Shown: in pieces, positions 1 to 64,000 of the stretch | How the letters are laid out: the number at the start of each line of letters is the position of its first letter | How positions within the stretch are numbered: the first letter of the stretch is position 1 | Assembly (NCBI GenBank): GCA_913055655.1 | Contig: CAJXKA010000001.1 | Coordinates: 680,842 to 744,841, forward strand | Direction of reading: 5' to 3' | Origin: an uncultured Oceanospirillales bacterium | GTDB lineage: Bacteria; Pseudomonadota; Gammaproteobacteria; Xanthomonadales; SZUA-36 | DNA: 64,000 bases | Made by a program: the position numbers and the translations under genes | Notes under the pieces: generated by a model | The model's database searches: none | Told to the model about the DNA's origin: nothing | The model's input: only the letters and a program-made list of their open reading frames with translations

Positions 1-278
1 TGGCACCCATACCGTGCCAATCGATAAGTCAGAAGTCGACCTGTACTGTGTTTATTGTCCGGATACGGATGAGTGCTATTACCTGGATCCGTCCGAGTTT
101 GGCTCGACAGTCTGCTTGAGGGTAGTGGCTCCCAAGAACAGTCAGACAAAAGGCGTGCGTTTCGCCACTGACTTTCGAAGGGCTCCGTAGAGACTATACG
201 TGCAGCGCCTGAGATGGCGAAGAGATAGTCCAGACCACAAACCTGCCTGGCAGGGCCGCGAAAACGGTAGTTGGTAAG
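1..278 (+). mobile_element. Group I intron, 3' portion (the 5' part lies upstream of the window)
   Basis: R-like core element GTAGAGACTATACG at 187-200 and S-like element AAGAGATAGTCC at 220-231. GACTA 192-196 pairs with TAGTC 226-230 (P7). P8-like hairpin CGCC/GGCG at 206-219. P9-like helices at 234-275. Terminal G278 directly precedes a tRNA 3' half. Confidence 0.7.
2..190 (+). CDS. Intron-encoded PD-(D/E)XK-type homing endonuclease, C-terminal 62 codons (partial, start outside the window)
   Basis: Frame-2 ORF is open from the window edge to TAG at 188-190. Translation: GTHTVPIDKSEVDLYCVYCPDTDECYYLDPSEFGSTVCLRVVAPKNSQTKGVRFATDFRRAP. It resembles the C-terminus of group I intron-associated PD-(D/E)XK endonucleases (I-Ssp6803I family), recognised from memory. 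The ORF runs into the intron R element. Confidence 0.55.
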   Translation, partial: GTHTVPIDKSEVDLYCVYCPDTDECYYLDPSEFGSTVCLRVVAPKNSQTKGVRFATDFRRAP

Positions 279-320
279 CTAAGCCGACGGTTGCAGGTTC
301 GAGTCCTGCCGGGCGCGCCA
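279..320 (+). tRNA. tRNA-Arg 3' exon (anticodon positions 35-36 = CU; UCU inferred, CCU possible)
   Basis: CTAA + GCCGA (3' anticodon stem) + CGGTT + T arm GCAGG-TTCGAGT-CCTGC + acceptor CGGGCGC + G + CCA. T arm and acceptor end are nearly identical to the enterobacterial tRNA-Arg 3' end. No D arm or 5' anticodon stem lies upstream in the window. Confidence 0.65.
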
Positions 321-405
321 ATTGACGGTAATATTGCGCAAACCGGGGCGCAAAGTATGTATAATTCCCGGCCCGGCGACTGATGTCGGCGGCAACAGTT
401 TTATG

Positions 406-481
406 GTGGGCGTAGCTCAGTTGGTAGAGCACCGGATTGTGATTCCGGCGGTCGTGGGTTCAAGCCCCATCGTCCACCCCA
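406..481 (+). tRNA. tRNA-His (GUG)
   Basis: Cloverleaf read by eye. G-1 is present; anticodon arm CCGGA-TTGTGAT-TCCGG; T loop GGTTCAAGCCC; encoded CCA. Confidence 0.95.
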
Positions 482-487
482 AATTTC

Positions 488-563
488 GGGCCATTAGCTC
501 AATTGGCAGAGCAGTTGACTCTTAATCAATTGGTTCTAGGTTCGAGTCCTAGATGGCCCACCA
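488..563 (+). tRNA. tRNA-Lys (CUU)
   Basis: Acceptor GGGCCAT/ATGGCCC; anticodon arm GTTGA-CTCTTAA-TCAAT; T arm CTAGGTTCGAGTCCTAG; CCA. Confidence 0.93.
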
Positions 564-621
564 TCACAAGGGGCCGGAGCGTCAAAACTCCGGCCTTCTT
601 TACAAGCAGGTCCAGGTTTAC

Positions 622-714
622 GGAGAGGTGCCGGAGTGGTTGAACGGGCTCGCCTGGAAAGTGAGTATACGGTTTATAGCCGTATCGAGGGTTCGAATCC
701 CTCCCTCTCCGCCA
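622..714 (+). tRNA. tRNA-Ser (GGA)
   Basis: 93 nt with a long variable arm; anticodon arm CTCGC-CTGGAAA-GTGAG; T loop GGTTCGAATCC; CCA. Confidence 0.95.
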
Positions 715-752
715 CGCTTTGAACGCGGGTTCCGACCCAGCGGGGTCACTCT

Positions 753-1127
753 TCAGGACCTGGGCCGATAGTTCACACCGGCCAGTCCTTCGAAATCGCT
801 GTCCTGGGTCCACAGTGTCGCGTTCCACGCCTGGGCAGTGGCGAAGATGATGCTGTCGGCCAGTGGCAACTTATGTCGTAATCCAAAATCCGCGGCGCTG
901 ATCGCCAGGTTGGCATCCAGGTCCACCACCTGCGCGTTGCGCATATAGGCTGAAACTTTCAGCGCCTCATGCTCCGAAACTTCGCGCGAGAGGTGCTTGA
1001 AGACTTCCGTGATCGTGACCGTGGGCACCACGAGCTGGTCAACGGCCTCCAGGGCCGGGGCGAACCAGTCCGCGTTCGGCTCTTCGGCCAGGTAGGACAG
1101 CCAACCGGAGGAGTCCACGACGTTCAC
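753..1127 (-). CDS. vapC: PIN-domain ribonuclease toxin VapC
   Basis: GTG start. Begins VNVVDSSGWLSYLAEEPNADWF and ends in DSIIFATA...TQDSDF, typical PIN acidic residues. 4-nt overlap (GTGA) with the upstream antitoxin. Confidence 0.85.
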   Translation of the reverse strand: MNVVDSSGWLSYLAEEPNADWFAPALEAVDQLVVPTVTITEVFKHLSREVSEHEALKVSAYMRNAQVVDLDANLAISAADFGLRHKLPLADSIIFATAQAWNATLWTQDSDFEGLAGVNYRPRS

Positions 1128-1330
1128 AGCCGGTCCGGGTCTCGTTCGATGTGCGTGTCGATGCCCTCGTAACGACCGCGCATCTCGCGGATCGATCGTA
1201 TGGGCACCAGCTCGATCCGGCCCTTGTAGGCCAGCACCTGGATTTTCTCGCCGGGTTCGAGGTTCAGCGACTCCCGGACATCTTTGGGAATGACGACCTG
1301 GAATTTGGGTGAGAGGGTGACGGTTGTCAT
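1124..1330 (-). CDS. vapB: AbrB/MazE/SpoVT-type antitoxin (VapB)
   Basis: 68 aa: MTTVTLSPKFQVVIPKDVRESLNLEPGEKIQVLAYKGRIELVP. SpoVT-AbrB fold signature; overlaps the vapC start. Confidence 0.8.
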   Translation of the reverse strand: MTTVTLSPKFQVVIPKDVRESLNLEPGEKIQVLAYKGRIELVPIRSIREMRGRYEGIDTHIERDPDRL

Positions 1331-1362
1331 ACGATATCTCCATCGATACAAAAATCGTATGA
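1327..1362. promoter_or_regulatory. Putative vapBC operator palindrome
   Basis: 9-bp inverted repeat TCATACGAT (1327-1335) / ATCGTATGA (1354-1362) with an inner ATCGAT. It spans the vapB start codon and leader. Confidence 0.35.
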
Positions 1363-1575
1363 CAAGTATAGCTGAGCAGACTGCCCGGTGAAGTCGGAAA
1401 TGTTCAGGGATTGTTGTAAGAGGGTGTCGCCTGGCGGCGCGATTGGCCTTGACCTTGATTTCCGCGCCAAGGCCCTGATATCTCCAACGCCAGGGTGACA
1501 AAATCCTGTAAAATACGTGGTTGGCGGTTCGTGCCGCCCGGCCCGGCCTGTTCCCCGAATTGAGTCAGCCAGCAA

Positions 1576-1662
<87 letters not shown>

Positions 1663-1701
1663 GTTTCTGAAGACCGGTTTTTCTAAAGGAAATACAAGTT
1701 C

Positions 1702-3012
1702 ATGCAAGTCACAGTTGAGAATCCGGGCGGCCTGCAGCGCCGCCTGACCGTGCAGGTTCCGGCCGGCGAAGTCCAGCAGCAGATCGACGCGCGCCTGCGC
1801 GAGATCGGCAAGACCGCACGCCTGAAAGGTTTCCGTCCCGGCCGCGTGCCGATGAAAGTGCTGCAGCAGCGCTTCGGCCCCTCGGTCCGCAACGAGATCG
1901 TCTCCAAGACGGTCGAGTCCAGCCTGGCCCAGGCCATTCGCCAGGAGTCGCTGAAGCCGGCGGCCAACCCGGTCATCGAATCCGTGCCGGAAGTGAAGGC
2001 CGACAAGGACTTCGAGTTCACGGCCACCATCGAGGTGATGCCGGAAATCGACAAGGTCGACACGGCCGCCATCGAGGTCAAGTCACCGGACGCGGAAATC
2101 ACCGAGGACGACATCGACGACATGCTGAACACGCTGTGTGAACAGCGCGCCACCTGGGAAGAGGCCAACCGCCAGCCCAAGGACGGCGACCAGGTGCTGA
2201 TCGAATACGCCGCCGACACCAAGGACGGCCGCGTGCCGGAAGAGGGCATGTCGCGCCTGGCGATCGTCATGGGCCAGTCCGGTTTCGACAAGCTGGAGAA
2301 AGTCCTGGCCGACCTGACCACCGGCGGCGTCACCGAGACCAAGCTGAAATTTCCCGACGATTTCCGCGAACAGGCCCTGGCCGGCAAGAAGGCGGACGTG
2401 TCACTGAAGATCGACAGTGTGCGTGAAAAGCACCTGCCGGAAATCGACGCCGAGTTCATCCAGTCCTTCGGTATCGAGAGTGGCGACATGGACGAGATGC
2501 GCAGCGAGGTTCGCAAGAACCTGGAGCGCGAGATGAAAGGCGCACGCCTGACGCTGTTGAAGACCCAGATCCTGAACGCGCTGCTGGCCAGCCATGAAGA
2601 CCTGGAAGTGCCCGAGGGCCTGGTCCGCCAGGAAGCGGCGCAGTTGCTGCAGACGCAGGCACGCCAGCGCGGCTTCGAGCCGGATCCGTCCATGCTGCCG
2701 CAGTTCAGCGACGTTGCCCGCAAGCGCGTCAAGAGCGGCCTGCTGATCAGCGAGATTGCCCGCCAGAACGACATCATCGTCGACGGCGCCAAGGTGCGCG
2801 AGGCAATCGAGTCGGTGGCCAGCACCTACGAGCAGTCGCGCGAAGTGGTGCAGATGTACTACAACAACCCCGAACTGTTGAACTCTGTCGAGGGTTCGGT
2901 ACTCGAAGAGCAGGTGGTTGACTGGGTGCTGGATCACGCTAAAGTGAACACCGAGGCGATGAGCTTCAAGGACCTGATTAACGCGGCCGCCCAATCGAGG
3001 CAGGGATTATGA
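1702..3012 (+). CDS. tig: Trigger factor
   Basis: 436 aa starting [21 protein letters not shown]... with ...GFRPGRVP; position upstream of clpP-clpX-lon. Confidence 0.97.
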
Positions 3013-3644
3013 GCAACGCCGGCGCGATGGATACGCGAGCACTGAACCTGGTGCCCATGGTGGTCGAACAGACCTCCCGGGGCGAGCGCGCGTACGATAT
3101 TTACTCGCGCCTGCTCAAAGAGCGTGTCATCTTCATCGTCGGCCCGATCGACGATCACACCGCCAACCTGGTGGTTGCGCAGCTGCTGTTCCTGGAGTCC
3201 GAGAACCCGGACAAGGACATCAATATCTACATCAACAGCCCGGGTGGCTCCGTCACCGCGGGCCTGGCCATTTACGACACCATGCAGTTCGTGAAGCCGG
3301 ACGTCTCCACCATGTGCGTGGGGCAGGCGGCTTCCATGGGCGCGGTGCTGCTGGCCGCGGGCGCGAAAGACAAGCGTTACGCACTGCCGCACTCGCGGGT
3401 GATGATTCACCAGCCGCTGGGCGGCTTCCAGGGCCAGGCCTCGGACATCGATATCCATGCCCGGGAAATCCTGAAAATCCGCGAGCAGCTGAACGAGCTG
3501 CTGGCCGGTCACACCGGACAGGACGTGGAAAAGATCGCGCGCGATACCGAACGTGATCATTTCATGGGTCCGGCCGAGGCGCAGGACTATGGCCTCGTCG
3601 ACCGTGTTCTTGACAGCCGTAGCGGCGACAAGGACAATGCCTGA
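3009..3644 (+). CDS. clpP: ATP-dependent Clp protease proteolytic subunit
   Basis: Contains [17 protein letters not shown], the catalytic context GQAASMGA, and HQPLGG. ATGA overlap with tig. Confidence 0.97.
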
Positions 3645-3682
3645 AAACATCGGATTTTCATTGACATACAGAACAAATCCAG

Positions 3683-4948
3683 ATGACTGATAAAGAACAG
3701 AATTCCACGGACGGCAAGATCCTCTACTGTTCGTTCTGCGGCAAGAGCCAGCACGAGGTCCGCAAGCTCATTGCGGGCCCCAGCGTGTATATCTGCGACG
3801 AGTGCGTCGAGCTCTGCAACGACATCATCCGCGAGGAGCTTGAGGACGCCGGCGTCGCCGATCGCGAATCGCTGCCCATTCCGAAGGAAATCCATTCCTT
3901 CCTGGACGAGTACGTCATTGGCCAGGAACAGGCCAAGAAGGTGCTGTCGGTGGCGGTGTACAACCACTACAAGCGCCTGGAGCCCGGTCGTCGCGAGGAA
4001 GAGGTGGAACTGGCCAAGAGCAACATCCTGCTCATCGGCCCCACCGGTTCCGGCAAGACGCTGCTGGCGGAAACGCTGGCGCGCATGCTCAACGTGCCGT
4101 TCACCATCGCCGACGCGACCACGCTCACCGAAGCGGGCTACGTTGGCGAAGATGTCGAGAACATCATCCAGAAGCTGCTGCAGAAGTGCGACTACGACGT
4201 CGAGAAAGCCCAGACGGGCATCGTCTACATCGACGAAATCGACAAGGTCTCACGCAAGGCCGAAAACCCGTCCATCACCCGCGACGTGTCGGGCGAGGGC
4301 GTGCAACAGGCGCTGCTGAAACTGATCGAGGGCACCATCGCCTCGGTGCCGCCCCAGGGCGGCCGCAAGCACCCGCAGCAGGAATTCCTGCAGGTCGACA
4401 CCTCGCAGATCTTGTTTATCTGTGGCGGCGCCTTCGCCGGCCTGGAAAAAGTCATCCAGGACCGCTCCACCAAGTCCGGCATCGGCTTCTCCGCCGAGGT
4501 CAAATCGAAAGAAGCCCGCGTCGACATCGGCGAAGTGCTGGCCGAGGTCGAACCCGAGGACCTGGTCAAGTACGGCCTGATCCCCGAATTCGTCGGCCGC
4601 CTGCCGGTGGTCGCCACCCTGCGCGAGCTCGACGAGCACGCCCTGGTGCGCATCCTCACCGAACCCAGGAACGCCCTGGTCAAGCAGTACCAGCAACTGT
4701 TCGACATGGAAGGCTGCGAACTCGACATCCGCGACGACGCCCTGCACGCCATCGCCCGCAAGGCCATGGCCCGCCGCACCGGCGCCCGCGGCCTGCGCAC
4801 CATTCTCGAATCCGTGCTGCTCGAATCGATGTACGAATTGCCGTCCATGGAAAATGTCTCGAAAGTCGTTGTCGACGAGACGGTCATTGAAGGCGATGCG
4901 GAGCCTTTGATGCTGTATGAGAATGCGCAGCAGGCTGCCGACGGTTAA
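3683..4948 (+). CDS. clpX: ATP-dependent Clp protease ATP-binding subunit ClpX
   Basis: N-terminal zinc finger CSFCGKSQ...CDEC; Walker A GPTGSGKT; 421 aa. Confidence 0.98.
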
Positions 4949-4968
4949 TCGGGGAATCGGGGAATCGG
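4947..4968. repeat. Tandem octamer GGAATCGG, about 2.75 copies (inverted partner of the 5445-5527 array)
   Basis: AATCGGGGAATCGGGGAATCGG starts inside the clpX TAA stop codon. It is the exact reverse complement of the downstream array unit. Confidence 0.9.
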
Positions 4969-4984
4969 TTAGAGAGCAAGCCCG

Positions 4985-5392
4985 TCAGGGGCTGGTTGCC
5001 AGTTGCTTGTCGAGGCTTTTTAGCAGGCCGAAGAGTAGGGCGTAGAGTCGGTCGATTTTTTGCTCCAGTTCTTCCAGGTTGATGTTGTAGCCCAGGTTGT
5101 TGCACAACAAGATCTGGGTTTCTATTTCTGCGAGAGAGCCCCGGGCCATCAGGGTAAATCGCCTCAAATCCCGTTTTGAATTTCTCGCGGCGCCTTCGGC
5201 GATGTTCGAGGGTATCGAAACGGCTGCCCGCCGCAACTGGGCACACAACCCAAACCGCTCATGATCAGGTAGTCCGGACGTGTTCGCGTAGATGGTTTCT
5301 ACAAACTTCATGGCAACTTGCCACAACTGAAGTTTGAGATGAGCGCGATACACGGGTTTGGGCGTCTTGTTTTCCACACAAAAATTCTCCAT
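4985..5392 (-). CDS. Four-helix-bundle protein (23S rRNA intervening-sequence protein / Avd-like family)
   Basis: 135 aa with LWQVAMKFVETIY...ERFGLCAQLRRAAVSIPSNIAEGAAR...ARGSLAEIETQI, the hallmark of this family. GC is about 50% against a background of about 65%. Confidence 0.85.
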   Translation of the reverse strand: MENFCVENKTPKPVYRAHLKLQLWQVAMKFVETIYANTSGLPDHERFGLCAQLRRAAVSIPSNIAEGAARNSKRDLRRFTLMARGSLAEIETQILLCNNLGYNINLEELEQKIDRLYALLFGLLKSLDKQLATSP

Positions 5393-5444
5393 CGCCAGGC
5401 ATCAAAAAGATATGGCGCGTTTCCTTTTTGGCTGTAGACTTTTT

Positions 5445-5527
5445 CCGATTCCCCGATTCCCCGATTCCCCGATTCCCCGATTCCCCGATTCCCCGATTCC
5501 CCGATTCCCCGATTCCCCGATTCCCCG
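5445..5527. repeat. Tandem octamer CCGATTCC, 10 full copies plus a partial copy
   Basis: Perfect 8-nt periodicity counted from 5445 to 5524, plus CCG. Confidence 0.97.
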
Positions 5528-5528
5528 T

Positions 5529-5557
5529 TTGAAAACGCGCCACGCCAGTCCCATATT
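5529..5557 (+). promoter_or_regulatory. Putative sigma-32 (heat-shock) type promoter of lon
   Basis: CCCCGTTTGAAA (TTGAAA at 5529-5534), 15-nt spacer, then CCCATATT at 5550-5557. About 95 nt upstream of the lon ATG. Motif match only. Confidence 0.35.
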
Positions 5558-5651
5558 CGATACAGCGAAGGCAGGAACCTCCCAGCCTTGATGTATCCTT
5601 GAATTGCCACGTGCCGCGAACGCCTCGCGGCCACCAGACACGGGTCCCCGA

Positions 5652-8063
<2,412 letters not shown>

Positions 8064-8073
8064 GTTTCGGGGC

Positions 8074-8153
8074 GCTTTCCGGCGACTTATCAAGCAAAAG
8101 AATCGCTTGGGGAGGCAAGCTAATCCAATACCTCCCCAAGCGCGCCGGAAAGC
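8074..8153 (+). other. Nested (compound) hairpin downstream of lon
   Basis: Outer stem GCTTTCCGGCG 8074-8084 / CGCCGGAAAGC 8143-8153. Inner 10-bp stem CTTGGGGAGG 8106-8115 / CCTCCCCAAG 8131-8140. No T-run follows. Confidence 0.45.
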
Positions 8154-8339
8154 TGTTGCGCCGCCATCCAGCGGTGTATTAGTATCGTCCCACGCTCCGC
8201 AGGCCGCGACCTGCAAGGCGTTCCGGGGGATAGGGAAACCCGGGTACAGAGACCATAGTTGGTAGTAGCCGTTTGCCACCGCAGTCCGTACAAGCCCCTC
8301 TATTAGAAATTCACACACACTGATACATGGAGTGCAAAA

Positions 8340-8612
8340 ATGAACAAATCTGAATTGATCGACGCGATTGCCGAGTCCGCAGGCCTGACCAAGGCTGACG
8401 CTGGCAGCGCGCTGGACGCCACCGTGGGCGCGATCACCTCCGCGCTGCAGCGCGGTCAGTCTGTTTCCCTGGTGGGCTTCGGCACCTTCACCGTTCGCCA
8501 CCGCGCCGCCCGTACCGGCCGCAACCCGCGCACCGGTGAAAGCATCACGATCAAGGCTTCAAATAATCCTGCTTTCAAGGCTGGCAAAGCGCTCAAAGAC
8601 GCTGTAAACTAG
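8340..8612 (+). CDS. hupB: DNA-binding protein HU-beta
   Basis: 90 aa: [12 protein letters not shown]...[22 protein letters not shown]. Confidence 0.95.
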
Positions 8613-8625
8613 CCCGCCTTTTGCA

Positions 8626-8701
8626 GGGTGCTTAGCTCAGCTGGGAGAGCATCGCCCTTACAAGGCGAGGGTCGGCGGTTCGAGCCCGTCAGCACCCACC
8701 A
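8626..8701 (+). tRNA. tRNA-Val (UAC)
   Basis: Anticodon arm TCGCC-CTTACAA-GGCGA; T loop GGTTCGAGCCC; CCA. Confidence 0.95.
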
Positions 8702-8713
8702 GTAAGTTACAAC

Positions 8714-8790
8714 GGAGTGGTAGTTCAGTTGGTTAGAATACCGGCCTGTCACGCCGGGGGTCGCGGGTTCGAGTCCCGTCCACTCCGCCA
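8714..8790 (+). tRNA. tRNA-Asp (GUC)
   Basis: Anticodon arm CCGGC-CTGTCAC-GCCGG; T loop GGTTCGAGTCC; CCA. Confidence 0.95.
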
Positions 8791-8800
8791 ACGTTGTAGA

Positions 8801-8825
8801 AAAGGGCGCCCCGGCGCCCTTTTCA
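8801..8825 (+). terminator. Rho-independent terminator after the tRNA-Val/Asp pair
   Basis: AAAGGGCGCC-CC-GGCGCCCTTTTC: GC stem followed by a T-run. Confidence 0.6.
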
Positions 8826-8877
8826 TTATGGAGCCCTCCGGCACGACGGGGGCATAAACAGGACGCTCAGTCGACTC

Positions 8878-10800
8878 ATGCTGCAATCCATTCGCGACCG
8901 CCTTACCGGCATTCTGGCCTTCGTCATCCTCGGCATTCTGGTCATCCCGTTTGCCTTCGTGGGCGTCAACAGCTACTTCAGCTCCGGTGAGGGCAACCTG
9001 GTGGCCCTGGTCAATGACCAGGAAATCACTTTCAACGAATTCAACCAGAGTTTCCTGGACTACCGCCGTAGGCTGCAGATGCAGCTGGGCGACGCGTTTG
9101 ACGCCTCGCGCTTTGACGGCGACGTGGCGCGCCGTGAGCACCTGGACCAGATGATCGACGAGGCCCTGCTGCGACAGGTGGCGAGTGACCTCGATTTTTC
9201 CGTCGATGACGAGCGCCTGGCGCAGCAGATTCGCGAGATCCAGGCCTTCCAGGTGGACGGGCAGTTCAACGCCGATGTGTACCAGTCGCGCCTGACGGCC
9301 GTCGGCCAGACGCCGCAGCAGTTCGAGGCGCAGTTGCGCGCCGACCTGGCCGTCAGCCAGATGCCGAATGGCATCCGGGTGAGCAGCTTCGCCACTGATC
9401 GGGAGGTACGTGAATTCATCGCGCTTTCCGAGCAGCAGCGGACATTCGACACCATCATGGTGCCGGCGCGGGCGGATGCCGTTGACGCGACATTCGACGA
9501 CGCCGCGATCCAGGCCTGGTACGAGGACAACAGCGAGTCTTTCCGTTCACCGGAGCAGGTCGTCATCGAGTACCTGGAGCTCGATTCATCGGCCGTCGAA
9601 GCCGGCGAGCCGCCGAATGACGATGTCCTGCGCGAACAGTTCGAGTCGCAGAAGAACCGTTTTATGACGCCGGAGCAGCGTCGTGTTGCCCATGTGCTGA
9701 TCGAAGTGACGCCGGATGCCGGCGAAGCCGCGGTGGAAACCGCCCGCGAACAGGCCGAGGCGATTGCCGAGCGCGCCCGCGCCGGTGAGGATTTCGCCGT
9801 GCTGGCGGAAGAGAATTCCGACGACATCGGTTCCGCTTCCATGGGCGGTGACCTGGGCTTTATCGAGCCGGGCGTGATGGTCGAGGCGTTCGAGAACGCC
9901 GTTTATGAACTCAGCGAAGAGAATCCCGTTTCCGACCCGGTGCAGACCGGTTTCGGCTGGCACGTGATCAAGCTGACCGAGGTGCGCGAGGCCAGCGGCC
10001 AGTCCTTCGAGGAAGCCCGCGAGACCCTGCTGGCCGAGTTCCGCGAGGACGAGGTCGACCGCGCCTTCCTGGGCCTGGCAGACCGCATGGTGGACGTGAT
10101 CTACGAGGACCCGACCACGCTGGAAGCCGCGGCGCTGGACCTGGGCCTGGACGTGCAGACCACCGGACCGTTCAGCCGCTCAGGCGGCGAGGGCATCGCG
10201 GCCAACCCCGAGGTCGTGGAAGCCGCGTTTTCCGACCTGGTGCTGTTGCAGGGTTCCGTCAGTGACCCGATCGAACTCGACGCGCACCATATCGTCATGA
10301 TCCGCTTGGCCGAGCACCTGCCGGCGGCGATCCGTCCTCTGGACGAGGTCCGCGAAGAGGTGATCGCCGGCCTGCGCGCCGACCAGGCCAGCGAAGAGGC
10401 GAAGGCCCAGGCCGAGGCGTTGCTGGCGTCCTACGAGTCGGGCGCCTCCCTGGAAGACCTCGCCACCGGCGCCGGCCTTGAAGTGGAAGTGGTGGAGAAC
10501 GCCGGTCGCCGCCAGGTGACCCCGGATCCAGTGCTGGTCGGCAACGTGTTCAAGCTGCCGCGGCCTGCCGAGGGTGAAGCCGTCAATTCCGTCGTGGAAA
10601 GCGCTGACGGTTACGCGCTGGTCTCGCTGAACGCCGTCAACGACGGTGTGCTCGACGAGGACAATCCGCTGGCCCGCCGCCAGGCACGCATGATGATGGC
10701 CAATACCTCGGCCAGTCACGAGGCCTGGGCGCTGGTTCGCCAGCTGCGCGAGGCGGCGGACATCGAGATCTTCGAGGACAACCTCAGAACCAGCCGCTAG
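8878..10800 (+). CDS. ppiD: Periplasmic chaperone / peptidyl-prolyl isomerase PpiD
   Basis: N-terminal TM anchor, SurA-like N domain, and a PpiC-type domain (GGDLGFIEPG...GWHVIKL). Conserved position after hupB. Confidence 0.9.
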   Translation: MLQSIRDRLTGILAFVILGILVIPFAFVGVNSYFSSGEGNLVALVNDQEITFNEFNQSFLDYRRRLQMQLGDAFDASRFDGDVARREHLDQMIDEALLRQVASDLDFSVDDERLAQQIREIQAFQVDGQFNADVYQSRLTAVGQTPQQFEAQLRADLAVSQMPNGIRVSSFATDREVREFIALSEQQRTFDTIMVPARADAVDATFDDAAIQAWYEDNSESFRSPEQVVIEYLELDSSAVEAGEPPNDDVLREQFESQKNRFMTPEQRRVAHVLIEVTPDAGEAAVETAREQAEAIAERARAGEDFAVLAEENSDDIGSASMGGDLGFIEPGVMVEAFENAVYELSEENPVSDPVQTGFGWHVIKLTEVREASGQSFEEARETLLAEFREDEVDRAFLGLADRMVDVIYEDPTTLEAAALDLGLDVQTTGPFSRSGGEGIAANPEVVEAAFSDLVLLQGSVSDPIELDAHHIVMIRLAEHLPAAIRPLDEVREEVIAGLRADQASEEAKAQAEALLASYESGASLEDLATGAGLEVEVVENAGRRQVTPDPVLVGNVFKLPRPAEGEAVNSVVESADGYALVSLNAVNDGVLDEDNPLARRQARMMMANTSASHEAWALVRQLREAADIEIFEDNLRTSR

Positions 10801-10819
10801 GGTTACGCTTCGTGGACCG

Positions 10820-10933
10820 TCCCTGGGGAGGGGGTTGCCTTTCCCGGGGAACGCTGTGAACCCATCCATGGGCGCTTATCGGCGGCATCCCTGCCGCCGA
10901 AATCCCCGGGAAAGGCAACCCCCTCCCCGGGGA
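10820..10933. repeat. Nested palindromic element, copy A (about 114 nt)
   Basis: 30-nt arms at 10820-10850 and 10903-10933 are near-perfect reverse complements. The core carries CGGCGGCATCCCTGCCGCCG and matches the cores of copies B and C in reverse orientation. Confidence 0.85.
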
Positions 10934-10971
10934 CTGCCGCGCTGCGGGCCGTGAGGTTGGGATGCATTTTG

Positions 10972-11000
10972 AAAAACGCCGCCAAATTGGCGGCGTTTTT
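10972..11000. terminator. Bidirectional rho-independent terminator
   Basis: AAAAACGCCGCC-AAAT-TGGCGGCGTTTTT: 8-bp GC stem with an A-run and a T-run. Confidence 0.6.
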
Positions 11001-11089
11001 GGTTGTGTGACTGCCGACCGGGCGGCCGCGACGGCTGTTCTGATCTCAGCGCAGTAAGGGCGACCCGGCGGGCGGCGATGGGGTGTCGT

Positions 11090-11198
11090 GGGATCGGGGC
11101 GATTGCCTGGACAGGGGCCTTCGGCGGCAGGGATGCCGCCGATGAGCGCCCATGGACGGGTTTATAGCGTGCCCCTGGCCAGGTAATCGTCCCGATCC
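11090..11198. repeat. Nested palindromic element, copy B (about 109 nt)
   Basis: Arms GGGATCGGGGCGATTGCCTGGACAGGGG / CCCCTGGCCAGGTAATCGTCCCGATCC. Core: TCGGCGGCAGGGATGCCGCCGATGAGCGCCCATGGACGGGTTTATAGCG. Confidence 0.8.
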
Positions 11199-11216
11199 GC
11201 TGGCAGCCACGCGGCG

Positions 11217-12011
11217 TCAGTCGTCGCCGGACATTTCCGGCATGCCCAGGATGTTATAGCCCGCGTCCACGTAGGTGACTTCGCCGGTCACGCCCGACGC
11301 CAGGTCGGAACACATGAACGCGGCCACGTTGCCGACTTCCACCGGGGTGATGGTGCGGCGCATGGGCGCGGTGCGTTCCACGTGGTCAAGAATCTTGCGG
11401 AAGCTGCCGATGCCCGATGCCGCCAGGGTCTTGATGGGACCGGCGGAAATGGCGTTGACGCGGTGGCCTTCCGGGCCCAGCGCCTGCGCCATGTAGCGCA
11501 CATTGGCTTCCAGGCTGGCCTTGGCCAGGCCCATGACGTTGTAGTTCGGCAGCGAGCGCAGGGAGCCCAGGTAGGTGAGGGTCATCAGTGCGCCGTTGCG
11601 CCCGGCCATCAGCGGCCGGCCGGCCTTGGCCAGCGCCGCGAAGCTGTAGGACGAAATATCGTGCGCGATCTGGAAACCCTCGCGGGTGACGGCGTCCAGG
11701 TAGTTGCCGGACAGCTGTTCACGCGGCGCGAAGCCGACCGAGTGCACCAGGATGTCGTAGCTGTCCCAGTGTTTCGCCAGGCCATCGTAGACCGCATCGA
11801 TCTCGGCATCGCTGGCCACATCACAGGGCAGCACGATATCGGATTCGCATTCCTCTGCGATCTTCTGCACGCGCGACTGCAGCTTTTCGTTCTGGTAGGT
11901 GAACGCCAGCTCGGCGCCCTGGGCACGCATCTGCGTGGCAATGCCCCAGGCAATGGAGCGGGGGCTGGCCACCCCAACAATCAACGCACGTTTACCCGCA
12001 AGAAATCCCAT
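11217..12011 (-). CDS. fabI: Enoyl-ACP reductase (NADH) FabI
   Basis: 264 aa: [23 protein letters not shown]... with the Y-x6-K active-site context [15 protein letters not shown]. Confidence 0.95.
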
Positions 12012-12090
12012 TCAACTCATCCTTCTTCGATCAGGTTAAGACTGCCGCAATCATACACGCATTCCCAGATATGAAGTCGCAACGACGCAG

Positions 12091-12202
12091 TCCCCGGGCT
12101 GGGATTGCCTGACCCGGGGATTTCGGCGGCAGGGAAGCCGCCGATAAGCGTACACGGATGTATTCACAGTGCTCCCCGGGACAGGCAATCCCAGCCCGGG
12201 GA
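12091..12202. repeat. Nested palindromic element, copy C (about 112 nt)
   Basis: Arms TCCCCGGGCTGGGATTGCCTGACCCGGGGA / CTCCCCGGGACAGGCAATCCCAGCCCGGGGA. The core TTTCGGCGGCAGGGAAGCCGCCGATAAGCG... is homologous to copies A and B. Confidence 0.85.
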
Positions 12203-12225
12203 CGGTCGACGGAGCGGCGCCGCCC

Positions 12226-13566
12226 TCAGCGCGCGTAGGTGAGCGGCTGCGCCGCCCCATGCTCGATGACGTTGGTGCCGTCGAAAGCCAGCGCACCGTT
12301 CACCCACACCGAGTCGATGTGGCTGGAGAAAGTCCGGCCCGCGAACGGTGACCAGCCCACCTTGGACAGGGCGCGGTCGTTCGTGATCGTGGTCGGGGTT
12401 TCCAGGTCGACCAGCACCAGGTCGGCGGCATAGCCTTCGCGCAGGAAGCCGCGGTTTTCGACTTCGAAGCGCACGCCGGGATTGTGGGCGATCTTGGTGA
12501 TGACCTCGGCCAGTTCCAGGTGGCCCTGGTGCGCCAGTTCAAGGCTGGCCAGCAGCACGTCCTGCACCAGCGGCAGGCCCGATGGGGCCTTGCGGTAGTC
12601 GGTCAGGGCCTTTTCCTCGCTGGTGTGCGGCGCGTGGTCGGTGGCCAGGATGTCGATGCGGCCCTCGCGCAGGCCGGCCAGCAGGCCTTCCATGTCCGCG
12701 CGTGTCTTGACCGCGGGGTTGCACTTGATCAGGTTGCCGAGGGTGGGATAGTCATCGGCGCAGAAGTGCAGGAAATGGATGCAGGTTTCCGCGGTGATCT
12801 GCTTGCCGGCCATTGGCCCCGGTTCAAAGAGTTCGAGCTCTTTGGCGGTTGTCAGGTGCAGCACGTGCAGGCGGGCGCCGTGCTCCCGGGCCAGGCTGAC
12901 GGCTTTCTCCGAGGAGGCATAGCAGGCGGCCTCGCTGCGAATGTTCGGGTGCTCCTCGATCGGGATCTCATCGCCATATTTCGCCAGCGCCTTCTCAAGG
13001 TTGGCCTGGATCATCGGCGTGGATTCGCAGTGCGTGGAGATGGGTACGCGACAGTCACGGAACATCAGCGCCAGGGTGTCGTCGTCGTCGACCAGCATGT
13101 TGCCGGTGGACGCGCCCATGAAAATTTTCAGGCCGCAGACCAGCGAGGTATCCATCGAGCGGATGTCCTCGATGTTGTCGTTGGTGGCGCCGAAATAGAA
13201 GCCCCAGTTCGCCGCGGCGCTCTTCGCGGCAATCGACCGCTTGTTCGCCAGTTCGGCCGCGTTTACGCAGGGTGGCTTGGTGTTGGGCATGTCCATGAAG
13301 CTGGTGACGCCACCGGCGATCGCCGCGCGGGACTCGGTGTGGATATTGGCCTTGTGGGTCATGCCCGGCTCGCGGAAATGCACCTGGTCGTCGATCATGC
13401 CCGGGATCAGGTGACGGCCGGCGGCATCGACCACGGTGGCACCGTCAGGCGCGCTGATTTCACTCGCAATGCGCTCGATGCGCCCGTTCTTCACCAGCAG
13501 GTCGGACTCGAAGACTTCGCCTTCGTTGACGAGGCGGGCGTTGGTGATCAGCGTGGTGTCGGACAT
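12226..13566 (-). CDS. pyrC: Dihydroorotase (class I amidohydrolase type)
   Basis: Start at MSDTTLITNARLVNEG. Metal-binding motif DDQVHFREPG. About 446 aa, cyclic amidohydrolase architecture. Confidence 0.8.
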   Translation of the reverse strand: MSDTTLITNARLVNEGEVFESDLLVKNGRIERIASEISAPDGATVVDAAGRHLIPGMIDDQVHFREPGMTHKANIHTESRAAIAGGVTSFMDMPNTKPPCVNAAELANKRSIAAKSAAANWGFYFGATNDNIEDIRSMDTSLVCGLKIFMGASTGNMLVDDDDTLALMFRDCRVPISTHCESTPMIQANLEKALAKYGDEIPIEEHPNIRSEAACYASSEKAVSLAREHGARLHVLHLTTAKELELFEPGPMAGKQITAETCIHFLHFCADDYPTLGNLIKCNPAVKTRADMEGLLAGLREGRIDILATDHAPHTSEEKALTDYRKAPSGLPLVQDVLLASLELAHQGHLELAEVITKIAHNPGVRFEVENRGFLREGYAADLVLVDLETPTTITNDRALSKVGWSPFAGRTFSSHIDSVWVNGALAFDGTNVIEHGAAQPLTYAR

Positions 13567-13625
13567 TCTGTGGTTTCCTGGTGAGAGAAGGGCGCCGGTC
13601 ATTGTAGCGAAGCGACCAGGAAGCT

Positions 13626-13865
13626 TCAGGGTTCTGTTTCGGGCGCGCCGGATTTTGGTGGCACCGGGTCGATACCGCCCTCACAGAAGGGGTGGCAGCG
13701 GCCGATGCGTTTCACCGCCAGCCAGCCGCCGCGCCAGGCGCCATGCACCTGGATGGCCTCGGTCGCGTAATTCGAACAGCTGGGCGTAAACCGGCAGTGA
13801 TAGCCGACGATGGGGCTGAGGGTCAGCTGGTAGGCGCGGATCAGGGCCAGGAGCAGTCTTTTCAC
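13626..13865 (-). CDS. yidD: Membrane protein insertion efficiency factor YidD
   Basis: [63 protein letters not shown] start chosen by family alignment from memory; an alternative ATG lies at 13919. Confidence 0.75.
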
Positions 13866-14041
13866 GGGTTCCAGCCTATCGCCGACGTTGAACCAAGGCA
13901 AAAAATACTTGCCCAACATGCACGCTTCGTATATAAAAACGTCCTTTTCTCGTTCAGATTCTACCATCGAACGGGGCAAAAAATAGATATATCAGCGTTT
14001 TACAGGATGTATCTAATAAAATACAGGAGTTATATTCCGCG

Positions 14042-14470
14042 ATGGCAGCATCCAGCACCAAATTGCCAAAGGGTTATTCCCCTTCGCCCAAAGAAGAATA
14101 CATGTCCCCGAAACAGCTGGAATATTTCCGCCAGAAGCTGTTGCAGTGGCGCGATGAACTGATCGAAGAATCACGGGAAACCATCAGCAACCTTCGCGAT
14201 GAAGTGCGCGACGTTGGCGACGAGGCCGAACGCGCCACGCGCGAGACCGAGAACAGCCTCGAGCTGCGCACCCGTGACCGCTACCGCAAGCTGATCAAGA
14301 AAATCGACCAGGCGCTGCACCGCATCGACGAGGGCGAGTACGGCTACTGCGAGGAAACCGGCGAGGAAATCGGCCTGGCACGCCTGGAAGCGCGACCCAT
14401 TGCCACGCTGTGTCTCGACGCCCAGGAACGCTGGGAACTGCGCCAGCGCCAGATGGGCGACAGCCGCTGA
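14042..14470 (+). CDS. dksA: RNA polymerase-binding transcription factor DksA
   Basis: 142 aa; coiled-coil DxxDxA region; C4 zinc finger CEETGEEIGLARLEARPIATLCLDAQ. Confidence 0.95.
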   Translation: MAASSTKLPKGYSPSPKEEYMSPKQLEYFRQKLLQWRDELIEESRETISNLRDEVRDVGDEAERATRETENSLELRTRDRYRKLIKKIDQALHRIDEGEYGYCEETGEEIGLARLEARPIATLCLDAQERWELRQRQMGDSR

Positions 14471-14500
14471 GCCTCGGGACAGTTCAACTGCGTTAACGGA

Positions 14501-14526
14501 AAGCCGGCCATCGCGCCGGCTTTTTC
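14501..14526. terminator. Rho-independent terminator between convergent dksA and sufE
   Basis: AAGCCGGC-CATCGC-GCCGGCTTTTTC. Confidence 0.6.
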
Positions 14527-14534
14527 GTGCCGGT

Positions 14535-14954
14535 TTACCGGTCGGCGACGTCGCTGGCCGCGCCGCGGATGGCGCCCAGCATGGCGTGCAGGCCATTGGC
14601 GCGTGTCGGTGAGAGGTGCTTTGACAGGCCGATGGCGTCGATAAAGAACGGCTCGGTGTCGCGGATCGCCGCCGCCGACGCGCCGGAGTACACCCGGATC
14701 AGCAGGGCGATCAGGCCCGAGACAATGGCCGCGTCGCTGTTGGCGCGAACCGTCATCTGCTTCGCATCGCCGTCAATCACCAGCCAGACCTGCGACTGGC
14801 AGCCGTGCAGCAGGTTGCCCTCCACGCGTTCCTCGGCAGGCAGGGGCTCCAGCTTTCGGCCCAGGTCGATCAGGTACTGGTAACGGTCCAGCCACTCGGG
14901 AAACAGGCTGAACTCGTCGATGATCTCGTCTTGTGCGGTCTTTGGATCGTGCAT
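14535..14954 (-). CDS. sufE: Cysteine desulfuration / sulfur acceptor protein SufE
   Basis: Start at MHDPKTAQDEIIDEF. Conserved active-site context LHGCQSQVWL. 139 aa. Confidence 0.85.
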   Translation of the reverse strand: MHDPKTAQDEIIDEFSLFPEWLDRYQYLIDLGRKLEPLPAEERVEGNLLHGCQSQVWLVIDGDAKQMTVRANSDAAIVSGLIALLIRVYSGASAAAIRDTEPFFIDAIGLSKHLSPTRANGLHAMLGAIRGAASDVADR

Positions 14955-14970
14955 ATCCGGAATATGGGGG

Positions 14971-16350
<1,380 letters not shown>

Positions 16351-16441
16351 GTCTTAGCCTTGCCTTCGGAAAGCGCGTATTCTAACCGCATCGAACCGCC
16401 ACCGTGCGCCGGCGGCACTGTCAAAAAGGAACCGACACGTC

Positions 16442-17761
16442 ATGCCCGTATCCGAATCCATCACCCGACACTACGCCGACCACGTTGCCGCCCAGCAGGT
16501 CGCCTGGGAATCGGCCATGGAGGACGAGGGCTTCGATGCCGTGATCATTCATTCCGGCAGCCAGGTCATCAGTTTCCTGGACGACTACCACTACCCGTTC
16601 CGGCCCAATCCGCACTTCCTGGCCTGGTTGCCGCTGACCCGTCATGACGAGTGCGCGCTGGTCATCCGGCCGGGCGAAAAGCCGGTACTGTATTACTACC
16701 AGCCCACCGACTACTGGTACCTGCCACCGTCGGATCCGGATGCCTGGTGGGCCGATCACTTTGATGTACGACCGGTGCGCGAGCCGAATGAATGGCGGAC
16801 CGGTGTGCCGCTGGGCCGCGAAGCCTACATCGGCGACGCGCCGGACCTGGCCGGGGAGGGCGACCTCAACCCGCGCGGGCTGATCACCCGCCTGCACCTG
16901 GCGCGCACCCGCAAAACAGAATACGAACTGGCCTGCATGGCCGAGGCCAACCGCGTGGCCGCCCGTGCCCACCTGGCCGCGGCGGCGGCGTTCCGTGAAG
17001 GGCTGGGCGAATTCGAGATTCACCACCGCTACCTGGACGCCGCGATGTCAGACGACGCGGAGCTGCCGTACGGCAACATCGTCGCGCTGAACGAGCACGC
17101 CGCGGTGCTGCATTACCAGCAGCGCGAGCGCACGCGCCCGGACGACTCGCGTTCCTTCCTGATCGACGCCGGCGCCACCATGCACGCCTACTGTTCGGAC
17201 ATCACCCGCACCTGGGCGCGTGAGCCGGGCGAATTCGCCGACATGATCGACGCCATGGACGCGTTGCAGCTGGGCCTGTGCGAGGCGATGTGGGCCGGGG
17301 CCGATTACCGCAACCTGCACCTGCGCGCGCACCTGGATATCGCTGGCGTGCTGTCGGAATTCGGCGTCATCAATGTCGATGCCCAGACCGCGGTCGAAAG
17401 TGGCCTGTCATCGGTATTTTTCCCGCATGGGCTCGGCCATTACATTGGCCTGCAGACGCACGACGTGGCGGGGCTGATTGCCGACGAACGGGGGATCGAG
17501 ATCCCGCGCCCGAAGGGACACCCGTTCCTGCGCCTGACCCGGGTGCTGGAGCCGGGCAATGTCGTCACCGTGGAGCCGGGCCTGTATTTCATTCCCGTGC
17601 TGCTGGACCAGTGGCGTGCCACCGGCGACGTGGCCGCGATCAACTGGGACAAGGTCGAAGCACTGTCGCCCTATGGCGGTATTCGCGTGGAAGATAACGT
17701 GGTGGTGACCACGGCGGAGCCGGTGAACCTGACGCGCCCCGCGTTCGAGGCGGCGGGCTGA
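16442..17761 (+). CDS. pepQ: Xaa-Pro dipeptidase
   Basis: 439 aa; M24B metallopeptidase motifs (DAGA..Y.SDITRT, HGLGHYIGLQTHD, VEPGLY, IRVEDNV). Confidence 0.9.
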   Translation: MPVSESITRHYADHVAAQQVAWESAMEDEGFDAVIIHSGSQVISFLDDYHYPFRPNPHFLAWLPLTRHDECALVIRPGEKPVLYYYQPTDYWYLPPSDPDAWWADHFDVRPVREPNEWRTGVPLGREAYIGDAPDLAGEGDLNPRGLITRLHLARTRKTEYELACMAEANRVAARAHLAAAAAFREGLGEFEIHHRYLDAAMSDDAELPYGNIVALNEHAAVLHYQQRERTRPDDSRSFLIDAGATMHAYCSDITRTWAREPGEFADMIDAMDALQLGLCEAMWAGADYRNLHLRAHLDIAGVLSEFGVINVDAQTAVESGLSSVFFPHGLGHYIGLQTHDVAGLIADERGIEIPRPKGHPFLRLTRVLEPGNVVTVEPGLYFIPVLLDQWRATGDVAAINWDKVEALSPYGGIRVEDNVVVTTAEPVNLTRPAFEAAG

Positions 17762-17762
17762 G

Positions 17763-18386
17763 TCAATCGCCGGGGATCTCGTCGTCCAGGCCCAGGCCGC
17801 GCAGCCGGTCGACCGACATCTCGCCGGCGGGGCCATGATTCCAGATGTTGGCGCGCGCGGCCAGGTGCCGCTGCTTGTCGACGCTGGCCATGGCCTTTAC
17901 GGCGTCCATTACTTCCGCGTCGCTGATGGCGCGCGACACGAACCGGTCGAGTTCGCCGGTGTAGGGCTCGCCAATCACCTGGCGCATCATCCGGTTGGCC
18001 GCGGAAAGGTCATCGGGAAACATGTGCTTGCCGGTCTGCAGGCGGTAGTGGTCGGAAAACACCTGCAAGGTGGTCAGTGAGCAGTAGGCGTCATCCAGCA
18101 GGCCGATGATGCCCAGGTGGTCGGGGATGATGTCCTCGTCCTGGGCCCAGTACAGGGTGACCGTGTCCAGGATGCGGGCCATCTGTTCCTCCAGCCCCAC
18201 GTTGGCGGCGGCGGTGATCGCCACTTTCAGCATGTAGGGCACCTGTTCGATATAACCCAGCACAAAGCGGGCGCCGCTGGCGAGTTCGACCTCATCCGGT
18301 ATTGCGCCGTTGCGCTCGGCGACCACGGCCAGCAGGTCATGCAGGTCCGCCGCGGCGTGTTCATCGCCGCAGGTTTCCGCGATCAT
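17763..18386 (-). CDS. Hypothetical acidic protein
   Basis: ORF with good coding look. Start chosen at MIAETCGDEH. The motif DIIPDHLGIIGLLDD is weakly reminiscent of DUF1232. No confident family assignment. Confidence 0.5.
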   Translation of the reverse strand: MIAETCGDEHAAADLHDLLAVVAERNGAIPDEVELASGARFVLGYIEQVPYMLKVAITAAANVGLEEQMARILDTVTLYWAQDEDIIPDHLGIIGLLDDAYCSLTTLQVFSDHYRLQTGKHMFPDDLSAANRMMRQVIGEPYTGELDRFVSRAISDAEVMDAVKAMASVDKQRHLAARANIWNHGPAGEMSVDRLRGLGLDDEIPGD

Positions 18387-18523
18387 GGATTCGATGCCAG
18401 AAATGTCCAAGCGCTGGACCCCCTCTTGCCTGCGGGGGAGTTTCGGTGATTTGGCCGATGACCACAAGTACACGCGAACGTGATTCACGTTAAAATGCGC
18501 GGTCGTTCCGGGGAGGTCTGGTC

Positions 18524-19126
18524 TTGCTCATCCTGTCTGTCGTCGCCCTGTTCGCGGGGCCCCTGCTGTACCAGTGGCTGCGCGCCGGTGGCCGGCTGGC
18601 GAAAACCGTCGACCGCCTGTTGGTGGCGGTGCTGGTCGCGCTGGTGGTGTTTTTGCTGGTGCCGGAATCGATCGAGGCAATGGGCGTGATTGCGCTGGCG
18701 GTGATGGCGGCAGGTTACCTGGTGCCCGGCTTGCTGGAACTGGCGATTCGGCGGGCGGCGCACGCGTTTCACCTGTTCAGCCTGGCGCTGGCGCTGGCGG
18801 GGCTGGGTATGCACGCGCTGCTGGACGGGGCGGGGCTTGCCAGTGACGGCAGCATGCATTCGCACGGTTCGCTGTCCCTGGCCATCGTGCTGCATCGTTT
18901 CGGTATGGGGCTGGCGCTGTGGATGATGGTGCTGCCGGAGCTGGGTCGCCGCTGGGCGATCGGGGTGCTGCTGGGGATGGCGTTGGCCACCGTGGCGGGG
19001 TACTTCGCGTCCGAGACCCTGGTGCACATGGAGGGTGAAAGCGTGGTGCACGTGCTCCATGCGCTGATCACCGGGGTGATCATTCACAGCCTCGTCCACC
19101 GCGGTCACGTGCATCATTCGCACTGA
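18524..19126 (+). CDS. Polytopic membrane protein, possibly a ZIP-like metal transporter
   Basis: 200 aa; TTG start per the ORF track; 6 or more hydrophobic segments; His-rich motifs (HALLDGAG, HRFGMGLA, C-terminal HRGHVHHSH). Function is inferred weakly. Confidence 0.55.
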   Translation: MLILSVVALFAGPLLYQWLRAGGRLAKTVDRLLVAVLVALVVFLLVPESIEAMGVIALAVMAAGYLVPGLLELAIRRAAHAFHLFSLALALAGLGMHALLDGAGLASDGSMHSHGSLSLAIVLHRFGMGLALWMMVLPELGRRWAIGVLLGMALATVAGYFASETLVHMEGESVVHVLHALITGVIIHSLVHRGHVHHSH

Positions 19127-19202
19127 ATTGTCCGGGGGAGGGAATTTTCCAGCCATGGTGTTGTCCTACAAAGGCAAGCGAGTTTCGCGTGTCTCCCATG
19201 GG

Positions 19203-21170
19203 ATGGGCCACGAAATCTCTATTTCTCCTCTTGTGTATCTTTCGAGGCGCCGCCCGGCGCCTCGTTTTTTTCTTGCCGCCCTGCTGGTGGCCGCATTTGC
19301 GTGCCTGTCCGTCAGCGCCCGCGCCAGTTCCCTGGAGATGAACGTCGAAGGCGTGCCGGAAGAAATGGCGGAGAATATCAAGGCCTTCATCAGCACGCGC
19401 TGGGTGTCACCCGCGACATTCGTCGATGAGCGCCAGCGCCTGCGGTTTCGCGACAAGGCGGTTGAAGATGCGCGCCTGGCGCTGCGCCCGTACGGTTACT
19501 ACAACCCCGCGATCGAGACGGCACTGGAATCGGCCGGCGAAGAAACCTGGCGGCTGCAGGTTCGTGTCGACCCCGGCGAGCCGGTCCGGGTCGGCCAGGT
19601 GCGCGTGGAGGTCACGGGCGCCGGACAGGGGTCCCGGGCGCTGGGACGCTGGCGTGATGACTGGCCGCTGAATCCAGGCGATCGCCTGGACCAGTCCACC
19701 TGGGAAGCGCAGAAATCGGATGTGCTGGCGCGCGCCGAATCGCTCGGCTACCTTTCCGCGACATTCACTACCCAGGACATCGCCCTGGACCTGGTGGAGA
19801 ACCGCGCCGACCTGGCGCTGGTGCTCGACACCGGGCCGCGCGCGGTCATGGGTGATGTTGTCTTTCACCAGGACGTGGTCGACCCGGCGGTGCTGGCGAC
19901 CATCCCGCGTTTTGAACAGGGCGACCGTTACCGGATCATGTTGCTGGACCGGCTGCGCACGGACCTGTGGAAGACCGGCTACTTCGGTGAAATCGACGTC
20001 GCCGAGGTGCGTCGCCTGGACCAGGACCCACCGGTGGTGGACGTCCGGGTCACATTGCAGGGAAAGGCGCCGAACACGCACCAGACCTCCATCGGCTGGG
20101 GCACCGACACCGAGTTCCGTATGCAGTATCGCTGGCTGCGGAACCTGCTCTCCGAACGGGGCGATTCCCTCGCGCTCGGCGCCGGTTGGCAGAGCCGCTA
20201 CGAGGAACTGACGCTGTTCGGCGAGTACCGCCTGCCGCGGCGGGTGGACAGCCAGCAGTACTGGCTGGCGAATGGCCTGTACAAGACCGAGGTGCAGGAC
20301 CTTGAACTGGTCTCCAATGAAAGCGACGAGCGCTACACGCTGGGGAGTGCGCGGGTGGACACCGCCTCGGTGCGTGCGGGCCGGGCGCGGGTGATCGACC
20401 TGGGCTGGTCGACCGAGCCCATCGTCGAGACCATGTACGCCGAATACCTCTACGAGCGGAATGCCTTCGATCACCTGCTGGATAATCCACTGCCCAACTT
20501 ACCGGTGACGCCGGGGCCGGTCGACATCGTCGACTCCGGGTTCGGCGAGGCGGTGAACACGCTGTCGCTGGGCGTCGAGTATGACTGGCCCGTCATTCGT
20601 GGCAGCGGATTCCGCACGCGGGGGCACCACGAACGCGGCTGGCTCTTCACCAGCCAGGAAGCCTGGGGCTCCGACCGTTCATTCACACAGGCCTACGTGT
20701 CTTCGCGCTGGACCTTCATCCTGGCCGACCGGCTCAAATTACTGGTGCGCGGCGAGGTGGGGTACACGGACGCCGACGTCGCCGAGTTCGAGTTCGGGCC
20801 GGAGGACGACACCTTCCAGATTTCCGTCACCGACCTGCCGTTCAATTACCGCTTCAAGGCGGGCGGCAGCCGCAGTGTGCGTGGTTACGGTTACGAAGAG
20901 CTCAGCGACAACGGTATCGGTTCCAACAACATCATGACCGCCAGCGCCGAACTCGAATACCTGTTCCTGGACAAGTGGTCCGCGGCGGCGTTCGTTGATG
21001 TCGGCAACGCCTTCAATGACTGGGGCGACGCGGACCTGAAACGCGGCGTGGGCCTGGGCCTGCGCTGGTACACCATCGCCGGCGCGGTGCGCGTCGACGT
21101 CGCCCGTGGCCTCGACAGCGTCGAGGGTGACTGGCAGGTCCACCTGACCATCGGGACACCGCTGCTGTGA
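19203..21170 (+). CDS. tamA: Translocation and assembly module outer-membrane subunit TamA (Omp85 family)
   Basis: Signal peptide ...FACLSVSARA, POTRA-like N-terminal repeats, C-terminal Omp85 barrel. Overlaps the tamB start. The start codon is uncertain (19155 or 19203). Confidence 0.85.
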   Translation: MGHEISISPLVYLSRRRPAPRFFLAALLVAAFACLSVSARASSLEMNVEGVPEEMAENIKAFISTRWVSPATFVDERQRLRFRDKAVEDARLALRPYGYYNPAIETALESAGEETWRLQVRVDPGEPVRVGQVRVEVTGAGQGSRALGRWRDDWPLNPGDRLDQSTWEAQKSDVLARAESLGYLSATFTTQDIALDLVENRADLALVLDTGPRAVMGDVVFHQDVVDPAVLATIPRFEQGDRYRIMLLDRLRTDLWKTGYFGEIDVAEVRRLDQDPPVVDVRVTLQGKAPNTHQTSIGWGTDTEFRMQYRWLRNLLSERGDSLALGAGWQSRYEELTLFGEYRLPRRVDSQQYWLANGLYKTEVQDLELVSNESDERYTLGSARVDTASVRAGRARVIDLGWSTEPIVETMYAEYLYERNAFDHLLDNPLPNLPVTPGPVDIVDSGFGEAVNTLSLGVEYDWPVIRGSGFRTRGHHERGWLFTSQEAWGSDRSFTQAYVSSRWTFILADRLKLLVRGEVGYTDADVAEFEFGPEDDTFQISVTDLPFNYRFKAGGSRSVRGYGYEELSDNGIGSNNIMTASAELEYLFLDKWSAAAFVDVGNAFNDWGDADLKRGVGLGLRWYTIAGAVRVDVARGLDSVEGDWQVHLTIGTPLL

Positions 21171-24100
21171 AACGTCTCGCCTGGATCATATTGCTGCTGG
21201 TGCCGCTGCTGCTGGTCACCGGCGCCTGGTACGGCCTGCACTGGCTACAGACCGGCGAGGCCGGGGCGAAGTGGCTGCTGGCCCGGGCCGAGCGGGCGAC
21301 CGGCGGGCAGCTGGTCGTCGGTGCGTCCAGCGGGACGCTGCACGACGGCCTGGTGATCGAAAACCTGGAATGGAACGGCGACGGCGCGCACATCAGCGTG
21401 GGCCGCATCGGGCTGCGGCTGGAGGCCAGTCTCTGGCCGCGGCGGGTGGACGTCCGGCAGCTCAGGGCGTCATCCGTGCGAATTCAATCGGGCCTCGTGG
21501 CATCGGCCGGCGAATCGACCATCGCGGACGTGCTTCGCGGGCTGGTGCTGCCCTGGGACATCACGCTGCAGGTGGACGATGCGGTGGTCGAAGGCTTGGG
21601 CTGGTCCCACCGCGGCGCGGACACCCTGAAAGAGGGGCGACTGTCGCTTTCCGGCCGCTGGAATGACCGGATCGCACTCGAATCGGCAACATTCAGTTCC
21701 GAGTTTTTTGACGGTGACATCAGCGGCGAGGTCGAACTTGTCAGCGACCTGTCAGCGAGCGTCGAGGTGGGCGGCACCGTGTCGGCCCGCGGTACCGGCG
21801 AGACGCTGGTTGACGGGCTTCGCCTGCACCTTGAGGGCGACGAGGCGCGCCTGGAGGTCGATGCCGTGGCCACCAGACCAGCCGCGACCGCCCAGGGTGG
21901 CATCGTCGACCCCTTCGGGGACTGGCGGGTGGCGCTGGAGTCCAGCCTGCCCGAATGGCGGATGGATGGGGAAAACCCGGTGGTGATCCGCGAGGTCATC
22001 ACGCAAGTCGAGGGCCGGCATGACGACTGGGCGACACGGATCAGCGGGGTACTGGCTGCCACGCCGGTTTCCGGCCGCTTCGAAATCGAGGCGAATGGAA
22101 ACCTGGATGGCGCTCAGTTGGACACGTTTACCCTGGACGGTGAACTGGCGGAACTGCAGGGAAGTGGACAGATCTCCTGGGTCGACCATCCTGCCCTGGA
22201 CGCAGTCATCGAAGCCGGGCGAATTTCGCCGTGGCATGCCTGGCAGGGGTGGCCGGAAAATGCGCCGCTGTCTGGCAATGTGGCCCTGCGTTACGTCGAT
22301 GGCGTGCTTGATGTGAGCGATGGCGCCCTGCGTGACGGCAGCGATGGCGAGGTCACGTTTAGCGCGACGCATGATTTCGACGGCAGCCATACCGAGGCCG
22401 AGGCGCAATGGCAATCACTCCGCTGGCCGCCGACAGGTGGCGGGGCGCCCATGGTCGTCAGCGACGGTGCCGGCACCGTCACGGGCAAGCCGGATGACTG
22501 GCATGCCACCGCGGCGTTCGGCATTCGAACCCCGGACCACCCACAGGGGCAGGTCCGCCTGGATGCGCAGGGTGACCGTCATGGTGCGCGCGTGCGGCAA
22601 TTCGGTGGCGAGGCACTGGGCGGGCGTTTCGAAGGGCACGGCAGCGTTGGGTGGCGTGACAACCCCGTCATCGACGTCGCCTGGACGGTGGACCAGGTCG
22701 ACCTGGGCGCGGTGGTCAGTGACCTGCCCATGGTGGTCTCCGCCGATGGTGAACTGGTATGGAACATGGCGGATGAACGGGCCAGGCTGTCGGTGCCGCG
22801 GCTTGGTGGCATGGTCGAAGGGCAGCCGTTCAGCGGCCGCGTGACGGCGGTGCTGGGGCCCGAGGGCTGGGCGCTCCCCGAATTTGATCTCGTGGCTGAA
22901 CGCCTGCAGTTCCAGGACATCGTCGTCCACAACCTGTCGGTGGCCCCGGCGGCAGGCGAAACGGACGTGATGCGGCTACAGGCCGGCCCGCTGGAAAAGG
23001 GTGACCAGGTCGTGGACTTTGCCCACCTGGAACTGGATTACGGGCGGCAGGACCCCCGGCTTGAATGGGTCATCACGCGCGACCGCCTGCGCCTGGACGG
23101 GCGGGCCGAAATGGCGCCGGTGACGGGCCAGCCGGGACGATGGGGCGGTACGCTGCAGGCGCTTGAACTCCACCAGGAAGACGAACAACTGGTTCGGCTC
23201 AGGACGCCCGCCGAACTAGGCTATGGCGATGCCCGCTTCGAGGCCAGTGCGCTTTGCCTGGATTTCTCGCTGTCCGGCGGACTTTGTGCAAACACGGTTC
23301 GGGTCGGGGCGGGCGCGGTGGAGCTGGCCGTGTCGTTGGAACAGGTCCCGCTGGCGCTGGCGGAGTGGCTCTGGGACTACAACCTGCGCCTGACCCAGGT
23401 GGTGGACGGCAACTTTTACTGGCGGCGTGGCGAGGGGCTGCCCACCGGCAACGCCCACCTGGTGATCAGCGCGGGTGAAATCGCCGATTCGGGCGGATCG
23501 GAATCCATCCAGACGGGTAACGGGCTGGTGAGCTTTGTGCTGCAGGACGGCATGCTGCGGTCGGGCATCATCGCGTTACCGCTGCCAGGCACCGGCGCCA
23601 TCGACGCCGAGTTCGAGATCGCGGGGCTTGCGCTCGATGGCACCGGCCGCGTGTCCGGACGCCTGCGTTCCAATATCGACGACGTGACCGTGCTCGAATC
23701 CCTGCTGCCCGGCATCGACGGCGTCGATGGGCGATTGTCGGTCGACCTCGGCGTCAGCGGCGTGGTCGCGGACCCGAAGCTGGATGGTTTCGTGCGCATC
23801 GAGCAGGGTCGTTTCGATATGCCTGCGCTGGGCCTGGAGATTCGCAACCTGGCGCTGGATGGCGAGGTTTCCAGCCAGGACCTGCTGGTCCTCAGGGGTG
23901 GTTTCGTCGCCGGCGACGGCCAGGGCGAACTGGAAGCCCGGATCAACTATGCGCAGGCCGATAACCTGGCGGGACAACTGCATATAGGCGGCGAACGGCT
24001 GTTGCTGGCGGACCTGCCCGACCTGCAGGTCAGGGTTGACCCCGACATGACAATCGCCTGGCGCCGGAATCGTTGGCTCATCGACGGCGAGGTGGTCATA

Positions 24101-24808
24101 CCCCATGCACGCGTATCGCCGAGCAGCGAGTTCCAGGCCCGGACGGGCGAAAGCGCCGATGTTCGGGTGGTGGCCGGCAGCAAGCCGGGCGAGCAGCCGC
24201 AATCGGTATCGGAGCCGCTCAGCCTGGAAGGGGAACTCATGGTCCGCCTGGGCGAGGACGTCAGGTTTGATTCCGACCTCGCCAGCGGCCGCTTGCAGGG
24301 CACGGTCGGGTTGACCTGGAATGGCCAGGCCATGCCGGTGGCCAGTGGCGCCGTCGACGTGTTCGGCGACGTGCGGGCATACGGGCCAGTGCTGCGCCTG
24401 GACGATGCCCACGTGCGTTTCCCCGACGTGGCGCTGAACAACCCGGTGCTGGATATTCGTGCCGAGCGGGAAATCTACGGCAACACCCAGGTCCGCTCCG
24501 CCGGCGTGTTCATCAGCGGTACCGCGCGGCGCCCCGATGTCGAGGCATATACGCGGCCGTTCACGACCGAGGAGCGCGCCTGGACGCTGCTGATCACCGG
24601 CAGCGATATCGATTACAGCCAAGGCATCGGCGCGTTCGACATCGGTACCTATATCGCGCCGCGGCTATACCTGAGCTATGGCATCAGCCTGTTCGACAAC
24701 GAGAACGTGGTCGGCATCCGCTACGACCTGAAGAAGGGCTTCGGCATCAAGGCCACTACCGGCGAGCACGAATCCGGCATCGACGCCTCGTACACGTTCG
24801 ACCACTAA
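21167..24808 (+). CDS. tamB: Translocation and assembly module inner-membrane subunit TamB (DUF490)
   Basis: 1213 aa; N-terminal TM anchor; long beta-rich body; conserved C-terminal DUF490-like end ...GIRYDLKKGFGIKATTGEHESGIDASYTF. GTGA overlap with tamA. Confidence 0.9.
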   Translation: MKRLAWIILLLVPLLLVTGAWYGLHWLQTGEAGAKWLLARAERATGGQLVVGASSGTLHDGLVIENLEWNGDGAHISVGRIGLRLEASLWPRRVDVRQLRASSVRIQSGLVASAGESTIADVLRGLVLPWDITLQVDDAVVEGLGWSHRGADTLKEGRLSLSGRWNDRIALESATFSSEFFDGDISGEVELVSDLSASVEVGGTVSARGTGETLVDGLRLHLEGDEARLEVDAVATRPAATAQGGIVDPFGDWRVALESSLPEWRMDGENPVVIREVITQVEGRHDDWATRISGVLAATPVSGRFEIEANGNLDGAQLDTFTLDGELAELQGSGQISWVDHPALDAVIEAGRISPWHAWQGWPENAPLSGNVALRYVDGVLDVSDGALRDGSDGEVTFSATHDFDGSHTEAEAQWQSLRWPPTGGGAPMVVSDGAGTVTGKPDDWHATAAFGIRTPDHPQGQVRLDAQGDRHGARVRQFGGEALGGRFEGHGSVGWRDNPVIDVAWTVDQVDLGAVVSDLPMVVSADGELVWNMADERARLSVPRLGGMVEGQPFSGRVTAVLGPEGWALPEFDLVAERLQFQDIVVHNLSVAPAAGETDVMRLQAGPLEKGDQVVDFAHLELDYGRQDPRLEWVITRDRLRLDGRAEMAPVTGQPGRWGGTLQALELHQEDEQLVRLRTPAELGYGDARFEASALCLDFSLSGGLCANTVRVGAGAVELAVSLEQVPLALAEWLWDYNLRLTQVVDGNFYWRRGEGLPTGNAHLVISAGEIADSGGSESIQTGNGLVSFVLQDGMLRSGIIALPLPGTGAIDAEFEIAGLALDGTGRVSGRLRSNIDDVTVLESLLPGIDGVDGRLSVDLGVSGVVADPKLDGFVRIEQGRFDMPALGLEIRNLALDGEVSSQDLLVLRGGFVAGDGQGELEARINYAQADNLAGQLHIGGERLLLADLPDLQVRVDPDMTIAWRRNRWLIDGEVVIPHARVSPSSEFQARTGESADVRVVAGSKPGEQPQSVSEPLSLEGELMVRLGEDVRFDSDLASGRLQGTVGLTWNGQAMPVASGAVDVFGDVRAYGPVLRLDDAHVRFPDVALNNPVLDIRAEREIYGNTQVRSAGVFISGTARRPDVEAYTRPFTTEERAWTLLITGSDIDYSQGIGAFDIGTYIAPRLYLSYGISLFDNENVVGIRYDLKKGFGIKATTGEHESGIDASYTFDH

Positions 24809-24809
24809 C

Positions 24810-25472
24810 TCACCAGCGGCCTTCCTCGAGCGCGTCGCCCAGGGTGTTCGCCCAGCCGCGCAGTGCGCGCTTCGCGTCGGCCACGTTGCTCGGGCGGGTA
24901 CGCCATTCCATGTAATCCCAGCGCGGGTCTTCCTTGTGGTCGCTGACCTGCACCAGCGGCCGGCCGCTGGCGCCATCGGCCAGGGTCAGTGCCAGCGTCA
25001 TTTCGCCGGCGGACTGGGAATAGCGTTCCACGCGGGCGGCGCGCTGGATGTCCGGTGCGACGATGTCGAGGTCGACGATATCCGGGCGAACGACGAGTAC
25101 GCCCTCGCCGGGCTGCTCACTCAGCTTGAAGCCGCGCTTTTCAAGCGTCTCGCGGAACACCCGTTCGGTCAGTTCGGTGTAGTCGCTGACCAGTTTTTCC
25201 TCGTCTTCCGGGTAAATCCGCGTGCCGGGCTGCTGGCGATTGAAGTCGCGCGCCCAGTTCTCCTTGAAGCGGACGGTGGGGGTCTGTACGAAAAGGGCGT
25301 CATAACCGGACACCCTTGTGCCCGTGTCAACGTAAACCGTGTCGAGATCGCGGTCGGCCACCAGGCGCAGGCCGTTTTCATTGACCCGCGGCGTGGCCTC
25401 CCCGGCCAGTGCGCCGGTCACGAAAGTGGCGGTTGCCAGCGCCAGTGCAAAACAGGTGGTGAAGCGGACCAT
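24810..25472 (-). CDS. Secreted protein / lipoprotein, DUF3313-like
   Basis: 220 aa; N-terminal signal sequence MVRFTTCFALALATATFVTGALA. Family assignment is from memory and tentative. Confidence 0.6.
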   Translation of the reverse strand: MVRFTTCFALALATATFVTGALAGEATPRVNENGLRLVADRDLDTVYVDTGTRVSGYDALFVQTPTVRFKENWARDFNRQQPGTRIYPEDEEKLVSDYTELTERVFRETLEKRGFKLSEQPGEGVLVVRPDIVDLDIVAPDIQRAARVERYSQSAGEMTLALTLADGASGRPLVQVSDHKEDPRWDYMEWRTRPSNVADAKRALRGWANTLGDALEEGRW

Positions 25473-25518
25473 TCAACAGCTCCTGCCGGAATTCCCGGCG
25501 ACGATTGCCGATACGATA

Positions 25519-25809
25519 TCAGACCGCCTGGCGTCCCCGGGAGTTCCTGCCACGGGGTGACGGCAGGCGCTGCCAGAACGCGTGCGCGACCTGGTACGGA
25601 CCAACCAGCAGCAGCATCGGCGAGACGATCACCACCGTCATCGCGACATTCCACGACAGGACATCCCATCCGCTCAGCGCATGCGACTGGCGCCAGGCCA
25701 GCATCCGCGCAACAACGTCCGGGTACCAGATGATGCCGACGAGGAACACCGGCACCTGGACGGCGAAGATGAGGGCGTACGTCATGCGGACAAGCAGCGA
25801 TCGGTTCAT
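25519..25809 (-). CDS. Small hypothetical membrane protein
   Basis: About 96 aa from MNRSLLVRMTYALIFAVQVPVFLVGII, with two or three hydrophobic helices. No homology recognised. Confidence 0.35.
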   Translation of the reverse strand: MNRSLLVRMTYALIFAVQVPVFLVGIIWYPDVVARMLAWRQSHALSGWDVLSWNVAMTVVIVSPMLLLVGPYQVAHAFWQRLPSPRGRNSRGRQAV

Positions 25810-25994
25810 GGTGGCGCGGACTCCTGCGTGCCCCGGGGGGGCGGACAGGAACAGCATGGCGTGCACGGAAATGCCTCGCTTGCCGGGGCAGGACAATCAA
25901 TTGACCGAACGGACAAGGGCCATCCGGAAAGGACCTCGACGGCCAGAACGAAAAAAGCCCACGGCGAAACCGCGGGCCTTGATCGTCTTGATAA

Positions 25995-26071
25995 TGGTCG
26001 GCGTGGCAGGATTTGAACCTGCGACCCCTTCAACCCGAATGAAGTGCGCTACCAGGCTGCGCCACACGCCG
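25995..26071 (-). tRNA. tRNA-Pro (CGG)
   Basis: The reverse complement gives CGGCGTG...CTTCA-TTCGGGT-TGAAG...GGTTCAAATCC...CACGCCGACCA. Confidence 0.95.
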
Positions 26072-26347
26072 ACGAAGGGCGGGTATTCTACCGGACAAAT
26101 CTCGCGCATGGAAGGCAATTGAAGGCCCAGTTCCGGGACGTGAGAATTTGTTAAGAATTCGTAATTCAATCCTGCTAGAATCGTCCGTGCACCCAACGTC
26201 GGGTGCAGGGGAGGGCGCCAGGGCAGAAGGATCGGAAACGACCGTGCTGACCATATGTAACGGCGAATTAACGATCCGGATTTGTGTAACGGTTCTGTCA
26301 CGTCCCCCTGTGAAGATCACACGATGATTTTTTCTGGGGAGTCAAAA

Positions 26348-29347
26348 ATGAACTTCAATCGTCGCTTGTCGTGGTCCGTGCTCGCGCTGGCCGCATTCCT
26401 GTTCCTGCCCATGGCGGCCATGGCACAGGAAACCTCATCCGCGCTGCGCGTGGACACCTATTCCGGTGATGGATCAGTCGTTCCCGGCGTGTCCGTCACG
26501 GTTACCGATACCCGCACGGGTACATCACGCACCAGCAGCACCGGTAATTCCGGGTCGGTGACATTTTCGGGGTTACGCGTCGGTGGTCCTTACACCGTCG
26601 TTGCAGCCTCTGATGCCTACGGCAACCAGACGGTGACGGATGTCTTCCTGAGCCTGGGTGATACCTACAACCTGCCGCTCGCGCTGAGTTCAGTCACGAT
26701 GGAAGAAGTGATCGTGACGGCCGCGCAGGTGCAGACCGGGCAGATTGCCATGGGGCCAAACGCCAACTTCGGCCTGGAAACCCTCGAAACGGCGCCGGCG
26801 ATCAACCGCAACATCACGGACGTCATTCGCGCCGACCCGCGTATTTACGTGGATGAATCCCGCGGTGACATCAACGCGATCCAGTGCGGCGGCAAGAACT
26901 CCCGCTTCAACAGCCTGACCCTGGACGGCGTTCGCATGAACGACTCCTTCGGCCTGAACTCGAACGGTTACCCCACCGAGCGCATGCCGTTCTCCTACGA
27001 CGCCATCAACGAGGTGTCCGTGGAACTGGCGCCGTTCGACGTCATCTACGGTGGTTTCACCGCGTGTAACATCAACGCGGTCACCAAGACCGGTGGCAAC
27101 GAATTCTTCGGTGGTGGTTTCTACGACTACACCAACGACGACCTTCGCGGTGACAGCCTGGAAGGCGACAAGATTAATACCGGTAGCTACTCCGAATCTC
27201 GTTATGGCGTGACCTTCGGTGGCCCGATTATCCGGGACAACCTGTTCTTCTTCGCTGCCTACGAAAAGCTGGAAGGCGCCAACCTGTTCGACCGTGGCCC
27301 GCTGGGTTCCGGCGCGGTCAACGAGGTCGACCTTTCCCAGGCGGACCTGAACGAGATCGCCCAGATTGCCCGTGACCTGTACGGCTACGATCCGGGCCCG
27401 GTTCCGCAGAGCCTGGACAATGAAGACGAGAAAATCCTGGTCAGGCTGGACTGGTTCATCAACGACTTCCACAACATCGCGTTCACGTACAACTGGAACG
27501 ACGGTAACAACTACACGGAATCGGATGGCGACATCAACGAGTTTGAGTTCCTGAACCACCTCTACGAGCGTGGCGCGGAACTGACGTCCTACGTCGGCTC
27601 GCTGAATTCACACTGGACCGACAACTTTTCCACCGAGTTCCGCCTGACCTACCAGGACCTGAAGAACCGCCAGATTTCCTACAACGGTACGGACTTCGGC
27701 GAAATCCGGGTCGAGACGCCCAACGTGGACGTCTACCTGGGTGCGGACGACAGCCGCCAGTCCAACGTCCTGAACTGGGACAGCGTCGGCCTGGTGCTGA
27801 AAGGCCATTACGAACTGGACAACCACTACCTGACGTTCGGTTACGAGCGCGAGGAACTGGATGTCTTCAACCTGTTCGTGCAGCACAGCGAGACCGAGAT
27901 CCGTTTCGACGGTATCGAGAACTTCCGCAACGGCTACGCTGACGCGATCTACTACAACAACGCACCGTCGAATAACCCCGAAGATGCCGCGGCCGACTGG
28001 GGGTATGAACTCAACACGATCTATGGCCAGGATGAGTTCACGATTGGTGACAGCATCACGGTCGTCGCCGGCCTGCGTTACGACTGGTACACGACCGGCA
28101 CCGCCCCGGTGGAGAACACCGACTTCACGGCGGAGTACGGGTTCCCGAACACCAACACGGTGGACGGCCTGGACCTGATCCAGCCCCGCCTGGGTGTGAC
28201 CTGGAACATTACCCCCGACACGACACTGACGGGTGGTATTGGCCTGTACTCGGGCGGCAACCCGAATGTCTGGCTGTCGAACAACTACTCGGCCAACAAC
28301 GTGCTGCAGTTCGGCCAGCGTGGCCGCTCCTTCGGCTACACCGACGGTTCGCGTTCGCTGTTTGATTCGGACATCGTCTGGCAGGCCTGCGAAAGCGGCG
28401 TGCCGACGGGTCCCGGCTACTGTATCCCGGGTGAGCTGTACGACGCGGTCGCCATGGGCGTGGGTGATAACTTCGAGATCAACTACCTGGATCCCGATTT
28501 CGAACTGCCGAGCGAATGGAAGTTCGCCCTGGGCCTGCAGCACTACTTCCTGGACGACTGGCTGTTCACGGCTGACTTCCTGTGGACCGAAGGCCAGGAT
28601 TCCGCGATGGTTCTGCACGGCGACCTGGAGCAGATCGGCACCAATCCCGACGGCTACCCCATTTACGACAGCGTCAGGGAGCCAAGTTTCGTGCTGACCA
28701 ACAGCGACGTGGGCAACCGCTCGAAGCTGCTGTCATTCGGTATTTACAAGGAGTGGATGAACGGCATCGACATGTCGGCCGGCTATTCCTACAGCGATGC
28801 TGAAGACGTGCAGCCAATGACCAGCTCGGTGGCGTTCTCCAACTACACCAGCCGTGCATTCTTCGATCCGGAAGAAGATGTTCGTTCGACCTCGAACTAC
28901 AACATCCGTCACCGCTTTACGCTGACCAGCAACTGGCGGAAGATGTGGGGCGACAGCATCGATTCGGTCGTGTCCCTGTACGGTTCTGCCAACGAAGGCC
29001 GCCCGTTCAGCTACACCTACGACGGCACCATCGACCCGTACAACTTCACGCCTTACCTGGACTTCCTGCCGATCGTGCTGGAGCCGGGTGACGAACGTAA
29101 CGGCGAGTACGGTTCATGGTGGAGCAAGCTCGACATGCGTGTTGAGGTCGGCTTCCCGGTGTTTGGCGGTACCCGCCGCGCATCGGTCTTCATGCTGATC
29201 GACAACCTGACGAACCTGCTGAACGACGACTGGGGTGTGCTGAAACAGCACAACTTCCCGCGTACCGTTGAGCGCGGCACCGAAGAAGCCCGGATTGGTG
29301 ACGCTTCGCGTTACGAGATTCGCTTCGGCGCCAAGTTCGAGTTCTAA
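26348..29347 (+). CDS. TonB-dependent receptor with N-terminal carboxypeptidase-regulatory-like domain (Oar-like)
   Basis: Signal peptide MNFNRRLSWSVLALAAFLFLPMAAMA. CarboxypepD_reg-like segment, plug and barrel. Terminal ...RFGAKFEF (C-terminal Phe). Confidence 0.9.
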   Translation: MNFNRRLSWSVLALAAFLFLPMAAMAQETSSALRVDTYSGDGSVVPGVSVTVTDTRTGTSRTSSTGNSGSVTFSGLRVGGPYTVVAASDAYGNQTVTDVFLSLGDTYNLPLALSSVTMEEVIVTAAQVQTGQIAMGPNANFGLETLETAPAINRNITDVIRADPRIYVDESRGDINAIQCGGKNSRFNSLTLDGVRMNDSFGLNSNGYPTERMPFSYDAINEVSVELAPFDVIYGGFTACNINAVTKTGGNEFFGGGFYDYTNDDLRGDSLEGDKINTGSYSESRYGVTFGGPIIRDNLFFFAAYEKLEGANLFDRGPLGSGAVNEVDLSQADLNEIAQIARDLYGYDPGPVPQSLDNEDEKILVRLDWFINDFHNIAFTYNWNDGNNYTESDGDINEFEFLNHLYERGAELTSYVGSLNSHWTDNFSTEFRLTYQDLKNRQISYNGTDFGEIRVETPNVDVYLGADDSRQSNVLNWDSVGLVLKGHYELDNHYLTFGYEREELDVFNLFVQHSETEIRFDGIENFRNGYADAIYYNNAPSNNPEDAAADWGYELNTIYGQDEFTIGDSITVVAGLRYDWYTTGTAPVENTDFTAEYGFPNTNTVDGLDLIQPRLGVTWNITPDTTLTGGIGLYSGGNPNVWLSNNYSANNVLQFGQRGRSFGYTDGSRSLFDSDIVWQACESGVPTGPGYCIPGELYDAVAMGVGDNFEINYLDPDFELPSEWKFALGLQHYFLDDWLFTADFLWTEGQDSAMVLHGDLEQIGTNPDGYPIYDSVREPSFVLTNSDVGNRSKLLSFGIYKEWMNGIDMSAGYSYSDAEDVQPMTSSVAFSNYTSRAFFDPEEDVRSTSNYNIRHRFTLTSNWRKMWGDSIDSVVSLYGSANEGRPFSYTYDGTIDPYNFTPYLDFLPIVLEPGDERNGEYGSWWSKLDMRVEVGFPVFGGTRRASVFMLIDNLTNLLNDDWGVLKQHNFPRTVERGTEEARIGDASRYEIRFGAKFEF

Positions 29348-29376
29348 GAAACGCGAAAAACTGGCGTGACAATGGA

Positions 29377-29406
29377 GGGGTCGGCTTCTGCCGGCCCCTT
29401 TTTTTG
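29377..29406 (+). terminator. Rho-independent terminator of the receptor gene
   Basis: GGGGTCGGC-TTCT-GCCGGCCCC followed by TTTTTTT. Confidence 0.65.
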
Positions 29407-29467
29407 TCGTTAGAATGGGCGGCATCAGAATTTGAAGAAATGACACAAAAAGTACCTGGAGAATCAC

Positions 29468-30844
29468 TTGGCCTCAGATGTTGTTAACGCCCGGCTTTAC
29501 CCGGCGGGCATGCTTACTTCCTTATCCCGCAGCGAAGTCGAACGGCTGCATGACGCCAGCCACGGCGAGCTCTATGAGCTGCTCCGCCGCTGCTCGCTGG
29601 CCGTGCTCAACAGCGGCAACGAGTCCGATGACGCCGAGGCGCTGCTGGCCGAGTTCAAAGACTTCGATATCACCGTGGAACAGTTCAACCGCGGTATCCG
29701 CCTGGAACTGTGCAACGCGCCGGGCATTGCCTTTGTCGATGGCAAGATCATCGAGGGCGTGCGTGAGCTGCTGTCCGCGGTCATCCGCGATCTCGTCTAT
29801 TACGACACCGAGATCGGCAGTAACCCGGCCTACAGGATGGACACCGGCGAGCAGATCACCAACGCGGTGTTCGAGATCCTGCGCAACGCCAACATCATCC
29901 AGCCGCGCGTCGAGCCGCACCTGGTGGTGTGCTGGGGCGGGCACTCCATCAGCCGCGCCGAGTACGAGTACACCAAGCTGGTGGGCTACGAACTGGGCCT
30001 GCGCAAGCTGAATGTCTGCACGGGCTGTGGCCCGGGCGCCATGAAGGGCCCGATGAAGGGCGCCACCATCGGTCACTCCAAGCAGCGGGTGAAGAACGGC
30101 CGCTACATCGGCGTGACCGAGCCCGGCATTATTGCCGCCGAGTCGCCAAACCCCATCGTCAACGAACTGGTCATTCTGCCGGACATCGAAAAGCGCCTGG
30201 AGGCCTTCGTGCGCCTGGGCCACGGCATCGTGGTGTTCCCCGGCGGCGCGGGCACCGCGGAGGAAATCCTCTACCTGCTGGGCATCCTGTTGCACCCGAA
30301 GAACGCCGACCTGCCGTTCCCGGTGGTGTTCACCGGCCCCGCCGGCTCCGCCGCCTATTTTGAGCAGATCGACAAGTTCATTCGCTTGACCCTGGGCGAC
30401 GAAGCGGCCGCGCGCTACCAGGTCATCATCGACGACCCGGTGGCCGTGGCGCAGACCATGCAGGCCGGCCTGGCGGAAGTCGGCGAATTCCGCAGCGAGG
30501 TCAAGGACGCCTGGTACTACAACTGGCGCCTGCAGATCGACGAGGACTTCCAGCGCCCCTTCGAACCCACCCACGCCGCCATGGCCGGCCTGGAGATCCA
30601 CCGCGACCTGCCGGTGCACGAGCTCGCCGCCAACCTGCGCCGCGCCTTCTCCGGCATCGTCGCCGGCAACGTCAAGCCGAACACGCTGGCCGCCATCCGC
30701 GCCGGCGGCAAGTTCGAAATCAGCGGCGAGAAGGCGATCATGGACAAGCTGGACGGGCTGCTTTCAGAGTTTGTGGCGCAGCACCGGATGAAGCTGCCCG
30801 GGGTGGCTTATGAGCCTTGTTACCGGGTTGTGAGTGGGGAGTAG
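29468..30844 (+). CDS. ppnN: Pyrimidine/purine nucleotide 5'-monophosphate nucleosidase PpnN (LOG family, YgdH)
   Basis: 458 aa; TTG start. The N-terminus aligns from memory with E. coli PpnN (CSLAVLNSG...). LOG motif PGGAGTAEE. Confidence 0.88.
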   Translation: MASDVVNARLYPAGMLTSLSRSEVERLHDASHGELYELLRRCSLAVLNSGNESDDAEALLAEFKDFDITVEQFNRGIRLELCNAPGIAFVDGKIIEGVRELLSAVIRDLVYYDTEIGSNPAYRMDTGEQITNAVFEILRNANIIQPRVEPHLVVCWGGHSISRAEYEYTKLVGYELGLRKLNVCTGCGPGAMKGPMKGATIGHSKQRVKNGRYIGVTEPGIIAAESPNPIVNELVILPDIEKRLEAFVRLGHGIVVFPGGAGTAEEILYLLGILLHPKNADLPFPVVFTGPAGSAAYFEQIDKFIRLTLGDEAAARYQVIIDDPVAVAQTMQAGLAEVGEFRSEVKDAWYYNWRLQIDEDFQRPFEPTHAAMAGLEIHRDLPVHELAANLRRAFSGIVAGNVKPNTLAAIRAGGKFEISGEKAIMDKLDGLLSEFVAQHRMKLPGVAYEPCYRVVSGE

Positions 30845-30891
30845 TGAGTGGTGAGTGGTAAGGGCGTTTGGGCTTGAGGCGCCAGGTGCGG

Positions 30892-31161
30892 TTATGCCGC
30901 GTCGTTTGAGGCGCGGCTTTTGATGGGATTATTGGCAGCTTCAGACTGGAGTCGTTCAACCAGCCAGACCTTGATGATGGACTGGCGGGTGACACCAACC
31001 CGAGCGGCTTCGCGGTCCAGCGATTCGACTACCCAGACCGGAAAGTCGACGTTGATACGTTTTTGCTTTTGATTGACACGGTTCGCCGAGGACAGATCAA
31101 GGTCATCAATGATGTCTTCCTTACCGTCGTCAAATTTACTGTCAAACTCGCTGGCTTTCAT
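30892..31161 (-). CDS. brnA: BrnA / CopG-family antitoxin
   Basis: 89 aa: ...KRINVDFPVWVVESLDREAARVGVTRQSIIKVWLVERL, the ribbon-helix-helix C-terminus typical of BrnA. Confidence 0.8.
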   Translation of the reverse strand: MKASEFDSKFDDGKEDIIDDLDLSSANRVNQKQKRINVDFPVWVVESLDREAARVGVTRQSIIKVWLVERLQSEAANNPIKSRASNDAA

Positions 31162-31420
31162 ACAAATTAATCTCCGCTTTTCGGGACCTCCTGACTGATA
31201 TCAGGCGGATCCTTGGATTTCTATAGGTCACAACAGCCGACCAGTGTCTGGTACCTATTCGACCAATCATCAGGAACCGTTCTTCATCTTCGGACTTTGC
31301 CCCGAGCTGAAGCAGGTCTGGATCTTTCCAAAGTGCCTGGGCGTCATGAAAATCTATCCCATGTTTTTCCAGGTTGGTACCGCTCTTCCGTTTATCGAAC
31401 TCAAACGCAAGCGTGAGTAT
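31142..31420 (-). CDS. brnT: BrnT-family ribonuclease toxin (no canonical start codon; ATA with a good SD is proposed)
   Basis: Hand translation of the minus strand: (I)LTLAFEFDKRKSGTNLEKHGIDFHDAQALWKDPDLLQLGAKSEDEERFLMIGRIGTRHWSAVVTYRNPRIRLISVRRSRKAEINLYESQRV*. The in-frame TAA at 31424-31426 closes the frame upstream. Overlaps the brnA start by 20 nt. Absent from the ORF track. Confidence 0.6.
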   Translation of the reverse strand: MLTLAFEFDKRKSGTNLEKHGIDFHDAQALWKDPDLLQLGAKSEDEERFLMIGRIGTRHWSAVVTYRNPRIRLISVRRSRKAEINLYESQRV

Positions 31421-31491
31421 AAATTATTCCTTTTCTACTCGCCCTGCAAGACTAAGCCTTCCCTCGGCAACAATCTGGTTGCGTCCGCAAC

Positions 31492-31932
31492 CTATGCCTC
31501 TGAAAGCACCGTTCTGGCAGCATTGCCCAATTGCTGGTCGAACGTGGCCAATGGGGCGCGGAGCTTCGTGGCGAGCAGCAGGTAGGCGGCATCGTAAGCG
31601 CTGAGATTCATGCGCCTGGCGAGGTCATACTGGGCGGCGCTGTCGACGGCGCAGCGGGTCAGGCGAAGGTCGGAAAGGTCCTGCAGGGCGCGCTTTGCAG
31701 CTTTTTCCAGTCCCGCTTTGGACTTCTTCAGCGCCACGCTGACCATTTCGTGGTCCAGCAGGTCGGGTGCGAACAGTTCCTTGCCCGCCATGGCCACGAG
31801 CGCGGTTTCCCTTTCCGGTTCGTCAAACAGCACGGCTGCCAGCACGCTGCAATCGATGACCAGCGGCGGATAGCGGGTGTATTTTCCCGCAGGTTCCGCG
31901 ATGTACAGCGACGACGCGCCTTCAGCGCGCAT
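31492..31932 (-). CDS. vapC: PIN-domain toxin (VapC/FitB-like)
   Basis: 146 aa: ...PPLVIDCSVLAAVLFDEPE...FAPDLLDHEM...LSAYDAAYLLLA...LATFDQQL. Acidic PIN residues are present. Overlaps the end of the upstream antitoxin. Confidence 0.8.
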   Translation of the reverse strand: MRAEGASSLYIAEPAGKYTRYPPLVIDCSVLAAVLFDEPERETALVAMAGKELFAPDLLDHEMVSVALKKSKAGLEKAAKRALQDLSDLRLTRCAVDSAAQYDLARRMNLSAYDAAYLLLATKLRAPLATFDQQLGNAARTVLSEA

Positions 31933-32206
31933 CGCGGTCCTGCCGAATCAGCTCGGTTGAGCGCGGCCCCTTACGGTAGGGGCGCTTCTTCTGTTGACGG
32001 TGCTCCTGGGCAATCTGCTCAATGGATTTGTAACCGCTTCGGGCGCGCTGGCCGGTTTCCGCGTCGGCAATGGAAACCGGCTGGGAGGCAACCTGGGTCA
32101 CCAATGCCAGCAGTTCACCCTGCAACGAGCGGTGATTGGCGGCCGCACGTTCGCGCAAACCGACGATCACGTCAGCTGGAACATTTTTGATGGAGAGGCT
32201 AGGCAT
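31922..32206 (-). CDS. Ribbon-helix-helix antitoxin (FitA/Arc-like)
   Basis: 94 aa: MPSLSIKNVPADVIVGLRERAAANHRSLQGELLALV... Only the last 94 codons of the 245-aa ORF in the track are used. Confidence 0.75.
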   Translation of the reverse strand: MPSLSIKNVPADVIVGLRERAAANHRSLQGELLALVTQVASQPVSIADAETGQRARSGYKSIEQIAQEHRQQKKRPYRKGPRSTELIRQDRDAR

Positions 32207-32283
32207 TGTCGGCAGATATGGAGTCAATATGACGCCATAGTGGAACCATTTGGTACGGCTGTCAAACATGATGGCGCTTAGCC

Positions 32284-33387
32284 GTGGTCGCCAACCTGAC
32301 CTACGACTTCCAGGGCAACCTGGCCAGCAAGGGCCCGTCCGGCGCGGTGCAGAACTACACCTTCGACCTGGGCAACCGCCTGCGCAGCGTGCCGAACAAG
32401 GAAACCGGCTACGAGTACGACGGCCACGGCCGCCGCGTGTACGCCAACACCGTGGGCAGTGGCCACATCCTGTCGCAGTACGCCATCGACGGGAAGCTGC
32501 TTTACCAGGAAAACCACAAGCTGGGCAAACGCATCGACTACATCTACCTGGGCACCCGCCTGGTGGCCCAGCGCGAGCGCCCGCTCGCAAGCAGCACCGC
32601 CACGCTGAAATACCAGCACACCGACGCCCTGGGCTCGCCGCTGGCGGTGACCAACCCATCGAAGGTCACCATCGAGACCAGCGAATACGAGCCCTACGGC
32701 CAACTGGTCAACAAACCCCTGTTCGACGGCCCGGGGTACACCGGCCACGCGCAGGACGCCGCGACCGGCCTGACGTACATGCAACAGCGGTACTACGACC
32801 CGCAGATTGGGCGGTTCCTGTCGGTGGACCCGGTGACGGCGTATACGAACCCGGGGCGGAACTTCAATCGGTATTGGTATGCAAATGACAATCCTTACAG
32901 GTTCAACGATCCCGACGGACGAATCGCGAACTTTGTCGTCAAGGGGGTGATCGACTTTGCGCTAGAGGTTGGCATTCAATATGCGACTACCGGGACCGTG
33001 GATATCGGTGATGCACTCCTCGAAACTGGTAAGGGGATGCTTAACCCGATGAAATCAATAGAGCGGGCAGGAGATCTTAGGAGAATTCTAAATTCTAGCG
33101 ACAAAGGGCTTCACCGGCCTTACATTCGTAGGAATGTAAGAGATGAAGTAAACAATCGAGCTCCTCGAAGCCCCGAAGGAAAACCACTTGACCCGAATAC
33201 TGGCAAACCCATAGAAGGCAAACCAGACTTGGGCCATAAACCCGGGCACGAATTTCGTACCGAAAAGATCAATGCTGAAGCTCAAGGCATGAACCAGAAA
33301 GACTTTAATAACAACATGAACAATCCTGACAAATATCAGTTGGAAGACCCCAGCTCAAACAGGAGTCATAGGTATGAAAAAAAGTAA
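32284..33387 (+). CDS. 5'-truncated Rhs-family protein: YD-repeat/RHS core end fused to a GH-E (HNH/EndoVII-type) nuclease toxin domain
   Basis: YD repeats (NLTYDFQGN, YTFDLGNR, YEYDGHGRR). RHS-associated core (YMQQRYYDPQIGRFLSVDP, NPYRFNDPDGR). C-terminus has DLGHKPGHEF...NNPDKYQLEDPSSNRSH. The frame opens only at 32272, after a TGA. Confidence 0.85.
   Translation: MVANLTYDFQGNLASKGPSGAVQNYTFDLGNRLRSVPNKETGYEYDGHGRRVYANTVGSGHILSQYAIDGKLLYQENHKLGKRIDYIYLGTRLVAQRERPLASSTATLKYQHTDALGSPLAVTNPSKVTIETSEYEPYGQLVNKPLFDGPGYTGHAQDAATGLTYMQQRYYDPQIGRFLSVDPVTAYTNPGRNFNRYWYANDNPYRFNDPDGRIANFVVKGVIDFALEVGIQYATTGTVDIGDALLETGKGMLNPMKSIERAGDLRRILNSSDKGLHRPYIRRNVRDEVNNRAPRSPEGKPLDPNTGKPIEGKPDLGHKPGHEFRTEKINAEAQGMNQKDFNNNMNNPDKYQLEDPSSNRSHRYEKK
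32484..32573 (+). repeat. Direct repeat DR1 (90 nt, within the rhs core)
   Basis: CATCGACGGGAAGCTGCT.TACCAGGAAAACCACAAGCTGGGCAAACGCATCGACTACATCTACCT.GGCACCCGCCTGGT.GCCCAGCG. 87/90 identical to 33867-33956. Confidence 0.95.
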
Positions 33388-33865
33388 CCCCAACGCGTTC
33401 ATACGAGCAGCAGTGGTCGGGAATCAAGAACAGATGAGGAGCCTTCTTGATGAAAACGCTGAGTACCTTTCATCCACTGATGCAGACGGAAGAAACGCTC
33501 TTATGCATGCTGTCCTGGGAGGGCATGGCGATGCAGTATGCTTTTTGCTCCAGTCTGGCTGTGACCCAGACGGGCGCGACCGTCTTGGTTACACCGCATT
33601 GCATTTTGCAGCGCAGGATTACTTATTGGATATGGTCGAATTGTTGTTGGAAAAAGGTGCGACTGTAGATGTTACTGATGAACATGGAAATACCCCGCTG
33701 TTCAAAGCAACTTTCTATTCCAGAGGCCGTGGTGAGGTAATCCGGTTGTTAATTAATGCTGGTGCTGACCAGCACCTTGAAAACCACTATGGTGTTTCCC
33801 CATTGGTGTTGGCCGAGTCGATTGCAAACTACTCGGTTCTCAAGTGGTTCAATGCGGCCACGTAA
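33374..33865 (+). CDS. Ankyrin-repeat protein, probable immunity protein for the Rhs C-terminal toxin
   Basis: 163 aa with about four ANK repeats (GRNALMHAV, GYTALHFAA, GNTPLFKAT, GVSPLVLA). Overlaps the toxin stop by 14 nt. Low GC, like the toxin tip. Confidence 0.8.
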   Translation: MKKSNPNAFIRAAVVGNQEQMRSLLDENAEYLSSTDADGRNALMHAVLGGHGDAVCFLLQSGCDPDGRDRLGYTALHFAAQDYLLDMVELLLEKGATVDVTDEHGNTPLFKATFYSRGRGEVIRLLINAGADQHLENHYGVSPLVLAESIANYSVLKWFNAAT

Positions 33866-33866
33866 T

Positions 33867-33956
33867 CATCGACGGGAAGCTGCTGTACCAGGAAAACCAC
33901 AAGCTGGGCAAACGCATCGACTACATCTACCTTGGCACCCGCCTGGTCGCCCAGCG
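33867..33956 (+). pseudogene. rhs core remnant, also direct repeat DR2
   Basis: About 30 codons (IIDGKLLYQENHKLGKRIDYIYLGTRLVAQR) duplicate residues 68-97 of the upstream Rhs fragment. Homology stops at 33956. Begins 2 nt after the ankyrin stop. Confidence 0.85.
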
Positions 33957-34000
33957 GCTGTCAAACAGGCCGCCGTTCGGCAAACCCAGTGTGTCAGGGG

Positions 34001-34705
34001 TTAATCCGCCGGGCGTAACAGCGAGCGGTCGCGGGTCAGGTTCTCTTCCCCCAGTAACGGCCGGATGTCGACCAGCGGGATGCCGTGGGTAAATCGGTAG
34101 CGGCCGTCTTCCTGTTGTTCCAGCCAGCCTCCTTCCAGCAGCGCGTCGCGCTCGGCGATGGCCAGCTCGTCGTCTTCGACGACGGCGTAGGGGTCGGCGA
34201 ACTGCATGGGGCGGGCGAGGGCGGCCAGGTCGTCGGTGAGTTCGATATCCGCGGGTGGGTAGCGCAGCGCATAGCCATTGCCGGCCGTGACCAGGATGTC
34301 CAGGGCGCAGCCGTGGGGCAGGCCGAGGAACTGGTCGGCGACGTCGGGGTTGTCACGGGCGAATAGCAGGTGGCGGCGGCCTTCTTCATCGACGTCGGGG
34401 TTCTGGAAGTAGCATTCGGCGGGGTGCAGGCCTTCGTCGTAGACGCGCACCAGGTCGCCGACGGGGTCGGTCACGCGCCAGCGGATCAGCACGCGCAGGA
34501 AGGCGGTGCCGCCGGTGGGGAAGCCGCGCGCATAGACATAGTCGGTGTCGGCCACCTGGACTACGGCGACCAGGTCGCTGTGGCTGGCCAGTTCGGCCAG
34601 GCTGGCGGGTGGCGGCGGCTCCTGCGCGTCGGTGGACTCGGTCTGTGCCGTGGCCGTGGTCGCAGCCAGGGCGGCCAGTAGCAGTGCCGTGATGTGTTGT
34701 TTCAT
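34001..34705 (-). CDS. Hypothetical secreted protein
   Basis: 234 aa; signal peptide MKQHITALLLAALAATTATA. ATGA overlap with the psd stop. No family recognised. Confidence 0.6.
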   Translation of the reverse strand: MKQHITALLLAALAATTATAQTESTDAQEPPPPASLAELASHSDLVAVVQVADTDYVYARGFPTGGTAFLRVLIRWRVTDPVGDLVRVYDEGLHPAECYFQNPDVDEEGRRHLLFARDNPDVADQFLGLPHGCALDILVTAGNGYALRYPPADIELTDDLAALARPMQFADPYAVVEDDELAIAERDALLEGGWLEQQEDGRYRFTHGIPLVDIRPLLGEENLTRDRSLLRPAD

Positions 34706-35571
34706 GACGGGCTGGCCATTGGCAGCGCCAGGCGCTGGCCCATCTTGACCGGGTCGCCGGTGCCAGGGCTCGCGACGGGCGTGACCTGGCCCGGCGGCAG
34801 CACCACGATCACAGTGCTGCCCATGTTGAAGCGGCCCATTTCCTCGCCCCTGGCCAGCGTGACTTCGCCGGGGGCGTAGTCGTGGCGGGCCAGGTCGCGC
34901 GGTTTTGCGGGCGTGATGGTGCCGGCCCAGGCGGTGTCCATGGACCCGACCAGCATGGCGCCGACCAGTACCACGGCCATCGGGCCGAGGTCCGTGTCGA
35001 AGATGCTGACCACGCGCTCGTTGCGGGCGAACAGGCCGGGGACCTGGCGCACGGTGGCGGGGGACACGCTGAACAGGCGGCCGGGCACGTAGGTCATGCG
35101 CTTGAGTTCGCCGGCCAGCGGCATGTGCACGCGGTGGTAATCGCGGGGCGACAGGTAGATGGTCCAGAACTCGCCGCCTTCCAGCGCACTCGTGGCCGGG
35201 TCGTTGGCCAGCAGGCGTGCCAGTGAAAAATCGTGGCCCTTGGCCTGGAAGATGGTGTCGCCGTTGATGGGCCCGGCGGCGCTGATGCGGCCGTCGCTGG
35301 GGCAGATCACGCTGCCTTCGGCGTCATCCAGCGGTCGGGCGCCGTCGACCAGGGTGCGGGTGAAGAAGTCGTTGAAGGTTTTGTAGTCACCGGGCTCGGG
35401 CCGTGAGGCCTCGGACCAGTCGACGCCAGCGCTGGCGGCGATGGTGCGGATCAGGGTGTTTTTCACCAACGGCGTTTCCACGCGCATCAGCCAGTGCACC
35501 AGCGCGGTCAGGCCGTGCTGGGGCAGGACGTGCTGGGGCGCGGTGAACACCCGGTCGAGCCAGTTTGACAT
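34702..35571 (-). CDS. psd: Phosphatidylserine decarboxylase proenzyme
   Basis: 289 aa; self-cleavage motif context FNMGSTVIV (G-S-T). Confidence 0.95.
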   Translation of the reverse strand: MSNWLDRVFTAPQHVLPQHGLTALVHWLMRVETPLVKNTLIRTIAASAGVDWSEASRPEPGDYKTFNDFFTRTLVDGARPLDDAEGSVICPSDGRISAAGPINGDTIFQAKGHDFSLARLLANDPATSALEGGEFWTIYLSPRDYHRVHMPLAGELKRMTYVPGRLFSVSPATVRQVPGLFARNERVVSIFDTDLGPMAVVLVGAMLVGSMDTAWAGTITPAKPRDLARHDYAPGEVTLARGEEMGRFNMGSTVIVVLPPGQVTPVASPGTGDPVKMGQRLALPMASPS

Positions 35572-35599
35572 ACGTATTCCTTGGGTCGCTCGTTGAGGG

Positions 35600-36556
35600 G
35601 TGAATTATACTGCCGCGATGGGTGATAGCGGCACAGGACCGGTGACGGTCGAGGACTGGACCAGGCGCTGCGCGGCGGATTTCGAGGCCGCCGGACTGCA
35701 CTTTGGCCATGGCACGGACAACGCGCTGGACGAGGCCGCGTGGCTGGTGCTGCACGTGCTGGGCGCGTCGCTCGACGGTGATTTTGATGACTGGGGTGCC
35801 GAGGTGCCTGCCGCAGACGCGGAGCGTATCGCGGCCCTGGCCCGGGTCCGTATCGACAGCGGCCGGCCCATGGCCTACCTGCTGGGCGAGGCCTGGTTCT
35901 GTGGCATGCCGTTCCGGGTCACCGACGATGTGCTGGTGCCGCGTTCGCCGCTGGCGGAGCTGATCGTCGCACAGTACCAGCCGTGGTTGCCGGGCAGAAC
36001 CGAGGGCAGGGCGCTGGATCTTTGCTGCGGCAGTGGCTGCATCGGCATCGCCACCGCGGCGTACCTTCCGGGCTGGCAGGTCGACCTGTCGGATATCAGC
36101 GACGCGGCACTGGCGGTGGCGCGCGAGAACATCGAGCGGCATGGCGTGGGTGAGCGGGTCAGCGCGTGGGCATCGGACGGTTTCGATGACCTGCCGGAAC
36201 GGCAGTGGGACCTGATCGTCACCAACCCGCCGTATGTGCCGAACGCGGCGCTGAACGAGTTGCCGCGTGAGTATCGGGCCGAGCCGTCCCTGGGGCTGGT
36301 CTCGGGTGATGACGGGCTGGACCTGCCGCTGCGCATCCTGGCCGACGCGCCTTCGCGGCTCTGCGATGACGGCATCCTGGTCTGCGAGGTGGGCGAGTCC
36401 GCCGAGCGGCTGGAAGCCGAGCTGCCGAATGTCGCCTTCACGTGGATCGAATTCGAGCACGGCGGCGACGGTGTCTTTACAATGTCGAAAAACGAACTGA
36501 ACGACGCGCGGCCGCGGGTGCTGGCGCGACTGGAGAGCAGGAAGCATGTCCCTTAA
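35600..36556 (+). CDS. prmB: Ribosomal protein uL3 glutamine N5-methyltransferase
   Basis: Aligns along its length with E. coli PrmB from memory (GHGTDN..DEA, AYL...AWFCG..F.V...[28 protein letters not shown]). Confidence 0.9.
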
Positions 36557-37610
36557 TACCTTCGGCCGGATGCTCCGGGTGACCACCTGGGGCGAGAGCC
36601 ACGGGCCGGCGATTGGCTGCGTCATTGACGGCTGTCCGCCGGGCCTGGAAATCAGCGAAGAAGAGATTCGCGTCGAGCTGGAGCGCCGTGCCACCGGGCG
36701 CAGCCGCCACACTTCGCAACGCCGCGAGGCCGATGATGTGAAGATCCTCTCCGGCGTGTTCGAGGGCCGGACCACCGGCACGCCCATTTCGCTGTTTATC
36801 GAAAACACCGACGCACGCTCCAAGGATTACGGCAACATCGCCCGGCAGTTCCGGCCGGGGCATGCCGATTACACCTACTTCAAGAAGTACGGCCATCGCG
36901 ATTACCGGGGCGGCGGGCGATCAAGCGCTCGCGAGACCACGATGCGCGTGGCCGCCGGCGCGCTGGCGAAGAAATGGCTGGCACAGACTCACGGCATCGC
37001 CATCCACGGCTGGCTGGCACAGCTGGGTGAGATCCGCTGCGATACCGACACCCAGTGGGACACGGTCAACGACAACCCGTTCTTCTGCCCGGACCCGGCG
37101 CGCGTGCCGGAACTCGAGGCGTACATGGACAAGCTGCGCAAGTTCGGCGATTCCACCGGCGCGCGTGTCGACGCCCGCGCCACCGGGGTGCCTGCGGGGT
37201 GGGGCGAGCCCGTGTACGGCAAGCTGGACGGGGATCTCGCGGCAGCGATGATGAGCATCAATGCCACCAAGGGCGTGGAGATCGGTGCCGGTTTTGACTC
37301 GGTCAGCCAGCTGGGCACCGAGCACCGTGATGAAATGACGCCAGAGGGCTTTCTCGGCAACCATGCCGGCGGTATCCTCGGGGGTATCAGCAGCGGACAG
37401 GACGTGACCGTGTCCGTGGCGTTCAAACCGACTTCGAGCCTGCGGCTGCCGTGCCGCTCGATCGACATGGACGGTAATGAAATCGAAGTGGTCACCAAGG
37501 GCCGCCACGACCCCTGCGTGGGCATCCGGGCGACCCCCATCGTAGAAGCCATGCTGGCGCTGGTGCTGATGGATCACGCACTGCGCCACCGGGGACAGAC
37601 AGGACAATGA
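36546..37610 (+). CDS. aroC: Chorismate synthase
   Basis: 354 aa: [35 protein letters not shown]. Confidence 0.97.
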
Positions 37611-38665
37611 CAAGACAACTGAAGATCGCCGTCGTCGGCGCAACCGGCGCCGTTGGCGAAACCATGCTTTCCATCCTGGCCGAGCGGCTGGGTACGAAGG
37701 GCCACGAAGTGCACGCGCTGGCCAGCGAGCGTTCGCTGGGCAAGCAGGTCGAATTTGGCCGCAAACAGCTGGATATCGAGGACCTGGCGACGTTCGATTT
37801 CAAGGGAATCGACTACGCATTGTTCTCGGCCGGCGGCTCCGTCAGCCGCGAGCATGCGCCGCGCGCCTGCGAGGCGGGTGCGATCGTGATTGATAATACC
37901 AGTGAATTCAGGTATGTGGATGACATACCTCTTGTTGTTCCTGAGGTAAACGGCCACCTTCTGGACGATGCCGGACCGGGCACGCTGATCGCCAACCCGA
38001 ACTGCTCCACCATCCAGATGGTGGTGGCGCTGGCGCCGATTCACCGCGCGGTGGGCATCGCGCGCGTCAACGTGGCGACCTACCAGTCGGTGTCCGGCGC
38101 GGGCCGCCAGGGCATGGAGGAGCTGGCCCGGCAGACCGCCGACCGGTTGAACCTTAAAGAGGTGAAGCCGGTGAAATTCACCCAGCCGATCGCCTTCAAC
38201 GTGCTGCCGGCCATCGACACGCTGCAGGACAACGGTTACACCCGTGAAGAAATGAAGATGCACTGGGAGACGCGCAAGATCCTGGAAGACGATGACGTGG
38301 CGGTCAACGCCACCGCGGTGCGGGTACCGGTGTTCTTCGGCCATGCCGAGGCCGTGCACCTGGAAACACGCGAACCGATCGCGCTGGAAGACGTGAAAGC
38401 CCTGCTGCAGGACGCCCCGGGCATCCACCTTGCGGAAAGCGAAGATCCCGGCCAGGCGCCGACGCCGGCCGCGACCGCGGCGGGCAAGGACGGCGTGTTT
38501 GTCGGGCGCCTGCGCAAGGATCTCAGCCACCCGAACGGCATCGACCTGTGGGTGGTGTCGGACAATGTCCGCAAGGGCGCTGCGCTGAATGCCGTGCAGA
38601 TCCTGGAAGCCATCGAGGCGCGCCAAGGCGCCGACGAAGTGGCGGCCACGGCGACACGCCCGTAA
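37607..38665 (+). CDS. asd: Aspartate-semialdehyde dehydrogenase (Asd/USG-1 family)
   Basis: VVGATGAVG Rossmann motif; catalytic Cys context NPNCSTIQ; [11 protein letters not shown]. Synteny asd-fimV-truA. Confidence 0.85.
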
Positions 38666-38704
38666 ACTGTCGATGACGTCCGGGCGGGTCGGGGGACCGG
38701 CAAG

Positions 38705-40300
38705 TTGATCGAGCATTCGACAGGGAAAGCAATTAAACGGGTGATGCAGCTGGCCATGGCCGGGCTGTTGTTATGCCTGGGGCAGGCGGCGTACGCGCTG
38801 GGCCTGGGCCAGGCGCGGGCGCAGTCCTACCTGCAACAGCCGCTGGACCTGCGCATCGACCTGATCTCCCGGTCCGAGGCGGAACTGGCCACGGTGACCG
38901 CCGGAATGGCGTCCGCCGCGGATTTCCGCGTCATGGGCATCACCAGCGGCGCCATCGGCATTCCGATGGAATTCACGATCGAGCGCAACCTGGAAGACCC
39001 GCACATCCGTGTCCGCAGCCGCGAGCCAATGACCGAACCGGTGTTGCAACTGGTCATCGAGGTGGTGTGGGCCAGCGGCCGCATGGTGCGCCAGTACACG
39101 GTGTTCCTGGATCCGCCGACCTTCGACTCTGCCGCGCCGCTGCCCTCCGTGACGCCCGACGCCCCGGCCACTCCGGAAACGGCCAGCACGCCATCAACCG
39201 CTAACGTGCCAGAACCGGCCAGCGCACCGCCGGTACTGGAAAGTGGCCCCCCGTTTGACCCCGGCACCGAGCCGGTCGAGGCGCAGGCGCCGGCCGAGCT
39301 GGCGGAATCGCCGCCGCCCGCCGTCGCCGACCCGGAGCCGTCCGGCCCGGTCGATGAAACGCCCCCGGACCCCCCCGGGGAAGTCCTCGCGGACGCCACG
39401 CCTGAAGCCGCCGCGAGCGCACCGGAACCGGAAGCTCCGGCGGTGCGCACGGCATTACCGGACCCGGGTTCACCTTCGCCGGGCGAGCACCAGGTGGCCC
39501 GCGGGGAAACGCTCTGGGGCCTGTCCACGCGCTGGGCCCGTGAGCATGGCGTTGACGTCAACCAGATGATGCTGGCGGTCCAGCAGCGCAACCCGGATGC
39601 CTTCAACGACGGCAACATCAACTCGCTGAAGGCCGGCGCATTGCTGCGGGTACCCGACGCACCCGAGCACTTCACCTATGACCAGCGCCAGGCGATGCTG
39701 GAGGTGTTGCGACAGGAGCAGATCTATCGCAATCGCTGGGATATCCCCACGAACCCGGCGGATCTGCCGACCGTCGCGGACCTGGCGCAGCAGCCGGTGC
39801 GGGATGAAGCACCCGTCGAGGCGACGGTGGACAGCGCCCCGGAGGAGGCCGATGAAGGCCGCCTGGAACTGGTGCCGCCTTCCGAATCAGCGGCCGCGGA
39901 CGCCGACGCACCGGCCCAGGGTGCGACCGGCGATGAAGGTTCCGCCGGCGAGGCCGTGGTCGCCGAACTGGCGCGTGCCGAGGAAGAACTGGCGAACGCA
40001 CGGCAGGAGAACAGCTACCTGAACGAACGCATCCAGGAGCTTGAGGAAGAACTGGACCGCGCGCGGGCGCAGGTCGAGGACAGTGGCCTGGCGCAGATGG
40101 AAGACAATCTCCGCGAGCAGCGCGAATCCGGCGAGGAGCAGCCGCTGGCCGTGGTGCCCGAGGATATGCCGGAGTCGTGGCTGGCGCAGTATGTCTGGTG
40201 GCTGGTGGGTGTGCTGGTCCTGCTGGTGGTCGGCCTGGTGTGGTGGTTGCGCAGTCGCGCCGACGACAGTGAGTACTTCGACCGCCAGAATTTATCCTGA
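38705..40300 (+). CDS. fimV: FimV-like pilus assembly / peptidoglycan-binding protein (LysM)
   Basis: FimV N-terminal domain (LGLGQARAQSYLQQPLDLRIDL). Pro/Glu-rich linker. LysM segment HQVARGETLWGLS...LKAGALLRVPD. C-terminal TM. The start is uncertain (TTG at 38705 or a downstream ATG). Confidence 0.8.
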   Translation: MIEHSTGKAIKRVMQLAMAGLLLCLGQAAYALGLGQARAQSYLQQPLDLRIDLISRSEAELATVTAGMASAADFRVMGITSGAIGIPMEFTIERNLEDPHIRVRSREPMTEPVLQLVIEVVWASGRMVRQYTVFLDPPTFDSAAPLPSVTPDAPATPETASTPSTANVPEPASAPPVLESGPPFDPGTEPVEAQAPAELAESPPPAVADPEPSGPVDETPPDPPGEVLADATPEAAASAPEPEAPAVRTALPDPGSPSPGEHQVARGETLWGLSTRWAREHGVDVNQMMLAVQQRNPDAFNDGNINSLKAGALLRVPDAPEHFTYDQRQAMLEVLRQEQIYRNRWDIPTNPADLPTVADLAQQPVRDEAPVEATVDSAPEEADEGRLELVPPSESAAADADAPAQGATGDEGSAGEAVVAELARAEEELANARQENSYLNERIQELEEELDRARAQVEDSGLAQMEDNLREQRESGEEQPLAVVPEDMPESWLAQYVWWLVGVLVLLVVGLVWWLRSRADDSEYFDRQNLS

Positions 40301-40345
40301 TCGGTCCTGAATCGCGTCAGCCGTTAACGTCACTGAATCATTTCC

Positions 40346-41137
40346 ATGCGTATCGCCCTCGGGATCGAGTATGACGGCCGGGCCTTCTATGGCTGGCAGA
40401 CACAGCGCCAGACGCCGACGGTGCAGGCGACGCTGGAGCAGGCCCTGGGCAAGGTCGCCAATCATCCCGTTTCCGTCATCTGCGCCGGCCGTACCGATAC
40501 CGGCGTGCATGCGCGCGGCCAGGTGGTCCACTTCGATACCACCGCCGACCGGTCCGACCGGTCCTGGATACTGGGTGCGAATGCCAACCTGCCCGAGACC
40601 GTCTGTGTGCTCTGGGCCCAGGCCGTCGACGATGGGTTTCACGCGCGCTTCTCGGCGCTTGGGCGAAGATACCGTTACCAGTTGCTGAACCGCTGGGTCC
40701 GGCCGGCGGTCGACGTCGGCCGAGTGAGCTGGGAACGTCGCCCGCTGGACGATGAAGCGATGCACGAGGCGGCGCAGGCGCTGAAGGGCGAGCATGACTT
40801 CAGCGCGGTCCGGTCGTCCGGTTGCCGCGCCAACCACCCGGTCCGCGAGATTCGCGAGATCAGTGTCAGTCGTGTCGGCGAAATCGTTTCCATCGATGTC
40901 GCCGCCAATGCGTTCCTCTACCACATGGTGCGCAACATTGCCGGTACGTTGCTGGCGGTGGGGCGGGGCGAGCAACCGGTCGAGTGGGTCGCGCGGGTGC
41001 TGGCGACGCGTGACCGCAACCAGGCGGGTGTCACCGCGCCGCCGGACGGGCTTTACTTCATGGGCGTGCGGTATCCCACGGAGTACGGGCTGCCGGAAGA
41101 CGCGCCCACCTGGCCCTGCGGAGAGACGAAGTCATGA
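40346..41137 (+). CDS. truA: tRNA pseudouridine(38-40) synthase
   Basis: 263 aa: MRIALGIEYDGRAFYGWQ, GRTDTGVHA. Confidence 0.95.
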   Translation: MRIALGIEYDGRAFYGWQTQRQTPTVQATLEQALGKVANHPVSVICAGRTDTGVHARGQVVHFDTTADRSDRSWILGANANLPETVCVLWAQAVDDGFHARFSALGRRYRYQLLNRWVRPAVDVGRVSWERRPLDDEAMHEAAQALKGEHDFSAVRSSGCRANHPVREIREISVSRVGEIVSIDVAANAFLYHMVRNIAGTLLAVGRGEQPVEWVARVLATRDRNQAGVTAPPDGLYFMGVRYPTEYGLPEDAPTWPCGETKS

Positions 41138-41745
41138 CCGCCGTGAAGGTCAAGATCTGTGGCCTGGTACGGCCGGAAGATGTCGCGGCCGCGGTCGAGG
41201 CCGGCGCCGATGTGCTGGGGTTCATTTTCGCCGCCAGCCCCCGGCAACTGGCGCCGGAACAGGCCGCGCGGTTGACGGCGGCCGTGCCGGACGGGATTAT
41301 CCGGGTAGGGCTGTTCATGAACCAGCCCGCCACGCTGGTCAGGACGACGCTGGCGTCGGCTGAACTGGATGTCCTGCAGTTTCACGGCGACGAAGACAAT
41401 ACGTTCTGCCGCCAGTTCGGACGGCCGTTTATCAAGGCGATTTCAATGCGGTCCGAAGATCCGGAACGCGAAGCCGGGACCTATCCCGACGCCGTCGGCG
41501 TGGTGCTGGACAGCCATGCGCCCGGCGGTGCCGGTGGCACCGGCCAGGCGTTCGACTGGCGCCGCGAAGTTCGGGTCACGCAACCGGTCTGGCTGGCCGG
41601 TGGACTCAACCCGGACAACGTGGCCGAGGCCGTCCGCCGTTTTTCACCCTACGCCGTGGATGTTTCCAGCGGCGTGGAAGATTCACCGGGTGTGAAGAAT
41701 CACGCCCTCATCAGGAAGTTTATCGACAATGCCAGGCGCAACTGA
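41134..41745 (+). CDS. trpF: Phosphoribosylanthranilate isomerase
   Basis: 203 aa: [22 protein letters not shown]. Precedes trpB-trpA. Confidence 0.93.
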
Positions 41746-42949
41746 CCAGGAATTTGGGCGGCCGCAACCGGACGCCAGCGGCCATTTCGGCGAGTACGGG
41801 GGCAGCTATGTCTCCGAGACGCTCATGCACGCACTCGAGGAGTTGCGAGAGGCGTGGTCGCGCTGGCGCCAGGACGAGGACTTCATCCGTCGCCTGGACC
41901 ATGACCTGGCCCATTACGTGGGTCGTCCTTCGCCGATCTACCACGCCGAGCGCCTGAGCGCGCATTGCGGCGGCGCGCAGATCTGGCTGAAGCGCGAGGA
42001 CCTGAACCACACCGGCGCGCACAAGATCAACAACACCGTGGGGCAGGGCCTGCTGGCGAAGCACATGGGCAAGCGGCGCGTCATCGCCGAGACCGGTGCC
42101 GGGCAGCACGGCGTGGCCACGGCCACGGTGGCCGCCCGCCTGGACCAGGACTGCGTGGTCTACATGGGTGAAACCGACATCCAGCGCCAGTCGATCAACG
42201 TGTTCCGGATGAAGTTGCTGGGCGCGGAGGTGCGCAGCGTGACGTCGGGTTCGAAAACGCTGAAGGATGCGCTTAACGAGGCCATGCGCGACTGGGTGAC
42301 CAATGTTGACGAGACGTTCTACGTCATCGGCACCGTGGCCGGTCCGCACCCGTACCCGGAGATGGTCCGCGATTTCAATGCCGTGGTCGGCCGTGAAGCG
42401 CGCCGGCAGATGCTGGACACTCACGATGCGCTGCCGGACGCGCTGGTCGCCTGCGTCGGTGGCGGTTCCAACGCCATGGGGCTGTTCCATCCGTTCATCG
42501 GCGATACCGACGTGGCCATGTACGGCGTCGAGGCCGCCGGCAACGGGCTGGATACCGGCGAGCACGCGGCATCGCTGTGTGCCGGCCGCCCCGGCGTGCT
42601 GCACGGCTGCCGGACTTACCTGCTCGACAACGACGCCGGGCAGATCACCCATACCCACTCGGTTTCCGCCGGCCTGGATTATCCCGGCGTCGGGCCGGAG
42701 CACGCCTGGCTGAAGGACAGCGGCCGCGCGAATTACGTGGCCATCAACGACACCGAGGCACTGGAAGCCACCGAGTCGCTGACACGGCTGGAAGGCATCC
42801 TGCCGGCGCTGGAAAGCGCACATGCGGTGGCCTACGGCATGAAGCTGGCCGCCGACATGCGGCCTGACCAGGTGGTGCTGGTCAACCTGTCCGGTCGCGG
42901 CGACAAGGACGTGCAGACACTGGCCTCGATCAAGGGGCTGGAGCTGTGA
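41729..42949 (+). CDS. trpB: Tryptophan synthase beta chain
   Basis: 406 aa: [32 protein letters not shown]. Confidence 0.97.
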
Positions 42950-43767
42950 GCGGGCGTATTGACCAGGCGCTGGGCGCACGGCGTTCGGCCGGCGGCAAGG
43001 CGCTGGTGCCGTTCATTACCGCCGGCGACCCGCACCCGGACTGGACGGTGGCCATCATGCACGCCCTGGCCGAAGGTGGCGCCGACCTCATCGAGCTCGG
43101 CGTGCCGTTCTCCGACCCCATGGCCGATGGTCCGGTGATCCAGCTCGCCAGTGAGCGCGCCATCGAAAAAGGCGTGACCATGAGCACCGTCCTCGACATG
43201 GTGGCGGCGTTCCGTGAACAGGACGACCGCACCCCGGTCGTGCTGATGGGCTACCTGAACCCGGTGGAACGGCTTTGCCAGGACGGTGGCGCCACCGCCT
43301 TCGCCGAACGCGCGGCCGCGGCCGGCGTTGACGGGCTGCTGCTGGTCGACTGCCCGCCTGAGGAAGGCGACGCGCTGCACGAGGCGCTGAATGCCGCCGG
43401 GATCGACAATATCCTGCTGGTGGCGCCCACCACCAGCGATGAGCGGCTGCAGAAACTCTGCGCGCAGGCGAAGGGTTTCATCTACTACGTGTCGTTCAAG
43501 GGCATCACCGGCGCCAACCGCCTCGATGCCACGACGATGTCGGCACCGCTGGCGCGGATTCATGCGGCCAGCGACCTGCCGGTCCTGGCCGGTTTCGGTA
43601 TCCGCGACGCGGAATCGGCCGCCGCGGTGGCGGCGCACGCCGACGGGGTGGTGATCGGCAGCGCGCTGGTAGAAGCCCTTGAAGACGCCGCCTCGTCGGA
43701 AGAAGCGGCCGAACGCGCCGGCGCCTTTGTTGCTTCGATCCGGCGGGCATTGGACAATGAGGGCTGA
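42946..43767 (+). CDS. trpA: Tryptophan synthase alpha chain
   Basis: 273 aa: [21 protein letters not shown]. Overlaps the trpB stop. Confidence 0.96.
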
Positions 43768-43815
43768 TCACCGGGAGCGTTTCAACGAACGCTCCGCTAG
43801 CAACAGGATAATGTC

Positions 43816-44706
43816 ATGAGCTGGCTCAGCAAACTGATGCCGTCCCGGATTCGTACCGAGGGCGGAAACAAGCGCAACGTACCGGAAGGCCTGTGGACCA
43901 AGTGCACGGCCTGCGCCTCCGTGCTGTACCGGCCGGAACTGGAGCGCAACCTGCAGGTGTGCCCCAAGTGCGGCGAGCACATGCGCCTGACCGCGCGGGC
44001 GCGCCTGGACCTGTTCCTTGACGAGGGTGAGCGGCGCGAGATTGCGGCCAACCTGGAACCGGTCGACGCGCTGAAGTTCCGCGACAGCAAGAAGTACCGC
44101 GACCGGATCACCGCCGCGCAGAAAGCGACCGGCGAGAAAGACGCCCTGGTCGCCATGGCGGGCAAGCTCAAGGGGCAGCCCATCGTCGCCGTTGCCTTCG
44201 AGTTCGGTTTCATGGGCGGTTCCATGGGGTCGGTCGTGGGCGAACGCTTTTCCCGCGCTGGCCAGGAAGCGTTGAAGCTGAAGTGCCCGCTGGTCTGTTT
44301 TTCCGCCACCGGCGGTGCGCGCATGCAGGAAGGGCTGATGTCCCTGATGCAGATGGCCAAGACCAGTGCGGTGCTGGAGCGCATGGCCCGTACCGGCCTG
44401 CCGTACGTGTCCGTGCTGACGCATCCCACCACCGGCGGTGTTTCCGCCAGCCTGGGCATGCTCGGTGACATCAATATCGGCGAGCCCGGCGCGCTGATCG
44501 GTTTCGCCGGTCCGCGCGTGATTGAGCAGACCGTTCGCGAGAAGCTGCCCGAGGGCTTCCAGCGCAGCGAGTTCCTGCTGCAAAAGGGCGCCATCGACCA
44601 GATCATCGACCGTCGCCACCTGCGTGACGATCTCGCCGCGATGCTGGACCTGCTGATGTCGGGTCGCCGTCCGCGAACCGTTGAAGGGGAAGTGGTCGGG
44701 GCCTGA
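43816..44706 (+). CDS. accD: Acetyl-CoA carboxylase carboxyltransferase beta subunit
   Basis: 296 aa; zinc ribbon CTACASVLY...CPKCGEH; GGSMG motif. Confidence 0.96.
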
Positions 44707-44731
44707 ACTCCCGGCCGCCCGGGCGCGCCCC

Positions 44732-45988
44732 ATGCAACATTCACTGCAGGACTGGCTCGAACTGCTCGAGCGGCGGCACCCGGTCAGTATTGACCTTGGG
44801 CTGTCGCGATGTGGTGAAGTCTGGCGCCGCCTGGGCGCGCCCCGTCCGGGCCGGCGCGTGGTCACGGTCGCCGGCACCAACGGCAAGGGCAGCACGGTCG
44901 CTTCAATCTGCGCACTGGCCGCTGCATTGGGACAAAGCACTTCGGCCTACACCTCGCCACATCTCATGGCCTTCAACGAACGGCTCCGGCTGGACGGCGA
45001 ACCGGTCAGCAGTGGACGGCTGACCGCGGCGTTCGAGGCCGTCGAGTCCGCGCGCGGCGATATTTCCCTGACCTATTTCGAATTCACGACCCTGGCCTGC
45101 CTGCTGGTTTCGGCGACGGAACTTCCAGACCTCGCGGTGCTTGAGGTCGGCCTGGGCGGGCGGCTGGATACCGTCAACCTGGTCGATGCGGATATTGCCG
45201 TGATCACCCCCGTCGGGCTCGATCACCAGGCCTTTCTGGGCAACGACCGGGAAACCATCGGCGCCGAGAAGGCGGGCATCCTGCGTGCGGGAATTCCACT
45301 GGTGTGCAGCGAGGCATCGCCGCCGCGCTCGGTGCTGGAGAAGGCGGATGAGCTGGGATGCCAGACCTGGCTGCCGGGTCTGGATTACGGCTTTGAACCG
45401 GAAGGCGATCACGCCCGGTTCCGCGCGGGCAGCCTTGACCTGGCCTTGCCGCGACCGGCACTGGAAGGGCGCCACCAGTACGCCAACCTTGGCGCCGCGC
45501 TGGCGGTGATGGCCCGGCTGGAGCCGGACCTGGCGGCGCATGGCGAGGCGCTCTCGGCAGGCATCCGGAGCATTCGACTGGCCGGTCGACTTGACTCACC
45601 CCCCGGCGCTGAAGACCTGCTACTGGATGTGGGCCATAACCCGATGGCGGCGGCGTCCATCGCCGGCTACCTGGCCGATCATGCGCCGGTGGATTGCGTG
45701 CTGGGCATGCTGGCGGATAAGGATGCCGGTGCGGTCGCGCAGGCGCTCGAGCCCGTGGTGAACCACTGGTACTGCGCTGGTCTTCAGGGCGAACGTGGGC
45801 AGGCTGGTGACCAGCTGGCGGCCCGTGTACGCGAGGCGGTTCCGGGCGCGAGGGCGTTCGTATTTGAGGATGTCGCCAACGCCCTGGCCGCGGCCAGGGC
45901 TCGGCGTGACGGCCGCAAGGTGCTGGTTTTCGGCTCGTTTCATACCGTGGCGGATGCGCTTCGTTCACTGGGTCATTCGAACGCCTGA
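44732..45988 (+). CDS. folC: Bifunctional dihydrofolate synthase / folylpolyglutamate synthase
   Basis: Start at MQHSLQDWLELLE. P-loop GTNGKGS. Synteny accD-folC-SPOR-cvpA-purF. Confidence 0.9.
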   Translation: MQHSLQDWLELLERRHPVSIDLGLSRCGEVWRRLGAPRPGRRVVTVAGTNGKGSTVASICALAAALGQSTSAYTSPHLMAFNERLRLDGEPVSSGRLTAAFEAVESARGDISLTYFEFTTLACLLVSATELPDLAVLEVGLGGRLDTVNLVDADIAVITPVGLDHQAFLGNDRETIGAEKAGILRAGIPLVCSEASPPRSVLEKADELGCQTWLPGLDYGFEPEGDHARFRAGSLDLALPRPALEGRHQYANLGAALAVMARLEPDLAAHGEALSAGIRSIRLAGRLDSPPGAEDLLLDVGHNPMAAASIAGYLADHAPVDCVLGMLADKDAGAVAQALEPVVNHWYCAGLQGERGQAGDQLAARVREAVPGARAFVFEDVANALAAARARRDGRKVLVFGSFHTVADALRSLGHSNA

Positions 45989-46028
45989 GCGGTGTTAGAA
46001 TCGCAGGCTGTTCCCCCACGTAGATGTC

Positions 46029-47069
46029 ATGGATAAAGCCCTAAAACAAAGACTCGTCGGGGCGAGCGTGCTGGTGGCGCTGGCAGTGGTCGTATTGCCG
46101 ATGTTGCTGGGCGGTCAGCCTGAAAGCCCACCCGAAGCGCGCCAGATCGAGATTCCCCCCAAGCCGCGCGAAACCTCGTTCGAGACCCGCCGTTTCCCCA
46201 TCGGGGAACAGCCGGCCGATACACCGTCCGTGGTGCCGCCGGCCGGGGAGGCGCCGCCCGTCAGCCTGCCGGCCCCGAGGATCGAGCCGGCGACGGAAGG
46301 CGAACCGGAATCGGCACTCGCGGCGGAGGCGGCCACCGACAATGCCGCCGCAGCGCCCGTGGAAGCGGGAGACCCGGAGCCGGTAACGCCACCGGATGAA
46401 GCAGATGCGACGTCCCCGGAACCGGGAGCGGCAACGGCTTCAACCGGCGATCCGGATGCCGGGGACGGCGCCGAACCGCTGCTGGTCGAGGCTGAACCCA
46501 CCCCGAGTGAAGCAGCGCCCGCGCCAACCCCGGCGCCCGCCACGCCGGCGGATCCGGATGGCCGCTACCTGGTCCAGGTGGCCAGTTTCAGCGCCACCGG
46601 CAATGCCACGCGGCTGGCGTCGCGGCTGCGCGAACAGGGCCTGCCCGTGATCGAGGATACCGTCGACAGCGAGGCCGGCACGCTGCACCGGGTGCGGCTG
46701 GGGCCTTTCGACGATCGTGCCCGGGCCGACCAGGCCATGGCGACACTGCGGCGCCAGTACTCGGACCTGCGACCACGCTTGCTGGACCTGCGGCCCGACG
46801 AGGAGTCGCCGGTCACCGAGCCGTCTGACCCGCTGGTTCGCTGGGTCGTGCAACTGGGCAGCTTCGGTGAGCCGGACAATGCCGAGCAACTGGTCTTCCG
46901 CCTGCGCGATGCCGGCTACAGCGCGTTCAGCGTGGCGGTATCCGGTTCACCGGGTACCGTGCACAAGGTTCGCGTCGGCCCGGTGGTCAGCCGCGACGAG
47001 GCCGTGCGAATCGAATCCCAGATCGAGTCATCGATGGGGCTGGACGGACTCGTCATGAGCACCGACTGA
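46029..47069 (+). CDS. SPOR-domain cell-division protein (DedD-like)
   Basis: N-terminal TM anchor, Pro/Ala/Glu-rich linker, and two SPOR-like repeats (RYLVQVASFS...RVRLGPF; WVVQLGSFG...KVRVGPV). Confidence 0.8.
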   Translation: MDKALKQRLVGASVLVALAVVVLPMLLGGQPESPPEARQIEIPPKPRETSFETRRFPIGEQPADTPSVVPPAGEAPPVSLPAPRIEPATEGEPESALAAEAATDNAAAAPVEAGDPEPVTPPDEADATSPEPGAATASTGDPDAGDGAEPLLVEAEPTPSEAAPAPTPAPATPADPDGRYLVQVASFSATGNATRLASRLREQGLPVIEDTVDSEAGTLHRVRLGPFDDRARADQAMATLRRQYSDLRPRLLDLRPDEESPVTEPSDPLVRWVVQLGSFGEPDNAEQLVFRLRDAGYSAFSVAVSGSPGTVHKVRVGPVVSRDEAVRIESQIESSMGLDGLVMSTD

Positions 47070-47729
47070 GTGAGCCCCGCGGACCTCTTCCTGCTGGGCG
47101 GCATCGGCCTGTCGCTGCTGGTGGGCCTGTTCCGCGGTTTCGTCCGCGAAGTGTTTGCGCTGGCGGTCTGGGTGCTCGCGTTCCTGGTTGCTTACCAGTA
47201 CGCCGGTGACGTGGCCGGCTGGATGGAAGCCCAGGTGTCGCTGCCGTCGATGCGGCTGGCGCTGGCGTTCGGCGGGCTGTTCATCCTCACGATCATGATC
47301 GGCGGCCTGGTGACCTACCTGCTGGGGCAGCTGGTCGACAAGACCGGGCTCAGTGGCACGGATCGCCTGCTGGGCGGCGTGTTCGGCGTGATCCGGGGCG
47401 TTTTGCTTGTCGTACTGTTGATTGCCGTGGGTGGTTTTACGCCGTTGCCGCGCGACCCCTGGTGGCCCGAATCGCGGGTGATCCAGTCGCTGGAGCCAAT
47501 GGCCGAATGGGCCACTTCCTTCCTGCCCGAGAACGTCCGCGAGTACCTGGAATTCGATCCGCCGCCGGCCGACACGGACGGCGGTGAGCCTGCGCCGGAG
47601 GCGGGTGGGGCGCCCGGGCCGGACACGACGGAGCCACCGGTAACCGAAGCCGTCGCATCGCGGGACATGGGCCATGACAGCCGTGTTAGAATCGCCCGCG
47701 ACGGCGCCGGGCCAGCGCCACCAGGGTAG
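47070..47729 (+). CDS. cvpA: Colicin V production protein CvpA
   Basis: GTG start; four TM segments (GLFRGFVREVF...). Conserved position before purF. Confidence 0.85.
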   Translation: MSPADLFLLGGIGLSLLVGLFRGFVREVFALAVWVLAFLVAYQYAGDVAGWMEAQVSLPSMRLALAFGGLFILTIMIGGLVTYLLGQLVDKTGLSGTDRLLGGVFGVIRGVLLVVLLIAVGGFTPLPRDPWWPESRVIQSLEPMAEWATSFLPENVREYLEFDPPPADTDGGEPAPEAGGAPGPDTTEPPVTEAVASRDMGHDSRVRIARDGAGPAPPG

Positions 47730-47735
47730 TTCATC

Positions 47736-49229
47736 ATGTGTGGAATCATAGGAATCGTGGGGCAGTCGGCGGTCGCGCCGTCGATCTACGATGCGCTCAC
47801 CATTCTCCAGCACCGCGGACAGGACGCGGCCGGTATCGCCACGCTCGAAGGGCAGTGGCTGAACCTGCACAAGTCGCGCGGGCTGGTCGCCGAGGCCTTC
47901 ACGCAGGCCGACATGGACAAGCTCCGCGGCAACGTCGGCATCGGCCATGTGCGTTATCCCACGGCCGGCGGTGACCATTCCGCCGAGGCCCAGCCGTTTT
48001 ACGTGAATTCACCCTACGGCGTTGCGCTGGGGCACAACGGCAACCTGATCAACACCGGTGCGCTGGCGTCCGAGCTGTTCGAAAGTGACCGGCGCCACCT
48101 GAACACCGAGTCCGATTCCGAGGTGCTGCTCAACGTGCTCGCGCACGAACTGCAGTCCAAGAAGAACAAGGACCTGACGCCGGAGCGGATTTTCAAGGCC
48201 GTGGACGGTGTGCATCGCCGCTGCAAGGGCGCCTACACCGGCATTGCCTTGCTGGTGAACCGCGGCATCCTCGGCTTTCGCGACCCCTGGGGCATTCGCC
48301 CCGCGGTGCTGGGCATGCGCGAGACGGCGAAAGGCCCCGAATACGCCATCGCGTCGGAAAGCGTCGCGCTGGACGGCATCGGTTTTGAGCTGGTGCGTGA
48401 CCTGAAACCCGGTGAGGCGATCTTCATTTCCAGTGATGGCGAAATGCACACTCACGTCAGCCCGAACGCGCAGACCCTGACACCGTGCATTTTCGAGCAC
48501 GTGTATTTCGCGCGGCCGGATTCGATGATGGATGATGTTTCGGTTTACAAGTCCAGGCTGCGCATGGGCGAGGCGCTGGCGGCCAAGATCAAGCGCGAAT
48601 GGCCCGAGCACGATATCGACGTGGTCATCCCGGTGCCGGACACGAGTCGCACCGCGGCGCTGCCGCTGGCCCACAACCTGGGCGTGAAATACCGCGAAGG
48701 CTTCATCAAGAACCGCTACATCGGCCGCACCTTCATCATGCCCGGCCAGGAGCAGCGACAGAAGTCGGTGCGCCGCAAGCTCAATGCCATCGACCTGGAG
48801 TTCCGCCGCAAGAACGTCCTGCTGGTCGACGATTCCATTGTCCGCGGCACCACGTCACGGCAGATCATCCAGATGGCCCGCGAGGCCGGTGCGAACAAGG
48901 TGTATTTTGCCTCCGCGTCACCGCCGGTGCGCTATCCCAATATCTACGGCATCGACATGCCGGCCACGGCGGAACTGATCGCCAGCGGCCGCGATGACCG
49001 CCAGATCCAGGAAGCGCTGGGTGCCGACTGGCTGATCTACCAGGACCTGGACGACCTGGTGGATGCCTGCCGTGAAGGTAACGACGACATCACGCAGTTC
49101 GATACCTCGTGTTTCTCGGGCGAGTACATCACCGGCGTGGAGCCGGGCTACCTGGAAGAACTGGAAGTGCGACGTTCCGACGCCATGAAGGCCCAGCGCC
49201 GCGACGAGGCCAAGCGCGCCACCGGCTGA
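47736..49229 (+). CDS. purF: Amidophosphoribosyltransferase
   Basis: Begins MCGIIGIVG (N-terminal nucleophile Cys). PRPP motif VLLVDDSIVRGTT. Confidence 0.97.
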   Translation: MCGIIGIVGQSAVAPSIYDALTILQHRGQDAAGIATLEGQWLNLHKSRGLVAEAFTQADMDKLRGNVGIGHVRYPTAGGDHSAEAQPFYVNSPYGVALGHNGNLINTGALASELFESDRRHLNTESDSEVLLNVLAHELQSKKNKDLTPERIFKAVDGVHRRCKGAYTGIALLVNRGILGFRDPWGIRPAVLGMRETAKGPEYAIASESVALDGIGFELVRDLKPGEAIFISSDGEMHTHVSPNAQTLTPCIFEHVYFARPDSMMDDVSVYKSRLRMGEALAAKIKREWPEHDIDVVIPVPDTSRTAALPLAHNLGVKYREGFIKNRYIGRTFIMPGQEQRQKSVRRKLNAIDLEFRRKNVLLVDDSIVRGTTSRQIIQMAREAGANKVYFASASPPVRYPNIYGIDMPATAELIASGRDDRQIQEALGADWLIYQDLDDLVDACREGNDDITQFDTSCFSGEYITGVEPGYLEELEVRRSDAMKAQRRDEAKRATG

Positions 49230-49329
49230 AGCGCCCAACTGTCCGAAACGCCCGCCGCGGCGCATCCGGGCTGGGTTCGCCCCGCGCGAACCATTACAAT
49301 GCACGATTTCCCGATACCCGGTGCAACAG

Positions 49330-50475
49330 ATGACCAACCCGGATGAGCGGCTGGCCGACGTCCGCGCGCGAATCGACGCGCTCGACGCCGAAATCCAGCG
49401 CCTGATCAGCGATCGTGCGAGCCTCGCGTTCGAAGTGGCCCGCACCAAGGGCGAACACCTGCCCGCGGCGGATTACTACCGCCCGGAGCGCGAGGCGCAG
49501 GTGCTGCGCGGCGTGGTGGAACGTAACCAGGGCCCGCTCAGCGATTCCGAGATGCTGCGCCTGTTCCGCGAGATCATGTCGGCCTGCCTGGCCCGCCAGG
49601 AGCCGATGCGCATTGCCTACCTGGGGCCGGAAGGCACGTTCACGCAGCAGGCGGTACACGCCCACTTCGGTCACTCCGTGCTGGCGATGGGGCAGGCCGG
49701 TATCGAGAACGTCTTCGAGCAGGTGCAGGGCGGGGAAGCCGACTTTGGTGTCGTGCCCATCGAGAATTCCACCCAGGGCGTGGTCACCCATACGCTGGAC
49801 CTGTTCATCGACTCGCCCCTGCACATTTGCGGCGAGATTGAGCTCCGGATTCACCACAACCTGCTGACCCACGCGTCGGGCCTGGCCGGCATCGATCGCG
49901 TGTATGCGCACCAGCAGTCGCTGTCACAGTGCCGCGAATGGCTGCGGCGCAACCTGCCGGGCGTGGAACTGCTGCCCGTCAGCAGCAACGCCGAGGCCGC
50001 GCGCCGTGTCCGCAACGCGCCGGAGGCCGCGGCCATCGCCAGCCTGTCGGCGGCGGAGATCTACGGCATCCCCGCGCTGTTCTCGAATATCGAGGACCAG
50101 CCCGACAACACGACGCGCTTCCTGGTCATCGGCCGGGATCGTTTCACGCCGTCCGGTGACGACAAGACCACGCTGCTGCTGACCGGCGATGAAGGCCCGG
50201 GCCTGCTGCACGCGCTGCTGGCGCCGCTGGCCGCGCATGGCCTGAACATGACCCGCATCGAATCGCGACCGGCGCCGGGGCGCAAGTGGTCTTACGTGTT
50301 TTTCATCGATGTCGACGGCCATGCCGACGAGGACCCGCTGAAATCCGCACTCGCGGAGATGAAGCAGGTGGGCGGCGAAGCCCGGCTGCTGGGCTCCTAC
50401 CCCCGTGCCGTGGCCACACGGATCCGCACGGCGGAAAAATCCGCGCAGGATCGCGAGGACGCTGATGATGAGTAA
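49330..50475 (+). CDS. pheA: Bifunctional chorismate mutase / prephenate dehydratase (P-protein)
   Basis: CM domain (RARIDALDAEIQRLISDR), PDT domain (IAYLGPEGTFT), ACT domain (ESRP). An alternative GTG start lies at 49321. Confidence 0.93.
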   Translation: MTNPDERLADVRARIDALDAEIQRLISDRASLAFEVARTKGEHLPAADYYRPEREAQVLRGVVERNQGPLSDSEMLRLFREIMSACLARQEPMRIAYLGPEGTFTQQAVHAHFGHSVLAMGQAGIENVFEQVQGGEADFGVVPIENSTQGVVTHTLDLFIDSPLHICGEIELRIHHNLLTHASGLAGIDRVYAHQQSLSQCREWLRRNLPGVELLPVSSNAEAARRVRNAPEAAAIASLSAAEIYGIPALFSNIEDQPDNTTRFLVIGRDRFTPSGDDKTTLLLTGDEGPGLLHALLAPLAAHGLNMTRIESRPAPGRKWSYVFFIDVDGHADEDPLKSALAEMKQVGGEARLLGSYPRAVATRIRTAEKSAQDREDADDE

Positions 50476-51625
50476 ACCGAACCTGGCAGGCGGCTGTGAC
50501 CCGTCGGCCACCGCGCTGGAGTGTGTGCGCGCGCTGAAACCCTACCAGCCCGGCAAACCCATTTCCGAGCTGGAACGCGAGTACGGCGTCCGTGACATCA
50601 TCAAGCTGGCCTCGAACGAGAACCCGCTGGGGACAAGCCCCGCGGCGGTCGCGGCCATGCGGGATGAGCTCGACGGCCTGTGGCTGTACCCGGACGGCGG
50701 TGGCTTCGAACTGCGCGGCGCGCTGGCCGCACGGCACGGCGTGACGCCCGATTGCGTCACCCTGGGCAATGGCTCCAACGACGTCCTGGTCCTGCTCTGC
50801 GAGGCTTTCCTGGCCCCGGGACGCGAAGCGGTCTTCTCGCAGTACGCGTTCGCCGTTTACCCGATCGCCACGCAGGCCGCCGGCGGCACCGCGCGCATCG
50901 CGCCGGCGCTGCCAGCCGGTCATGCCCAGGCGCTGGGTCATGACCTGGAGGCCATGGCCGGGCTGGTCGGGCCCGATACCCGCATCGTGTTTATCGCCAA
51001 CCCCAATAACCCGACCGGGAACTGGGTGGAGGCCGACGAACTGAAACGTTTTGTCGAGTCGGTGCCGGCGGACACGCTGGTCGTCGTCGACGAGGCCTAT
51101 CACGAGTATGCCGCACCGCTGGGTGTGCCGGACGCCAGCGAGTGGCTGGGCGAGTTCCCCAACCTGGTCGTCACGCGAACGTTTTCGAAGGCCTACGGGC
51201 TGGCCGGCATTCGCGTCGGCTATGCGCTGTCGTCGCCCGGCGTGGCGGACATCATTAACCGCATCCGCCAGCCGTTCAACGTGAATTCGCTGGCGCTCGC
51301 CGGCGCGAAAGCGGCCCTGGACGATACCGGGTTTATCGAGCGGGCCGTGCGCGAGAACGCCGATGGCCGTGATGCCCTCACCGAGGGGCTGGCGGCGATG
51401 GGGTTCAGTGTCACCCCGTCCGCGGGCAATTTCCTGCTGGCCGACATGGGCGAGCCGGCCGCGGCCTGGTACGAGGCGCTGCTGCGCCGGGGCGTTATCG
51501 TTCGGCCGGTGGCGAATTACGGGTTACCGAATCATTTGCGCGTCACCGTGGGCACGGCGGCGCAGAACCGGCGCCTGCTGGAGGCGCTGGAACAGGGCAG
51601 GGAGCACGATGCCGCTACACGCTGA
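50465..51625 (+). CDS. hisC: Histidinol-phosphate / aromatic aminotransferase
   Basis: Class II aminotransferase. Lys context TFSKAYGLAGIRVGY. Start MMSKPN overlaps the pheA stop. Confidence 0.9.
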   Translation: MMSKPNLAGGCDPSATALECVRALKPYQPGKPISELEREYGVRDIIKLASNENPLGTSPAAVAAMRDELDGLWLYPDGGGFELRGALAARHGVTPDCVTLGNGSNDVLVLLCEAFLAPGREAVFSQYAFAVYPIATQAAGGTARIAPALPAGHAQALGHDLEAMAGLVGPDTRIVFIANPNNPTGNWVEADELKRFVESVPADTLVVVDEAYHEYAAPLGVPDASEWLGEFPNLVVTRTFSKAYGLAGIRVGYALSSPGVADIINRIRQPFNVNSLALAGAKAALDDTGFIERAVRENADGRDALTEGLAAMGFSVTPSAGNFLLADMGEPAAAWYEALLRRGVIVRPVANYGLPNHLRVTVGTAAQNRRLLEALEQGREHDAATR

Positions 51626-52913
51626 AACCGCCGCCGGACCGCTGACCGGCACGCTGACGCCTCCGGGCGACAAATCGATATCCCATCGTTCGCTGATCTT
51701 CGGCGGCCTTGCCGAGGGCGAGTCCGTGATCGAGGACCTGCTGGTGAGCGCCGACACCACGGCGACGCGCAATGCGATGGCCCAGCTGGGCGCGACATTC
51801 ACCGATGACGGCAATGTCATCCGCGTGCGCGGCCTGGGCGCCGCGGGCCTGGGTGCGCCGGATGCGCCGCTGGACATGGGTAACTCCGGCACGGCCATGC
51901 GCCTGCTGGCGGGCGTGCTGGCCGCGCAGCCGTTCGATTCAGTGCTCACCGGTGACGCGTCACTGAACAGCCGCCCCATGCGGCGGATTATCGCGCCGCT
52001 CGAGCAGATGGGCGGCCGCATCGAGGCGACCGAAGGCGGTACCGCGCCGCTGAAGATTCACGGCAACGCGGCATTGCAGGGCATCGACTATGCCTCGCCG
52101 GTGGCCAGCGCCCAGATCAAGAGCTGCGTGCTGCTGGCCGGCCTGTTCGCAGCCGGCACCAGCCGTGTGACCGAGCCGCGGTTGAGCCGGGACCACACCG
52201 AGCGCATGCTGCCGCTGTTCGGCGTTCGCATGGGTGAGGGCGCCAGCCTGGAAGGGCCGCAGGGCCTTAAGGCGGCGCGCGTTCGCGTGCCGGCCGACCC
52301 GTCATCGGCGGCATTCCTGGTCGCCGCGGCGCTGCTGGTGCCGGGCTCCGATATCCTGCTTCGCAACGTCGGCCTGAACCCCACGCGCACGGCGTTCTTC
52401 GACGCCGTGAAAGCCATGGGGGGCAATCTTGAGATCACGCCGGATGCGACCATCGCGGAAGACCTGGAACCGATCGGGGATATCCGTATCCGTCATTCAG
52501 GACGCCTTCGCGGCATTGACCTGCCGCCGGAATGGGTGCCGGCCATGATTGACGAGGTGCCGATCCTGATGGCGCTGGCGGCGACGGCCGAGGGCCGGAC
52601 CCGGGTCACCGAGGCGGCGGAGCTGCGTGTCAAGGAATCGGACCGCCTGGCGGTGATGGCGCGCGGCCTGCAGGCCATGGGCATCGAGGTGACTGAGCGT
52701 CCCGACGGCGTCGATGTCATGGGTGGGCAGCCCGCATCGGCCCGGGTCGATGCGGTCAATGACCACCGCTGCGCGATGAGCTTCGCGGTGCTCGGTCAGG
52801 TCATGGCGGGCGGCGTCGACATTGATGGCGCCGACTACATCGATACCTCCTATCCGGGTTTCGTTGACGACATGCGGTCGGCCGGCGCCAATCTCGGCAA
52901 GCGGGCAGAATGA
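51609..52913 (+). CDS. aroA: 3-phosphoshikimate 1-carboxyvinyltransferase (EPSP synthase)
   Basis: Start at [35 protein letters not shown]. Confidence 0.95.
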
Positions 52914-53605
52914 ACGAAGCAGCAGCCAGCGCGGTCCCGGTCATCACCATCGATGGCCCGGTCGGCTCGGGGAAGGGCACCATTGCCGCACGCCTGGCCG
53001 GTCGGCTGGGCTGGCACCTGCTGGACAGCGGTGCCCTGTACCGCCTGGTGGCGCTGTCGGCCATCGACCACGAGGTCGATGCCGATGATCCCGAAGGGCT
53101 GGCGCGGCTGGCGAAGACGCTGGATGCCTGGTTCCGTTTCGAACACGGCGCATTGCGCATTTTCCTTGAAGGTCGCGAAGTGACCCGGGCTGTCCGCGAG
53201 GAAAGCGTCAGCACACTGGCCTCGAAGGTGGCGGCAGTGCCCGCGGTAAGGGAAGCACTGGCGCAACGCCAGCGGGCCTTCCGGACCACCCCGGGGCTGG
53301 TCGCAGACGGCCGCGACATGGGTACCGTGATCTTCCCCGATGCCGGTTTGAAAATCTTCCTGACGGCGTCTGTCCAGGCCCGCGCGGAAAGGCGATATAA
53401 GCAGTTGAAAGAAAAAGGGGAAAGTGTTAATCTCTCGCGCCTTTTCCGGGACCTGGAAGCCCGCGATGAGCGGGATTCACAGCGCGACGTCGCGCCGTTG
53501 AAACCCGCCCCGGACGCGGTGACCATCGATTCGACCGCCATGAGCATCGACGAAGTGGTGCAAAAAGCGGTTGAATTGGTTGAAAAAGTATATCCAATTC
53601 CCTGA
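52910..53605 (+). CDS. cmk: Cytidylate kinase
   Basis: [14 protein letters not shown]-loop; 231 aa. Precedes rpsA. Confidence 0.95.
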
Positions 53606-53728
53606 TATTTATTAAGTTTTAGTTTTATTTTGTGGGCCACGCTCGCGTGGCGTTTATTAACCGGCGAAAACGCCGATCAACTGGGTGGGCAGCGACCAGG
53701 GGTCGCAAAGCCTGTGAGTAATCAACCA

Positions 53729-55405
53729 ATGACTGAAAGTTTCGAACAACTCCTCAACGAAAGTCCGGCCATGCAGAACCTCAAGCCGGGCTCCATCATC
53801 ACCGGCCAGGTCGTGGAAATCCGTGACGACGTCGTCGTCGTCAACGCCGGCCTGAAGTCCGAGGGCATTGTGCCCATCGGCCAGTTCAAGACCAGCGAAG
53901 GCGAACTCGAAGTCGAGCTGGGCGATGACGTCCAGGTCGCGCTGAAAGCCGTCGAAGACGGTTTCGGCGAAACGCGCATGTCGCGCGACGACGCCAAGCG
54001 CTCCATGGTCTGGGACACGCTGGAAGCCGCCTACGGCGACGACGAGATCGTCCAGGGCAAGATCTCCGGCAAGGTGAAAGGTGGTTTCACCGTCGACATC
54101 AACGATATCCGCGCCTTCCTGCCGGGTTCGCTGGTCGACGTTCGCCCCGTACGCGATCCGGCGTACCTGGAAGGCAAAGACCTGGATTTCAAGATCATCA
54201 AGCTGGATCGCCAGCGCAACAACGTCGTGGTATCACGTCGCGCGGTGGTCGAGTCCGAGTACAGCGCCGAGCGCGAAGCGCTGCTCGAGAAGCTGGAAGA
54301 AGGCATCGTCGTGAAGGGCGTGGTCAAGAACCTGACCGACTACGGCGCCTTCCTGGACCTGGGCGGTATCGACGGCCTGCTGCACATCACCGACATGGCC
54401 TGGAAGCGTGTGCGTCACCCGTCCGAGGTCGTCAATGTCGGCGACGAGCTGGAAGTGCGCGTGCTGCGTTTCGACCGCGACCGCAACCGCGTCTCGCTGG
54501 GCCTGAAGCAGCTGGGCGAAGATCCGTGGACGGATCTCGGCCGCCGTTACCCGGTGGGCACCCGCCTGTTCGGCAAGGTCACCAACATCACCGACTACGG
54601 TTGTTTCGTTGAGATCGAGGACGGCGTTGAAGGCCTGGTCCACGTGTCCGAAATGGACTGGACCAACAAGAACGTCAACCCGGCCAAGGTCGTACAGACC
54701 GGTGACGAAGTGGAAGTCATGGTGCTGGAGATCGACGAAGAGCGTCGTCGCATTTCCCTGGGCATGAAGCAGTGCCAGTCCAACCCGTGGGATGCCTTCG
54801 CGGCCACCCACAACAAGGGTGACCACGTGTCCGGCGCGATCAAGTCCATCACCGACTTCGGCATCTTTATCGGCCTGGACGGCGGTATCGACGGCCTGGT
54901 GCACCTGTCCGATATCTCCTGGCTGACGCCGGGCGAAGAGGCGGTTCGCAACTTCAACAAGGGCGAAGAAATCGAGGCCGTGGTACTGGCGGTTGACCCC
55001 GAGCGCGAGCGTATCTCGCTGGGCGTCAAGCAGCTGGACCAGGACCCGTTCGCCACGTTCATGGCCAACCATCCGCGCGGCAGCGTCGTGAAGGGTACGG
55101 TCAAGGAAGTGGATGCCCGTGGTGCGGTGCTCGAGCTGGCCGACGCCGTGGAGGGTTACCTCCGCGTCTCGGAAATCAGCAAGGACCGTATCGAGGACGC
55201 CAGCCGTGTGCTGTCCGTCGGCGACGAGATCGAGGCGAAGTTTGTCAGCCTGGATCGCAAGAGCCGTTCCCTGAGCCTGTCCATCAAGGCCATGGAAGAC
55301 GACGAACTGGCCGAAGCGCTGGAAGAGTACCAGCAGACCAGCTCGTCTGGTGGCACGACCTCGCTGGGTGAACTGCTCAAAGAGCAGCTCGACCAGAACG
55401 GTTGA
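53729..55405 (+). CDS. rpsA: 30S ribosomal protein S1
   Basis: Start MTESFEQLL; six S1 repeats; 558 aa. Confidence 0.97.
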
Positions 55406-55412
55406 TCGGCTT

Positions 55413-55440
55413 AACCGGGCGGCCGCGTGGCCGCCCGGTT
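55413..55440 (+). terminator. Strong GC hairpin after rpsA (terminator or attenuator; no T-run)
   Basis: AACCGGGCGGCC-GCGT-GGCCGCCCGGTT: 12-bp perfect stem. Confidence 0.45.
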
Positions 55441-55482
55441 GACTCGCGTCCTTAACAAGAACCGAATTCGCAGAGAACGAAC

Positions 55483-55764
55483 ATGACCAAATCAGAACTC
55501 ATCGAGCGGCTCGCCGAACAGCAAAAGCACCTCCACCACACGGATGTCGAGCTGGGCGTGAAGGCGATTCTCGAGCAGATGAGCCTCTCCCTCGCCGATG
55601 GCGAGCGTATCGAAATTCGCGGTTTCGGCAGTTTCTCGCTGCATTACCGCGCGCCGCGGCTCGGGCGCAACCCGAAAACCGGCGACGCCGTGTCGCTTCC
55701 GGGCAAATATGTCCCGCACTTCAAGCCCGGCAAGGCCCTGCGCGAACGGGTCGACAACGGCTGA
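55483..55764 (+). CDS. ihfB: Integration host factor beta subunit
   Basis: 93 aa: [12 protein letters not shown]...[21 protein letters not shown]. Confidence 0.95.
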
Positions 55765-55782
55765 TCGCGGCGCGAGGCCGTC

Positions 55783-56082
55783 ATGTACCGCTTCGCCTTT
55801 CTCATTGCGGCGCTTTTCGTGGCCGCACTGGGGCTTATTTTTGGCACGCTGAACGCGGATCCCGTCACCGTTGACCTGCTGTGGGTTCAGCTCCGCTGGC
55901 CGCTGGGCCTGGTCTTGCTGCTGGCGCTCGCGACCGGGCTGGCGCTTGGCGTGTTGATGTCCTGGCTGACCCGTGTGCTGCCGTTGCGCGCCCGTTTGCG
56001 GGCGGCCGAACGGAAGGCCGGTCGCCCGGCAGCGGAAACGAACCCCGGCCCCGAACTGCCCGTTCCCACCGATCATGATTGA
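55783..56082 (+). CDS. lapA: Lipopolysaccharide assembly protein LapA (DUF1049)
   Basis: 99 aa with two TM segments. Sits between ihfB and lapB. Confidence 0.8.
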   Translation: MYRFAFLIAALFVAALGLIFGTLNADPVTVDLLWVQLRWPLGLVLLLALATGLALGVLMSWLTRVLPLRARLRAAERKAGRPAAETNPGPELPVPTDHD

Positions 56083-57241
56083 AGCCCTCTGGCTGTTGTC
56101 CGTCATCGCCGCGGCCTGGGCGGGCGGATGGGTGGCCCGGAACATGTCGCGTCGCGGTGAGCGCAAGCGCAACCGCATGTTCAGCCGGCGCTATTTCCAG
56201 GGCCTGAACTACCTGCTCAGTGAGCAACCCGACAAGGCCATCCAGGTATTCCTGGAAATGGCCGAGGTCAACAAGGACACGGTCGAAACGCACCTTGCGC
56301 TGGGCAGCCTGTTCCGACGGCGCGGCGAAGTGGATCGCGCCATCCGATTGCACCAGAACATCATTTCCAAGCAGCATCTCGACGAGGGCCAGCGGACCAA
56401 GGCGCTGCTGGAACTGGGCGAGGACTACATGCGGGCCGGCCTGTTCGACCGTGCCGAACGCCTGTTTTCCGAACTGACCCAGCGTGGCACCCACGCGCCT
56501 TCAGCGCTCCGGCACCTGCTGGACATCTACCAGCAGGAAAAAGACTGGACGAAAGCGCTGGAAATGGCGGAGCAGCTGGAATCGCTGACCGGTGAACGCA
56601 TGGGCGTGGTCATGGCGCATTTCTGTTGTGAGCTGGCGGCGGTTTCTTTTCGTGAGGAAGCATTCGAAGCGGCACGCAAGCACCTGCGGACGGCCCGGCA
56701 ACATGACCCCCAGAGTATTCGCGCCCGCATGATGCTGGCAAGGATCGCCCGTCGCCAGGCCCGCGACGACGAGGCGCTGAAGCTCTACGAAGAAATCGTC
56801 GACATGGACAGCGATTTCCTGCCGCAGATTCTGGACGACTATCTCGAATGCGCCGACAGCGCCGGTGAGCAGGAACGCGCCGAGGGCCAGCTGCGTGACT
56901 GGTGCGCGCGCCACCACAGCATCAGCGTCATTCTCAAGCTCACCGCCATGATCCAGGCCGATGAGGGCGTCGACGCCGCGGCCCAGTTTCTCGCCGACCA
57001 GCTGTCGAAAAACCCCTCGGTCCGGGGACTGGACCGGCTCATCGAGCTGAAACTGAATGGCGGGCCGGAAATCGAGTCCGGTGACGAAATCCTTCGCGCG
57101 GTCGCACAGCGGCTGCTGGCGCGCCAGCCCACCCATCGCTGCGCCCATTGCGGCTACAGCGGCCATACCCATTACTGGCAGTGTCCCAGTTGCAAGCAGT
57201 GGGGGACGACACGGGTCATCCACGGCGTGCTGGGCGACTGA
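56075..57241 (+). CDS. lapB: Lipopolysaccharide assembly protein LapB (TPR plus rubredoxin-like zinc finger)
   Basis: Start MIEALWLL (TM). TPR repeats. C-terminal CAHCGY....WQCPSCKQW. Confidence 0.9.
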   Translation: MIEALWLLSVIAAAWAGGWVARNMSRRGERKRNRMFSRRYFQGLNYLLSEQPDKAIQVFLEMAEVNKDTVETHLALGSLFRRRGEVDRAIRLHQNIISKQHLDEGQRTKALLELGEDYMRAGLFDRAERLFSELTQRGTHAPSALRHLLDIYQQEKDWTKALEMAEQLESLTGERMGVVMAHFCCELAAVSFREEAFEAARKHLRTARQHDPQSIRARMMLARIARRQARDDEALKLYEEIVDMDSDFLPQILDDYLECADSAGEQERAEGQLRDWCARHHSISVILKLTAMIQADEGVDAAAQFLADQLSKNPSVRGLDRLIELKLNGGPEIESGDEILRAVAQRLLARQPTHRCAHCGYSGHTHYWQCPSCKQWGTTRVIHGVLGD

Positions 57242-57244
57242 CAC

Positions 57245-58288
57245 ATGCCGGACATTCCAGGCGCGGCCAGTGGCTTTAACGGCTGGCTGCTCACGCTGAC
57301 CACACTGGCCCTGGCCTTCGCGCTGGTGGGCCTGATTCGAAAGTACGCATTGCGCTCGGGGATGCTCGACCATCCCGGCGAGCGTTCAAGCCACTCCCGC
57401 GCGACCCCGACCGGCGGTGGCGCCGGCCTCGTGGGCGCCCTGGTCATCGTCAGCCTGGTTCCTTCGCCGTGGTGGCCGTTCTCAACGGCCTGGTCATGGG
57501 TGATTGTGGGCATGGTTGTGCTCGCATTTGTCGGCTGGCTGGATGACCGCCGGGACGTCTCCTGGCTGGCACGGCTTGCCGTTCAGCTTCTGGTCAGCAT
57601 TGTGCTGCTAACCTGCCTTACATTGACCACCACGGTCACGGCGCAGGGTGCGCCGGTCATGACCGGGTGGGGGATCGTGATCGGTGTCGCTGGACTGGTG
57701 TGGCTGATGAACGCATGGAACTTCATGGATGGCAGTGACGGCATGGCGGGCGCCCAGGGCGTATTCTGCGGCGCGGTGCTGGCCGGCCTGCTGCTCAGTT
57801 CAGGCCAACAGGTTGCAGGCCTCGCGGCGCTGGCGCTGGCCGCGGCCTGCCTCGGCTTCCTGGCCTGGAACCTGCCCCCGGCCAGGATCTTCATGGGCGA
57901 CACCGGCAGTGTGCCGCTGGGCCTGGCCGTTGGCGTGCTGTTGTGGTCGGCCATCACCGACGGCGTGCTCACGCTGCCGGTGGCGCTGCTGGTTCCCGCC
58001 ACCTTCATGGTGGATGCCGGCATGACGCTTTTATGGCGGGTCGTGCGCGGTGAGCGGTGGTATACTGCGCATCGCAATCACTTGTATCAAAGGCTGATCG
58101 GACATGGATGGTCACACGGCCGGGTGTTGCTGCTGTACCAGGGCGTCAACGTTCTGTTCCTGGCGCCCGCAATCATATATACGAAGAATAATCCTGATGT
58201 TGCATGGCCATGTGCGGGGATATGCGTCATGTTGATGATGCTCGCGTGGGCCGTTTCGACGGCGCGCCTGGGGGGTGTACGTGAATAA
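57245..58288 (+). CDS. Glycosyltransferase family 4 (MraY/WecA/WbpL-like polyprenyl-phosphate sugar-1-P transferase)
   Basis: 347 aa; polytopic. Motifs NAWNFMDGSDG and IFMGDTGS. Confidence 0.85.
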   Translation: MPDIPGAASGFNGWLLTLTTLALAFALVGLIRKYALRSGMLDHPGERSSHSRATPTGGGAGLVGALVIVSLVPSPWWPFSTAWSWVIVGMVVLAFVGWLDDRRDVSWLARLAVQLLVSIVLLTCLTLTTTVTAQGAPVMTGWGIVIGVAGLVWLMNAWNFMDGSDGMAGAQGVFCGAVLAGLLLSSGQQVAGLAALALAAACLGFLAWNLPPARIFMGDTGSVPLGLAVGVLLWSAITDGVLTLPVALLVPATFMVDAGMTLLWRVVRGERWYTAHRNHLYQRLIGHGWSHGRVLLLYQGVNVLFLAPAIIYTKNNPDVAWPCAGICVMLMMLAWAVSTARLGGVRE

Positions 58289-60197
58289 ACATCAAAATTC
58301 GGCGTCCTGGGGTTCCCTGTATCACCCGCGTGGGGCCGTCGTTTTGCATGACATGGTGATCGTCGCGCTGGCCTGGTGGGCAAGCCGCTGGGTGGCCGAG
58401 CGCCTGTCCGGATTACCCTTTACCGAAAATATCTCGCTGACGATAGAGCTGCCCCTGGTGCTGGCCCTGCAGGGAATGATCCTGTGGGCGACCGGCCTGT
58501 ACAAGGGCCTGTGGCGTTTCGCCAGTTTCGAGGACCTCTGGAATATCCTGCGCGCGGCCGGGGCCGGTACCCTGCTGATATTTGGCGCGCTGGCGGTCTT
58601 CAGCGGTCCCGCCAACTGGGACTGGCTGACCGGCCTGTTGGCATACCCGGTGCTGCTGTTCGCGCTGCTGGCGCTGCCGCGCATGTGCTACCGCTTCTGG
58701 AAGGACTCCAACGGCCCCCGCCGGGAGCCGGGCCGCAACGACAAGCGGGTCGTGATCCTGGGTGCCGGGCGCTCCGGCGCCATGCTCGAGCGTGAACTCC
58801 GCCATCGCGGCGGGTTTGATGTCCGCGGCTTCCTGGACGATGATCCGCGCCTGCGTGGCACCCAGGTCCATGGTGTGCCGGTGCTGGGCAGCCTGGACGA
58901 GCTGGCGGCACGTGGCCGGTCCATGCACCTGGACCTCGCGATTATTGCCATGCCGTCGGCCAATAACGAGCAGATGCAGCGCATCGTGCGCCTGTGCGAG
59001 GACAGCGGCCTGGAATTCCGGACGCTGCCGACCCTGCAGGACCTGGGCAACAAGGCGACACGGGTGAACGTGCTCAAAAAGGTCGCCATTGATGACCTGC
59101 TGGGGCGCGAGCCGGTATCACTGGACTGGAACTCCATGCGCGAAGGCCTGGTCGGCAAACGTGTGCTGGTGACCGGCGGCGGTGGTTCGATCGGCTCGGA
59201 ACTGTGCCGACAGATCGCGCGCCTGAACCCGGTCGAGCTGGTGGTTGTCGACAACAGCGAGTATTCGCTGTATCGCATCGACCTGGAACTGCGCAGCGAC
59301 TACCAGGACCTGGTCTTTTCCTCTGTCCTGGGCGATATCTGTGACGCGGCGACCGTCGAAACCGTCATCAGCCGGTACAAGCCCGACGTGATCTTCCATG
59401 CCGCGGCCTACAAGCACCTGCCGATCCTGCAGACCCAGATTCGTGAAGCCATCCGCAATAATGTTGTCGGCACCATGCGCCTTTCCGAGGCGGCCGAGCG
59501 TCACGGGGTCGGCACCTTCGTGCTGATTTCGACCGACAAGGCGGTGAACCCGGCCAATGTCATGGGCGCGACCAAGCGCGTGGCGGAGATGTATTGCCAG
59601 AACATGAATTCGCGTTCCGATACCCGCTATATCACGGTCCGGTTCGGCAACGTGCTGAACTCCAACGGCAGCGTGGTGCCGCTGTTCCAGGAGCAGATCG
59701 AGAAGGGTGGGCCGGTCACGGTCACCCACCCGGAAATTTCGCGGTATTTCATGACCATTGCCGAGGCCAGCCAGCTGATCATGCAGGCCTCGCTGCTGGG
59801 CAGCGGCGGCGAAATCTACGTGCTCGACATGGGCTCACCGGTTCGCATCACCTACCTGGCCGAGCAGCTGATCCGGCTGGCCGGGAAAGAACCGGGCAAG
59901 GACATCCAGATCGTTTACACGGGTCTGCGGCCCGGTGAGAAGCTGTTCGAGGAACTGTTCCACGAACTCGAGCCGAATGAGCAGACCGCACACGAAAAAA
60001 TCTTCCTGGCACACCCGCGGGAAGTGGACTGGAACGAGCTCAACCGTGAGCTCAGGGCCATGGAAGCGGCCGTGCGCGAGTACGATACCGTGCGCCTGGC
60101 CGCGAGCCTTGACCGGCTTGTGCCCGAACTGTCGCGCATGGCCCAGGCCAGTGAAGACCCCAGGGTGGTACCGTTCAGACAACAGGGTAGGGCATGA
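58275..60197 (+). CDS. Polysaccharide biosynthesis protein, membrane-anchored NDP-sugar 4,6-dehydratase/epimerase (WbpM/CapD/PglF-like)
   Basis: Four N-terminal TM segments. Two Rossmann motifs (ILGAGRSG; VTGGGGSIGSEL). YKHLP, STDKAVNP. The start is approximate. Confidence 0.88.
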   Translation: MYVNKHQNSASWGSLYHPRGAVVLHDMVIVALAWWASRWVAERLSGLPFTENISLTIELPLVLALQGMILWATGLYKGLWRFASFEDLWNILRAAGAGTLLIFGALAVFSGPANWDWLTGLLAYPVLLFALLALPRMCYRFWKDSNGPRREPGRNDKRVVILGAGRSGAMLERELRHRGGFDVRGFLDDDPRLRGTQVHGVPVLGSLDELAARGRSMHLDLAIIAMPSANNEQMQRIVRLCEDSGLEFRTLPTLQDLGNKATRVNVLKKVAIDDLLGREPVSLDWNSMREGLVGKRVLVTGGGGSIGSELCRQIARLNPVELVVVDNSEYSLYRIDLELRSDYQDLVFSSVLGDICDAATVETVISRYKPDVIFHAAAYKHLPILQTQIREAIRNNVVGTMRLSEAAERHGVGTFVLISTDKAVNPANVMGATKRVAEMYCQNMNSRSDTRYITVRFGNVLNSNGSVVPLFQEQIEKGGPVTVTHPEISRYFMTIAEASQLIMQASLLGSGGEIYVLDMGSPVRITYLAEQLIRLAGKEPGKDIQIVYTGLRPGEKLFEELFHELEPNEQTAHEKIFLAHPREVDWNELNRELRAMEAAVREYDTVRLAASLDRLVPELSRMAQASEDPRVVPFRQQGRA

Positions 60198-61084
60198 CAT
60201 CACGCAATGAGGCCGGCATTCGCACGGCCGTTTTTCCGGTTGCCGGTCTCGGCACCCGTTTTCTCCCGGCCACAAGGGCCGTCCCCAAGGAACTCCTGCC
60301 GGTCGTCGACCGGCCGCTGGTGCAGTACGCCGTCCACGAGGCCGTGGAGGCGGGCGCCGAAACGCTGGTATTCGTGATCAGTGAAGGCAAGGAATCCGTG
60401 GCCGAGCATTTCCGGCCGGACCCGGCGCTCGAGGCCGACCTTGCCGCCGCCGGCAAGGTCGCGCTGGTGGCACGCCTGAAAGACATACTCCCTGAGGGCG
60501 TTCGCGTCGAGGTGGCCTACCAGCCGAAACCGCTGGGCCTGGGGCACGCCGTGTTATGCGCGCGTGAGTTCGTCGACGAATCGGCTTTTTTCTCGGTGTT
60601 ATTGCCCGATGACATGATTCTCAACGACGGCCCCGGCGCCCTGGCACAGATGGCCGCCGTGCACGCCCGGACCGGTGGCGGGGTGGTCGGCGTGGAAGCG
60701 GTTGATCCGCAGATGACCGGAAGCTATGGCATTGCCGAAGTGGATGAGGGCGAGGTGCCGCGCATCACGTCGCTGGTTGAAAAGCCCGCGCCGGAAGACG
60801 CACCGTCCAACCTGGGCGTCGTCGGCCGCTACATCCTCGATGGCCGGATCTTCAGCCTGCTCGAAGACCTCGGCGCCGGCGCCGGCGGCGAAATCCAGCT
60901 GACCGACGCCATTGCCGGCATGCTGGGCGACCACCCGGTTTACGCCGGTACGCTGGCCGGCACGCGGTATGACTGTGGCAACCGGGTCGGCATGCTCAAG
61001 GCCAATATCGATTATGCGCTGGCGAACCCCGAGTTGCGCGGCGCCATGCTTGACCACCTTCGACAGCTCGATCTCGACGACTGA
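60194..61084 (+). CDS. galU: UTP--glucose-1-phosphate uridylyltransferase
   Basis: AVFPVAGLGTRFLPATRAVPKELLP, VEKP motif. Confidence 0.95.
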   Translation: MTSRNEAGIRTAVFPVAGLGTRFLPATRAVPKELLPVVDRPLVQYAVHEAVEAGAETLVFVISEGKESVAEHFRPDPALEADLAAAGKVALVARLKDILPEGVRVEVAYQPKPLGLGHAVLCAREFVDESAFFSVLLPDDMILNDGPGALAQMAAVHARTGGGVVGVEAVDPQMTGSYGIAEVDEGEVPRITSLVEKPAPEDAPSNLGVVGRYILDGRIFSLLEDLGAGAGGEIQLTDAIAGMLGDHPVYAGTLAGTRYDCGNRVGMLKANIDYALANPELRGAMLDHLRQLDLDD

Positions 61085-61087
61085 CCC

Positions 61088-62125
61088 GTGCGTCGCGTCC
61101 GGCCCCAACCCGAATGGCCCGCCGGCCAGGTCAAACGCTTCCGGCATACTTCCCGCGCACTGGAAGGTAACCCCTGGGATGACCCGGTCACGCGCGATGT
61201 CTGCGTGTACCTGCCGCCCGGTTACGAAGAATCGGGCGATCCGTTTGTCGCGCTCTGGGATTTTGCCGCGTTTACCAACAGTGGGCCGGGGCACCTGAAC
61301 TGGCGCAACCACGGCGAAAACCTGGTCCAGCGAGTTGATCGGCTGATCCACGAGGGGCAACTACCGCCCGTGGTCGTCGTCATGCCCGATGCCTACACGT
61401 CGCTGGGCGGCAACCAGTATGTCGATTCGGCGGCCGTGGGCCTGTACGAGACCCATATCGTCGACGAACTCGTGCCCTTCGTGGGCGAGCACCTGAATGT
61501 CGTCGATGGCCCGGAAGGCCGCGGTGTTTTCGGCAAGTCATCGGGTGGCTACGGGGCCCTGGTGCATGCCATGCGGCACCCGGACACGTGGGGTGGTGCG
61601 GCTGCTCACGCCGGTGACTGTGGCTTCGACCGGGTGTTCCTGCCGGAATTTCCGGCCGCCGCGCTGGCACTGTCCGAATTCGATGGCAACGCGCGCGCGC
61701 TGGTGGAACGTTTCTGGCGGAAACGGCAGCCCGGCGGGCGAGATTTCACCGCCCTGATGGTGGTCGCGATGGCGGCCAGTTATGACCCCGACCCTGGCAA
61801 CCCGGAGCGCATTCGCATGCCCTTCGACCCGGTCACCTGTGAGCTGATCCCCGAACGCTGGACGGCCTGGCTGCGACACGATCCGGTGAACATGGTTGAG
61901 CAACATGTCGATGCACTGAAGTCGCTGCGTTGCCTGTATATCGACGTGGGTTGCCGGGACCAGTACAACATCCAGTTCGGCAGCCGGCAGCTGTCCGCGG
62001 CACTGGAAAAGCACGGCGTCCGCCACCACTTTGAAGAGTTCGACGGCACACATTCGCAGATCGACTGGCGCCTGGACACCTCGCTACCCATGCTGGCGGG
62101 CGCCCTGGAAGGACGACGTGATTGA
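61088..62125 (+). CDS. Alpha/beta-hydrolase esterase (putative esterase / enterochelin-esterase-like family)
   Basis: 345 aa; GTG start; nucleophile elbow GKSSGGYGA. Substrate unknown. Confidence 0.7.
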   Translation: MRRVRPQPEWPAGQVKRFRHTSRALEGNPWDDPVTRDVCVYLPPGYEESGDPFVALWDFAAFTNSGPGHLNWRNHGENLVQRVDRLIHEGQLPPVVVVMPDAYTSLGGNQYVDSAAVGLYETHIVDELVPFVGEHLNVVDGPEGRGVFGKSSGGYGALVHAMRHPDTWGGAAAHAGDCGFDRVFLPEFPAAALALSEFDGNARALVERFWRKRQPGGRDFTALMVVAMAASYDPDPGNPERIRMPFDPVTCELIPERWTAWLRHDPVNMVEQHVDALKSLRCLYIDVGCRDQYNIQFGSRQLSAALEKHGVRHHFEEFDGTHSQIDWRLDTSLPMLAGALEGRRD

Positions 62126-62699
62126 AATCAGTTCGGCCGCGCAGGCCTATTTCCACAAGTTAATCGAGCAACAGGGCGGTGACGACCTCGCCCTGCGGCT
62201 GAGCGTGCTCGCCCCTGGGACGCCCCGGGCCGTCTGTGACCTGCAGTTCTGGCCGTCCGACCGTCACCAGGCCGATGACCGCAAGCAGTCGTTCGAAGGT
62301 TTCGACCTGTACGTGGAGCCGCGCAGCGTTGATTGGCTTGAAGGTGCCGAGATCGATTTTGACGAAGATGAAACCGGCGGGCAGCTGAGCATCCGCGCAC
62401 CGGGGATCAAGGGCGATGCGCCCGGCGACGATGCGCCGCTGGCCGATCGTATCCAGTGGGTACTGGATGCCGAGATCAACCCGAACCTCGCGTCACACGG
62501 GGGTCACGTCAACCTCGAGACGGTGACGGAAAAGCAGGAAGTGGTGCTGCGTTTCGGCGGGGGCTGCCACGGCTGCGGCATGGTGGGCGTGACCCTGAAG
62601 CAGGGCATTGAAACCACGCTCAAGGAACACTTCCCGGAGATTACCGCCATCCTGGACGCGACCGATCACGCCAGCGGCGAGAATCCTTATTACCAGTAG
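62118..62699 (+). CDS. nfuA: Fe/S biogenesis protein NfuA
   Basis: GTG start gives VIEISSAAQAYFHKLIEQQ (compare E. coli MIRISDAAQAHF). C-terminal Nfu domain with CHGC. Confidence 0.88.
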   Translation: MIEISSAAQAYFHKLIEQQGGDDLALRLSVLAPGTPRAVCDLQFWPSDRHQADDRKQSFEGFDLYVEPRSVDWLEGAEIDFDEDETGGQLSIRAPGIKGDAPGDDAPLADRIQWVLDAEINPNLASHGGHVNLETVTEKQEVVLRFGGGCHGCGMVGVTLKQGIETTLKEHFPEITAILDATDHASGENPYYQ

Positions 62700-62737
62700 T
62701 TTTCGGTAGTCGGGCCGGGCGCCATCGCCCGACCGGT

Positions 62738-63073
62738 TTATTCGGCGTGTGACAGGTCGGTCAGGCCTTCACGGCTGGCGTACCAGGCCGCCAGGTCCTC
62801 GATGTCCTGGTCAGTCAGGTTCGCGGCGAAACCACTCATCAGCGGATTCACGCGACGACCTTCACGATAGTCGGTCAACGATTTTTCCAGGTAATCGGCA
62901 TGCTGACCGGCGATGACCGGGTAGGTCGGGTCGATACCGCGACCATCCTCGCCATGGCAGGCCTGGCAGGGAACAGATTTTTCCTTGCCCGCGGCCGGGT
63001 CGCCAGCGCCCATTGCGGCCGGAGACATTGCGACGATGGCCAGGGTGGCTGCCCACTTGAGTGAAGTACGCAT
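62738..63073 (-). CDS. Monoheme c-type cytochrome (class I)
   Basis: Signal peptide MRTSLKWAATLAIVAMSPAAMGA; heme motif CQACH; distal Met region. Confidence 0.85.
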   Translation of the reverse strand: MRTSLKWAATLAIVAMSPAAMGAGDPAAGKEKSVPCQACHGEDGRGIDPTYPVIAGQHADYLEKSLTDYREGRRVNPLMSGFAANLTDQDIEDLAAWYASREGLTDLSHAE

Positions 63074-63402
63074 CAGGATTCTCCCCCGTCTTCCAGGCTG
63101 CTCAGCCACGCCGAGATATCCGCGATATCCTGGTCGGACAGGCTTTCCGCCTGCGCCTGCATGGTCGGGTGCTTGCGGTCACCGGCGCGGTAGGCTTTCA
63201 GGGCCGCCTCGATGTAGGCGATGTTCTGGCCGCCGATCTTCGGCACCGAGTAGGTCGGATAGGTGTTCTTGTAGTCGGGAATACCGTGACAACCCATGCA
63301 GGTATAGCCCTTGATCTTGCCCGCGGCGGCGTCGCCTTCGGCCAGGACCGGCGTGGCCTGCAGTGTGGCTATCGCGATGACCGCGAAGATGAATCTGTGC
63401 AT
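63073..63402 (-). CDS. Monoheme c-type cytochrome (class I)
   Basis: Signal peptide MHRFIFAVIAIATLQATPVLA; heme motif CMGCH. ATGA overlap with the downstream cytochrome gene. Confidence 0.85.
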   Translation of the reverse strand: MHRFIFAVIAIATLQATPVLAEGDAAAGKIKGYTCMGCHGIPDYKNTYPTYSVPKIGGQNIAYIEAALKAYRAGDRKHPTMQAQAESLSDQDIADISAWLSSLEDGGES

Positions 63403-63676
63403 AACGGGGTGTGCTCCGGCTCGTGCGCTACAAGGGGGGCGATTATACCGGCTGGAGAGGGCAAACCAAAGACTGTCGACACCTTCGAGGTGAATCCGGC
63501 CACGCGTTGGTCGTATTCACCATGCGGTTCGCGCCTGCTCCTGCCCCAAAATGCCTGGAAAGCCCGCCGCCGCAACGTTACGGCTGATGGCGCGGAAGTT
63601 GCATCTATACCCGGGAAAGCGCAAGACCGGACCGGGCTCCTGTATCCGCACACGCGGGCCCGGGTCGCCGAAATGC

Positions 63677-63710
63677 CCCCGTCCCGGTGTCTGGACTCAC
63701 CGGGGCGGGG
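63677..63710 (-). terminator. Hairpin just downstream of the dnaE2 stop
   Basis: CCCCGTCCCGGTG 63677-63689 / CACCGGGGCGGGG 63698-63710: 13-bp stem with one G-T pair. Only a weak U-tract on the minus strand. Confidence 0.35.
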
Positions 63711-63713
63711 CTT

Positions 63714-64000
63714 TCAACAGAAATCGCGCGACTTCACGGAAAGGCCATCAAGCAGGTCGGAATAATCGTGTACCCGGTCGGCGACCAGGTGATGTACATC
63801 GCCGTCACTTTCCAGCACCCCGTCGACGGCCAGCAGGCTGGCGGTCAGCACCGTGGCGCGCTGGCGCTCCCAGGTGCGTTGCCACAGCACCACGTTGACG
63901 GCGCCGGTCTCGTCTTCCAGCGTGATGAACATCGTGCCGCTGGCGGTCATCGGGCGCTGGCGCAGCGTGACCAGGCCGCAGGCGCGGGCGCGGGTGCCGT
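63714..64000 (-). CDS. dnaE2: Error-prone DNA polymerase DnaE2 (ImuC), C-terminal end (partial, continues beyond the window)
   Basis: ...GLVTLRQRPMTASGTMFITLEDETGAVNVVLWQRTWERQR...HHLVADRVHDYSDLL...SRDF. Typical DnaE2 OB-fold tail. Confidence 0.85.
   Translation of the reverse strand, partial: GTRARACGLVTLRQRPMTASGTMFITLEDETGAVNVVLWQRTWERQRATVLTASLLAVDGVLESDGDVHHLVADRVHDYSDLLDGLSVKSRDFC

Follow-up and report, generated by a model that had tools for sequence, protein, structure and literature searches.

The first 320 nucleotides of the window (the whole 64,000-nucleotide stretch of DNA that was analyzed) carry on the plus strand the 3′ part of a group I intron of the IC3 type, followed immediately by the 3′ exon of a tRNA-Arg(UCU) gene. 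The intron portion occupies positions 1-278, which correspond to nucleotides 363-640 of 640, and the exon occupies positions 279-320, which correspond to tRNA positions 35-76. The exon supplies, in order, the anticodon nucleotides CU, A37, A38, the 3′ strand of the anticodon stem, the variable loop, the T arm, the 3′ strand of the acceptor stem, G73, and CCA. Overlapping the intron is the end of an ORF for a PD-(D/E)XK homing endonuclease, whose codons 77-138 and stop codon are located at positions 2-190 on the same strand. The window holds the 3′ part of the intron only, and the 5′ part is located upstream of it.

The upstream half of the gene is present in a metagenome contig (L008) whose overlap with the window shows no difference over 5,527 bases and departs from it only in the final 16 bases of L008. 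The coordinates of the intron derive from this match, wherein a window position equals the L008 position minus 4299. In L008, a 35-nucleotide 5′ exon (3903-3937) is followed by a 640-nucleotide intron (3938-4577) and then by the 42-nucleotide 3′ exon seen at window positions 279-320. The first-pass annotation had anticipated a tRNA-Arg 5′ half and the P1-P6 helices upstream, and L008 indeed carries such a half (GCGCCTG, D arm, CCGGC-CU-U) and then P1-P6. Joining the two exons in silico yields a 77-nucleotide tRNA-Arg(tct) as called by ARAGORN, with one C27.A43 mismatch, which agrees with the earlier assignment of positions 279-320 to the 3′ half of a tRNA-Arg with the anticodon UCU. The intron is inserted between anticodon-loop nucleotides 34 and 35. 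The corresponding junction of an intron-less tRNA-Arg(UCU) gene would read GAGCAYCGGCCTTCTAAGCCGRNGGTTG, with GGCCUU predicted to meet CUAAGCC in the spliced RNA. The split gene is part of a co-oriented tRNA cluster composed of Arg(ACG), Pro(UGG), the split Arg gene, His, Lys, and Ser. Two tRNA-Pro(CGG) calls in the window were considered as possible island borders, but the second (46457-46534) has no real similarity to the first and fails Rfam, and is thus probably an ARAGORN false positive.

The intron has the complete set of group I helices, with P1, P2 to P9, the P3/P7 pseudoknot, and a terminal G. P1 is formed by the exon sequence CUU and the guide GAG, and includes a U-1.G pair at the splice site that is invariant in 33 of 33 and in 82 of 82 sequences; for the window's own gene, this stem is located in L008, upstream of the window. 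The 5′ strand of P6 (CCTTCG), which directly follows GGAAA in the upstream part, pairs with CGAAGG at positions 176-181. These latter nucleotides also serve as codons for the C-terminal ..RR.. residues of the endonuclease. The outer pairs of P6 covary among relatives (CG/UA for one, and UA/GC/UG/CG for the other). By direct reading of the sequence, J6/7 (GCUCC-GUAGA) spans positions 182-191 and includes the stop codon of the ORF (TAG, 188-190), such that the last codons of the ORF double as the 3′ strand of P6 and the stop codon lies in J6/7 beside P7.

The conserved R and S elements, GTAGAGACTATACG at 187-200 and AAGAGATAGTCC at 220-231, were verified by a string check on the window, as were all bases and coordinates listed by the first-pass annotation. 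The combined R and S core pattern occurs once in the window, versus 0.00 times in 100 dinucleotide-preserving shuffles. The 5′ strand of the guanosine-binding helix P7 (GACUAU, 192-197) pairs with positions 225-230, and the strings GACTA (192-196) and TAGTC (226-230) are present as originally described. Its sequence is identical in the Azoarcus intron and in tRNA introns that are recognized by the Rfam group I model (RF00028). Covariation in P7 is uninformative because the search pattern fixed this helix, making it invariant by construction. The J6/7-P7 region of the window shares GUAGAGACUA with the Azoarcus, tRNA-Leu, and Arg.3Ug seed introns. The 3′ strand of P3 (GUGCAG, 200-205) finds its partner (CUGCAC) at L008 positions 3981-3986, and P3 therefore crosses P7 to form the group I pseudoknot; compensatory changes are seen at four of its six pairs, and every cell (100%) is paired. 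P8 is a short hairpin (CGCC-UGAGAU-GGCG, 206-219) with strands at 206-209 (CGCC) and 216-219 (GGCG), for which two of four pairs are compensatory (AU/GC), again with 100% of cells paired. J8/7 (AAGAG) and the 3′ strand of P7 (AUAGUC, 225-230) together occupy positions 220-230, as read from the sequence, the covariation table, and the seed alignment. The resulting core string GUAGAGACUA...AAG(A/G)(G/C)AUAGUCCAG is common to the Azoarcus, Leu.3Ug, and Arg.3Ug seeds.

The P9 domain (234-275) begins with P9 itself, in which ACCA (234-237) pairs with UGGU (272-275; TGGT in DNA). It encloses P9a, which is formed by CCTGC (242-246) and GCAGG (250-254), and P9b, which is formed by CCGC (256-259) and ACGG (264-267) and is capped by GAAA; the strings CCG (256-258) and CGG (265-267) lie within it. 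The minimum-free-energy fold of positions 231-278 gives the same P9-like shape that was initially drawn. The energy of this fold is no better than that of shuffles (z = -0.74), and support for the domain is thus derived from covariation rather than from thermodynamics: P9, P9a, and P9b are 95-99% paired, and contain 2, 3, and 3 compensatory pairs, respectively. The intron ends with the omega-G at position 278, and a G precedes CTAAGCC at the 3′ splice site of every complete relative.

Across 33 sequences and the 56 pairs of P1 to P9, including the P3/P7 pseudoknot, 98.0% of cells are paired. Shuffles reach 86.7%, with none of 500 attaining the observed value, and slid controls reach 33-42%. 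Compensatory changes on both sides are found for 27 of the 56 pairs, and a count over 82 sequences agrees with this result. The covariation of the helices in relatives backs the fold, and with it the original reading of the locus as a group I intron.

A gathering-threshold scan of the window with RF00028 yields no Intron_gpI match, and none is found at E <= 10 in window positions 1-420, L008, or L004. The first-pass annotation had offered a sub-threshold RF00028 score as grounds for rejecting the intron, yet this model proves insensitive to the clade. Two ORF-less relatives in tRNA-Arg genes align over the whole model, L030 with 40.4 bits (E = 6e-8) and L009 with 34.9 bits (E = 3e-6), whereas the gathering cut-off is 50 bits. 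Introns with the same R and S pattern in tRNA-Asn, Leu, Gln, and Met genes score 51.7-68.9 bits, above the cut-off. Given both sets of scores, the failure is attributed to low sensitivity. The miss is a sensitivity limit of a model that lacks bacterial seeds, and not a structural failure of the RNA.

An exact 57-nucleotide core is found in seven species-representative genomes, and a looser pattern in at least 120 metagenome contigs, nearly all of them in tRNA-Arg(UCU) genes. Given this recurrence, the core is not a chance occurrence. The seven genomes, which are from Woeseiaceae, Wenzhouxiangella, Rariloculaceae, and other Gammaproteobacteria, have the same gene structure, and approximately 90 complete metagenomic genes share this split arrangement. 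When introns are allowed, ARAGORN reports tRNA-Arg(tct) with an intron after nucleotide 35 in most relatives. Differences in intron length among these relatives are due solely to the ORF insert.

The full ORF encodes 138 amino acids and is located in the loop of P6 (L008 4073-4489). The product matches Pfam PF11645 at 128 bits over profile positions 1-136 of 138 (cut-off 26.1), and is thus a full member of the PD-(D/E)XK homing endonuclease family to which the first-pass annotation had tentatively assigned it. Even the 62 residues encoded within the window pass this model on their own (46.2 versus 26.1 bits). A family profile finds I-Ssp6803I (PDB 2OST_A) at E = 3.4e-6, whereas the full ORF as a single sequence matches 2OST weakly (E = 0.22), and so the profile is needed to reach 3e-6. 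A PDB match of the 62-residue fragment is spurious, and a sub-threshold NCBIfam match to YajD HNH was disregarded; the NCBIfam search of the ORF returned no family match. Residues D39, Q52, and K54, all encoded upstream of the window, align with YDLV...VQVK of 2OST_A, and we take them to be the catalytic residues. The identities of such residues in the I-Ssp6803I family reportedly come from the 2007 study of Zhao and coworkers. An AlphaFold2 model of a close homologue (P0003), built from a 21-sequence alignment, has a mean pLDDT of 48, which is too low for the PD-(D/E)XK fold to be confirmed from it. Homologous proteins were found in 1,084 clusters, and for one of these, which derives from a Woeseiaceae MAG, NCBI already uses the name 'group I intron-associated PD-(D/E)XK endonuclease'.

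Considered together, we conclude with a probability of roughly 0.88 that window positions 1-320 represent the 3′ end of a tRNA-Arg(UCU) gene that is interrupted by a mobile group I intron of the class Arg.3Ug. Upon transcription, the RNA would fold and an external guanosine bound in P7 would attack after U34. G278 would then take the place of the external guanosine, the freed 5′ exon would attack after G278, and ligation of the exons would produce a functional tRNA-Arg(UCU). The endonuclease would be translated from intron RNA and is predicted to cut intron-less tRNA-Arg(UCU) genes within the near-palindromic DNA of the anticodon stem-loop, such that repair from an intron-containing copy could spread the intron by homing. 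Translation and splicing should exclude each other on a single RNA molecule, because a ribosome that finishes the ORF must unwind P6 and J6/7.

It is also conceivable that the intron splices but that the homing endonuclease activity of the ORF has been lost in this lineage, where it would be immobile and vertically inherited, or else kept for another purpose such as assistance in RNA folding. Several related families carry the intron at an identical site within a syntenic tRNA cluster (Pro, Arg, His, Lys), which fits with vertical inheritance, and the C-terminal end of the ORF is built into P6 and J6/7. However, D39, Q52, and K54 do not vary among 23 sequences that are 54-82% identical, and the G+C content of the ORF (52.5%) is 12 points under that of its host (64.1% for the window). 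In two phages, furthermore, homologues of the endonuclease adjoin intron-less tRNA-Arg(UCU) genes. Cyclic gain and loss by homing predicts a mixture of ORF states among close relatives, and this is what is found. Among 90 genes, 31 ORFs are intact, 4 are frameshifted, and about 11 carry clear internal deletions, whereas 39 show no ORF similarity at E <= 0.001 and in 29 of these the P6 loop is 30 nucleotides or shorter. We therefore regard loss of mobility as unlikely, although it is the best of the alternatives to a mobile intron.

Slightly less likely still is that the intron and its endonuclease gene are genuine but that this copy is decaying, with impaired splicing and with the split tRNA reduced to a pseudogene that is backed up by another tRNA-Arg(UCU) elsewhere in the genome. 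Three pairs of the window's copy are weakened: the C259.A264 mismatch that closes the GAAA loop of P9b (one of 82 sequences, unique to this copy), C27.A43 in the anticodon stem (2 of 82 sequences), and U6.G67 in the acceptor stem. These rare or unique pairs could reflect early decay, and decay of the ORF is evident in many relatives. Against this, single C.A or G.U pairs are tolerated in many tRNAs and helices, the remaining core pairs are all standard, and the ORF is uninterrupted and retains every family-invariant residue. Moreover, AGA codons are in use in the window (13 in 40 long ORFs), and tRNA-Arg(UCU) is the sole reader of AGA. No other tRNA-Arg(UCU) is found within the 64-kb window or the 4.3 kb upstream of it (68 kb seen).

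The notion that positions 279-320 are an att site, formed when the 3′ half of a tRNA was duplicated at the border of an integrated element, and that the group I-like motifs are coincidental, draws on nothing beyond the absence of a 5′ half from the window itself and can be dismissed. In the window's own contig and in 7 of 7 genome relatives, the two halves of the tRNA directly flank the intron, and in every relative the distance from the 3′ half up to the 5′ half on that strand is precisely the length of the intron. The gene for the 138-residue endonuclease is the only one between the halves, with no integrase gene, and the helices covary.

The intron described here leaves the knowledge of group I introns and homing endonucleases unchanged, and its relevance is to genome annotation and to the study of such elements. 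Default tRNA finders and Rfam miss the gene, and so genomes from an abundant sediment group would seem to be devoid of tRNA-Arg(UCU), while the endonuclease, flanked by tRNA genes, would be annotated as an orphan "hypothetical protein". In addition, the approximately 90 genes constitute a clean natural series of the homing endonuclease life cycle, from intact and frameshifted forms to those with internal deletions or without the ORF, across which the C-terminus of the protein is locked into the ribozyme core.

The first-pass annotation considered an ORF-bearing tRNA-Arg intron in a gammaproteobacterium to be unusual. This does not hold given the Arg.3Ug class, the cases from Beggiatoaceae, and the protein already named by NCBI; the element is real, but it is a member of a class that has been described and that is very common in metagenomes. 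Arg.3Ug is given as a class of bacterial tRNA group I introns with the seed Rba190.Arg.3Ug (Williams 2020, bioRxiv 10.1101/2020.01.27.920355). It has the same type of host gene and insertion point as the window (CUU/CUAA, after the wobble U), as well as the same U-1, omega-G, and P1 (CUU with GAG). The two also share the GGGGAAACC..GGCAAUCCCG block of P4/P5, the GUAGAGACUA..AUAGUCCAG block of P7, and a GAAA-capped P9b. In contrast, the clade of the window has UGUA rather than AAAUU in J3/4, GGAAA rather than GCCAAG after the 3′ strand of P4, and G(A/C)UCC rather than AAGGU in J6/7. It also has a short P8 and often an ORF in the loop of P6.

In group I introns, J3/4 and J6/7 contact P4 and P6. 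To judge from their sequences, both junctions appear to have been re-modelled in the Woeseiaceae-type introns. We tentatively suggest, while considering it doubtful, that the tRNA-Arg(UCU) introns of this type are a distinct IC3 sub-lineage that has been overlooked by standard models, and that their endonuclease clade is specialized for tRNA-Arg(UCU) DNA in two lifestyles. Its members may be passengers of bacterial introns or, in the tRNA clusters of phages, free-standing genes immediately behind an intron-less tRNA-Arg(UCU) gene. If true, this would point to an exchange of endonucleases between the tRNA clusters of phages and the tRNA introns of bacteria.

Several other known introns resemble that of the window to various degrees. 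Beggiatoaceae are described as having tRNA-Arg-TCT genes with a putative group I intron that is missed by standard tRNA annotation (MacGregor 2013, in Flood et al. 2016, PMC4853749), and these are likewise interrupted gammaproteobacterial tRNA-Arg(UCU) genes. At approximately 250 nucleotides (the gene spans 324 bases), these introns are probably ORF-less. The tRNA-fMet intron of Synechocystis PCC 6803 is also an IC3 tRNA intron with a PF11645 endonuclease, and the D..QxK residues align. However, it resides in another tRNA and site (fMet.2Ug) of a cyanobacterial host, and its protein is only distantly similar.

The Azoarcus tRNA-Ile(CAU) intron, which is the crystal and cryo-EM model of IC3, has the same helix order, a 3-base-pair P1 followed by CC and P2, and a receptor-like P5 (CCU(U)AA..(G/U)AUGG) as in the intron of the window, with identical GUAGAGACUA and AUAGUCCAG around P7. 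It differs by its insertion after the third anticodon base (5Ug) of another tRNA, by the lack of an ORF, by a simpler P9, and by canonical J3/4 and J6/7. Leu.3Ug, the intron of cyanobacterial and plastid tRNA-Leu(UAA), shares position 34/35 and the exon CUU with GAG, and the P9 domain of its Ncf2.Leu.3Ug seed (ACCAC-AAA-hairpin-GCGAAAGC-UGGU-AAG) is nearly superimposable on that of the window. It differs in its tRNA, its canonical junctions, and its usual lack of an ORF. One Leu(UAA) intron from a metagenome (L031), which displays the R and S pattern of the window, passes RF00028. Finally, the Agrobacterium tRNA-Arg(CCU) intron (Arg.5Ug) is also an IC3 intron in a proteobacterial tRNA-Arg, but it is free of an ORF, is carried by the isoacceptor CCU, and is inserted after the third anticodon base (Williams position 5).

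The window opens inside a 640-nt intron that carries a homing-endonuclease ORF and splits a tRNA-Arg(UCU) gene. The elements that led the first-pass annotation to this reading are all present where it placed them, confirming its sequence observation. Read directly from the sequence, they comprise an R-like element GTAGAGACTATACG (187-200), an S-like element AAGAGATAGTCC (220-231), complementary pentamers (192-196 and 226-230), a CGCC/GGCG hairpin (206-219), ACCA (234-237) and TGGT (272-275) flanking two small hairpins, and G278 followed by 42 nt with a CCA end at 320. As a joint pattern, R..S has one occurrence in the window and none in 100 shuffles. Neither ARAGORN nor Rfam calls a tRNA at 279-320, and a group I intron is likewise absent from the Rfam calls for the 64-kb window.

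An identity look-up with the trigger-factor protein (gene at 1702-3012) returned a single JGI metagenome contig, L008. This contig matches the window's first 5,527 bases base for base, with mismatch limited to its last 16 bases, and reaches 4,299 bases beyond the window's upstream edge. There it carries tRNA-Arg(ACG) (L008 3678-3754), tRNA-Pro(UGG) (3814-3890), and the tRNA 5' half that had been expected upstream, GCGCCTGTAGCTCAACCGGATAGAGCACCGGCCTT, which ends C32-U33-U34 (3903-3937). The intron (3938-4577) and the 3' half also present in the window (4578-4619) follow. ARAGORN reads the joined halves as a 77-nt tRNA-Arg with anticodon TCT, the identity originally predicted, and thus the intron lies between positions 34 and 35. 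Because genes of the window use AGA codons, a tRNA-Arg(UCU) is needed. A strong promoter-like site, TTGACA-17-GATAAT, precedes the upstream tRNA-Arg(ACG). A terminator-like hairpin of 11 pairs followed by TTTATT is located between tRNA-Arg(ACG) and tRNA-Pro(UGG) (L008 3765-3790), and therefore the split tRNA may share a separate transcription start with tRNA-Pro.

Two other features concern tRNA genes of the window. Gene calls, Pfam marks, and ORFs identify a PIN-domain toxin and MazE/AbrB-type antitoxin gene pair (753-1330, minus strand) in a tRNA cluster, with tRNA-Ser(GGA) on one side and tRNA-Leu(UAG) on the other. A second ARAGORN call of tRNA-Pro(CGG) (46457-46534, minus strand) has an odd anticodon position, is unconfirmed by Rfam, and bears no meaningful resemblance to the tRNA-Pro(CGG) at 25995-26071. 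Most likely, GC-rich coding sequence gave a spurious call here.

The full ORF, called as a gene at L008 4073-4489, codes for 138 aa, and residues 77-138 fall in the window, where frame 2-190 is open and ends with a TAG stop at 188-190. Against PF11645 (cut-off 26.1 bits), the 62-residue fragment in the window scores 46.2 bits and the full protein 128 bits over 136 of 138 profile positions, which bears out the earlier assignment to the PD-(D/E)XK family. A profile of 23 family sequences matches I-Ssp6803I (2OST_A) with E = 3.4e-6, and the alignment places the invariant D39, Q52, and K54 on D..QVK of that structure. A protein search yielded 1,084 clusters, the best 120 of which are 74-82% identical, and NCBI names one from a Woeseiaceae MAG "group I intron-associated PD-(D/E)XK endonuclease". 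The ORF resides in the P6 loop, and its last codons, CGA AGG GCT CCG TAG (176-190), provide the 3' strand of P6 and most of J6/7, with P7 starting two bases past the stop codon. The G+C content of the ORF is 52.5%, versus 64.1% for the window.

With the P6 loop trimmed, the window's own intron can be drawn with P1 (CUU(U)/(G)GAG), a 9-bp P2, P3 (CUGCAC/GUGCAG), P4 (ACGGGG/UCCCGU), a tetraloop-receptor-like CCUUAAC..GAUGG block in P5 and P5a, P6 (CCUUCG/CGAAGG), P7 (GACUAU/AUAGUC), P8 (CGCC/GGCG), and a three-way P9 whose P9b is capped by GAAA. P3 crosses P7 to form the group I pseudoknot. Among 82 distinct sequences nearly all pairs are standard, and many positions carry two to five pair types. 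In an independent MAFFT alignment of this intron and 32 ORF-less relatives, 98.0% of cells pair, versus 86.7% in column shuffles (0 of 500 as high) and 33-42% when partners are slid by 1-3 columns. Two-sided changes affect 27 of 56 pairs, distributed over P2, P3, P4, P5a, P6, P8, P9, P9a, and P9b. P7 is uninformative on covariation because the search pattern fixed its sequence; in sequence and flanks it is the same as in the Azoarcus intron and in two seeds of Williams's alignment, Leu.3Ug and Arg.3Ug. Three pairs are weakened in the copy carried by the window: C.A in P9b, C27.A43, and U6.G67. Covariation in relatives supports the group I fold.

The Rfam model RF00028, which had been suggested as a check, gives no match on the ORF-containing window gene or on a third ORF-less member. 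Two other ORF-less members match over its full length but stay below its cut-off, one at 40.4 bits (E = 6e-8) and one at 34.9 bits (E = 3e-6). According to a preprint, none of its seeds is bacterial (Williams 2020, bioRxiv 10.1101/2020.01.27.920355). Three stretches set Woeseiaceae-type Arg(UCU) introns apart from other IC3 tRNA introns: J3/4 (UGUA rather than AAAUU), the segment following P4' (GGAAA rather than GCCAAG), and J6/7 (G(A/C)UCC rather than AAGGU). We infer that the low scores result from these differences.

The exact 57-nt core is found in seven species-representative genomes, namely MAGs of Wenzhouxiangella, Woeseiaceae, and Candidatus Rariloculaceae, plus two further proteobacteria; all seven have the same 5' exon 216 to 631 nt upstream. 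Relaxing the pattern (R element, 15-40 nt, S element) gives matches in at least 120 metagenome contigs, and the window's 19-nt P3'/P8 spacer is present in 107 of 128 loci among the matches listed. All 90 complete genes listed with this spacer read ...CCTT / intron / CTAAGC..., which is tRNA-Arg(UCU). Their sources include human-gut metagenome contigs, and their acceptor stems vary widely, which points to diverse bacterial hosts. With other spacers, the pattern marks short introns of tRNA-Leu(UAA) (contigs L031 and L022), tRNA-Asn(GUU) (L070 and L084), tRNA-Met(CAU) (L057 and L087), and a tRNA-Gln-like gene (L052). All those tested exceed the RF00028 cut-off (51.7-68.9 bits), a result that links the core seen in the window with recognised group I introns. 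Fourteen AT-rich matches with 38-39-nt spacers lie outside tRNA genes and appear organellar or rRNA-type.

The P6 inserts of the 90 genes carry an intact PDDEXK_5 ORF (31 genes), a full-length but frameshifted version (4), an internally deleted version with coding remnants of both termini (about 11), or nothing similar at E <= 0.001 (39, of which 29 have a loop of <=30 nt); one is unclassified. This is the pattern expected of repeated homing-endonuclease gene invasion, decay, and loss. The remaining four genes carry an unrelated HNH ORF near P1/P2 instead. Same-core tRNA-Arg(UCU) introns with this different ORF occur in L017 and L071, both human-gut metagenome contigs, and in L047 and L033. 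The ORF codes for a 175-186-aa HNH_3 endonuclease (Pfam, 49.8 bits), begins immediately past the 5' splice site, and continues into P4; therefore, two endonuclease families have colonised this intron class at two sites.

Free-standing homologues of the intron ORF are located in phage tRNA clusters. Those of Synechococcus phage Sf-FR1 (PV340855.1, L129 1360-1986; 58% identical) and Acinetobacter phage Herod (MW316732.1, L130 1412-1947; 39% identical) lie 67 and 22 nt, respectively, downstream of an intact, intron-less tRNA-Arg(UCU), and in Sf-FR1 the end of the ORF overlaps tRNA-Val. These neighbourhoods suggest an association of the endonuclease clade with tRNA-Arg(UCU) DNA that extends beyond introns. 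Escherichia phage 241 (L131) has a more distant homologue, flanked by tRNA-Met and tRNA-Tyr. On a Legionella adelaidensis plasmid (NZ_LR134418.1 131088-131164), a tRNA-Arg(UCU) without an intron shares 94.8% identity with the exons of the relative L108 and exemplifies a potential homing site that is empty.

With gene architecture, fold, and protein family demonstrated, established group I biology predicts that guanosine-initiated, two-step splicing would free tRNA-Arg(UCU). Homing endonucleases in general lead us to expect that the protein is translated off the intron RNA. By analogy with I-Ssp6803I, it would cut intron-less tRNA-Arg(UCU) DNA, probably in the near-palindromic anticodon stem-loop, and DNA repair would then copy the intron into the cut site.

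The original interpretation is supported; what it describes is genuine, though of an ordinary sort. The first-pass annotation listed four classical bacterial tRNA introns and considered an ORF-carrying tRNA-Arg intron unusual, whereas the Williams (2020) preprint raises bacterial tRNA group I introns to 21 classes. Flood et al. (2016; PMC4853749), citing MacGregor 2013, note tRNA-Arg-TCT genes of Beggiatoaceae that a putative group I intron interrupts. Intron class, endonuclease family, and the link between the two are therefore already known. A search of a limited set of literature gave no paper on this particular clade, on how abundant it is, or on the states of its ORF. The classical tRNA-Leu(UAA) intron occupies the same insertion position (34/35), and Rba190.Arg.3Ug, in the Williams seed alignment, shares both tRNA and insertion site with the window's intron, which is a new, well-documented member with a P6 ORF from a Woeseiaceae-like gammaproteobacterium.

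Follow-up and report, generated by a model that had tools for sequence, protein, structure and literature searches.

The clpX–lon junction of the window (the whole 64-kb stretch of DNA that was analysed) holds a 581-bp (~590-bp) cassette, in which a gene for a four-helix-bundle protein on the minus strand is bracketed by two inverted tandem arrays. The parts of the cassette and its host genes are listed below.

3683–4948, plus strand: clpX, the upstream host gene (Pfam zf-C4_ClpX and AAA_2; 73–84% identity to ClpX of 80 metagenome loci)
4941–4968, plus strand: short arm, a degenerate unit ACGGTTAA followed by (AATCGGGG)x2.75, G-rich on the plus strand
4969–4984, minus strand: spacer of 16 nt from the stop codon of the four-helix-bundle gene to the short arm (family median 8 nt)
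4985–5392, minus strand: four-helix-bundle protein gene, PF05635/TIGR02436, S23p/XCC0516-like by profile scores and predicted fold
5393–5444, minus strand: leader of 52 nt from the long arm to the ATG, longer than in most family members
5445–5527, plus strand: long arm, (CCGATTCC)x10.4, exact reverse complement of the short arm
5529–5557, plus strand: promoter-like site TTGAAA-N17-CATATT, directly 3' of the long array
5652–8063, plus strand: lon, the downstream host gene, its start placed at the ATG at 5652 from alignment to relatives

Tandem Repeats Finder gave a period of 8 and 100% matches for both arrays, with 2.8 copies at 4947–4968 and 10.4 copies (score 166) at 5445–5527. A two-unit probe allowing up to 2 mismatches found 11 matches in the 64-kb window, all within the two arrays, compared with 0.08 expected from shuffles, and no further copy of the octamer unit was found elsewhere in the window. 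These results confirm the initial annotation, which had described flanking arrays of 2.75 and 10.4 octamers as exact reverse complements of each other, and the whole-genome search for other arrays that it proposed, carried out over the 64 kb, found both to be unique within the window. On the cassette gene's own strand, the long arm is a 5' G-rich array, (GGGGAATC)n, and the short arm is a 3' C-rich one, (GATTCCCC)n. The left array reaches one degenerate unit into clpX (ACGGTTAATCGGGG vs ACGGGGAATCGGGG): the last clpX codons and the TAA stop at 4946–4948 overlap this first unit, and its TT creates the stop. The inverted-repeat bracket score of this copy was 22, against a shuffle maximum of 8. 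A short-read metagenome contig with identical clpX and cassette genes stops within the long arm.

GC content was 0.49–0.555 over 4900–5500, compared with 0.60–0.71 in clpX and lon, and together with the ORF and its profile matches this bears out the earlier call of a 135-aa minus-strand four-helix-bundle gene of lower GC. The neighbouring genes are all housekeeping genes (tig, clpP, clpX, lon, hupB, tRNAs, and ppiD), and no second four-helix-bundle gene was found in the window. No Rfam family matched over 4700–5800, and no PADLOC defence-system protein model matched at E up to 0.01. We found no canonical terminator after clpX in the window, no consensus promoter in the leader, and no predicted promoter-like site upstream of the 5' array on the cassette gene's strand; because of the last of these, the cassette gene's own mRNA may be without the 5' arm.

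Since the promoter-like site follows directly after the long array, the cassette separates the clpX stop from the lon promoter. When read as TTGAAA-N15-CCCATATT, the same site (5529–5557) fits the sigma-32 heat-shock consensus (CTTGAAA ... CCCCATnT) expected for lon. The clpX–lon gap in the window is ~703 bp, of which ~122 bp remain once the cassette is subtracted. In ~70 relatives, this spacer is mostly 24–450 bp and none of them carries the cassette gene, in agreement with the earlier statement that the junction is normally a short spacer. The closest clpX relatives are 73–84% identical and their spacers do not align with that of the window, so the comparison speaks to presence or absence and not to exact boundaries or a target-site duplication. 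Of the proposed comparison with close relatives, then, the absence of the gene was established, but an exact empty site was not obtained. Judged from these junctions, the cassette is an insertion, in this lineage, between the clpX stop codon and the putative lon heat-shock promoter.

Read from the ATG at 5392, the ORF encodes 135 aa, and the gene caller predicted 130 aa. Translation probably starts at the GTG at 5377, which has a GGAG Shine-Dalgarno sequence and yields the 130-aa form. The protein matched PF05635 (E 3.2e-31, 108.1 bits, cut-off 33.8) and TIGR02436 (E 4.3e-32, 110.6 bits, cut-off 24), and it has all 27 invariant columns of a 30-sequence alignment that includes the window protein itself, every one of them within the motifs RRAAVSIPSNIAEGxxR and RGSxxExxTQ. 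Its AlphaFold2 model (mean pLDDT 94.4) shows a 4-residue turn followed by four long helices, a fold of the XCC0516 and BT_0352 type, and Foldseek with this predicted model returned 2GSC (TM 0.81/0.93), 2RLD (TM 0.70/0.83), and 4DWL, which is Avd (TM 0.67/0.80). The first of these, XCC0516 of Xanthomonas campestris (PDB 2GSC), is a pentameric ring of four-helix bundles with 47–49% identity to the window protein (E 1.7e-29). No nuclease, recombinase, or polymerase domain was recognisable in the cassette protein. With both family profiles above their cut-offs, and the NCBIfam Avd equivalog NF033474 at 16.9 bits against a cut-off of 80, the window protein is a member of the family found in 23S rRNA intervening sequences (23S IVS/S23p), as first annotated, and Avd is only a distant structural relative.

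Inverted arrays across the gene family

An inverted-array bracket (score ≥12) was detected at 62 of 81 homologous loci, compared with 5 of 547 control ORFs taken from those loci (Mann–Whitney p 2e-37). The 81 loci come from many phyla, and 19 of them had no clear bracket. This family-wide pattern strongly supports the earlier suggestion of a discrete module, and the association of the arrays with the gene family is clear. The stricter idea that arrays and gene always occur together did not stand: arrays also occur without the gene, both as ORF-less pairs and as the ~185 GGGAATC arrays per Xanthomonas genome (PMC4692102), yet the link to the family holds.

The design of these modules is regular. 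The period is 7 nt in 42 of 46 upstream and 47 of 51 downstream arrays, with four on each side having a period of 8 nt, and the median arm length is 4 units on both sides, whether or not the unit is G-quadruplex-capable. The 5' arm has more G than C in 56 of 62 modules, while the unit sequence itself is lineage-specific. A GGG tract is absent from the arrays of 36 of the 62 modules, which nevertheless keep about four units and the inverted layout, and we therefore rejected G-quadruplex formation as the common property. Module span has a median of 451 bp and the ORF of a typical module encodes ~115–145 aa. The 5' arm starts a median of 3 nt past the stop codon of a long frame on the same strand (within 20 nt either way in 45/62), and such a frame ends at the arm in 56/62. 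Neighbour calling by longest ORF, which mis-assigns some high-GC loci (e.g., the accB side of locus L019), gave co-orientation for at least 43 of the 62 modules, and the usual arrangement is sense-oriented within an operon. Only three modules, the window copy among them, are antisense to both neighbours. An antisense gene, octamer units, and arms of very unequal length (10.4 vs 2.75 units) set the window copy apart, though one of its arms still overlaps the clpX stop codon.

Several host sites recurred, namely accB|accC, ahcY|metF, metK|ahcY, and gmd, all of them housekeeping and co-oriented. The module class is widespread, apparently undescribed, and placed between genes of housekeeping operons; in the part of the literature that could be searched, no paper connected the gene family with flanking arrays other than those in rRNA, and an earlier description may exist. 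Among orthologous accB|accC modules, the unit shifts from GGGAATC to GGGATTC to TTGGTGA with the arms still complementary, and irregular units are mirrored in both arms. This complementarity could be kept at the DNA level, by template switching or gene conversion between the inverted repeats, and not by selection on RNA. In the same orthologues, dN/dS for the module ORF was 0.06–0.27, which points to purifying selection on free-standing copies, and the protein has a strongly conserved invariant core, RAAVS.PSNIAEG.AR. The accB|accC module appears to be vertically inherited across the Xanthomonadales rather than recently mobile. The Xanthomonas copy has a 3' arm that runs up to the accC ATG and lacks a Shine-Dalgarno sequence there. 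The X. arboricola protein is a full-length match to XCC0516 (E 2.9e-69), and its gene lies between accB and accC in a module built the same way, where the array encodes the protein's N-terminus, aligning with MENRES of XCC0516. From this XCC0516-type module the window cassette differs in host site (clpX|lon), in its opposite orientation, and in having an octamer rather than a heptamer. The lineage-specific unit also recurs elsewhere in 14 of the ~6-kb loci, in several cases as convergent ORF-less pairs with 25–125-nt loops (e.g., locus L003 at 5820–6006, between ahcY and metF).

Relation to 23S intervening sequences and heptamer repeats

ORF-bearing 23S IVSs occur in helix 45 of Coxiella burnetii and also in Leptospira, Brucella, and Haemophilus, and 23S insertion sites lie in helix 9, 25, or 45. 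To our knowledge, the origin of these ORF-bearing sequences has gone unexplained since the early 1990s, and we know of no function for the thousands of free-standing genes annotated as 'four helix bundle protein'. The Coxiella IVS is 428–444 nt long with a 28-bp terminal stem that RNase III cuts mid-stem, tandem heptamers at the 5' cut site whose copy number differs between strains, and an S23p ORF in the loop that is decaying and probably untranslated (PMC4990558). The initial annotation had likened the cassette to the architecture of 23S IVSs, and the likeness extends to the family: an S23p/PF05635 protein in the loop, a comparable size (free-standing median 451 bp; 581 bp for the window copy), terminal inverted repeats that form a stem of ~28 bp in Coxiella and of 22 bp plus 4 in the window copy, and arms of about four 7-nt units matching the heptamers of the Coxiella 5' arm. 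The window copy differs from the rRNA versions in lying between the protein-coding genes clpX and lon and not in an rRNA helix, in its 8-nt unit and very unequal arms, and in having its gene antisense to its neighbours; RNase III excision is known for the rRNA versions and is a prediction here, and the decaying Coxiella ORF contrasts with free-standing ORFs under purifying selection. On this comparison, the ORF-bearing 23S IVS would be the same module residing within 23S rRNA.

A second likeness is to the GGGAATC and GGGGA(C/T)T heptamers of Xanthomonas and Nostoc, described as G-quadruplex-forming simple-sequence repeats with no known function (Rehm et al. 2015, PMC4692102). They share with the modules a nearly identical unit, an intergenic position between co-oriented genes, a G-rich strand just past or overlapping the stop codon, many convergent inverted pairs, arrays that tend towards about four units, and lengths that vary among close relatives. 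They differ in that the window pair encloses a PF05635 gene and that most arrays of the family are not G-quadruplex-capable. A term search of the PMC4692102 text for S23, four-helix, IVS, or intervening-sequence genes gave no match. We suggest that 23S IVSs, free-standing four-helix-bundle genes, and the Xanthomonas and cyanobacterial heptamers are facets of one element type, with a fixed design, a preferred niche right after the stop codon of a highly expressed operon gene, and an RNA stem amenable to RNase III assays. A structured insert in essential operons (accBC, the methyl cycle, clpX–lon) could affect operon expression, and what had been a dead end of annotation ('four helix bundle protein') is now open to concrete experiments.

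The RNA stem and its possible roles

Folding of the minus-strand RNA of 4940–5535 gave a perfect stem of 22 bp, extended by 4 more pairs, around the ORF, in the minimum free energy and centroid structures alike, with a z-score of −4.3 and none of 100 shuffles folding as well. The perfect duplex of about 22 bp that had been predicted around the ORF was thereby recovered. Its placement on the cassette's own transcript is putative: the stem does fold on minus-strand RNA, but no promoter was predicted that would put the 5' array there. RNA reading through from clpX forms the identical 22-bp stem. The stem has no U-tract and is therefore not an intrinsic terminator. Public RNA runs contained no sequence near-identical to the window, the best of them covering 7–8% of sampled words.

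Transcript evidence for the family comes from the accB|accC module of X. vasicola, for which three stranded RNA-seq runs were analysed as raw reads. Sense coverage ran without a gap across accB, the module, and accC, depth fell 40–60% across the 5' arm after accB, and a V-shaped depth minimum lay where the 3' arm ends. Fragment ends accumulated at position 3428 of locus L069, inside the 3' arm; the tool labels this pile-up 'begin', but the depth profile agrees better with RNA 3' ends. Assembled Xanthomonas RNA contigs span both arms, which indicates co-transcription, although contigs cannot show ends, and further RNA contigs from the Xanthomonas runs carry the same array as the module. The breaks in coverage at both arms and the pile-up are no more than suggestive of RNase III excision. 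Across the arms, 30–55% of flanking depth remains, so cleavage would be partial at most, and the dips could instead reflect poor reverse transcription, fragmentation of structured RNA, or filtering of multi-copy reads. The Xanthomonas stem has 3–4 mismatches and is thus an unfaithful model for the perfect stem of the window copy.

We favour, with a probability of roughly 60%, the reading that the cassette is an IVS-type insert that is insulated or processed via a long-range RNA stem, in which the RNase III cleavage is the part we infer. The two arrays would pair on whichever strand is transcribed, forming a long perfect duplex (22 bp plus 4) with the ORF looped out, comparable in length and type to the RNase III substrates of the rRNA versions. 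Such a duplex may insulate the insert from the host transcript or let it be cut out, and through either route the insert would do little harm. Tandem units would free the pairing from register and would also evolve fast by slippage, which would explain both the 10.4 vs 2.75 copies and units that are lineage-specific yet complementary. A benefit or autoregulation tied to the protein is inferred as well.

A less probable account, to which we give about one chance in four, follows a protein-plus-repeat logic, in which the four-helix-bundle protein recognises short-period arrays as RNA or single-stranded DNA, perhaps with one unit per ring subunit, and spreads or maintains the arrays or autoregulates. 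The ORF-bearing module would then be autonomous, the ORF-less pairs and solo arrays (Xanthomonas GGGAATC, cyanobacterial heptamers) its non-autonomous derivatives, and the RNA stem secondary. REPIN-RAYT systems consist of REP hairpin doublets and a flanked single-copy transposase gene. The resemblance is one of logic only: inverted copies of a short genome-specific repeat flank a gene, and the repeat also occurs many times on its own. The cassette has no Y1 transposase, its repeats are tandem 7–8-mers and not REP palindromes, and its mobility would be putative. The units recurring in the 14 loci, with their convergent ORF-less pairs, the same array on other Xanthomonas RNA contigs, the conserved protein under purifying selection, and the preference for about four units irrespective of G-quadruplex capability all fit this account, as do the 70–75 convergent pairs among the GGGAATC arrays of a Xanthomonas genome (PMC4692102), the pentameric ring of XCC0516, and the binding of RNA by Avd (PMC4990558; 8ub* structures). 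It is weakened by the absence of a recognisable nuclease, recombinase, or polymerase domain from the protein, by units that diverge widely among loci whose proteins are ~50% identical, so that specificity would have had to co-evolve rapidly, by the lack of another copy of the unit in the 64-kb window, and by the seemingly vertical inheritance of the accB|accC module.

TRAP reads GAG repeats with about one unit per subunit. A broader and rather doubtful proposal is that a ring-shaped protein similarly reads its own lineage-specific 7–8-nt repeat, about one unit per subunit, and thereby spreads or maintains arrays or governs how it is freed from host transcripts. In this view, bacteria would harbour a widespread, undescribed class of element whose autonomous form is the ORF-bearing module, with heptamer microsatellite hairpins in Xanthomonas, cyanobacteria, and others as its gene-less derivatives and the classical 23S IVS as its rRNA-resident form.

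We consider it comparably unlikely that the stem acts uncleaved, either as a bridge that joins the upstream stop to the downstream start so that coupling is kept, or as a 3' stabiliser or an attenuator of the upstream transcript; in the window it would then form the end of the clpPX mRNA, ahead of a separately promoted lon. Arms adjoining the upstream stop codon, the Xanthomonas 3' arm ending at the accC ATG, the fall in depth after accB, the clpX gene without a canonical terminator, and the promoter-like site of lon directly 3' of the cassette are all in keeping with such a role. However, RNase III cleaves the rRNA versions of the module (PMC4990558), a stem that lacks a U-tract would not terminate intrinsically, and the conserved ORF in the loop would be left unexplained.

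Chance association of ordinary G-quadruplex-forming simple-sequence repeats of the GGGNATC class with an unrelated hypothetical gene is largely refuted. The unit GGGGAATC is GGGAATC plus one G, and repeats of this class are found between co-oriented genes, no more than 50 bp from a stop codon and often overlapping it, and form G-quadruplexes in vitro (PMC4692102); the window copy, with its 8-nt unit, fits the class in its stop-codon position between co-oriented genes, but only two arrays occur in the 64 kb to which the comparison extends. Against chance, the bracket follows the gene family, and modules lacking a GGG tract keep the same length and inverted arrangement.

A remnant or orphan Avd gene of a diversity-generating retroelement (DGR) was rejected: the pentameric Avd does share the fold superfamily and detectable profile similarity, a PHROG 'Avd protein of DGR' profile matched (E 1.7e-5), and no accessory family is commoner than PF05635 near DGR reverse transcriptases (PMC10053308), but the Avd equivalog score is far below its cut-off, sequence identity to Avd is ~8–10%, the nearest relatives lie in metabolic operons and not in DGRs, and, as first annotated, there is no reverse transcriptase gene among the neighbours and no template/variable repeat pair within 16 kb. 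Phage origin was likewise rejected: a set of 2.9 million viral contigs yielded only 15 relatives, though several of these also have the arrays.

The clpX–lon cassette and its protein

Between clpX and lon, the window holds a discrete insert with the following anatomy:

3683-4948, plus strand: clpX, with its TAA stop at 4946-4948
4947-4968: short array, period 8, 2.8 copies, 100% matches (Tandem Repeats Finder)
4985-5392, minus strand: four-helix-bundle open reading frame (ORF), 135 aa
5445-5527: long array, period 8, 10.4 copies, 100% matches, score 166 (Tandem Repeats Finder)
~5652, plus strand: start of lon, ~700 bp (~703) after clpX

This confirms the opposite-strand 135-aa gene and the reverse-complementary octamer arrays described in the initial annotation, the arrays being exact reverse complements of each other, and the dip in GC content that it put at about 50% against 65% was measured at 0.49-0.555 over the insert versus 0.60-0.71 in the genes either side. 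A two-unit probe allowing at most 2 mismatches found 11 sites in the 64 kb, where shuffles predict 0.08; all fell inside the two cassette arrays, and the window held no other arrays of this unit. The left array runs one degenerate unit into clpX (ACGGTTAATCGGGG versus ACGGGGAATCGGGG), and the TT of this degenerate unit supplies the clpX stop codon. On a JGI contig whose clpX and cassette gene are identical to these, the sequence stops within the long array, an assembly break that means the copy number of 10.4 requires confirmation. The database product of the gene is 130 aa, fitting a GTG start at 5377 with GGAG ahead. Abutting the last unit of the long array is a promoter-like site, TTGAAA-N15-CCCATATT (5529-5557), which we take to be a sigma-32 heat-shock promoter of the type usual for lon; this places the cassette after the clpX stop and ahead of the lon promoter. 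The CCCCG with which the array ends falls where a C-rich stretch often precedes the -35 of heat-shock promoters, so changes in array length might alter the lon promoter context.

Profile searches placed the protein in the family of 23S rRNA intervening sequence (IVS) proteins, with scores far over the cut-offs (PF05635, 108 bits; TIGR02436, 110.6 bits). Its sole sequence match in the PDB was XCC0516 (2GSC; E 1.7e-29), and an AlphaFold2 model (pLDDT 94.4) with four long helices superimposed on 2GSC at TM 0.81/0.93 and 49% identity, followed by BT_0352 (2RLD). We matched 6478 proteins at E <=1e-5, the nearest 46-58% identical (the window's own product excluded), and all 27 invariant residues of a 30-sequence alignment that included the window protein were present in it. 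The suggested likeness to Avd, the accessory protein of diversity-generating retroelements, proved remote: structural similarity was TM 0.67/0.80 at just 8-10% identity, PHROGs gave a weak Avd match and PADLOC none of any kind. A retroelement origin is ruled out by the Avd equivalog score of 16.9 bits (cut-off 80) and by the lack of template or variable repeats within 16 kb; the initial annotation likewise saw no such repeats.

Searching metagenomes with ClpX yielded 80 loci, 73-84% identical, about 70 of which also included the lon start. As expected, the gap in these relatives was normally short, mostly 24-450 bp (one 806 bp, one 2298 bp); none of the ~70 junctions held a four-helix-bundle gene, and none of the longer spacers inspected held cassette-type arrays. 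Subtracting the 581-bp cassette from the ~703-bp gap leaves ~122 bp, which is typical of relatives, though these are too distant to fix the exact empty site.

Inverted arrays as a trait of the gene family

The first three homologues examined (L001, Panacagrimonas; L002, Porticoccus; L003, an ENA contig) all lie within the metK-ahcY-metF operon and on its strand, each with its own inverted repeat of ~7-nt units whose sequence differs between loci. We retrieved 80 additional homologue loci, one genome per species, and scored each bracket by matching, without gaps, the 190 nt ahead of the conserved core to the reverse complement of the 3' region, taken as 205 nt around and past the stop codon, and keeping the best match. 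Shuffles had a mean of ~7.7 and never exceeded 13. Scores of at least 12 were reached by 62 of the 81 homologue loci and by 5 of 547 control ORFs, and 36 of the 81 loci reached at least 20, with no control at 18 or above (Mann-Whitney p 2e-37). The proposal of a discrete module is thereby upheld across the family, and a reading of the arrays as plain simple-sequence repeats (SSRs) is ruled out.

These modules have a median outer span of 451 bp and a median of four units on either side. Period 7 predominates, in 42 of 46 upstream and 47 of 51 downstream arrays, with period 8 in the remaining four of each. Units are lineage-specific, including TGAGGAG, CGTGAAA, GGGATTC, AGCCACGA, AAGGTTAA, TGAAGTT and AGAGGCC, and the GGGAATC of several Xanthomonadales is one G apart from the window unit. 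The 5' arm carries more G than C in 56 of the 62; because an inverted pair is identical on both strands, this polarity belongs to the pair and not to ORF direction. Arrays have ~4 units with or without GGG in the unit, and 36/62 modules lack any GGG tract, so G-quadruplex formation is not a common property and is ruled out as an explanation. At one locus (L009, 2958-3626), a partial extra gene (3001-3144) directly ahead of the full copy (3188-3529) and an additional array (2958-3008) suggest tandem duplication or nested modules.

Modules sit closely behind other genes. In 56/62, an open frame on the same strand and at least 100 codons long stops beside the 5' arm, with a median gap of 3 nt (within 20 nt either way in 45), and both neighbours are co-oriented in at least 43/62. 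Neighbour clustering revealed recurrent sites at accB|accC (11 Xanthomonadales), ahcY|metF (8 loci) and metK|ahcY (4 loci), as well as a GDP-mannose dehydratase neighbour at 10 loci. The window element is an atypical member of this class, with an unreported site, an octamer unit, a leader of 52 nt that is long for the class, and an orientation antisense to both neighbours found in only 3/62 modules, itself included. Its arms are also unequal, at a ratio of at least 3 found in only 3/62; at the other lopsided loci listed, as in the window, the expanded array is the ORF's 5' array. Such a cassette could invert by recombination between its arms, which would explain the rare antisense state.

In Xanthomonas arboricola (L019), the module occupies the accB-accC spacer exactly, with the accB stop, 5 nt and then an array, the other array ending at the accC ATG. 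Its protein matches XCC0516 over the full length (E 2.9e-69), and the GGGAATC array itself (2990-3040) encodes the N-terminal residues that align with its MENRES. The accC ATG follows the C-rich array directly (3400-3442), with no Shine-Dalgarno sequence, and in several homologues the C-terminal tail (e.g., ...SPIPNPQS) is translated 3' array. The accB|accC ORFs are under purifying selection (dN/dS 0.06-0.27), and the arms still match, irregular units included, as the unit drifts from GGGAATC through GGGATTC to TTGGTGA. In X. vasicola (L069, ~3310-3450), a 7-nt insertion, CAGCCAG, shifts the C-terminal frame, but the arms are kept and the locus is well transcribed, so that this copy looks like an ORF decaying in a retained stem, as in the Coxiella report discussed below.

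Transcription and the IVS-type reading

Transcripts over both arms, as the initial annotation envisaged, occur in the Xanthomonas orthologue: accB, module and accC lie together on RNA-derived contigs of 9 and 12 kb, and each arm is crossed by shorter ones. Three stranded raw-read runs (2026) mapped on the X. vasicola locus gave unbroken sense coverage of accB, the module and accC, and the module is thus co-transcribed with both genes. Depth falls by 40-60% across the 5' arm (~400 to 135-255), is uneven within the module, and forms a V-shaped minimum of 128-169 at the 3' arm end beside the accC ATG before returning to ~250-270. One run showed a pile-up of 60 fragment ends within the 3' arm, at position 3428, where depth is 300, and 30-55% of molecules span the arms; the stem here has 3-4 mismatches versus a perfect one in the window. 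Partial cleavage at the two arms would fit this pattern, which is suggestive only, since structured or repeated sequence alone can give such dips.

[quoted passage not shown] In its 5' region are GACAGAT heptamers in tandem, two or three depending on strain, with the 5' cut at the start of the first (Warrier et al., PMC4990558). Free-standing modules match it in size, in a stem of four times seven, in heptamer periodicity, in unstable copy number and in protein family. The IVS architecture originally claimed for the cassette holds in these respects but not in residence in rRNA, the defining trait, and the window element is therefore IVS-like in working, as far as anatomy tells, and not an IVS by definition. 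An IVS-type insert remains the best-supported reading: a conserved small gene would ride in the spacer behind a highly expressed gene, and a register-tolerant, long-range duplex of the arms would loop it out of the host RNA. Such duplexes are cut by RNase III in the rRNA versions, and we infer cleavage here, as we do the protein's role and any influence on clpX or lon.

Arrays without the gene and other features of the window

In the main alternative, the protein would recognise its own repeats and the arrays would be its dispersed targets or derivatives, in parallel with REPIN-RAYT in logic and, putatively, with TRAP in binding mode. This would explain gene-less arrays that share a unit with modules. 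Such arrays, which the initial annotation held to count against a module, do occur: the module's own unit recurs outside it in 14 of the ~6-kb loci, several times as convergent pairs with loops of just 25-125 nt. In L003, an ORF-less convergent pair of a GAGACGT-type heptamer (5820-6006, loop ~125 nt) fills the ahcY-metF spacer, where eight other loci have a module complete with its ORF, and an ORF-bearing module with the same unit lies one gene upstream at metK|ahcY. Xanthomonas genomes hold ~185 GGGAATC arrays each, including 70-75 convergent pairs, which favour four units and lie preferentially between co-oriented genes, no more than 50 bp past a stop codon (Rehm et al., PMC4692102); a term search of that text for S23, four-helix or intervening-sequence genes gave no hits. 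The bracket nonetheless stays linked to the gene family.

Gene family, rRNA IVS and heptamer SSRs are each already known. Our literature search found no link between free-standing PF05635 genes and either inverted short-period arrays at their flanks or the repeats of Xanthomonas and cyanobacteria, and the interest of the window element is chiefly the family-wide pattern that it exposed.

We also detected a solo (GTGAGTG)x4.3 array at 30830-30859, overlapping the stop codon of an ORF at 29468-30844, with no complementary partner within ~200 nt. Its unit is a G-rich heptamer of the type flanking four-helix-bundle genes in other taxa (e.g., locus L049), and it may be what remains of a former module, a single arm. 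Downstream of ppiD are three repeat copies of ~90-115 nt, 76-83% alike (10819-10934, 11098-11188 and 12090-12203), two of them hairpins with near-perfect 31-32-nt arms (GTCCCCGGG...CCCGGGGAC); these look like REP or MITE-type elements with no relation to the cassette. A PIN-domain/MazE-type toxin-antitoxin pair lies just upstream of tig, in the window (753-1501) and in L004 (71-648), and tRNA gene clusters occur at ~283-564 and 8664-8791.

Follow-up and report, generated by a model that had tools for sequence, protein, structure and literature searches.

We find that the rhs segment in the window (the whole 64-kb stretch of DNA that was analysed) is most probably a decaying rhs locus and not a free-standing orphan cassette, consisting of a gene that has been beheaded and of the stub of a displaced tip. 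It lies in a small island whose annotated genes are two TA pairs (brnTA and vapBC), the rhs remnant, and an ankyrin gene. The divergent TA pair that the initial annotation had placed upstream of the fragment is identified by Pfam as vapBC, with vapC, encoding a PIN toxin, at 31492-31932 and vapB, encoding a FitA-like RHH antitoxin, at 31922-32206, both on the reverse strand. A conserved chromosomal gene of 234 aa (34001-34705, reverse strand), which in a distant relative directly abuts ppnN, forms the right border of the island.

The rhs frame is open from 32272, just past an in-frame TGA at 32269-32271, and its first start codon is GTG 32284, giving an ORF of 367 aa (32284-33387, forward strand). 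This frame had been described as encoding about 210 core residues and a toxin, and the ORF and domain data agree, with a core remnant (32284-32922) that comprises the last ~213 core residues and ends in the core-end motif NDPDGR (aa 206-213 of the ORF). The N-terminal end of the ORF matches the YD-shell/RHS profile PF25023 over profile positions 725-891 of 909, below the gathering cut-off, and is what is kept of the YD-repeat shell. Past the core-end motif lies the variable C-terminal tip (32923-33387, forward strand), in which Pfam places a GH-E nuclease domain of the HNH/EndoVII fold (PF14410) at aa 298-365 (E = 2.9e-20, full profile covered). The GC content of the tip is 46-49%, compared to 64% for the window, its homology to two related lineages ceases near 32897-32918, and no match was found when its DNA was searched against plasmids and phages. 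The ankyrin-repeat gene that follows (33374-33865, forward strand; Ank_2, 2.8e-26) shares 14 nt with the end of the toxin ORF, and an AGGAG of its own precedes the ATG by 8 nt. Its position fits that of an immunity gene, and from the sequence we presume it to be the one cognate to the GH-E toxin.

Marinihelvus fidelis carries a full-length rhs of 1654 aa at exactly this position, adjoining the same vapBC pair and divergent from it, as the remnant is in the window. The gene order there (contig L089) is psd, the 234-aa gene, a 144-aa gene, a 175-aa gene, rhs, vapB, vapC, brnT, brnA, and ppnN. Window 29300-32284 aligns to positions 777-3766 of the reverse complement of this contig at 89.6% identity, and window 32282-32897, at the core end, aligns to positions 7838-8453 at 94%. 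Compared to M. fidelis, the window thus has a clean 5' deletion of about 4074 bp (~4.07 kb), comprising 236 nt upstream of rhs and codons 1-1279; CCG microhomology is found on both sides of the gap at the junction (32282-32284), and VVANLTYD, with which the window frame starts, begins at aa 1280 of the orthologue. At the level of sequence comparison, this shows that an ancestor of this Marinihelvus-like bacterium must have had a full-length rhs between vapB and the 234-aa gene, and that the ~4.07-kb deletion, with its 3 nt of CCG microhomology, must have removed the promoter region along with codons 1-1279 in the window's lineage. A full-length orthologue occupies the locus and the deletion junction can be placed, as would be expected of a 5'-truncated rhs pseudogene. 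Since the window differs from M. fidelis by a clean deletion, we no longer hold to the initial view of an isolated orphan array that is not the tail of a main rhs gene: a tail is what it is, beheaded. No N-terminal secretion or delivery region remains, the signal-peptide-like start having gone with the deleted codons. The earlier observation that the window has no N-terminal Rhs shell or secretion genes also holds, as tblastn found no other Rhs shell in the window and the large genes scanned were all housekeeping genes. That PAAR, VgrG, and T6SS genes are absent has no bearing on this, since the full-length orthologue begins with a Sec-type signal-peptide-like sequence and has no PAAR domain (by inspection).

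A second lineage (contigs L006-L010) carries the same locus with a separate break, which runs from window position 31778, inside vapC, to a core point 166 nt further 5' and spans about 4.4 kb. Judged by its breakpoints, this is an independent beheading of the same rhs gene, and the core fragment in this lineage is frameshifted. A protein considered as a longer Rhs (P0020; 363 aa, 97% identical over 146 aa) was rejected, as its N-terminal 204 aa are antisense vapC read-through. The initial annotation had suggested comparing strains for alternative toxin/immunity pairs between the repeats, and three related lineages do carry three different tips past the same core end, where homology between them ceases: GH-E/ankyrin in the window, an Ntox35-like tip with several immunity-like genes in the L006 lineage, and a different third tip in M. 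fidelis. Partial-core fragments of variable length, some cut at the 3' side, occur at 25 of 78 related Lysobacterales rhs loci.

The repeat search and blastn both recover the 90-nt core repeat reported earlier, with its 87/90 identity and its abrupt end of homology. There is one such direct repeat, on the forward strand, with copy 1 at 32484-32573, within the retained rhs core, and copy 2 at 33867-33956, 1383 nt away; a degenerate pattern for the encoded peptide matches these two copies only in the window (0 expected, 100 shuffles). Copy 2 starts one base past the ankyrin stop codon (33863-33865), and its homology to copy 1 ceases at 33956. The copies differ at 3 sites, all synonymous and all at third codon positions, as would be expected if both had diverged while coding. 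Neither M. fidelis nor the L006 lineage has a second core copy. We favor reading copy 2 as a stub, the remains of a core fragment that preceded a displaced older tip and was later severed on its 3' side by a right-hand deletion; that it is a former orphan is something we infer, since we found no relative with an un-truncated displaced tip.

Both the layout and the tip diversity fit the published model of C-terminal displacement at rhs loci (Jackson 2009, PMC2935791; Koskiniemi 2014, PMC3967940), and the core/toxin/immunity/core arrangement matches what had been taken from the start as the footprint of tips displaced or swapped by recombination in the core. Under this model, the low-GC GH-E nuclease/ankyrin tip would have been gained when a tip-carrying circle recombined with the conserved core, and the incumbent tip would have been shunted downstream behind a partial core starting at the equivalent of 32484, giving rise to the directly repeated core. 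Afterwards, a right-hand deletion would have removed the rest of the displaced module together with the ancestral 144-aa gene, sparing 90 nt of core; we propose this deletion since the 144-aa gene, common to M. fidelis and the L006 lineage, is missing from the window. The displacement, the 5' deletion, and the 3' deletion could have come in more than one order.

Since it is left with no signal peptide, shell, native promoter, or ribosome-binding site, the 367-aa ORF would not be exportable and is probably a relic. The 236-nt region upstream of the orthologue is deleted from the window, a consensus scan found no sigma-70-like promoter in 31900-34100 (weak or internal promoters could escape such a scan), and a consensus-based scan likewise found no Shine-Dalgarno sequence before GTG 32284. 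In Salmonella, internal promoters drive truncated Rhs tips (PMC7043789), and since our scans are consensus-based, the relic may not be silent. That the toxin and immunity ORFs are intact could mean either that the event is recent or that selection has kept them, and the ankyrin gene, with its own Shine-Dalgarno sequence, may still be functional as an orphan immunity gene. By analogy with the Salmonella tips, the truncated module might be kept as an internally expressed, TA-like addiction pair, a present function that would be compatible with a decaying locus and that we regard as unlikely. In its favor, neither ORF is disrupted and the GH-E profile is matched over its full length, the module has the TA pairs brnTA and vapBC as neighbors in a small island, and two lineages lost the 5' part of the gene and yet kept tip and immunity. 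On the other hand, the lack of a promoter-like site and of a Shine-Dalgarno sequence at the GTG, the frameshifted core fragment of the L006 lineage, and one contig (L005) without the entire tip/immunity block all speak against such retention.

The right junction holds a detail that simple displacement plus deletion does not predict. The 13-mer CGGCTGTCAAACA occurs at 32256-32268, as part of the native sequence upstream of vapB (in M. fidelis, CGACTGTCAATCA stands there), and again at 33955-33967, at the right-hand junction, both on the forward strand. The two copies are exact and link both junctions, with a chance expectation of about 1e-4, and neither related lineage has the second in its right flank; this second copy is possibly templated filler. 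A target-site duplication or att site was rejected, as native vapB-upstream sequence runs 13-16 nt past the left copy, and by inspection the 13-mer does not fit the integron core site GTTRRRY. No transposase or recombinase is found among the island's annotated genes (Pfam, ORFs), the repeat search reported no terminal inverted repeats at the borders of the 1.7-kb block, and the segment does not have the features of a transposon or site-specific insertion with target-site duplication. The 13-mer does lend something to a different origin for copy 2, as a by-product of one replication-based rearrangement in which serial template switches would have brought first 90 nt of core and next 11-13 nt from upstream of vapB to the right deletion junction. 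In favor of this are the exact duplication at 33955-33967 of native sequence 13 nt from the left deletion junction, the origin of both copied pieces within 1.7 kb, and the lack of a second core copy in either related lineage. However, the 3 synonymous third-position differences (chance roughly 0.04) point to coding constraint rather than the decay of a recent non-coding copy, and copy 2 begins exactly where the displacement model would place it, right past the immunity gene. We therefore judge template switching improbable and continue to read copy 2 as the stub of a displaced tip.

RecA-type recombination between the two 90-nt copies could also delete the 1383-bp tip/immunity block, or restore it, and contig L005 (1.28x coverage) is without the 1383 bp between the repeats. 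Its deletion-variant ORF is present on this one contig only, which may be a genuine deletion variant or else an assembly chimera. A bolder proposal, which we hold to be quite doubtful, is that the block (core from 32484, GH-E tip, and ankyrin gene) is a live cassette that can be excised and re-inserted via the 90-nt repeats, with L005 as the natural "empty" product, and that it is kept in a beheaded gene as a TA-like addiction module in a TA island. If true, the circular intermediate that the C-terminal displacement model postulates would have direct evidence from nature, and a dead core stub would still be able to serve as a landing pad.

It is very unlikely that the segment is instead a free-standing orphan toxin/immunity array with no history in a main rhs at this site, a mobilized or swapped cassette waiting for a full-length rhs at another place in the genome to recombine with. 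The 64-kb window holds no main rhs or secretion genes, and short stand-alone Rhs-GH-E and immunity pairs do exist in unrelated contigs (L091 and L093); but the M. fidelis orthologue sits at the identical position with flank homology right up to the break, the second lineage has a different break in the same gene, and in protein searches the deleted N-terminal part was more than 70% identical only to M. fidelis itself. Besides the query's own entry (P0001), the core exceeded 80% identity only to the L006-lineage fragment. This search with the fragment omitted the M. fidelis Rhs despite a core end that is 94% identical in DNA, so absences from its list are weak evidence. A back-translated 17-aa core pattern, which matches the window and 10 other loci, gave 0 matches in the metagenome contig collection, which therefore does not contain this organism; the best match in the genome contig collection was a Wenzhouxiangellaceae MAG (80%).

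The arrangement across window 30800-35000 is 100% identical in two JGI 3300001237 contigs (L001 and L003) and 99.9% identical in JGI 3300026980 (L004), where the sole differences are in vapB at 32098-32109; a shorter contig from JGI 3300000932 (L002) is 99.9% identical across 32538-34376. A broken ankyrin gene in L004, suggested by a 72-aa call in the gene table, was rejected, as the DNA there is identical. It is therefore extremely unlikely that the repeat is a collapsed or chimeric assembly, a concern raised at the outset: the same two-copy arrangement is found in contigs of three separate JGI samples, the 3 inter-copy differences show the copies to be distinct sequences, and the window itself gives the artefact no support, any doubt applying only to the low-coverage L005.

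As a decaying rhs locus, the segment resembles those described by Jackson 2009 (PMC2935791), such as Serratia marcescens SMA1610 with its displaced fragments SMA1612/1614/1616, in its high-GC core and low-GC exchangeable tip with an immunity gene, in a near-identical partial core of arbitrary length directly repeated downstream of the immunity gene, and in related strains with different tips at one locus. It has the partial core, core end, tip, and immunity gene of an orphan module in that scheme; it does not lie downstream of an intact rhs with repeated core, as the fragment sits in the main gene's position, and only the 90-nt stub at 33867-33956 lies downstream of a repeated core, relative to the retained one. 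Unlike those loci, this one lacks codons 1-1279 of the upstream "main" gene itself, and nothing but 90 nt of core is left of the displaced module, whose tip is gone; the orthologue, moreover, appears Sec-dependent and not hcp/vgrG-linked. As in the rhs-main/rhs-CT-orphan locus of Salmonella Typhimurium (Koskiniemi 2014, PMC3967940; Starsta 2020, PMC7043789), the tip/immunity block lies between direct core repeats, through which modules can be removed or fused by homologous recombination, and truncated Rhs tips can persist with immunity genes. On the other hand, the Salmonella repeat is 522 bp with 95% identity, compared to 90 bp and 97% here, Salmonella retains an intact main gene and T6SS, which the window locus does not, and internal promoters have been shown there experimentally, whereas our consensus scan detected none.

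N-terminally truncated Rhs "pseudogenes" have been catalogued in Snodgrassella, Xanthomonas, and Ralstonia (Steele 2017, PMC5727410; bioRxiv 10.1101/2025.05.08.652813), and the 367-aa product, with a core end and tip and no delivery domain, falls within the size class treated as pseudogenes in these surveys (360-799 aa). Unlike in the surveyed cases, a full-length orthologue allows the deletion here to be placed to the base, and the same gene carries an independent deletion in a second lineage. Tox-GH-E tips and ankyrin-repeat immunity proteins are both known from polymorphic toxin systems (Zhang 2012, PMC3482391), and as there, a GH-E domain of the HNH/EndoVII fold lies at the C-terminus of an RHS protein with an ankyrin protein encoded immediately downstream. 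That work lists Imm-ank with Tox-AHH, whereas here ankyrin follows GH-E and is its putative neutralizer. In the other organisms in which we found GH-E fragments, Imm33 comes next instead of ankyrin.

For annotation, we suggest that ORF 32284-33387 be flagged as an rhs pseudogene or fragment and not as an effector, and the ankyrin gene as a possible orphan immunity gene. The decay route is ordinary for rhs loci, and the case illustrates known models rather than altering them. Altogether, it offers a base-resolved example of rhs decay, in which one gene was beheaded twice, by independent deletions at microhomology in sister lineages, while tips turned over at a fixed core end and left a displaced-tip stub behind, in a marine gammaproteobacterial genus that has been little studied and whose Rhs appears to be Sec-dependent rather than T6SS-linked.

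The truncated rhs gene opens directly after an in-frame TGA (32269-32271) and has GTG 32284 as its first start, as the initial annotation had stated, and its ORF (32284-33387) encodes 367 aa. Pfam assigned a YD-shell/RHS tail to the N-terminal end of this product and a complete GH-E HNH/EndoVII nuclease domain to aa 298-365 (E = 2.9e-20), with the core-end motif NDPDGR at aa 206-213. An ankyrin-repeat protein ORF (33374-33865; Pfam) follows directly, while two adjacent type II TA pairs (30892-32206), vapB/vapC and then brnT/brnA by Pfam, lie upstream on the opposite strand. GC content is 46-49% in brnA/brnT, and the rhs tip and immunity gene stand at 46-49% compared with 64% for the window. 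We confirmed the 90-nt direct repeat at 32484-32573 (copy 1, inside the retained core) and 33867-33956 (copy 2, 3' of the ankyrin gene), which is 87/90 identical with a spacing of 1383 nt. A degenerate pattern for the repeat-encoded peptide matched twice in the 64 kb, at the two copies, where shuffled sequences give an expectation of 0. Consistent with the earlier statement that a Rhs shell is lacking elsewhere in the window, we found no Rhs-like sequence in the 64 kb outside the fragment and copy 2, and the large genes scanned elsewhere were housekeeping genes (tig, lon, ppiD, cysS, aroA, rpsA, and others).

An assembly artefact, a possibility raised in the initial annotation, is ruled out as the source of the repeat, since three JGI samples yielded contigs with the two-copy arrangement. 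Those from 3300001237 (L001/L003) are 100% and that from 3300026980 (L004) 99.9% identical to window 30800-35000, with the L004 differences confined to vapB, and a shorter contig from 3300000932 matches window 32538-34376 at 99.9%. At vapB 32098-32109, the 3300026980 population differs from the window by a -1/+1 indel pair and 3 substitutions in 12 nt; the indel pair is a compensated local frameshift that alters a few antitoxin residues. Separately, the long antisense or extended ORFs over vapBC and the rhs fragment, at 31531-32190 (+) and 31922-32659 (-), are high-GC artefacts, and a 363-aa "Rhs" in public gene calls (P0020) was rejected as such an ORF joined to the rhs core.

The fragment had been described as an isolated orphan array, but this description gives way to that of a beheaded main gene, as a full-length rhs is present at the same position in Marinihelvus fidelis. 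The M. fidelis locus (L089) reads psd, 234-aa gene, 144-aa gene, 175-aa gene, rhs (1654 aa; L089 11739-16703), vapB, vapC, brnT, brnA, and ppnN, and its 234-aa gene is 84% identical to the orthologue to the right of the window's fragment (34001-34705), so the full-length gene occupies the exact position of the fragment. In DNA alignments to the reverse complement (L089rc), window 29300-32284 corresponds to 777-3766 at 89.6% and window 32282-32897 to 7838-8453 at 94%, with CCG at both edges of the gap. The window therefore lacks ~4074 bp relative to M. fidelis, namely 236 nt upstream of rhs and codons 1-1279, and its frame opens with VVANLTYD, orthologue residue 1280. The deleted N-terminal part has widespread close relatives in Lysobacterales, in proteins of ~1600-1800 aa, of which only M. 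fidelis itself exceeded 70% identity in a protein search. A word-seeded protein search queried with the 367-aa fragment missed the M. fidelis Rhs (P0169), although P0169 was in the database and the core end shares 94% DNA identity, so negatives from this search are unreliable.

The M. fidelis Rhs begins with MRVFSRFVFSLCVLAVSFSLFAQEPP, which on inspection resembles a Sec signal peptide; a PAAR domain was not detected in the protein. Many of its Lysobacterales relatives (~1600-2000 aa) carry ChitinaseA_N or FN3 N-terminal domains (PF08329, PF00041). Together, these features suggest a Sec-dependent, T6SS-independent Rhs clade. The island flanked by ppnN and the 234-aa gene, consisting of brnA/brnT, vapC/vapB, and the rhs remnant, is found in M. 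fidelis but not in the more distant relative L090; since the 234-aa gene directly adjoins ppnN there, the island was evidently inserted within the Marinihelvus lineage.

Five Logan contigs (L006-L010), which share ~90-93% identity with the window, come from a third lineage in which this locus is broken elsewhere. In these contigs, vapC is cut at the equivalent of window 31778 and joined to the rhs core at a point 166 nt 5' of the window's own junction, and the retained core is frameshifted. At this locus (L006 5000-9470, also L007-L010), a single ~4.4-kb deletion took vapB and the 5' parts of vapC and rhs. Since neither truncation could have arisen from the other, both descend from a full-length rhs by independent beheadings.

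Homology among the three lineages stops at the core end (window ~32897-32918), beyond which the tips differ. The window carries the GH-E nuclease and ankyrin genes; M. fidelis, a C-terminal tip without family assignment plus 175-aa and 144-aa ORFs; and L006, a ~3.6-kb stretch directly after its frameshifted core that holds an Ntox35-like tip, a 129-aa ORF, a colicin-immunity-like gene (PF09204), and further small ORFs. In the C-terminal displacement model, a circle with partial core and tip recombines into the chromosomal core, and the incumbent tip comes to lie further downstream, after a partial core that begins at the circle's breakpoint (PMC2935791). Copy 2 begins one base past the ankyrin stop, in agreement with this prediction for a breakpoint at 32484, and the implied circle would measure 1383 bp. 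The placement of copy 2 and the differing tips thus support the recombination footprint proposed earlier. The 3 differences between the copies are all synonymous and at third codon positions (~4% by chance), which fits alleles that diverged while coding. Copy 2 ends after 90 nt, and the 144-aa gene at the island's right end, common to M. fidelis and L006, is absent from the window; a right-hand deletion would therefore have taken the remainder of the displaced module. Among 78 related Lysobacterales loci, 25 contain partial-core fragments, which vary widely in length and are in some cases 3'-cut. Such an architecture is normal for the clade. In seven Lysobacterales rhs loci (L025, L028, L032, L049, L067, L073, and L087), all downstream partial-core matches begin at query residue 168 (~QRYYDP...), which may mark a preferred breakpoint or merely the limit of detectable similarity.

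A 1197-nt contig (L005; ENA ERZ508520 NODE_18694, 1.28x coverage) reproduces window 32232-34811 except for the missing 1383 bp between the repeats. Its switch falls inside the 47 identical nt that separate the first two of the three differences between the copies, with no other differences, which is suggestive of a real deletion variant produced by recombination between the repeats. At ~1x coverage, a k-mer chimera would look the same, and the fusion ORF was found on this single contig.

The window contains exactly two copies of the 13-mer CGGCTGTCAAACA, at 32256-32268 and 33955-33967 (expected at both junctions by chance, ~1e-4). The left one belongs to the native vapB-upstream sequence, with 2 mismatches in its M. 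fidelis counterpart, and native sequence runs 13-16 nt further 3' to the deletion junction, which excludes a target-site duplication. The right one, at the boundary of copy 2 with the right flank, is missing in both related lineages; most economically, it may be templated filler that was taken from sequence 1.7 kb upstream as the right-hand junction formed, hinting at replication template switching. This exact filler would also favour an origin of copy 2 in that same event, which we nevertheless consider improbable, and displacement remains our preferred reading of copy 2.

The rhs fragment has no signal peptide, shell, native promoter region, or Shine-Dalgarno at GTG 32284, and no sigma-70 consensus site was found within 31900-34100. 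As judged from these sequences, export of the predicted 367-aa product is excluded; its expression is rated only as unlikely, given that truncated Rhs tips in Salmonella are expressed from internal promoters (PMC7043789). The ankyrin gene has AGGAG 8 nt 5' of its ATG and is a candidate orphan immunity gene. Two unrelated contigs (L091 8001-9278 and L093 25-1466) encode stand-alone Rhs-core-end plus GH-E proteins of 311 and 366 aa followed by Imm33, amid unrelated genes and with no full-length rhs nearby, whereas the GH-E partner in the window is the ankyrin protein. These pairs demonstrate that isolated truncated Rhs tip/immunity pairs recur in unrelated bacteria. The locus studied here is likely a beheaded main gene that retains the stub of a displaced tip, and as such represents a further example of an already known kind of rhs locus.
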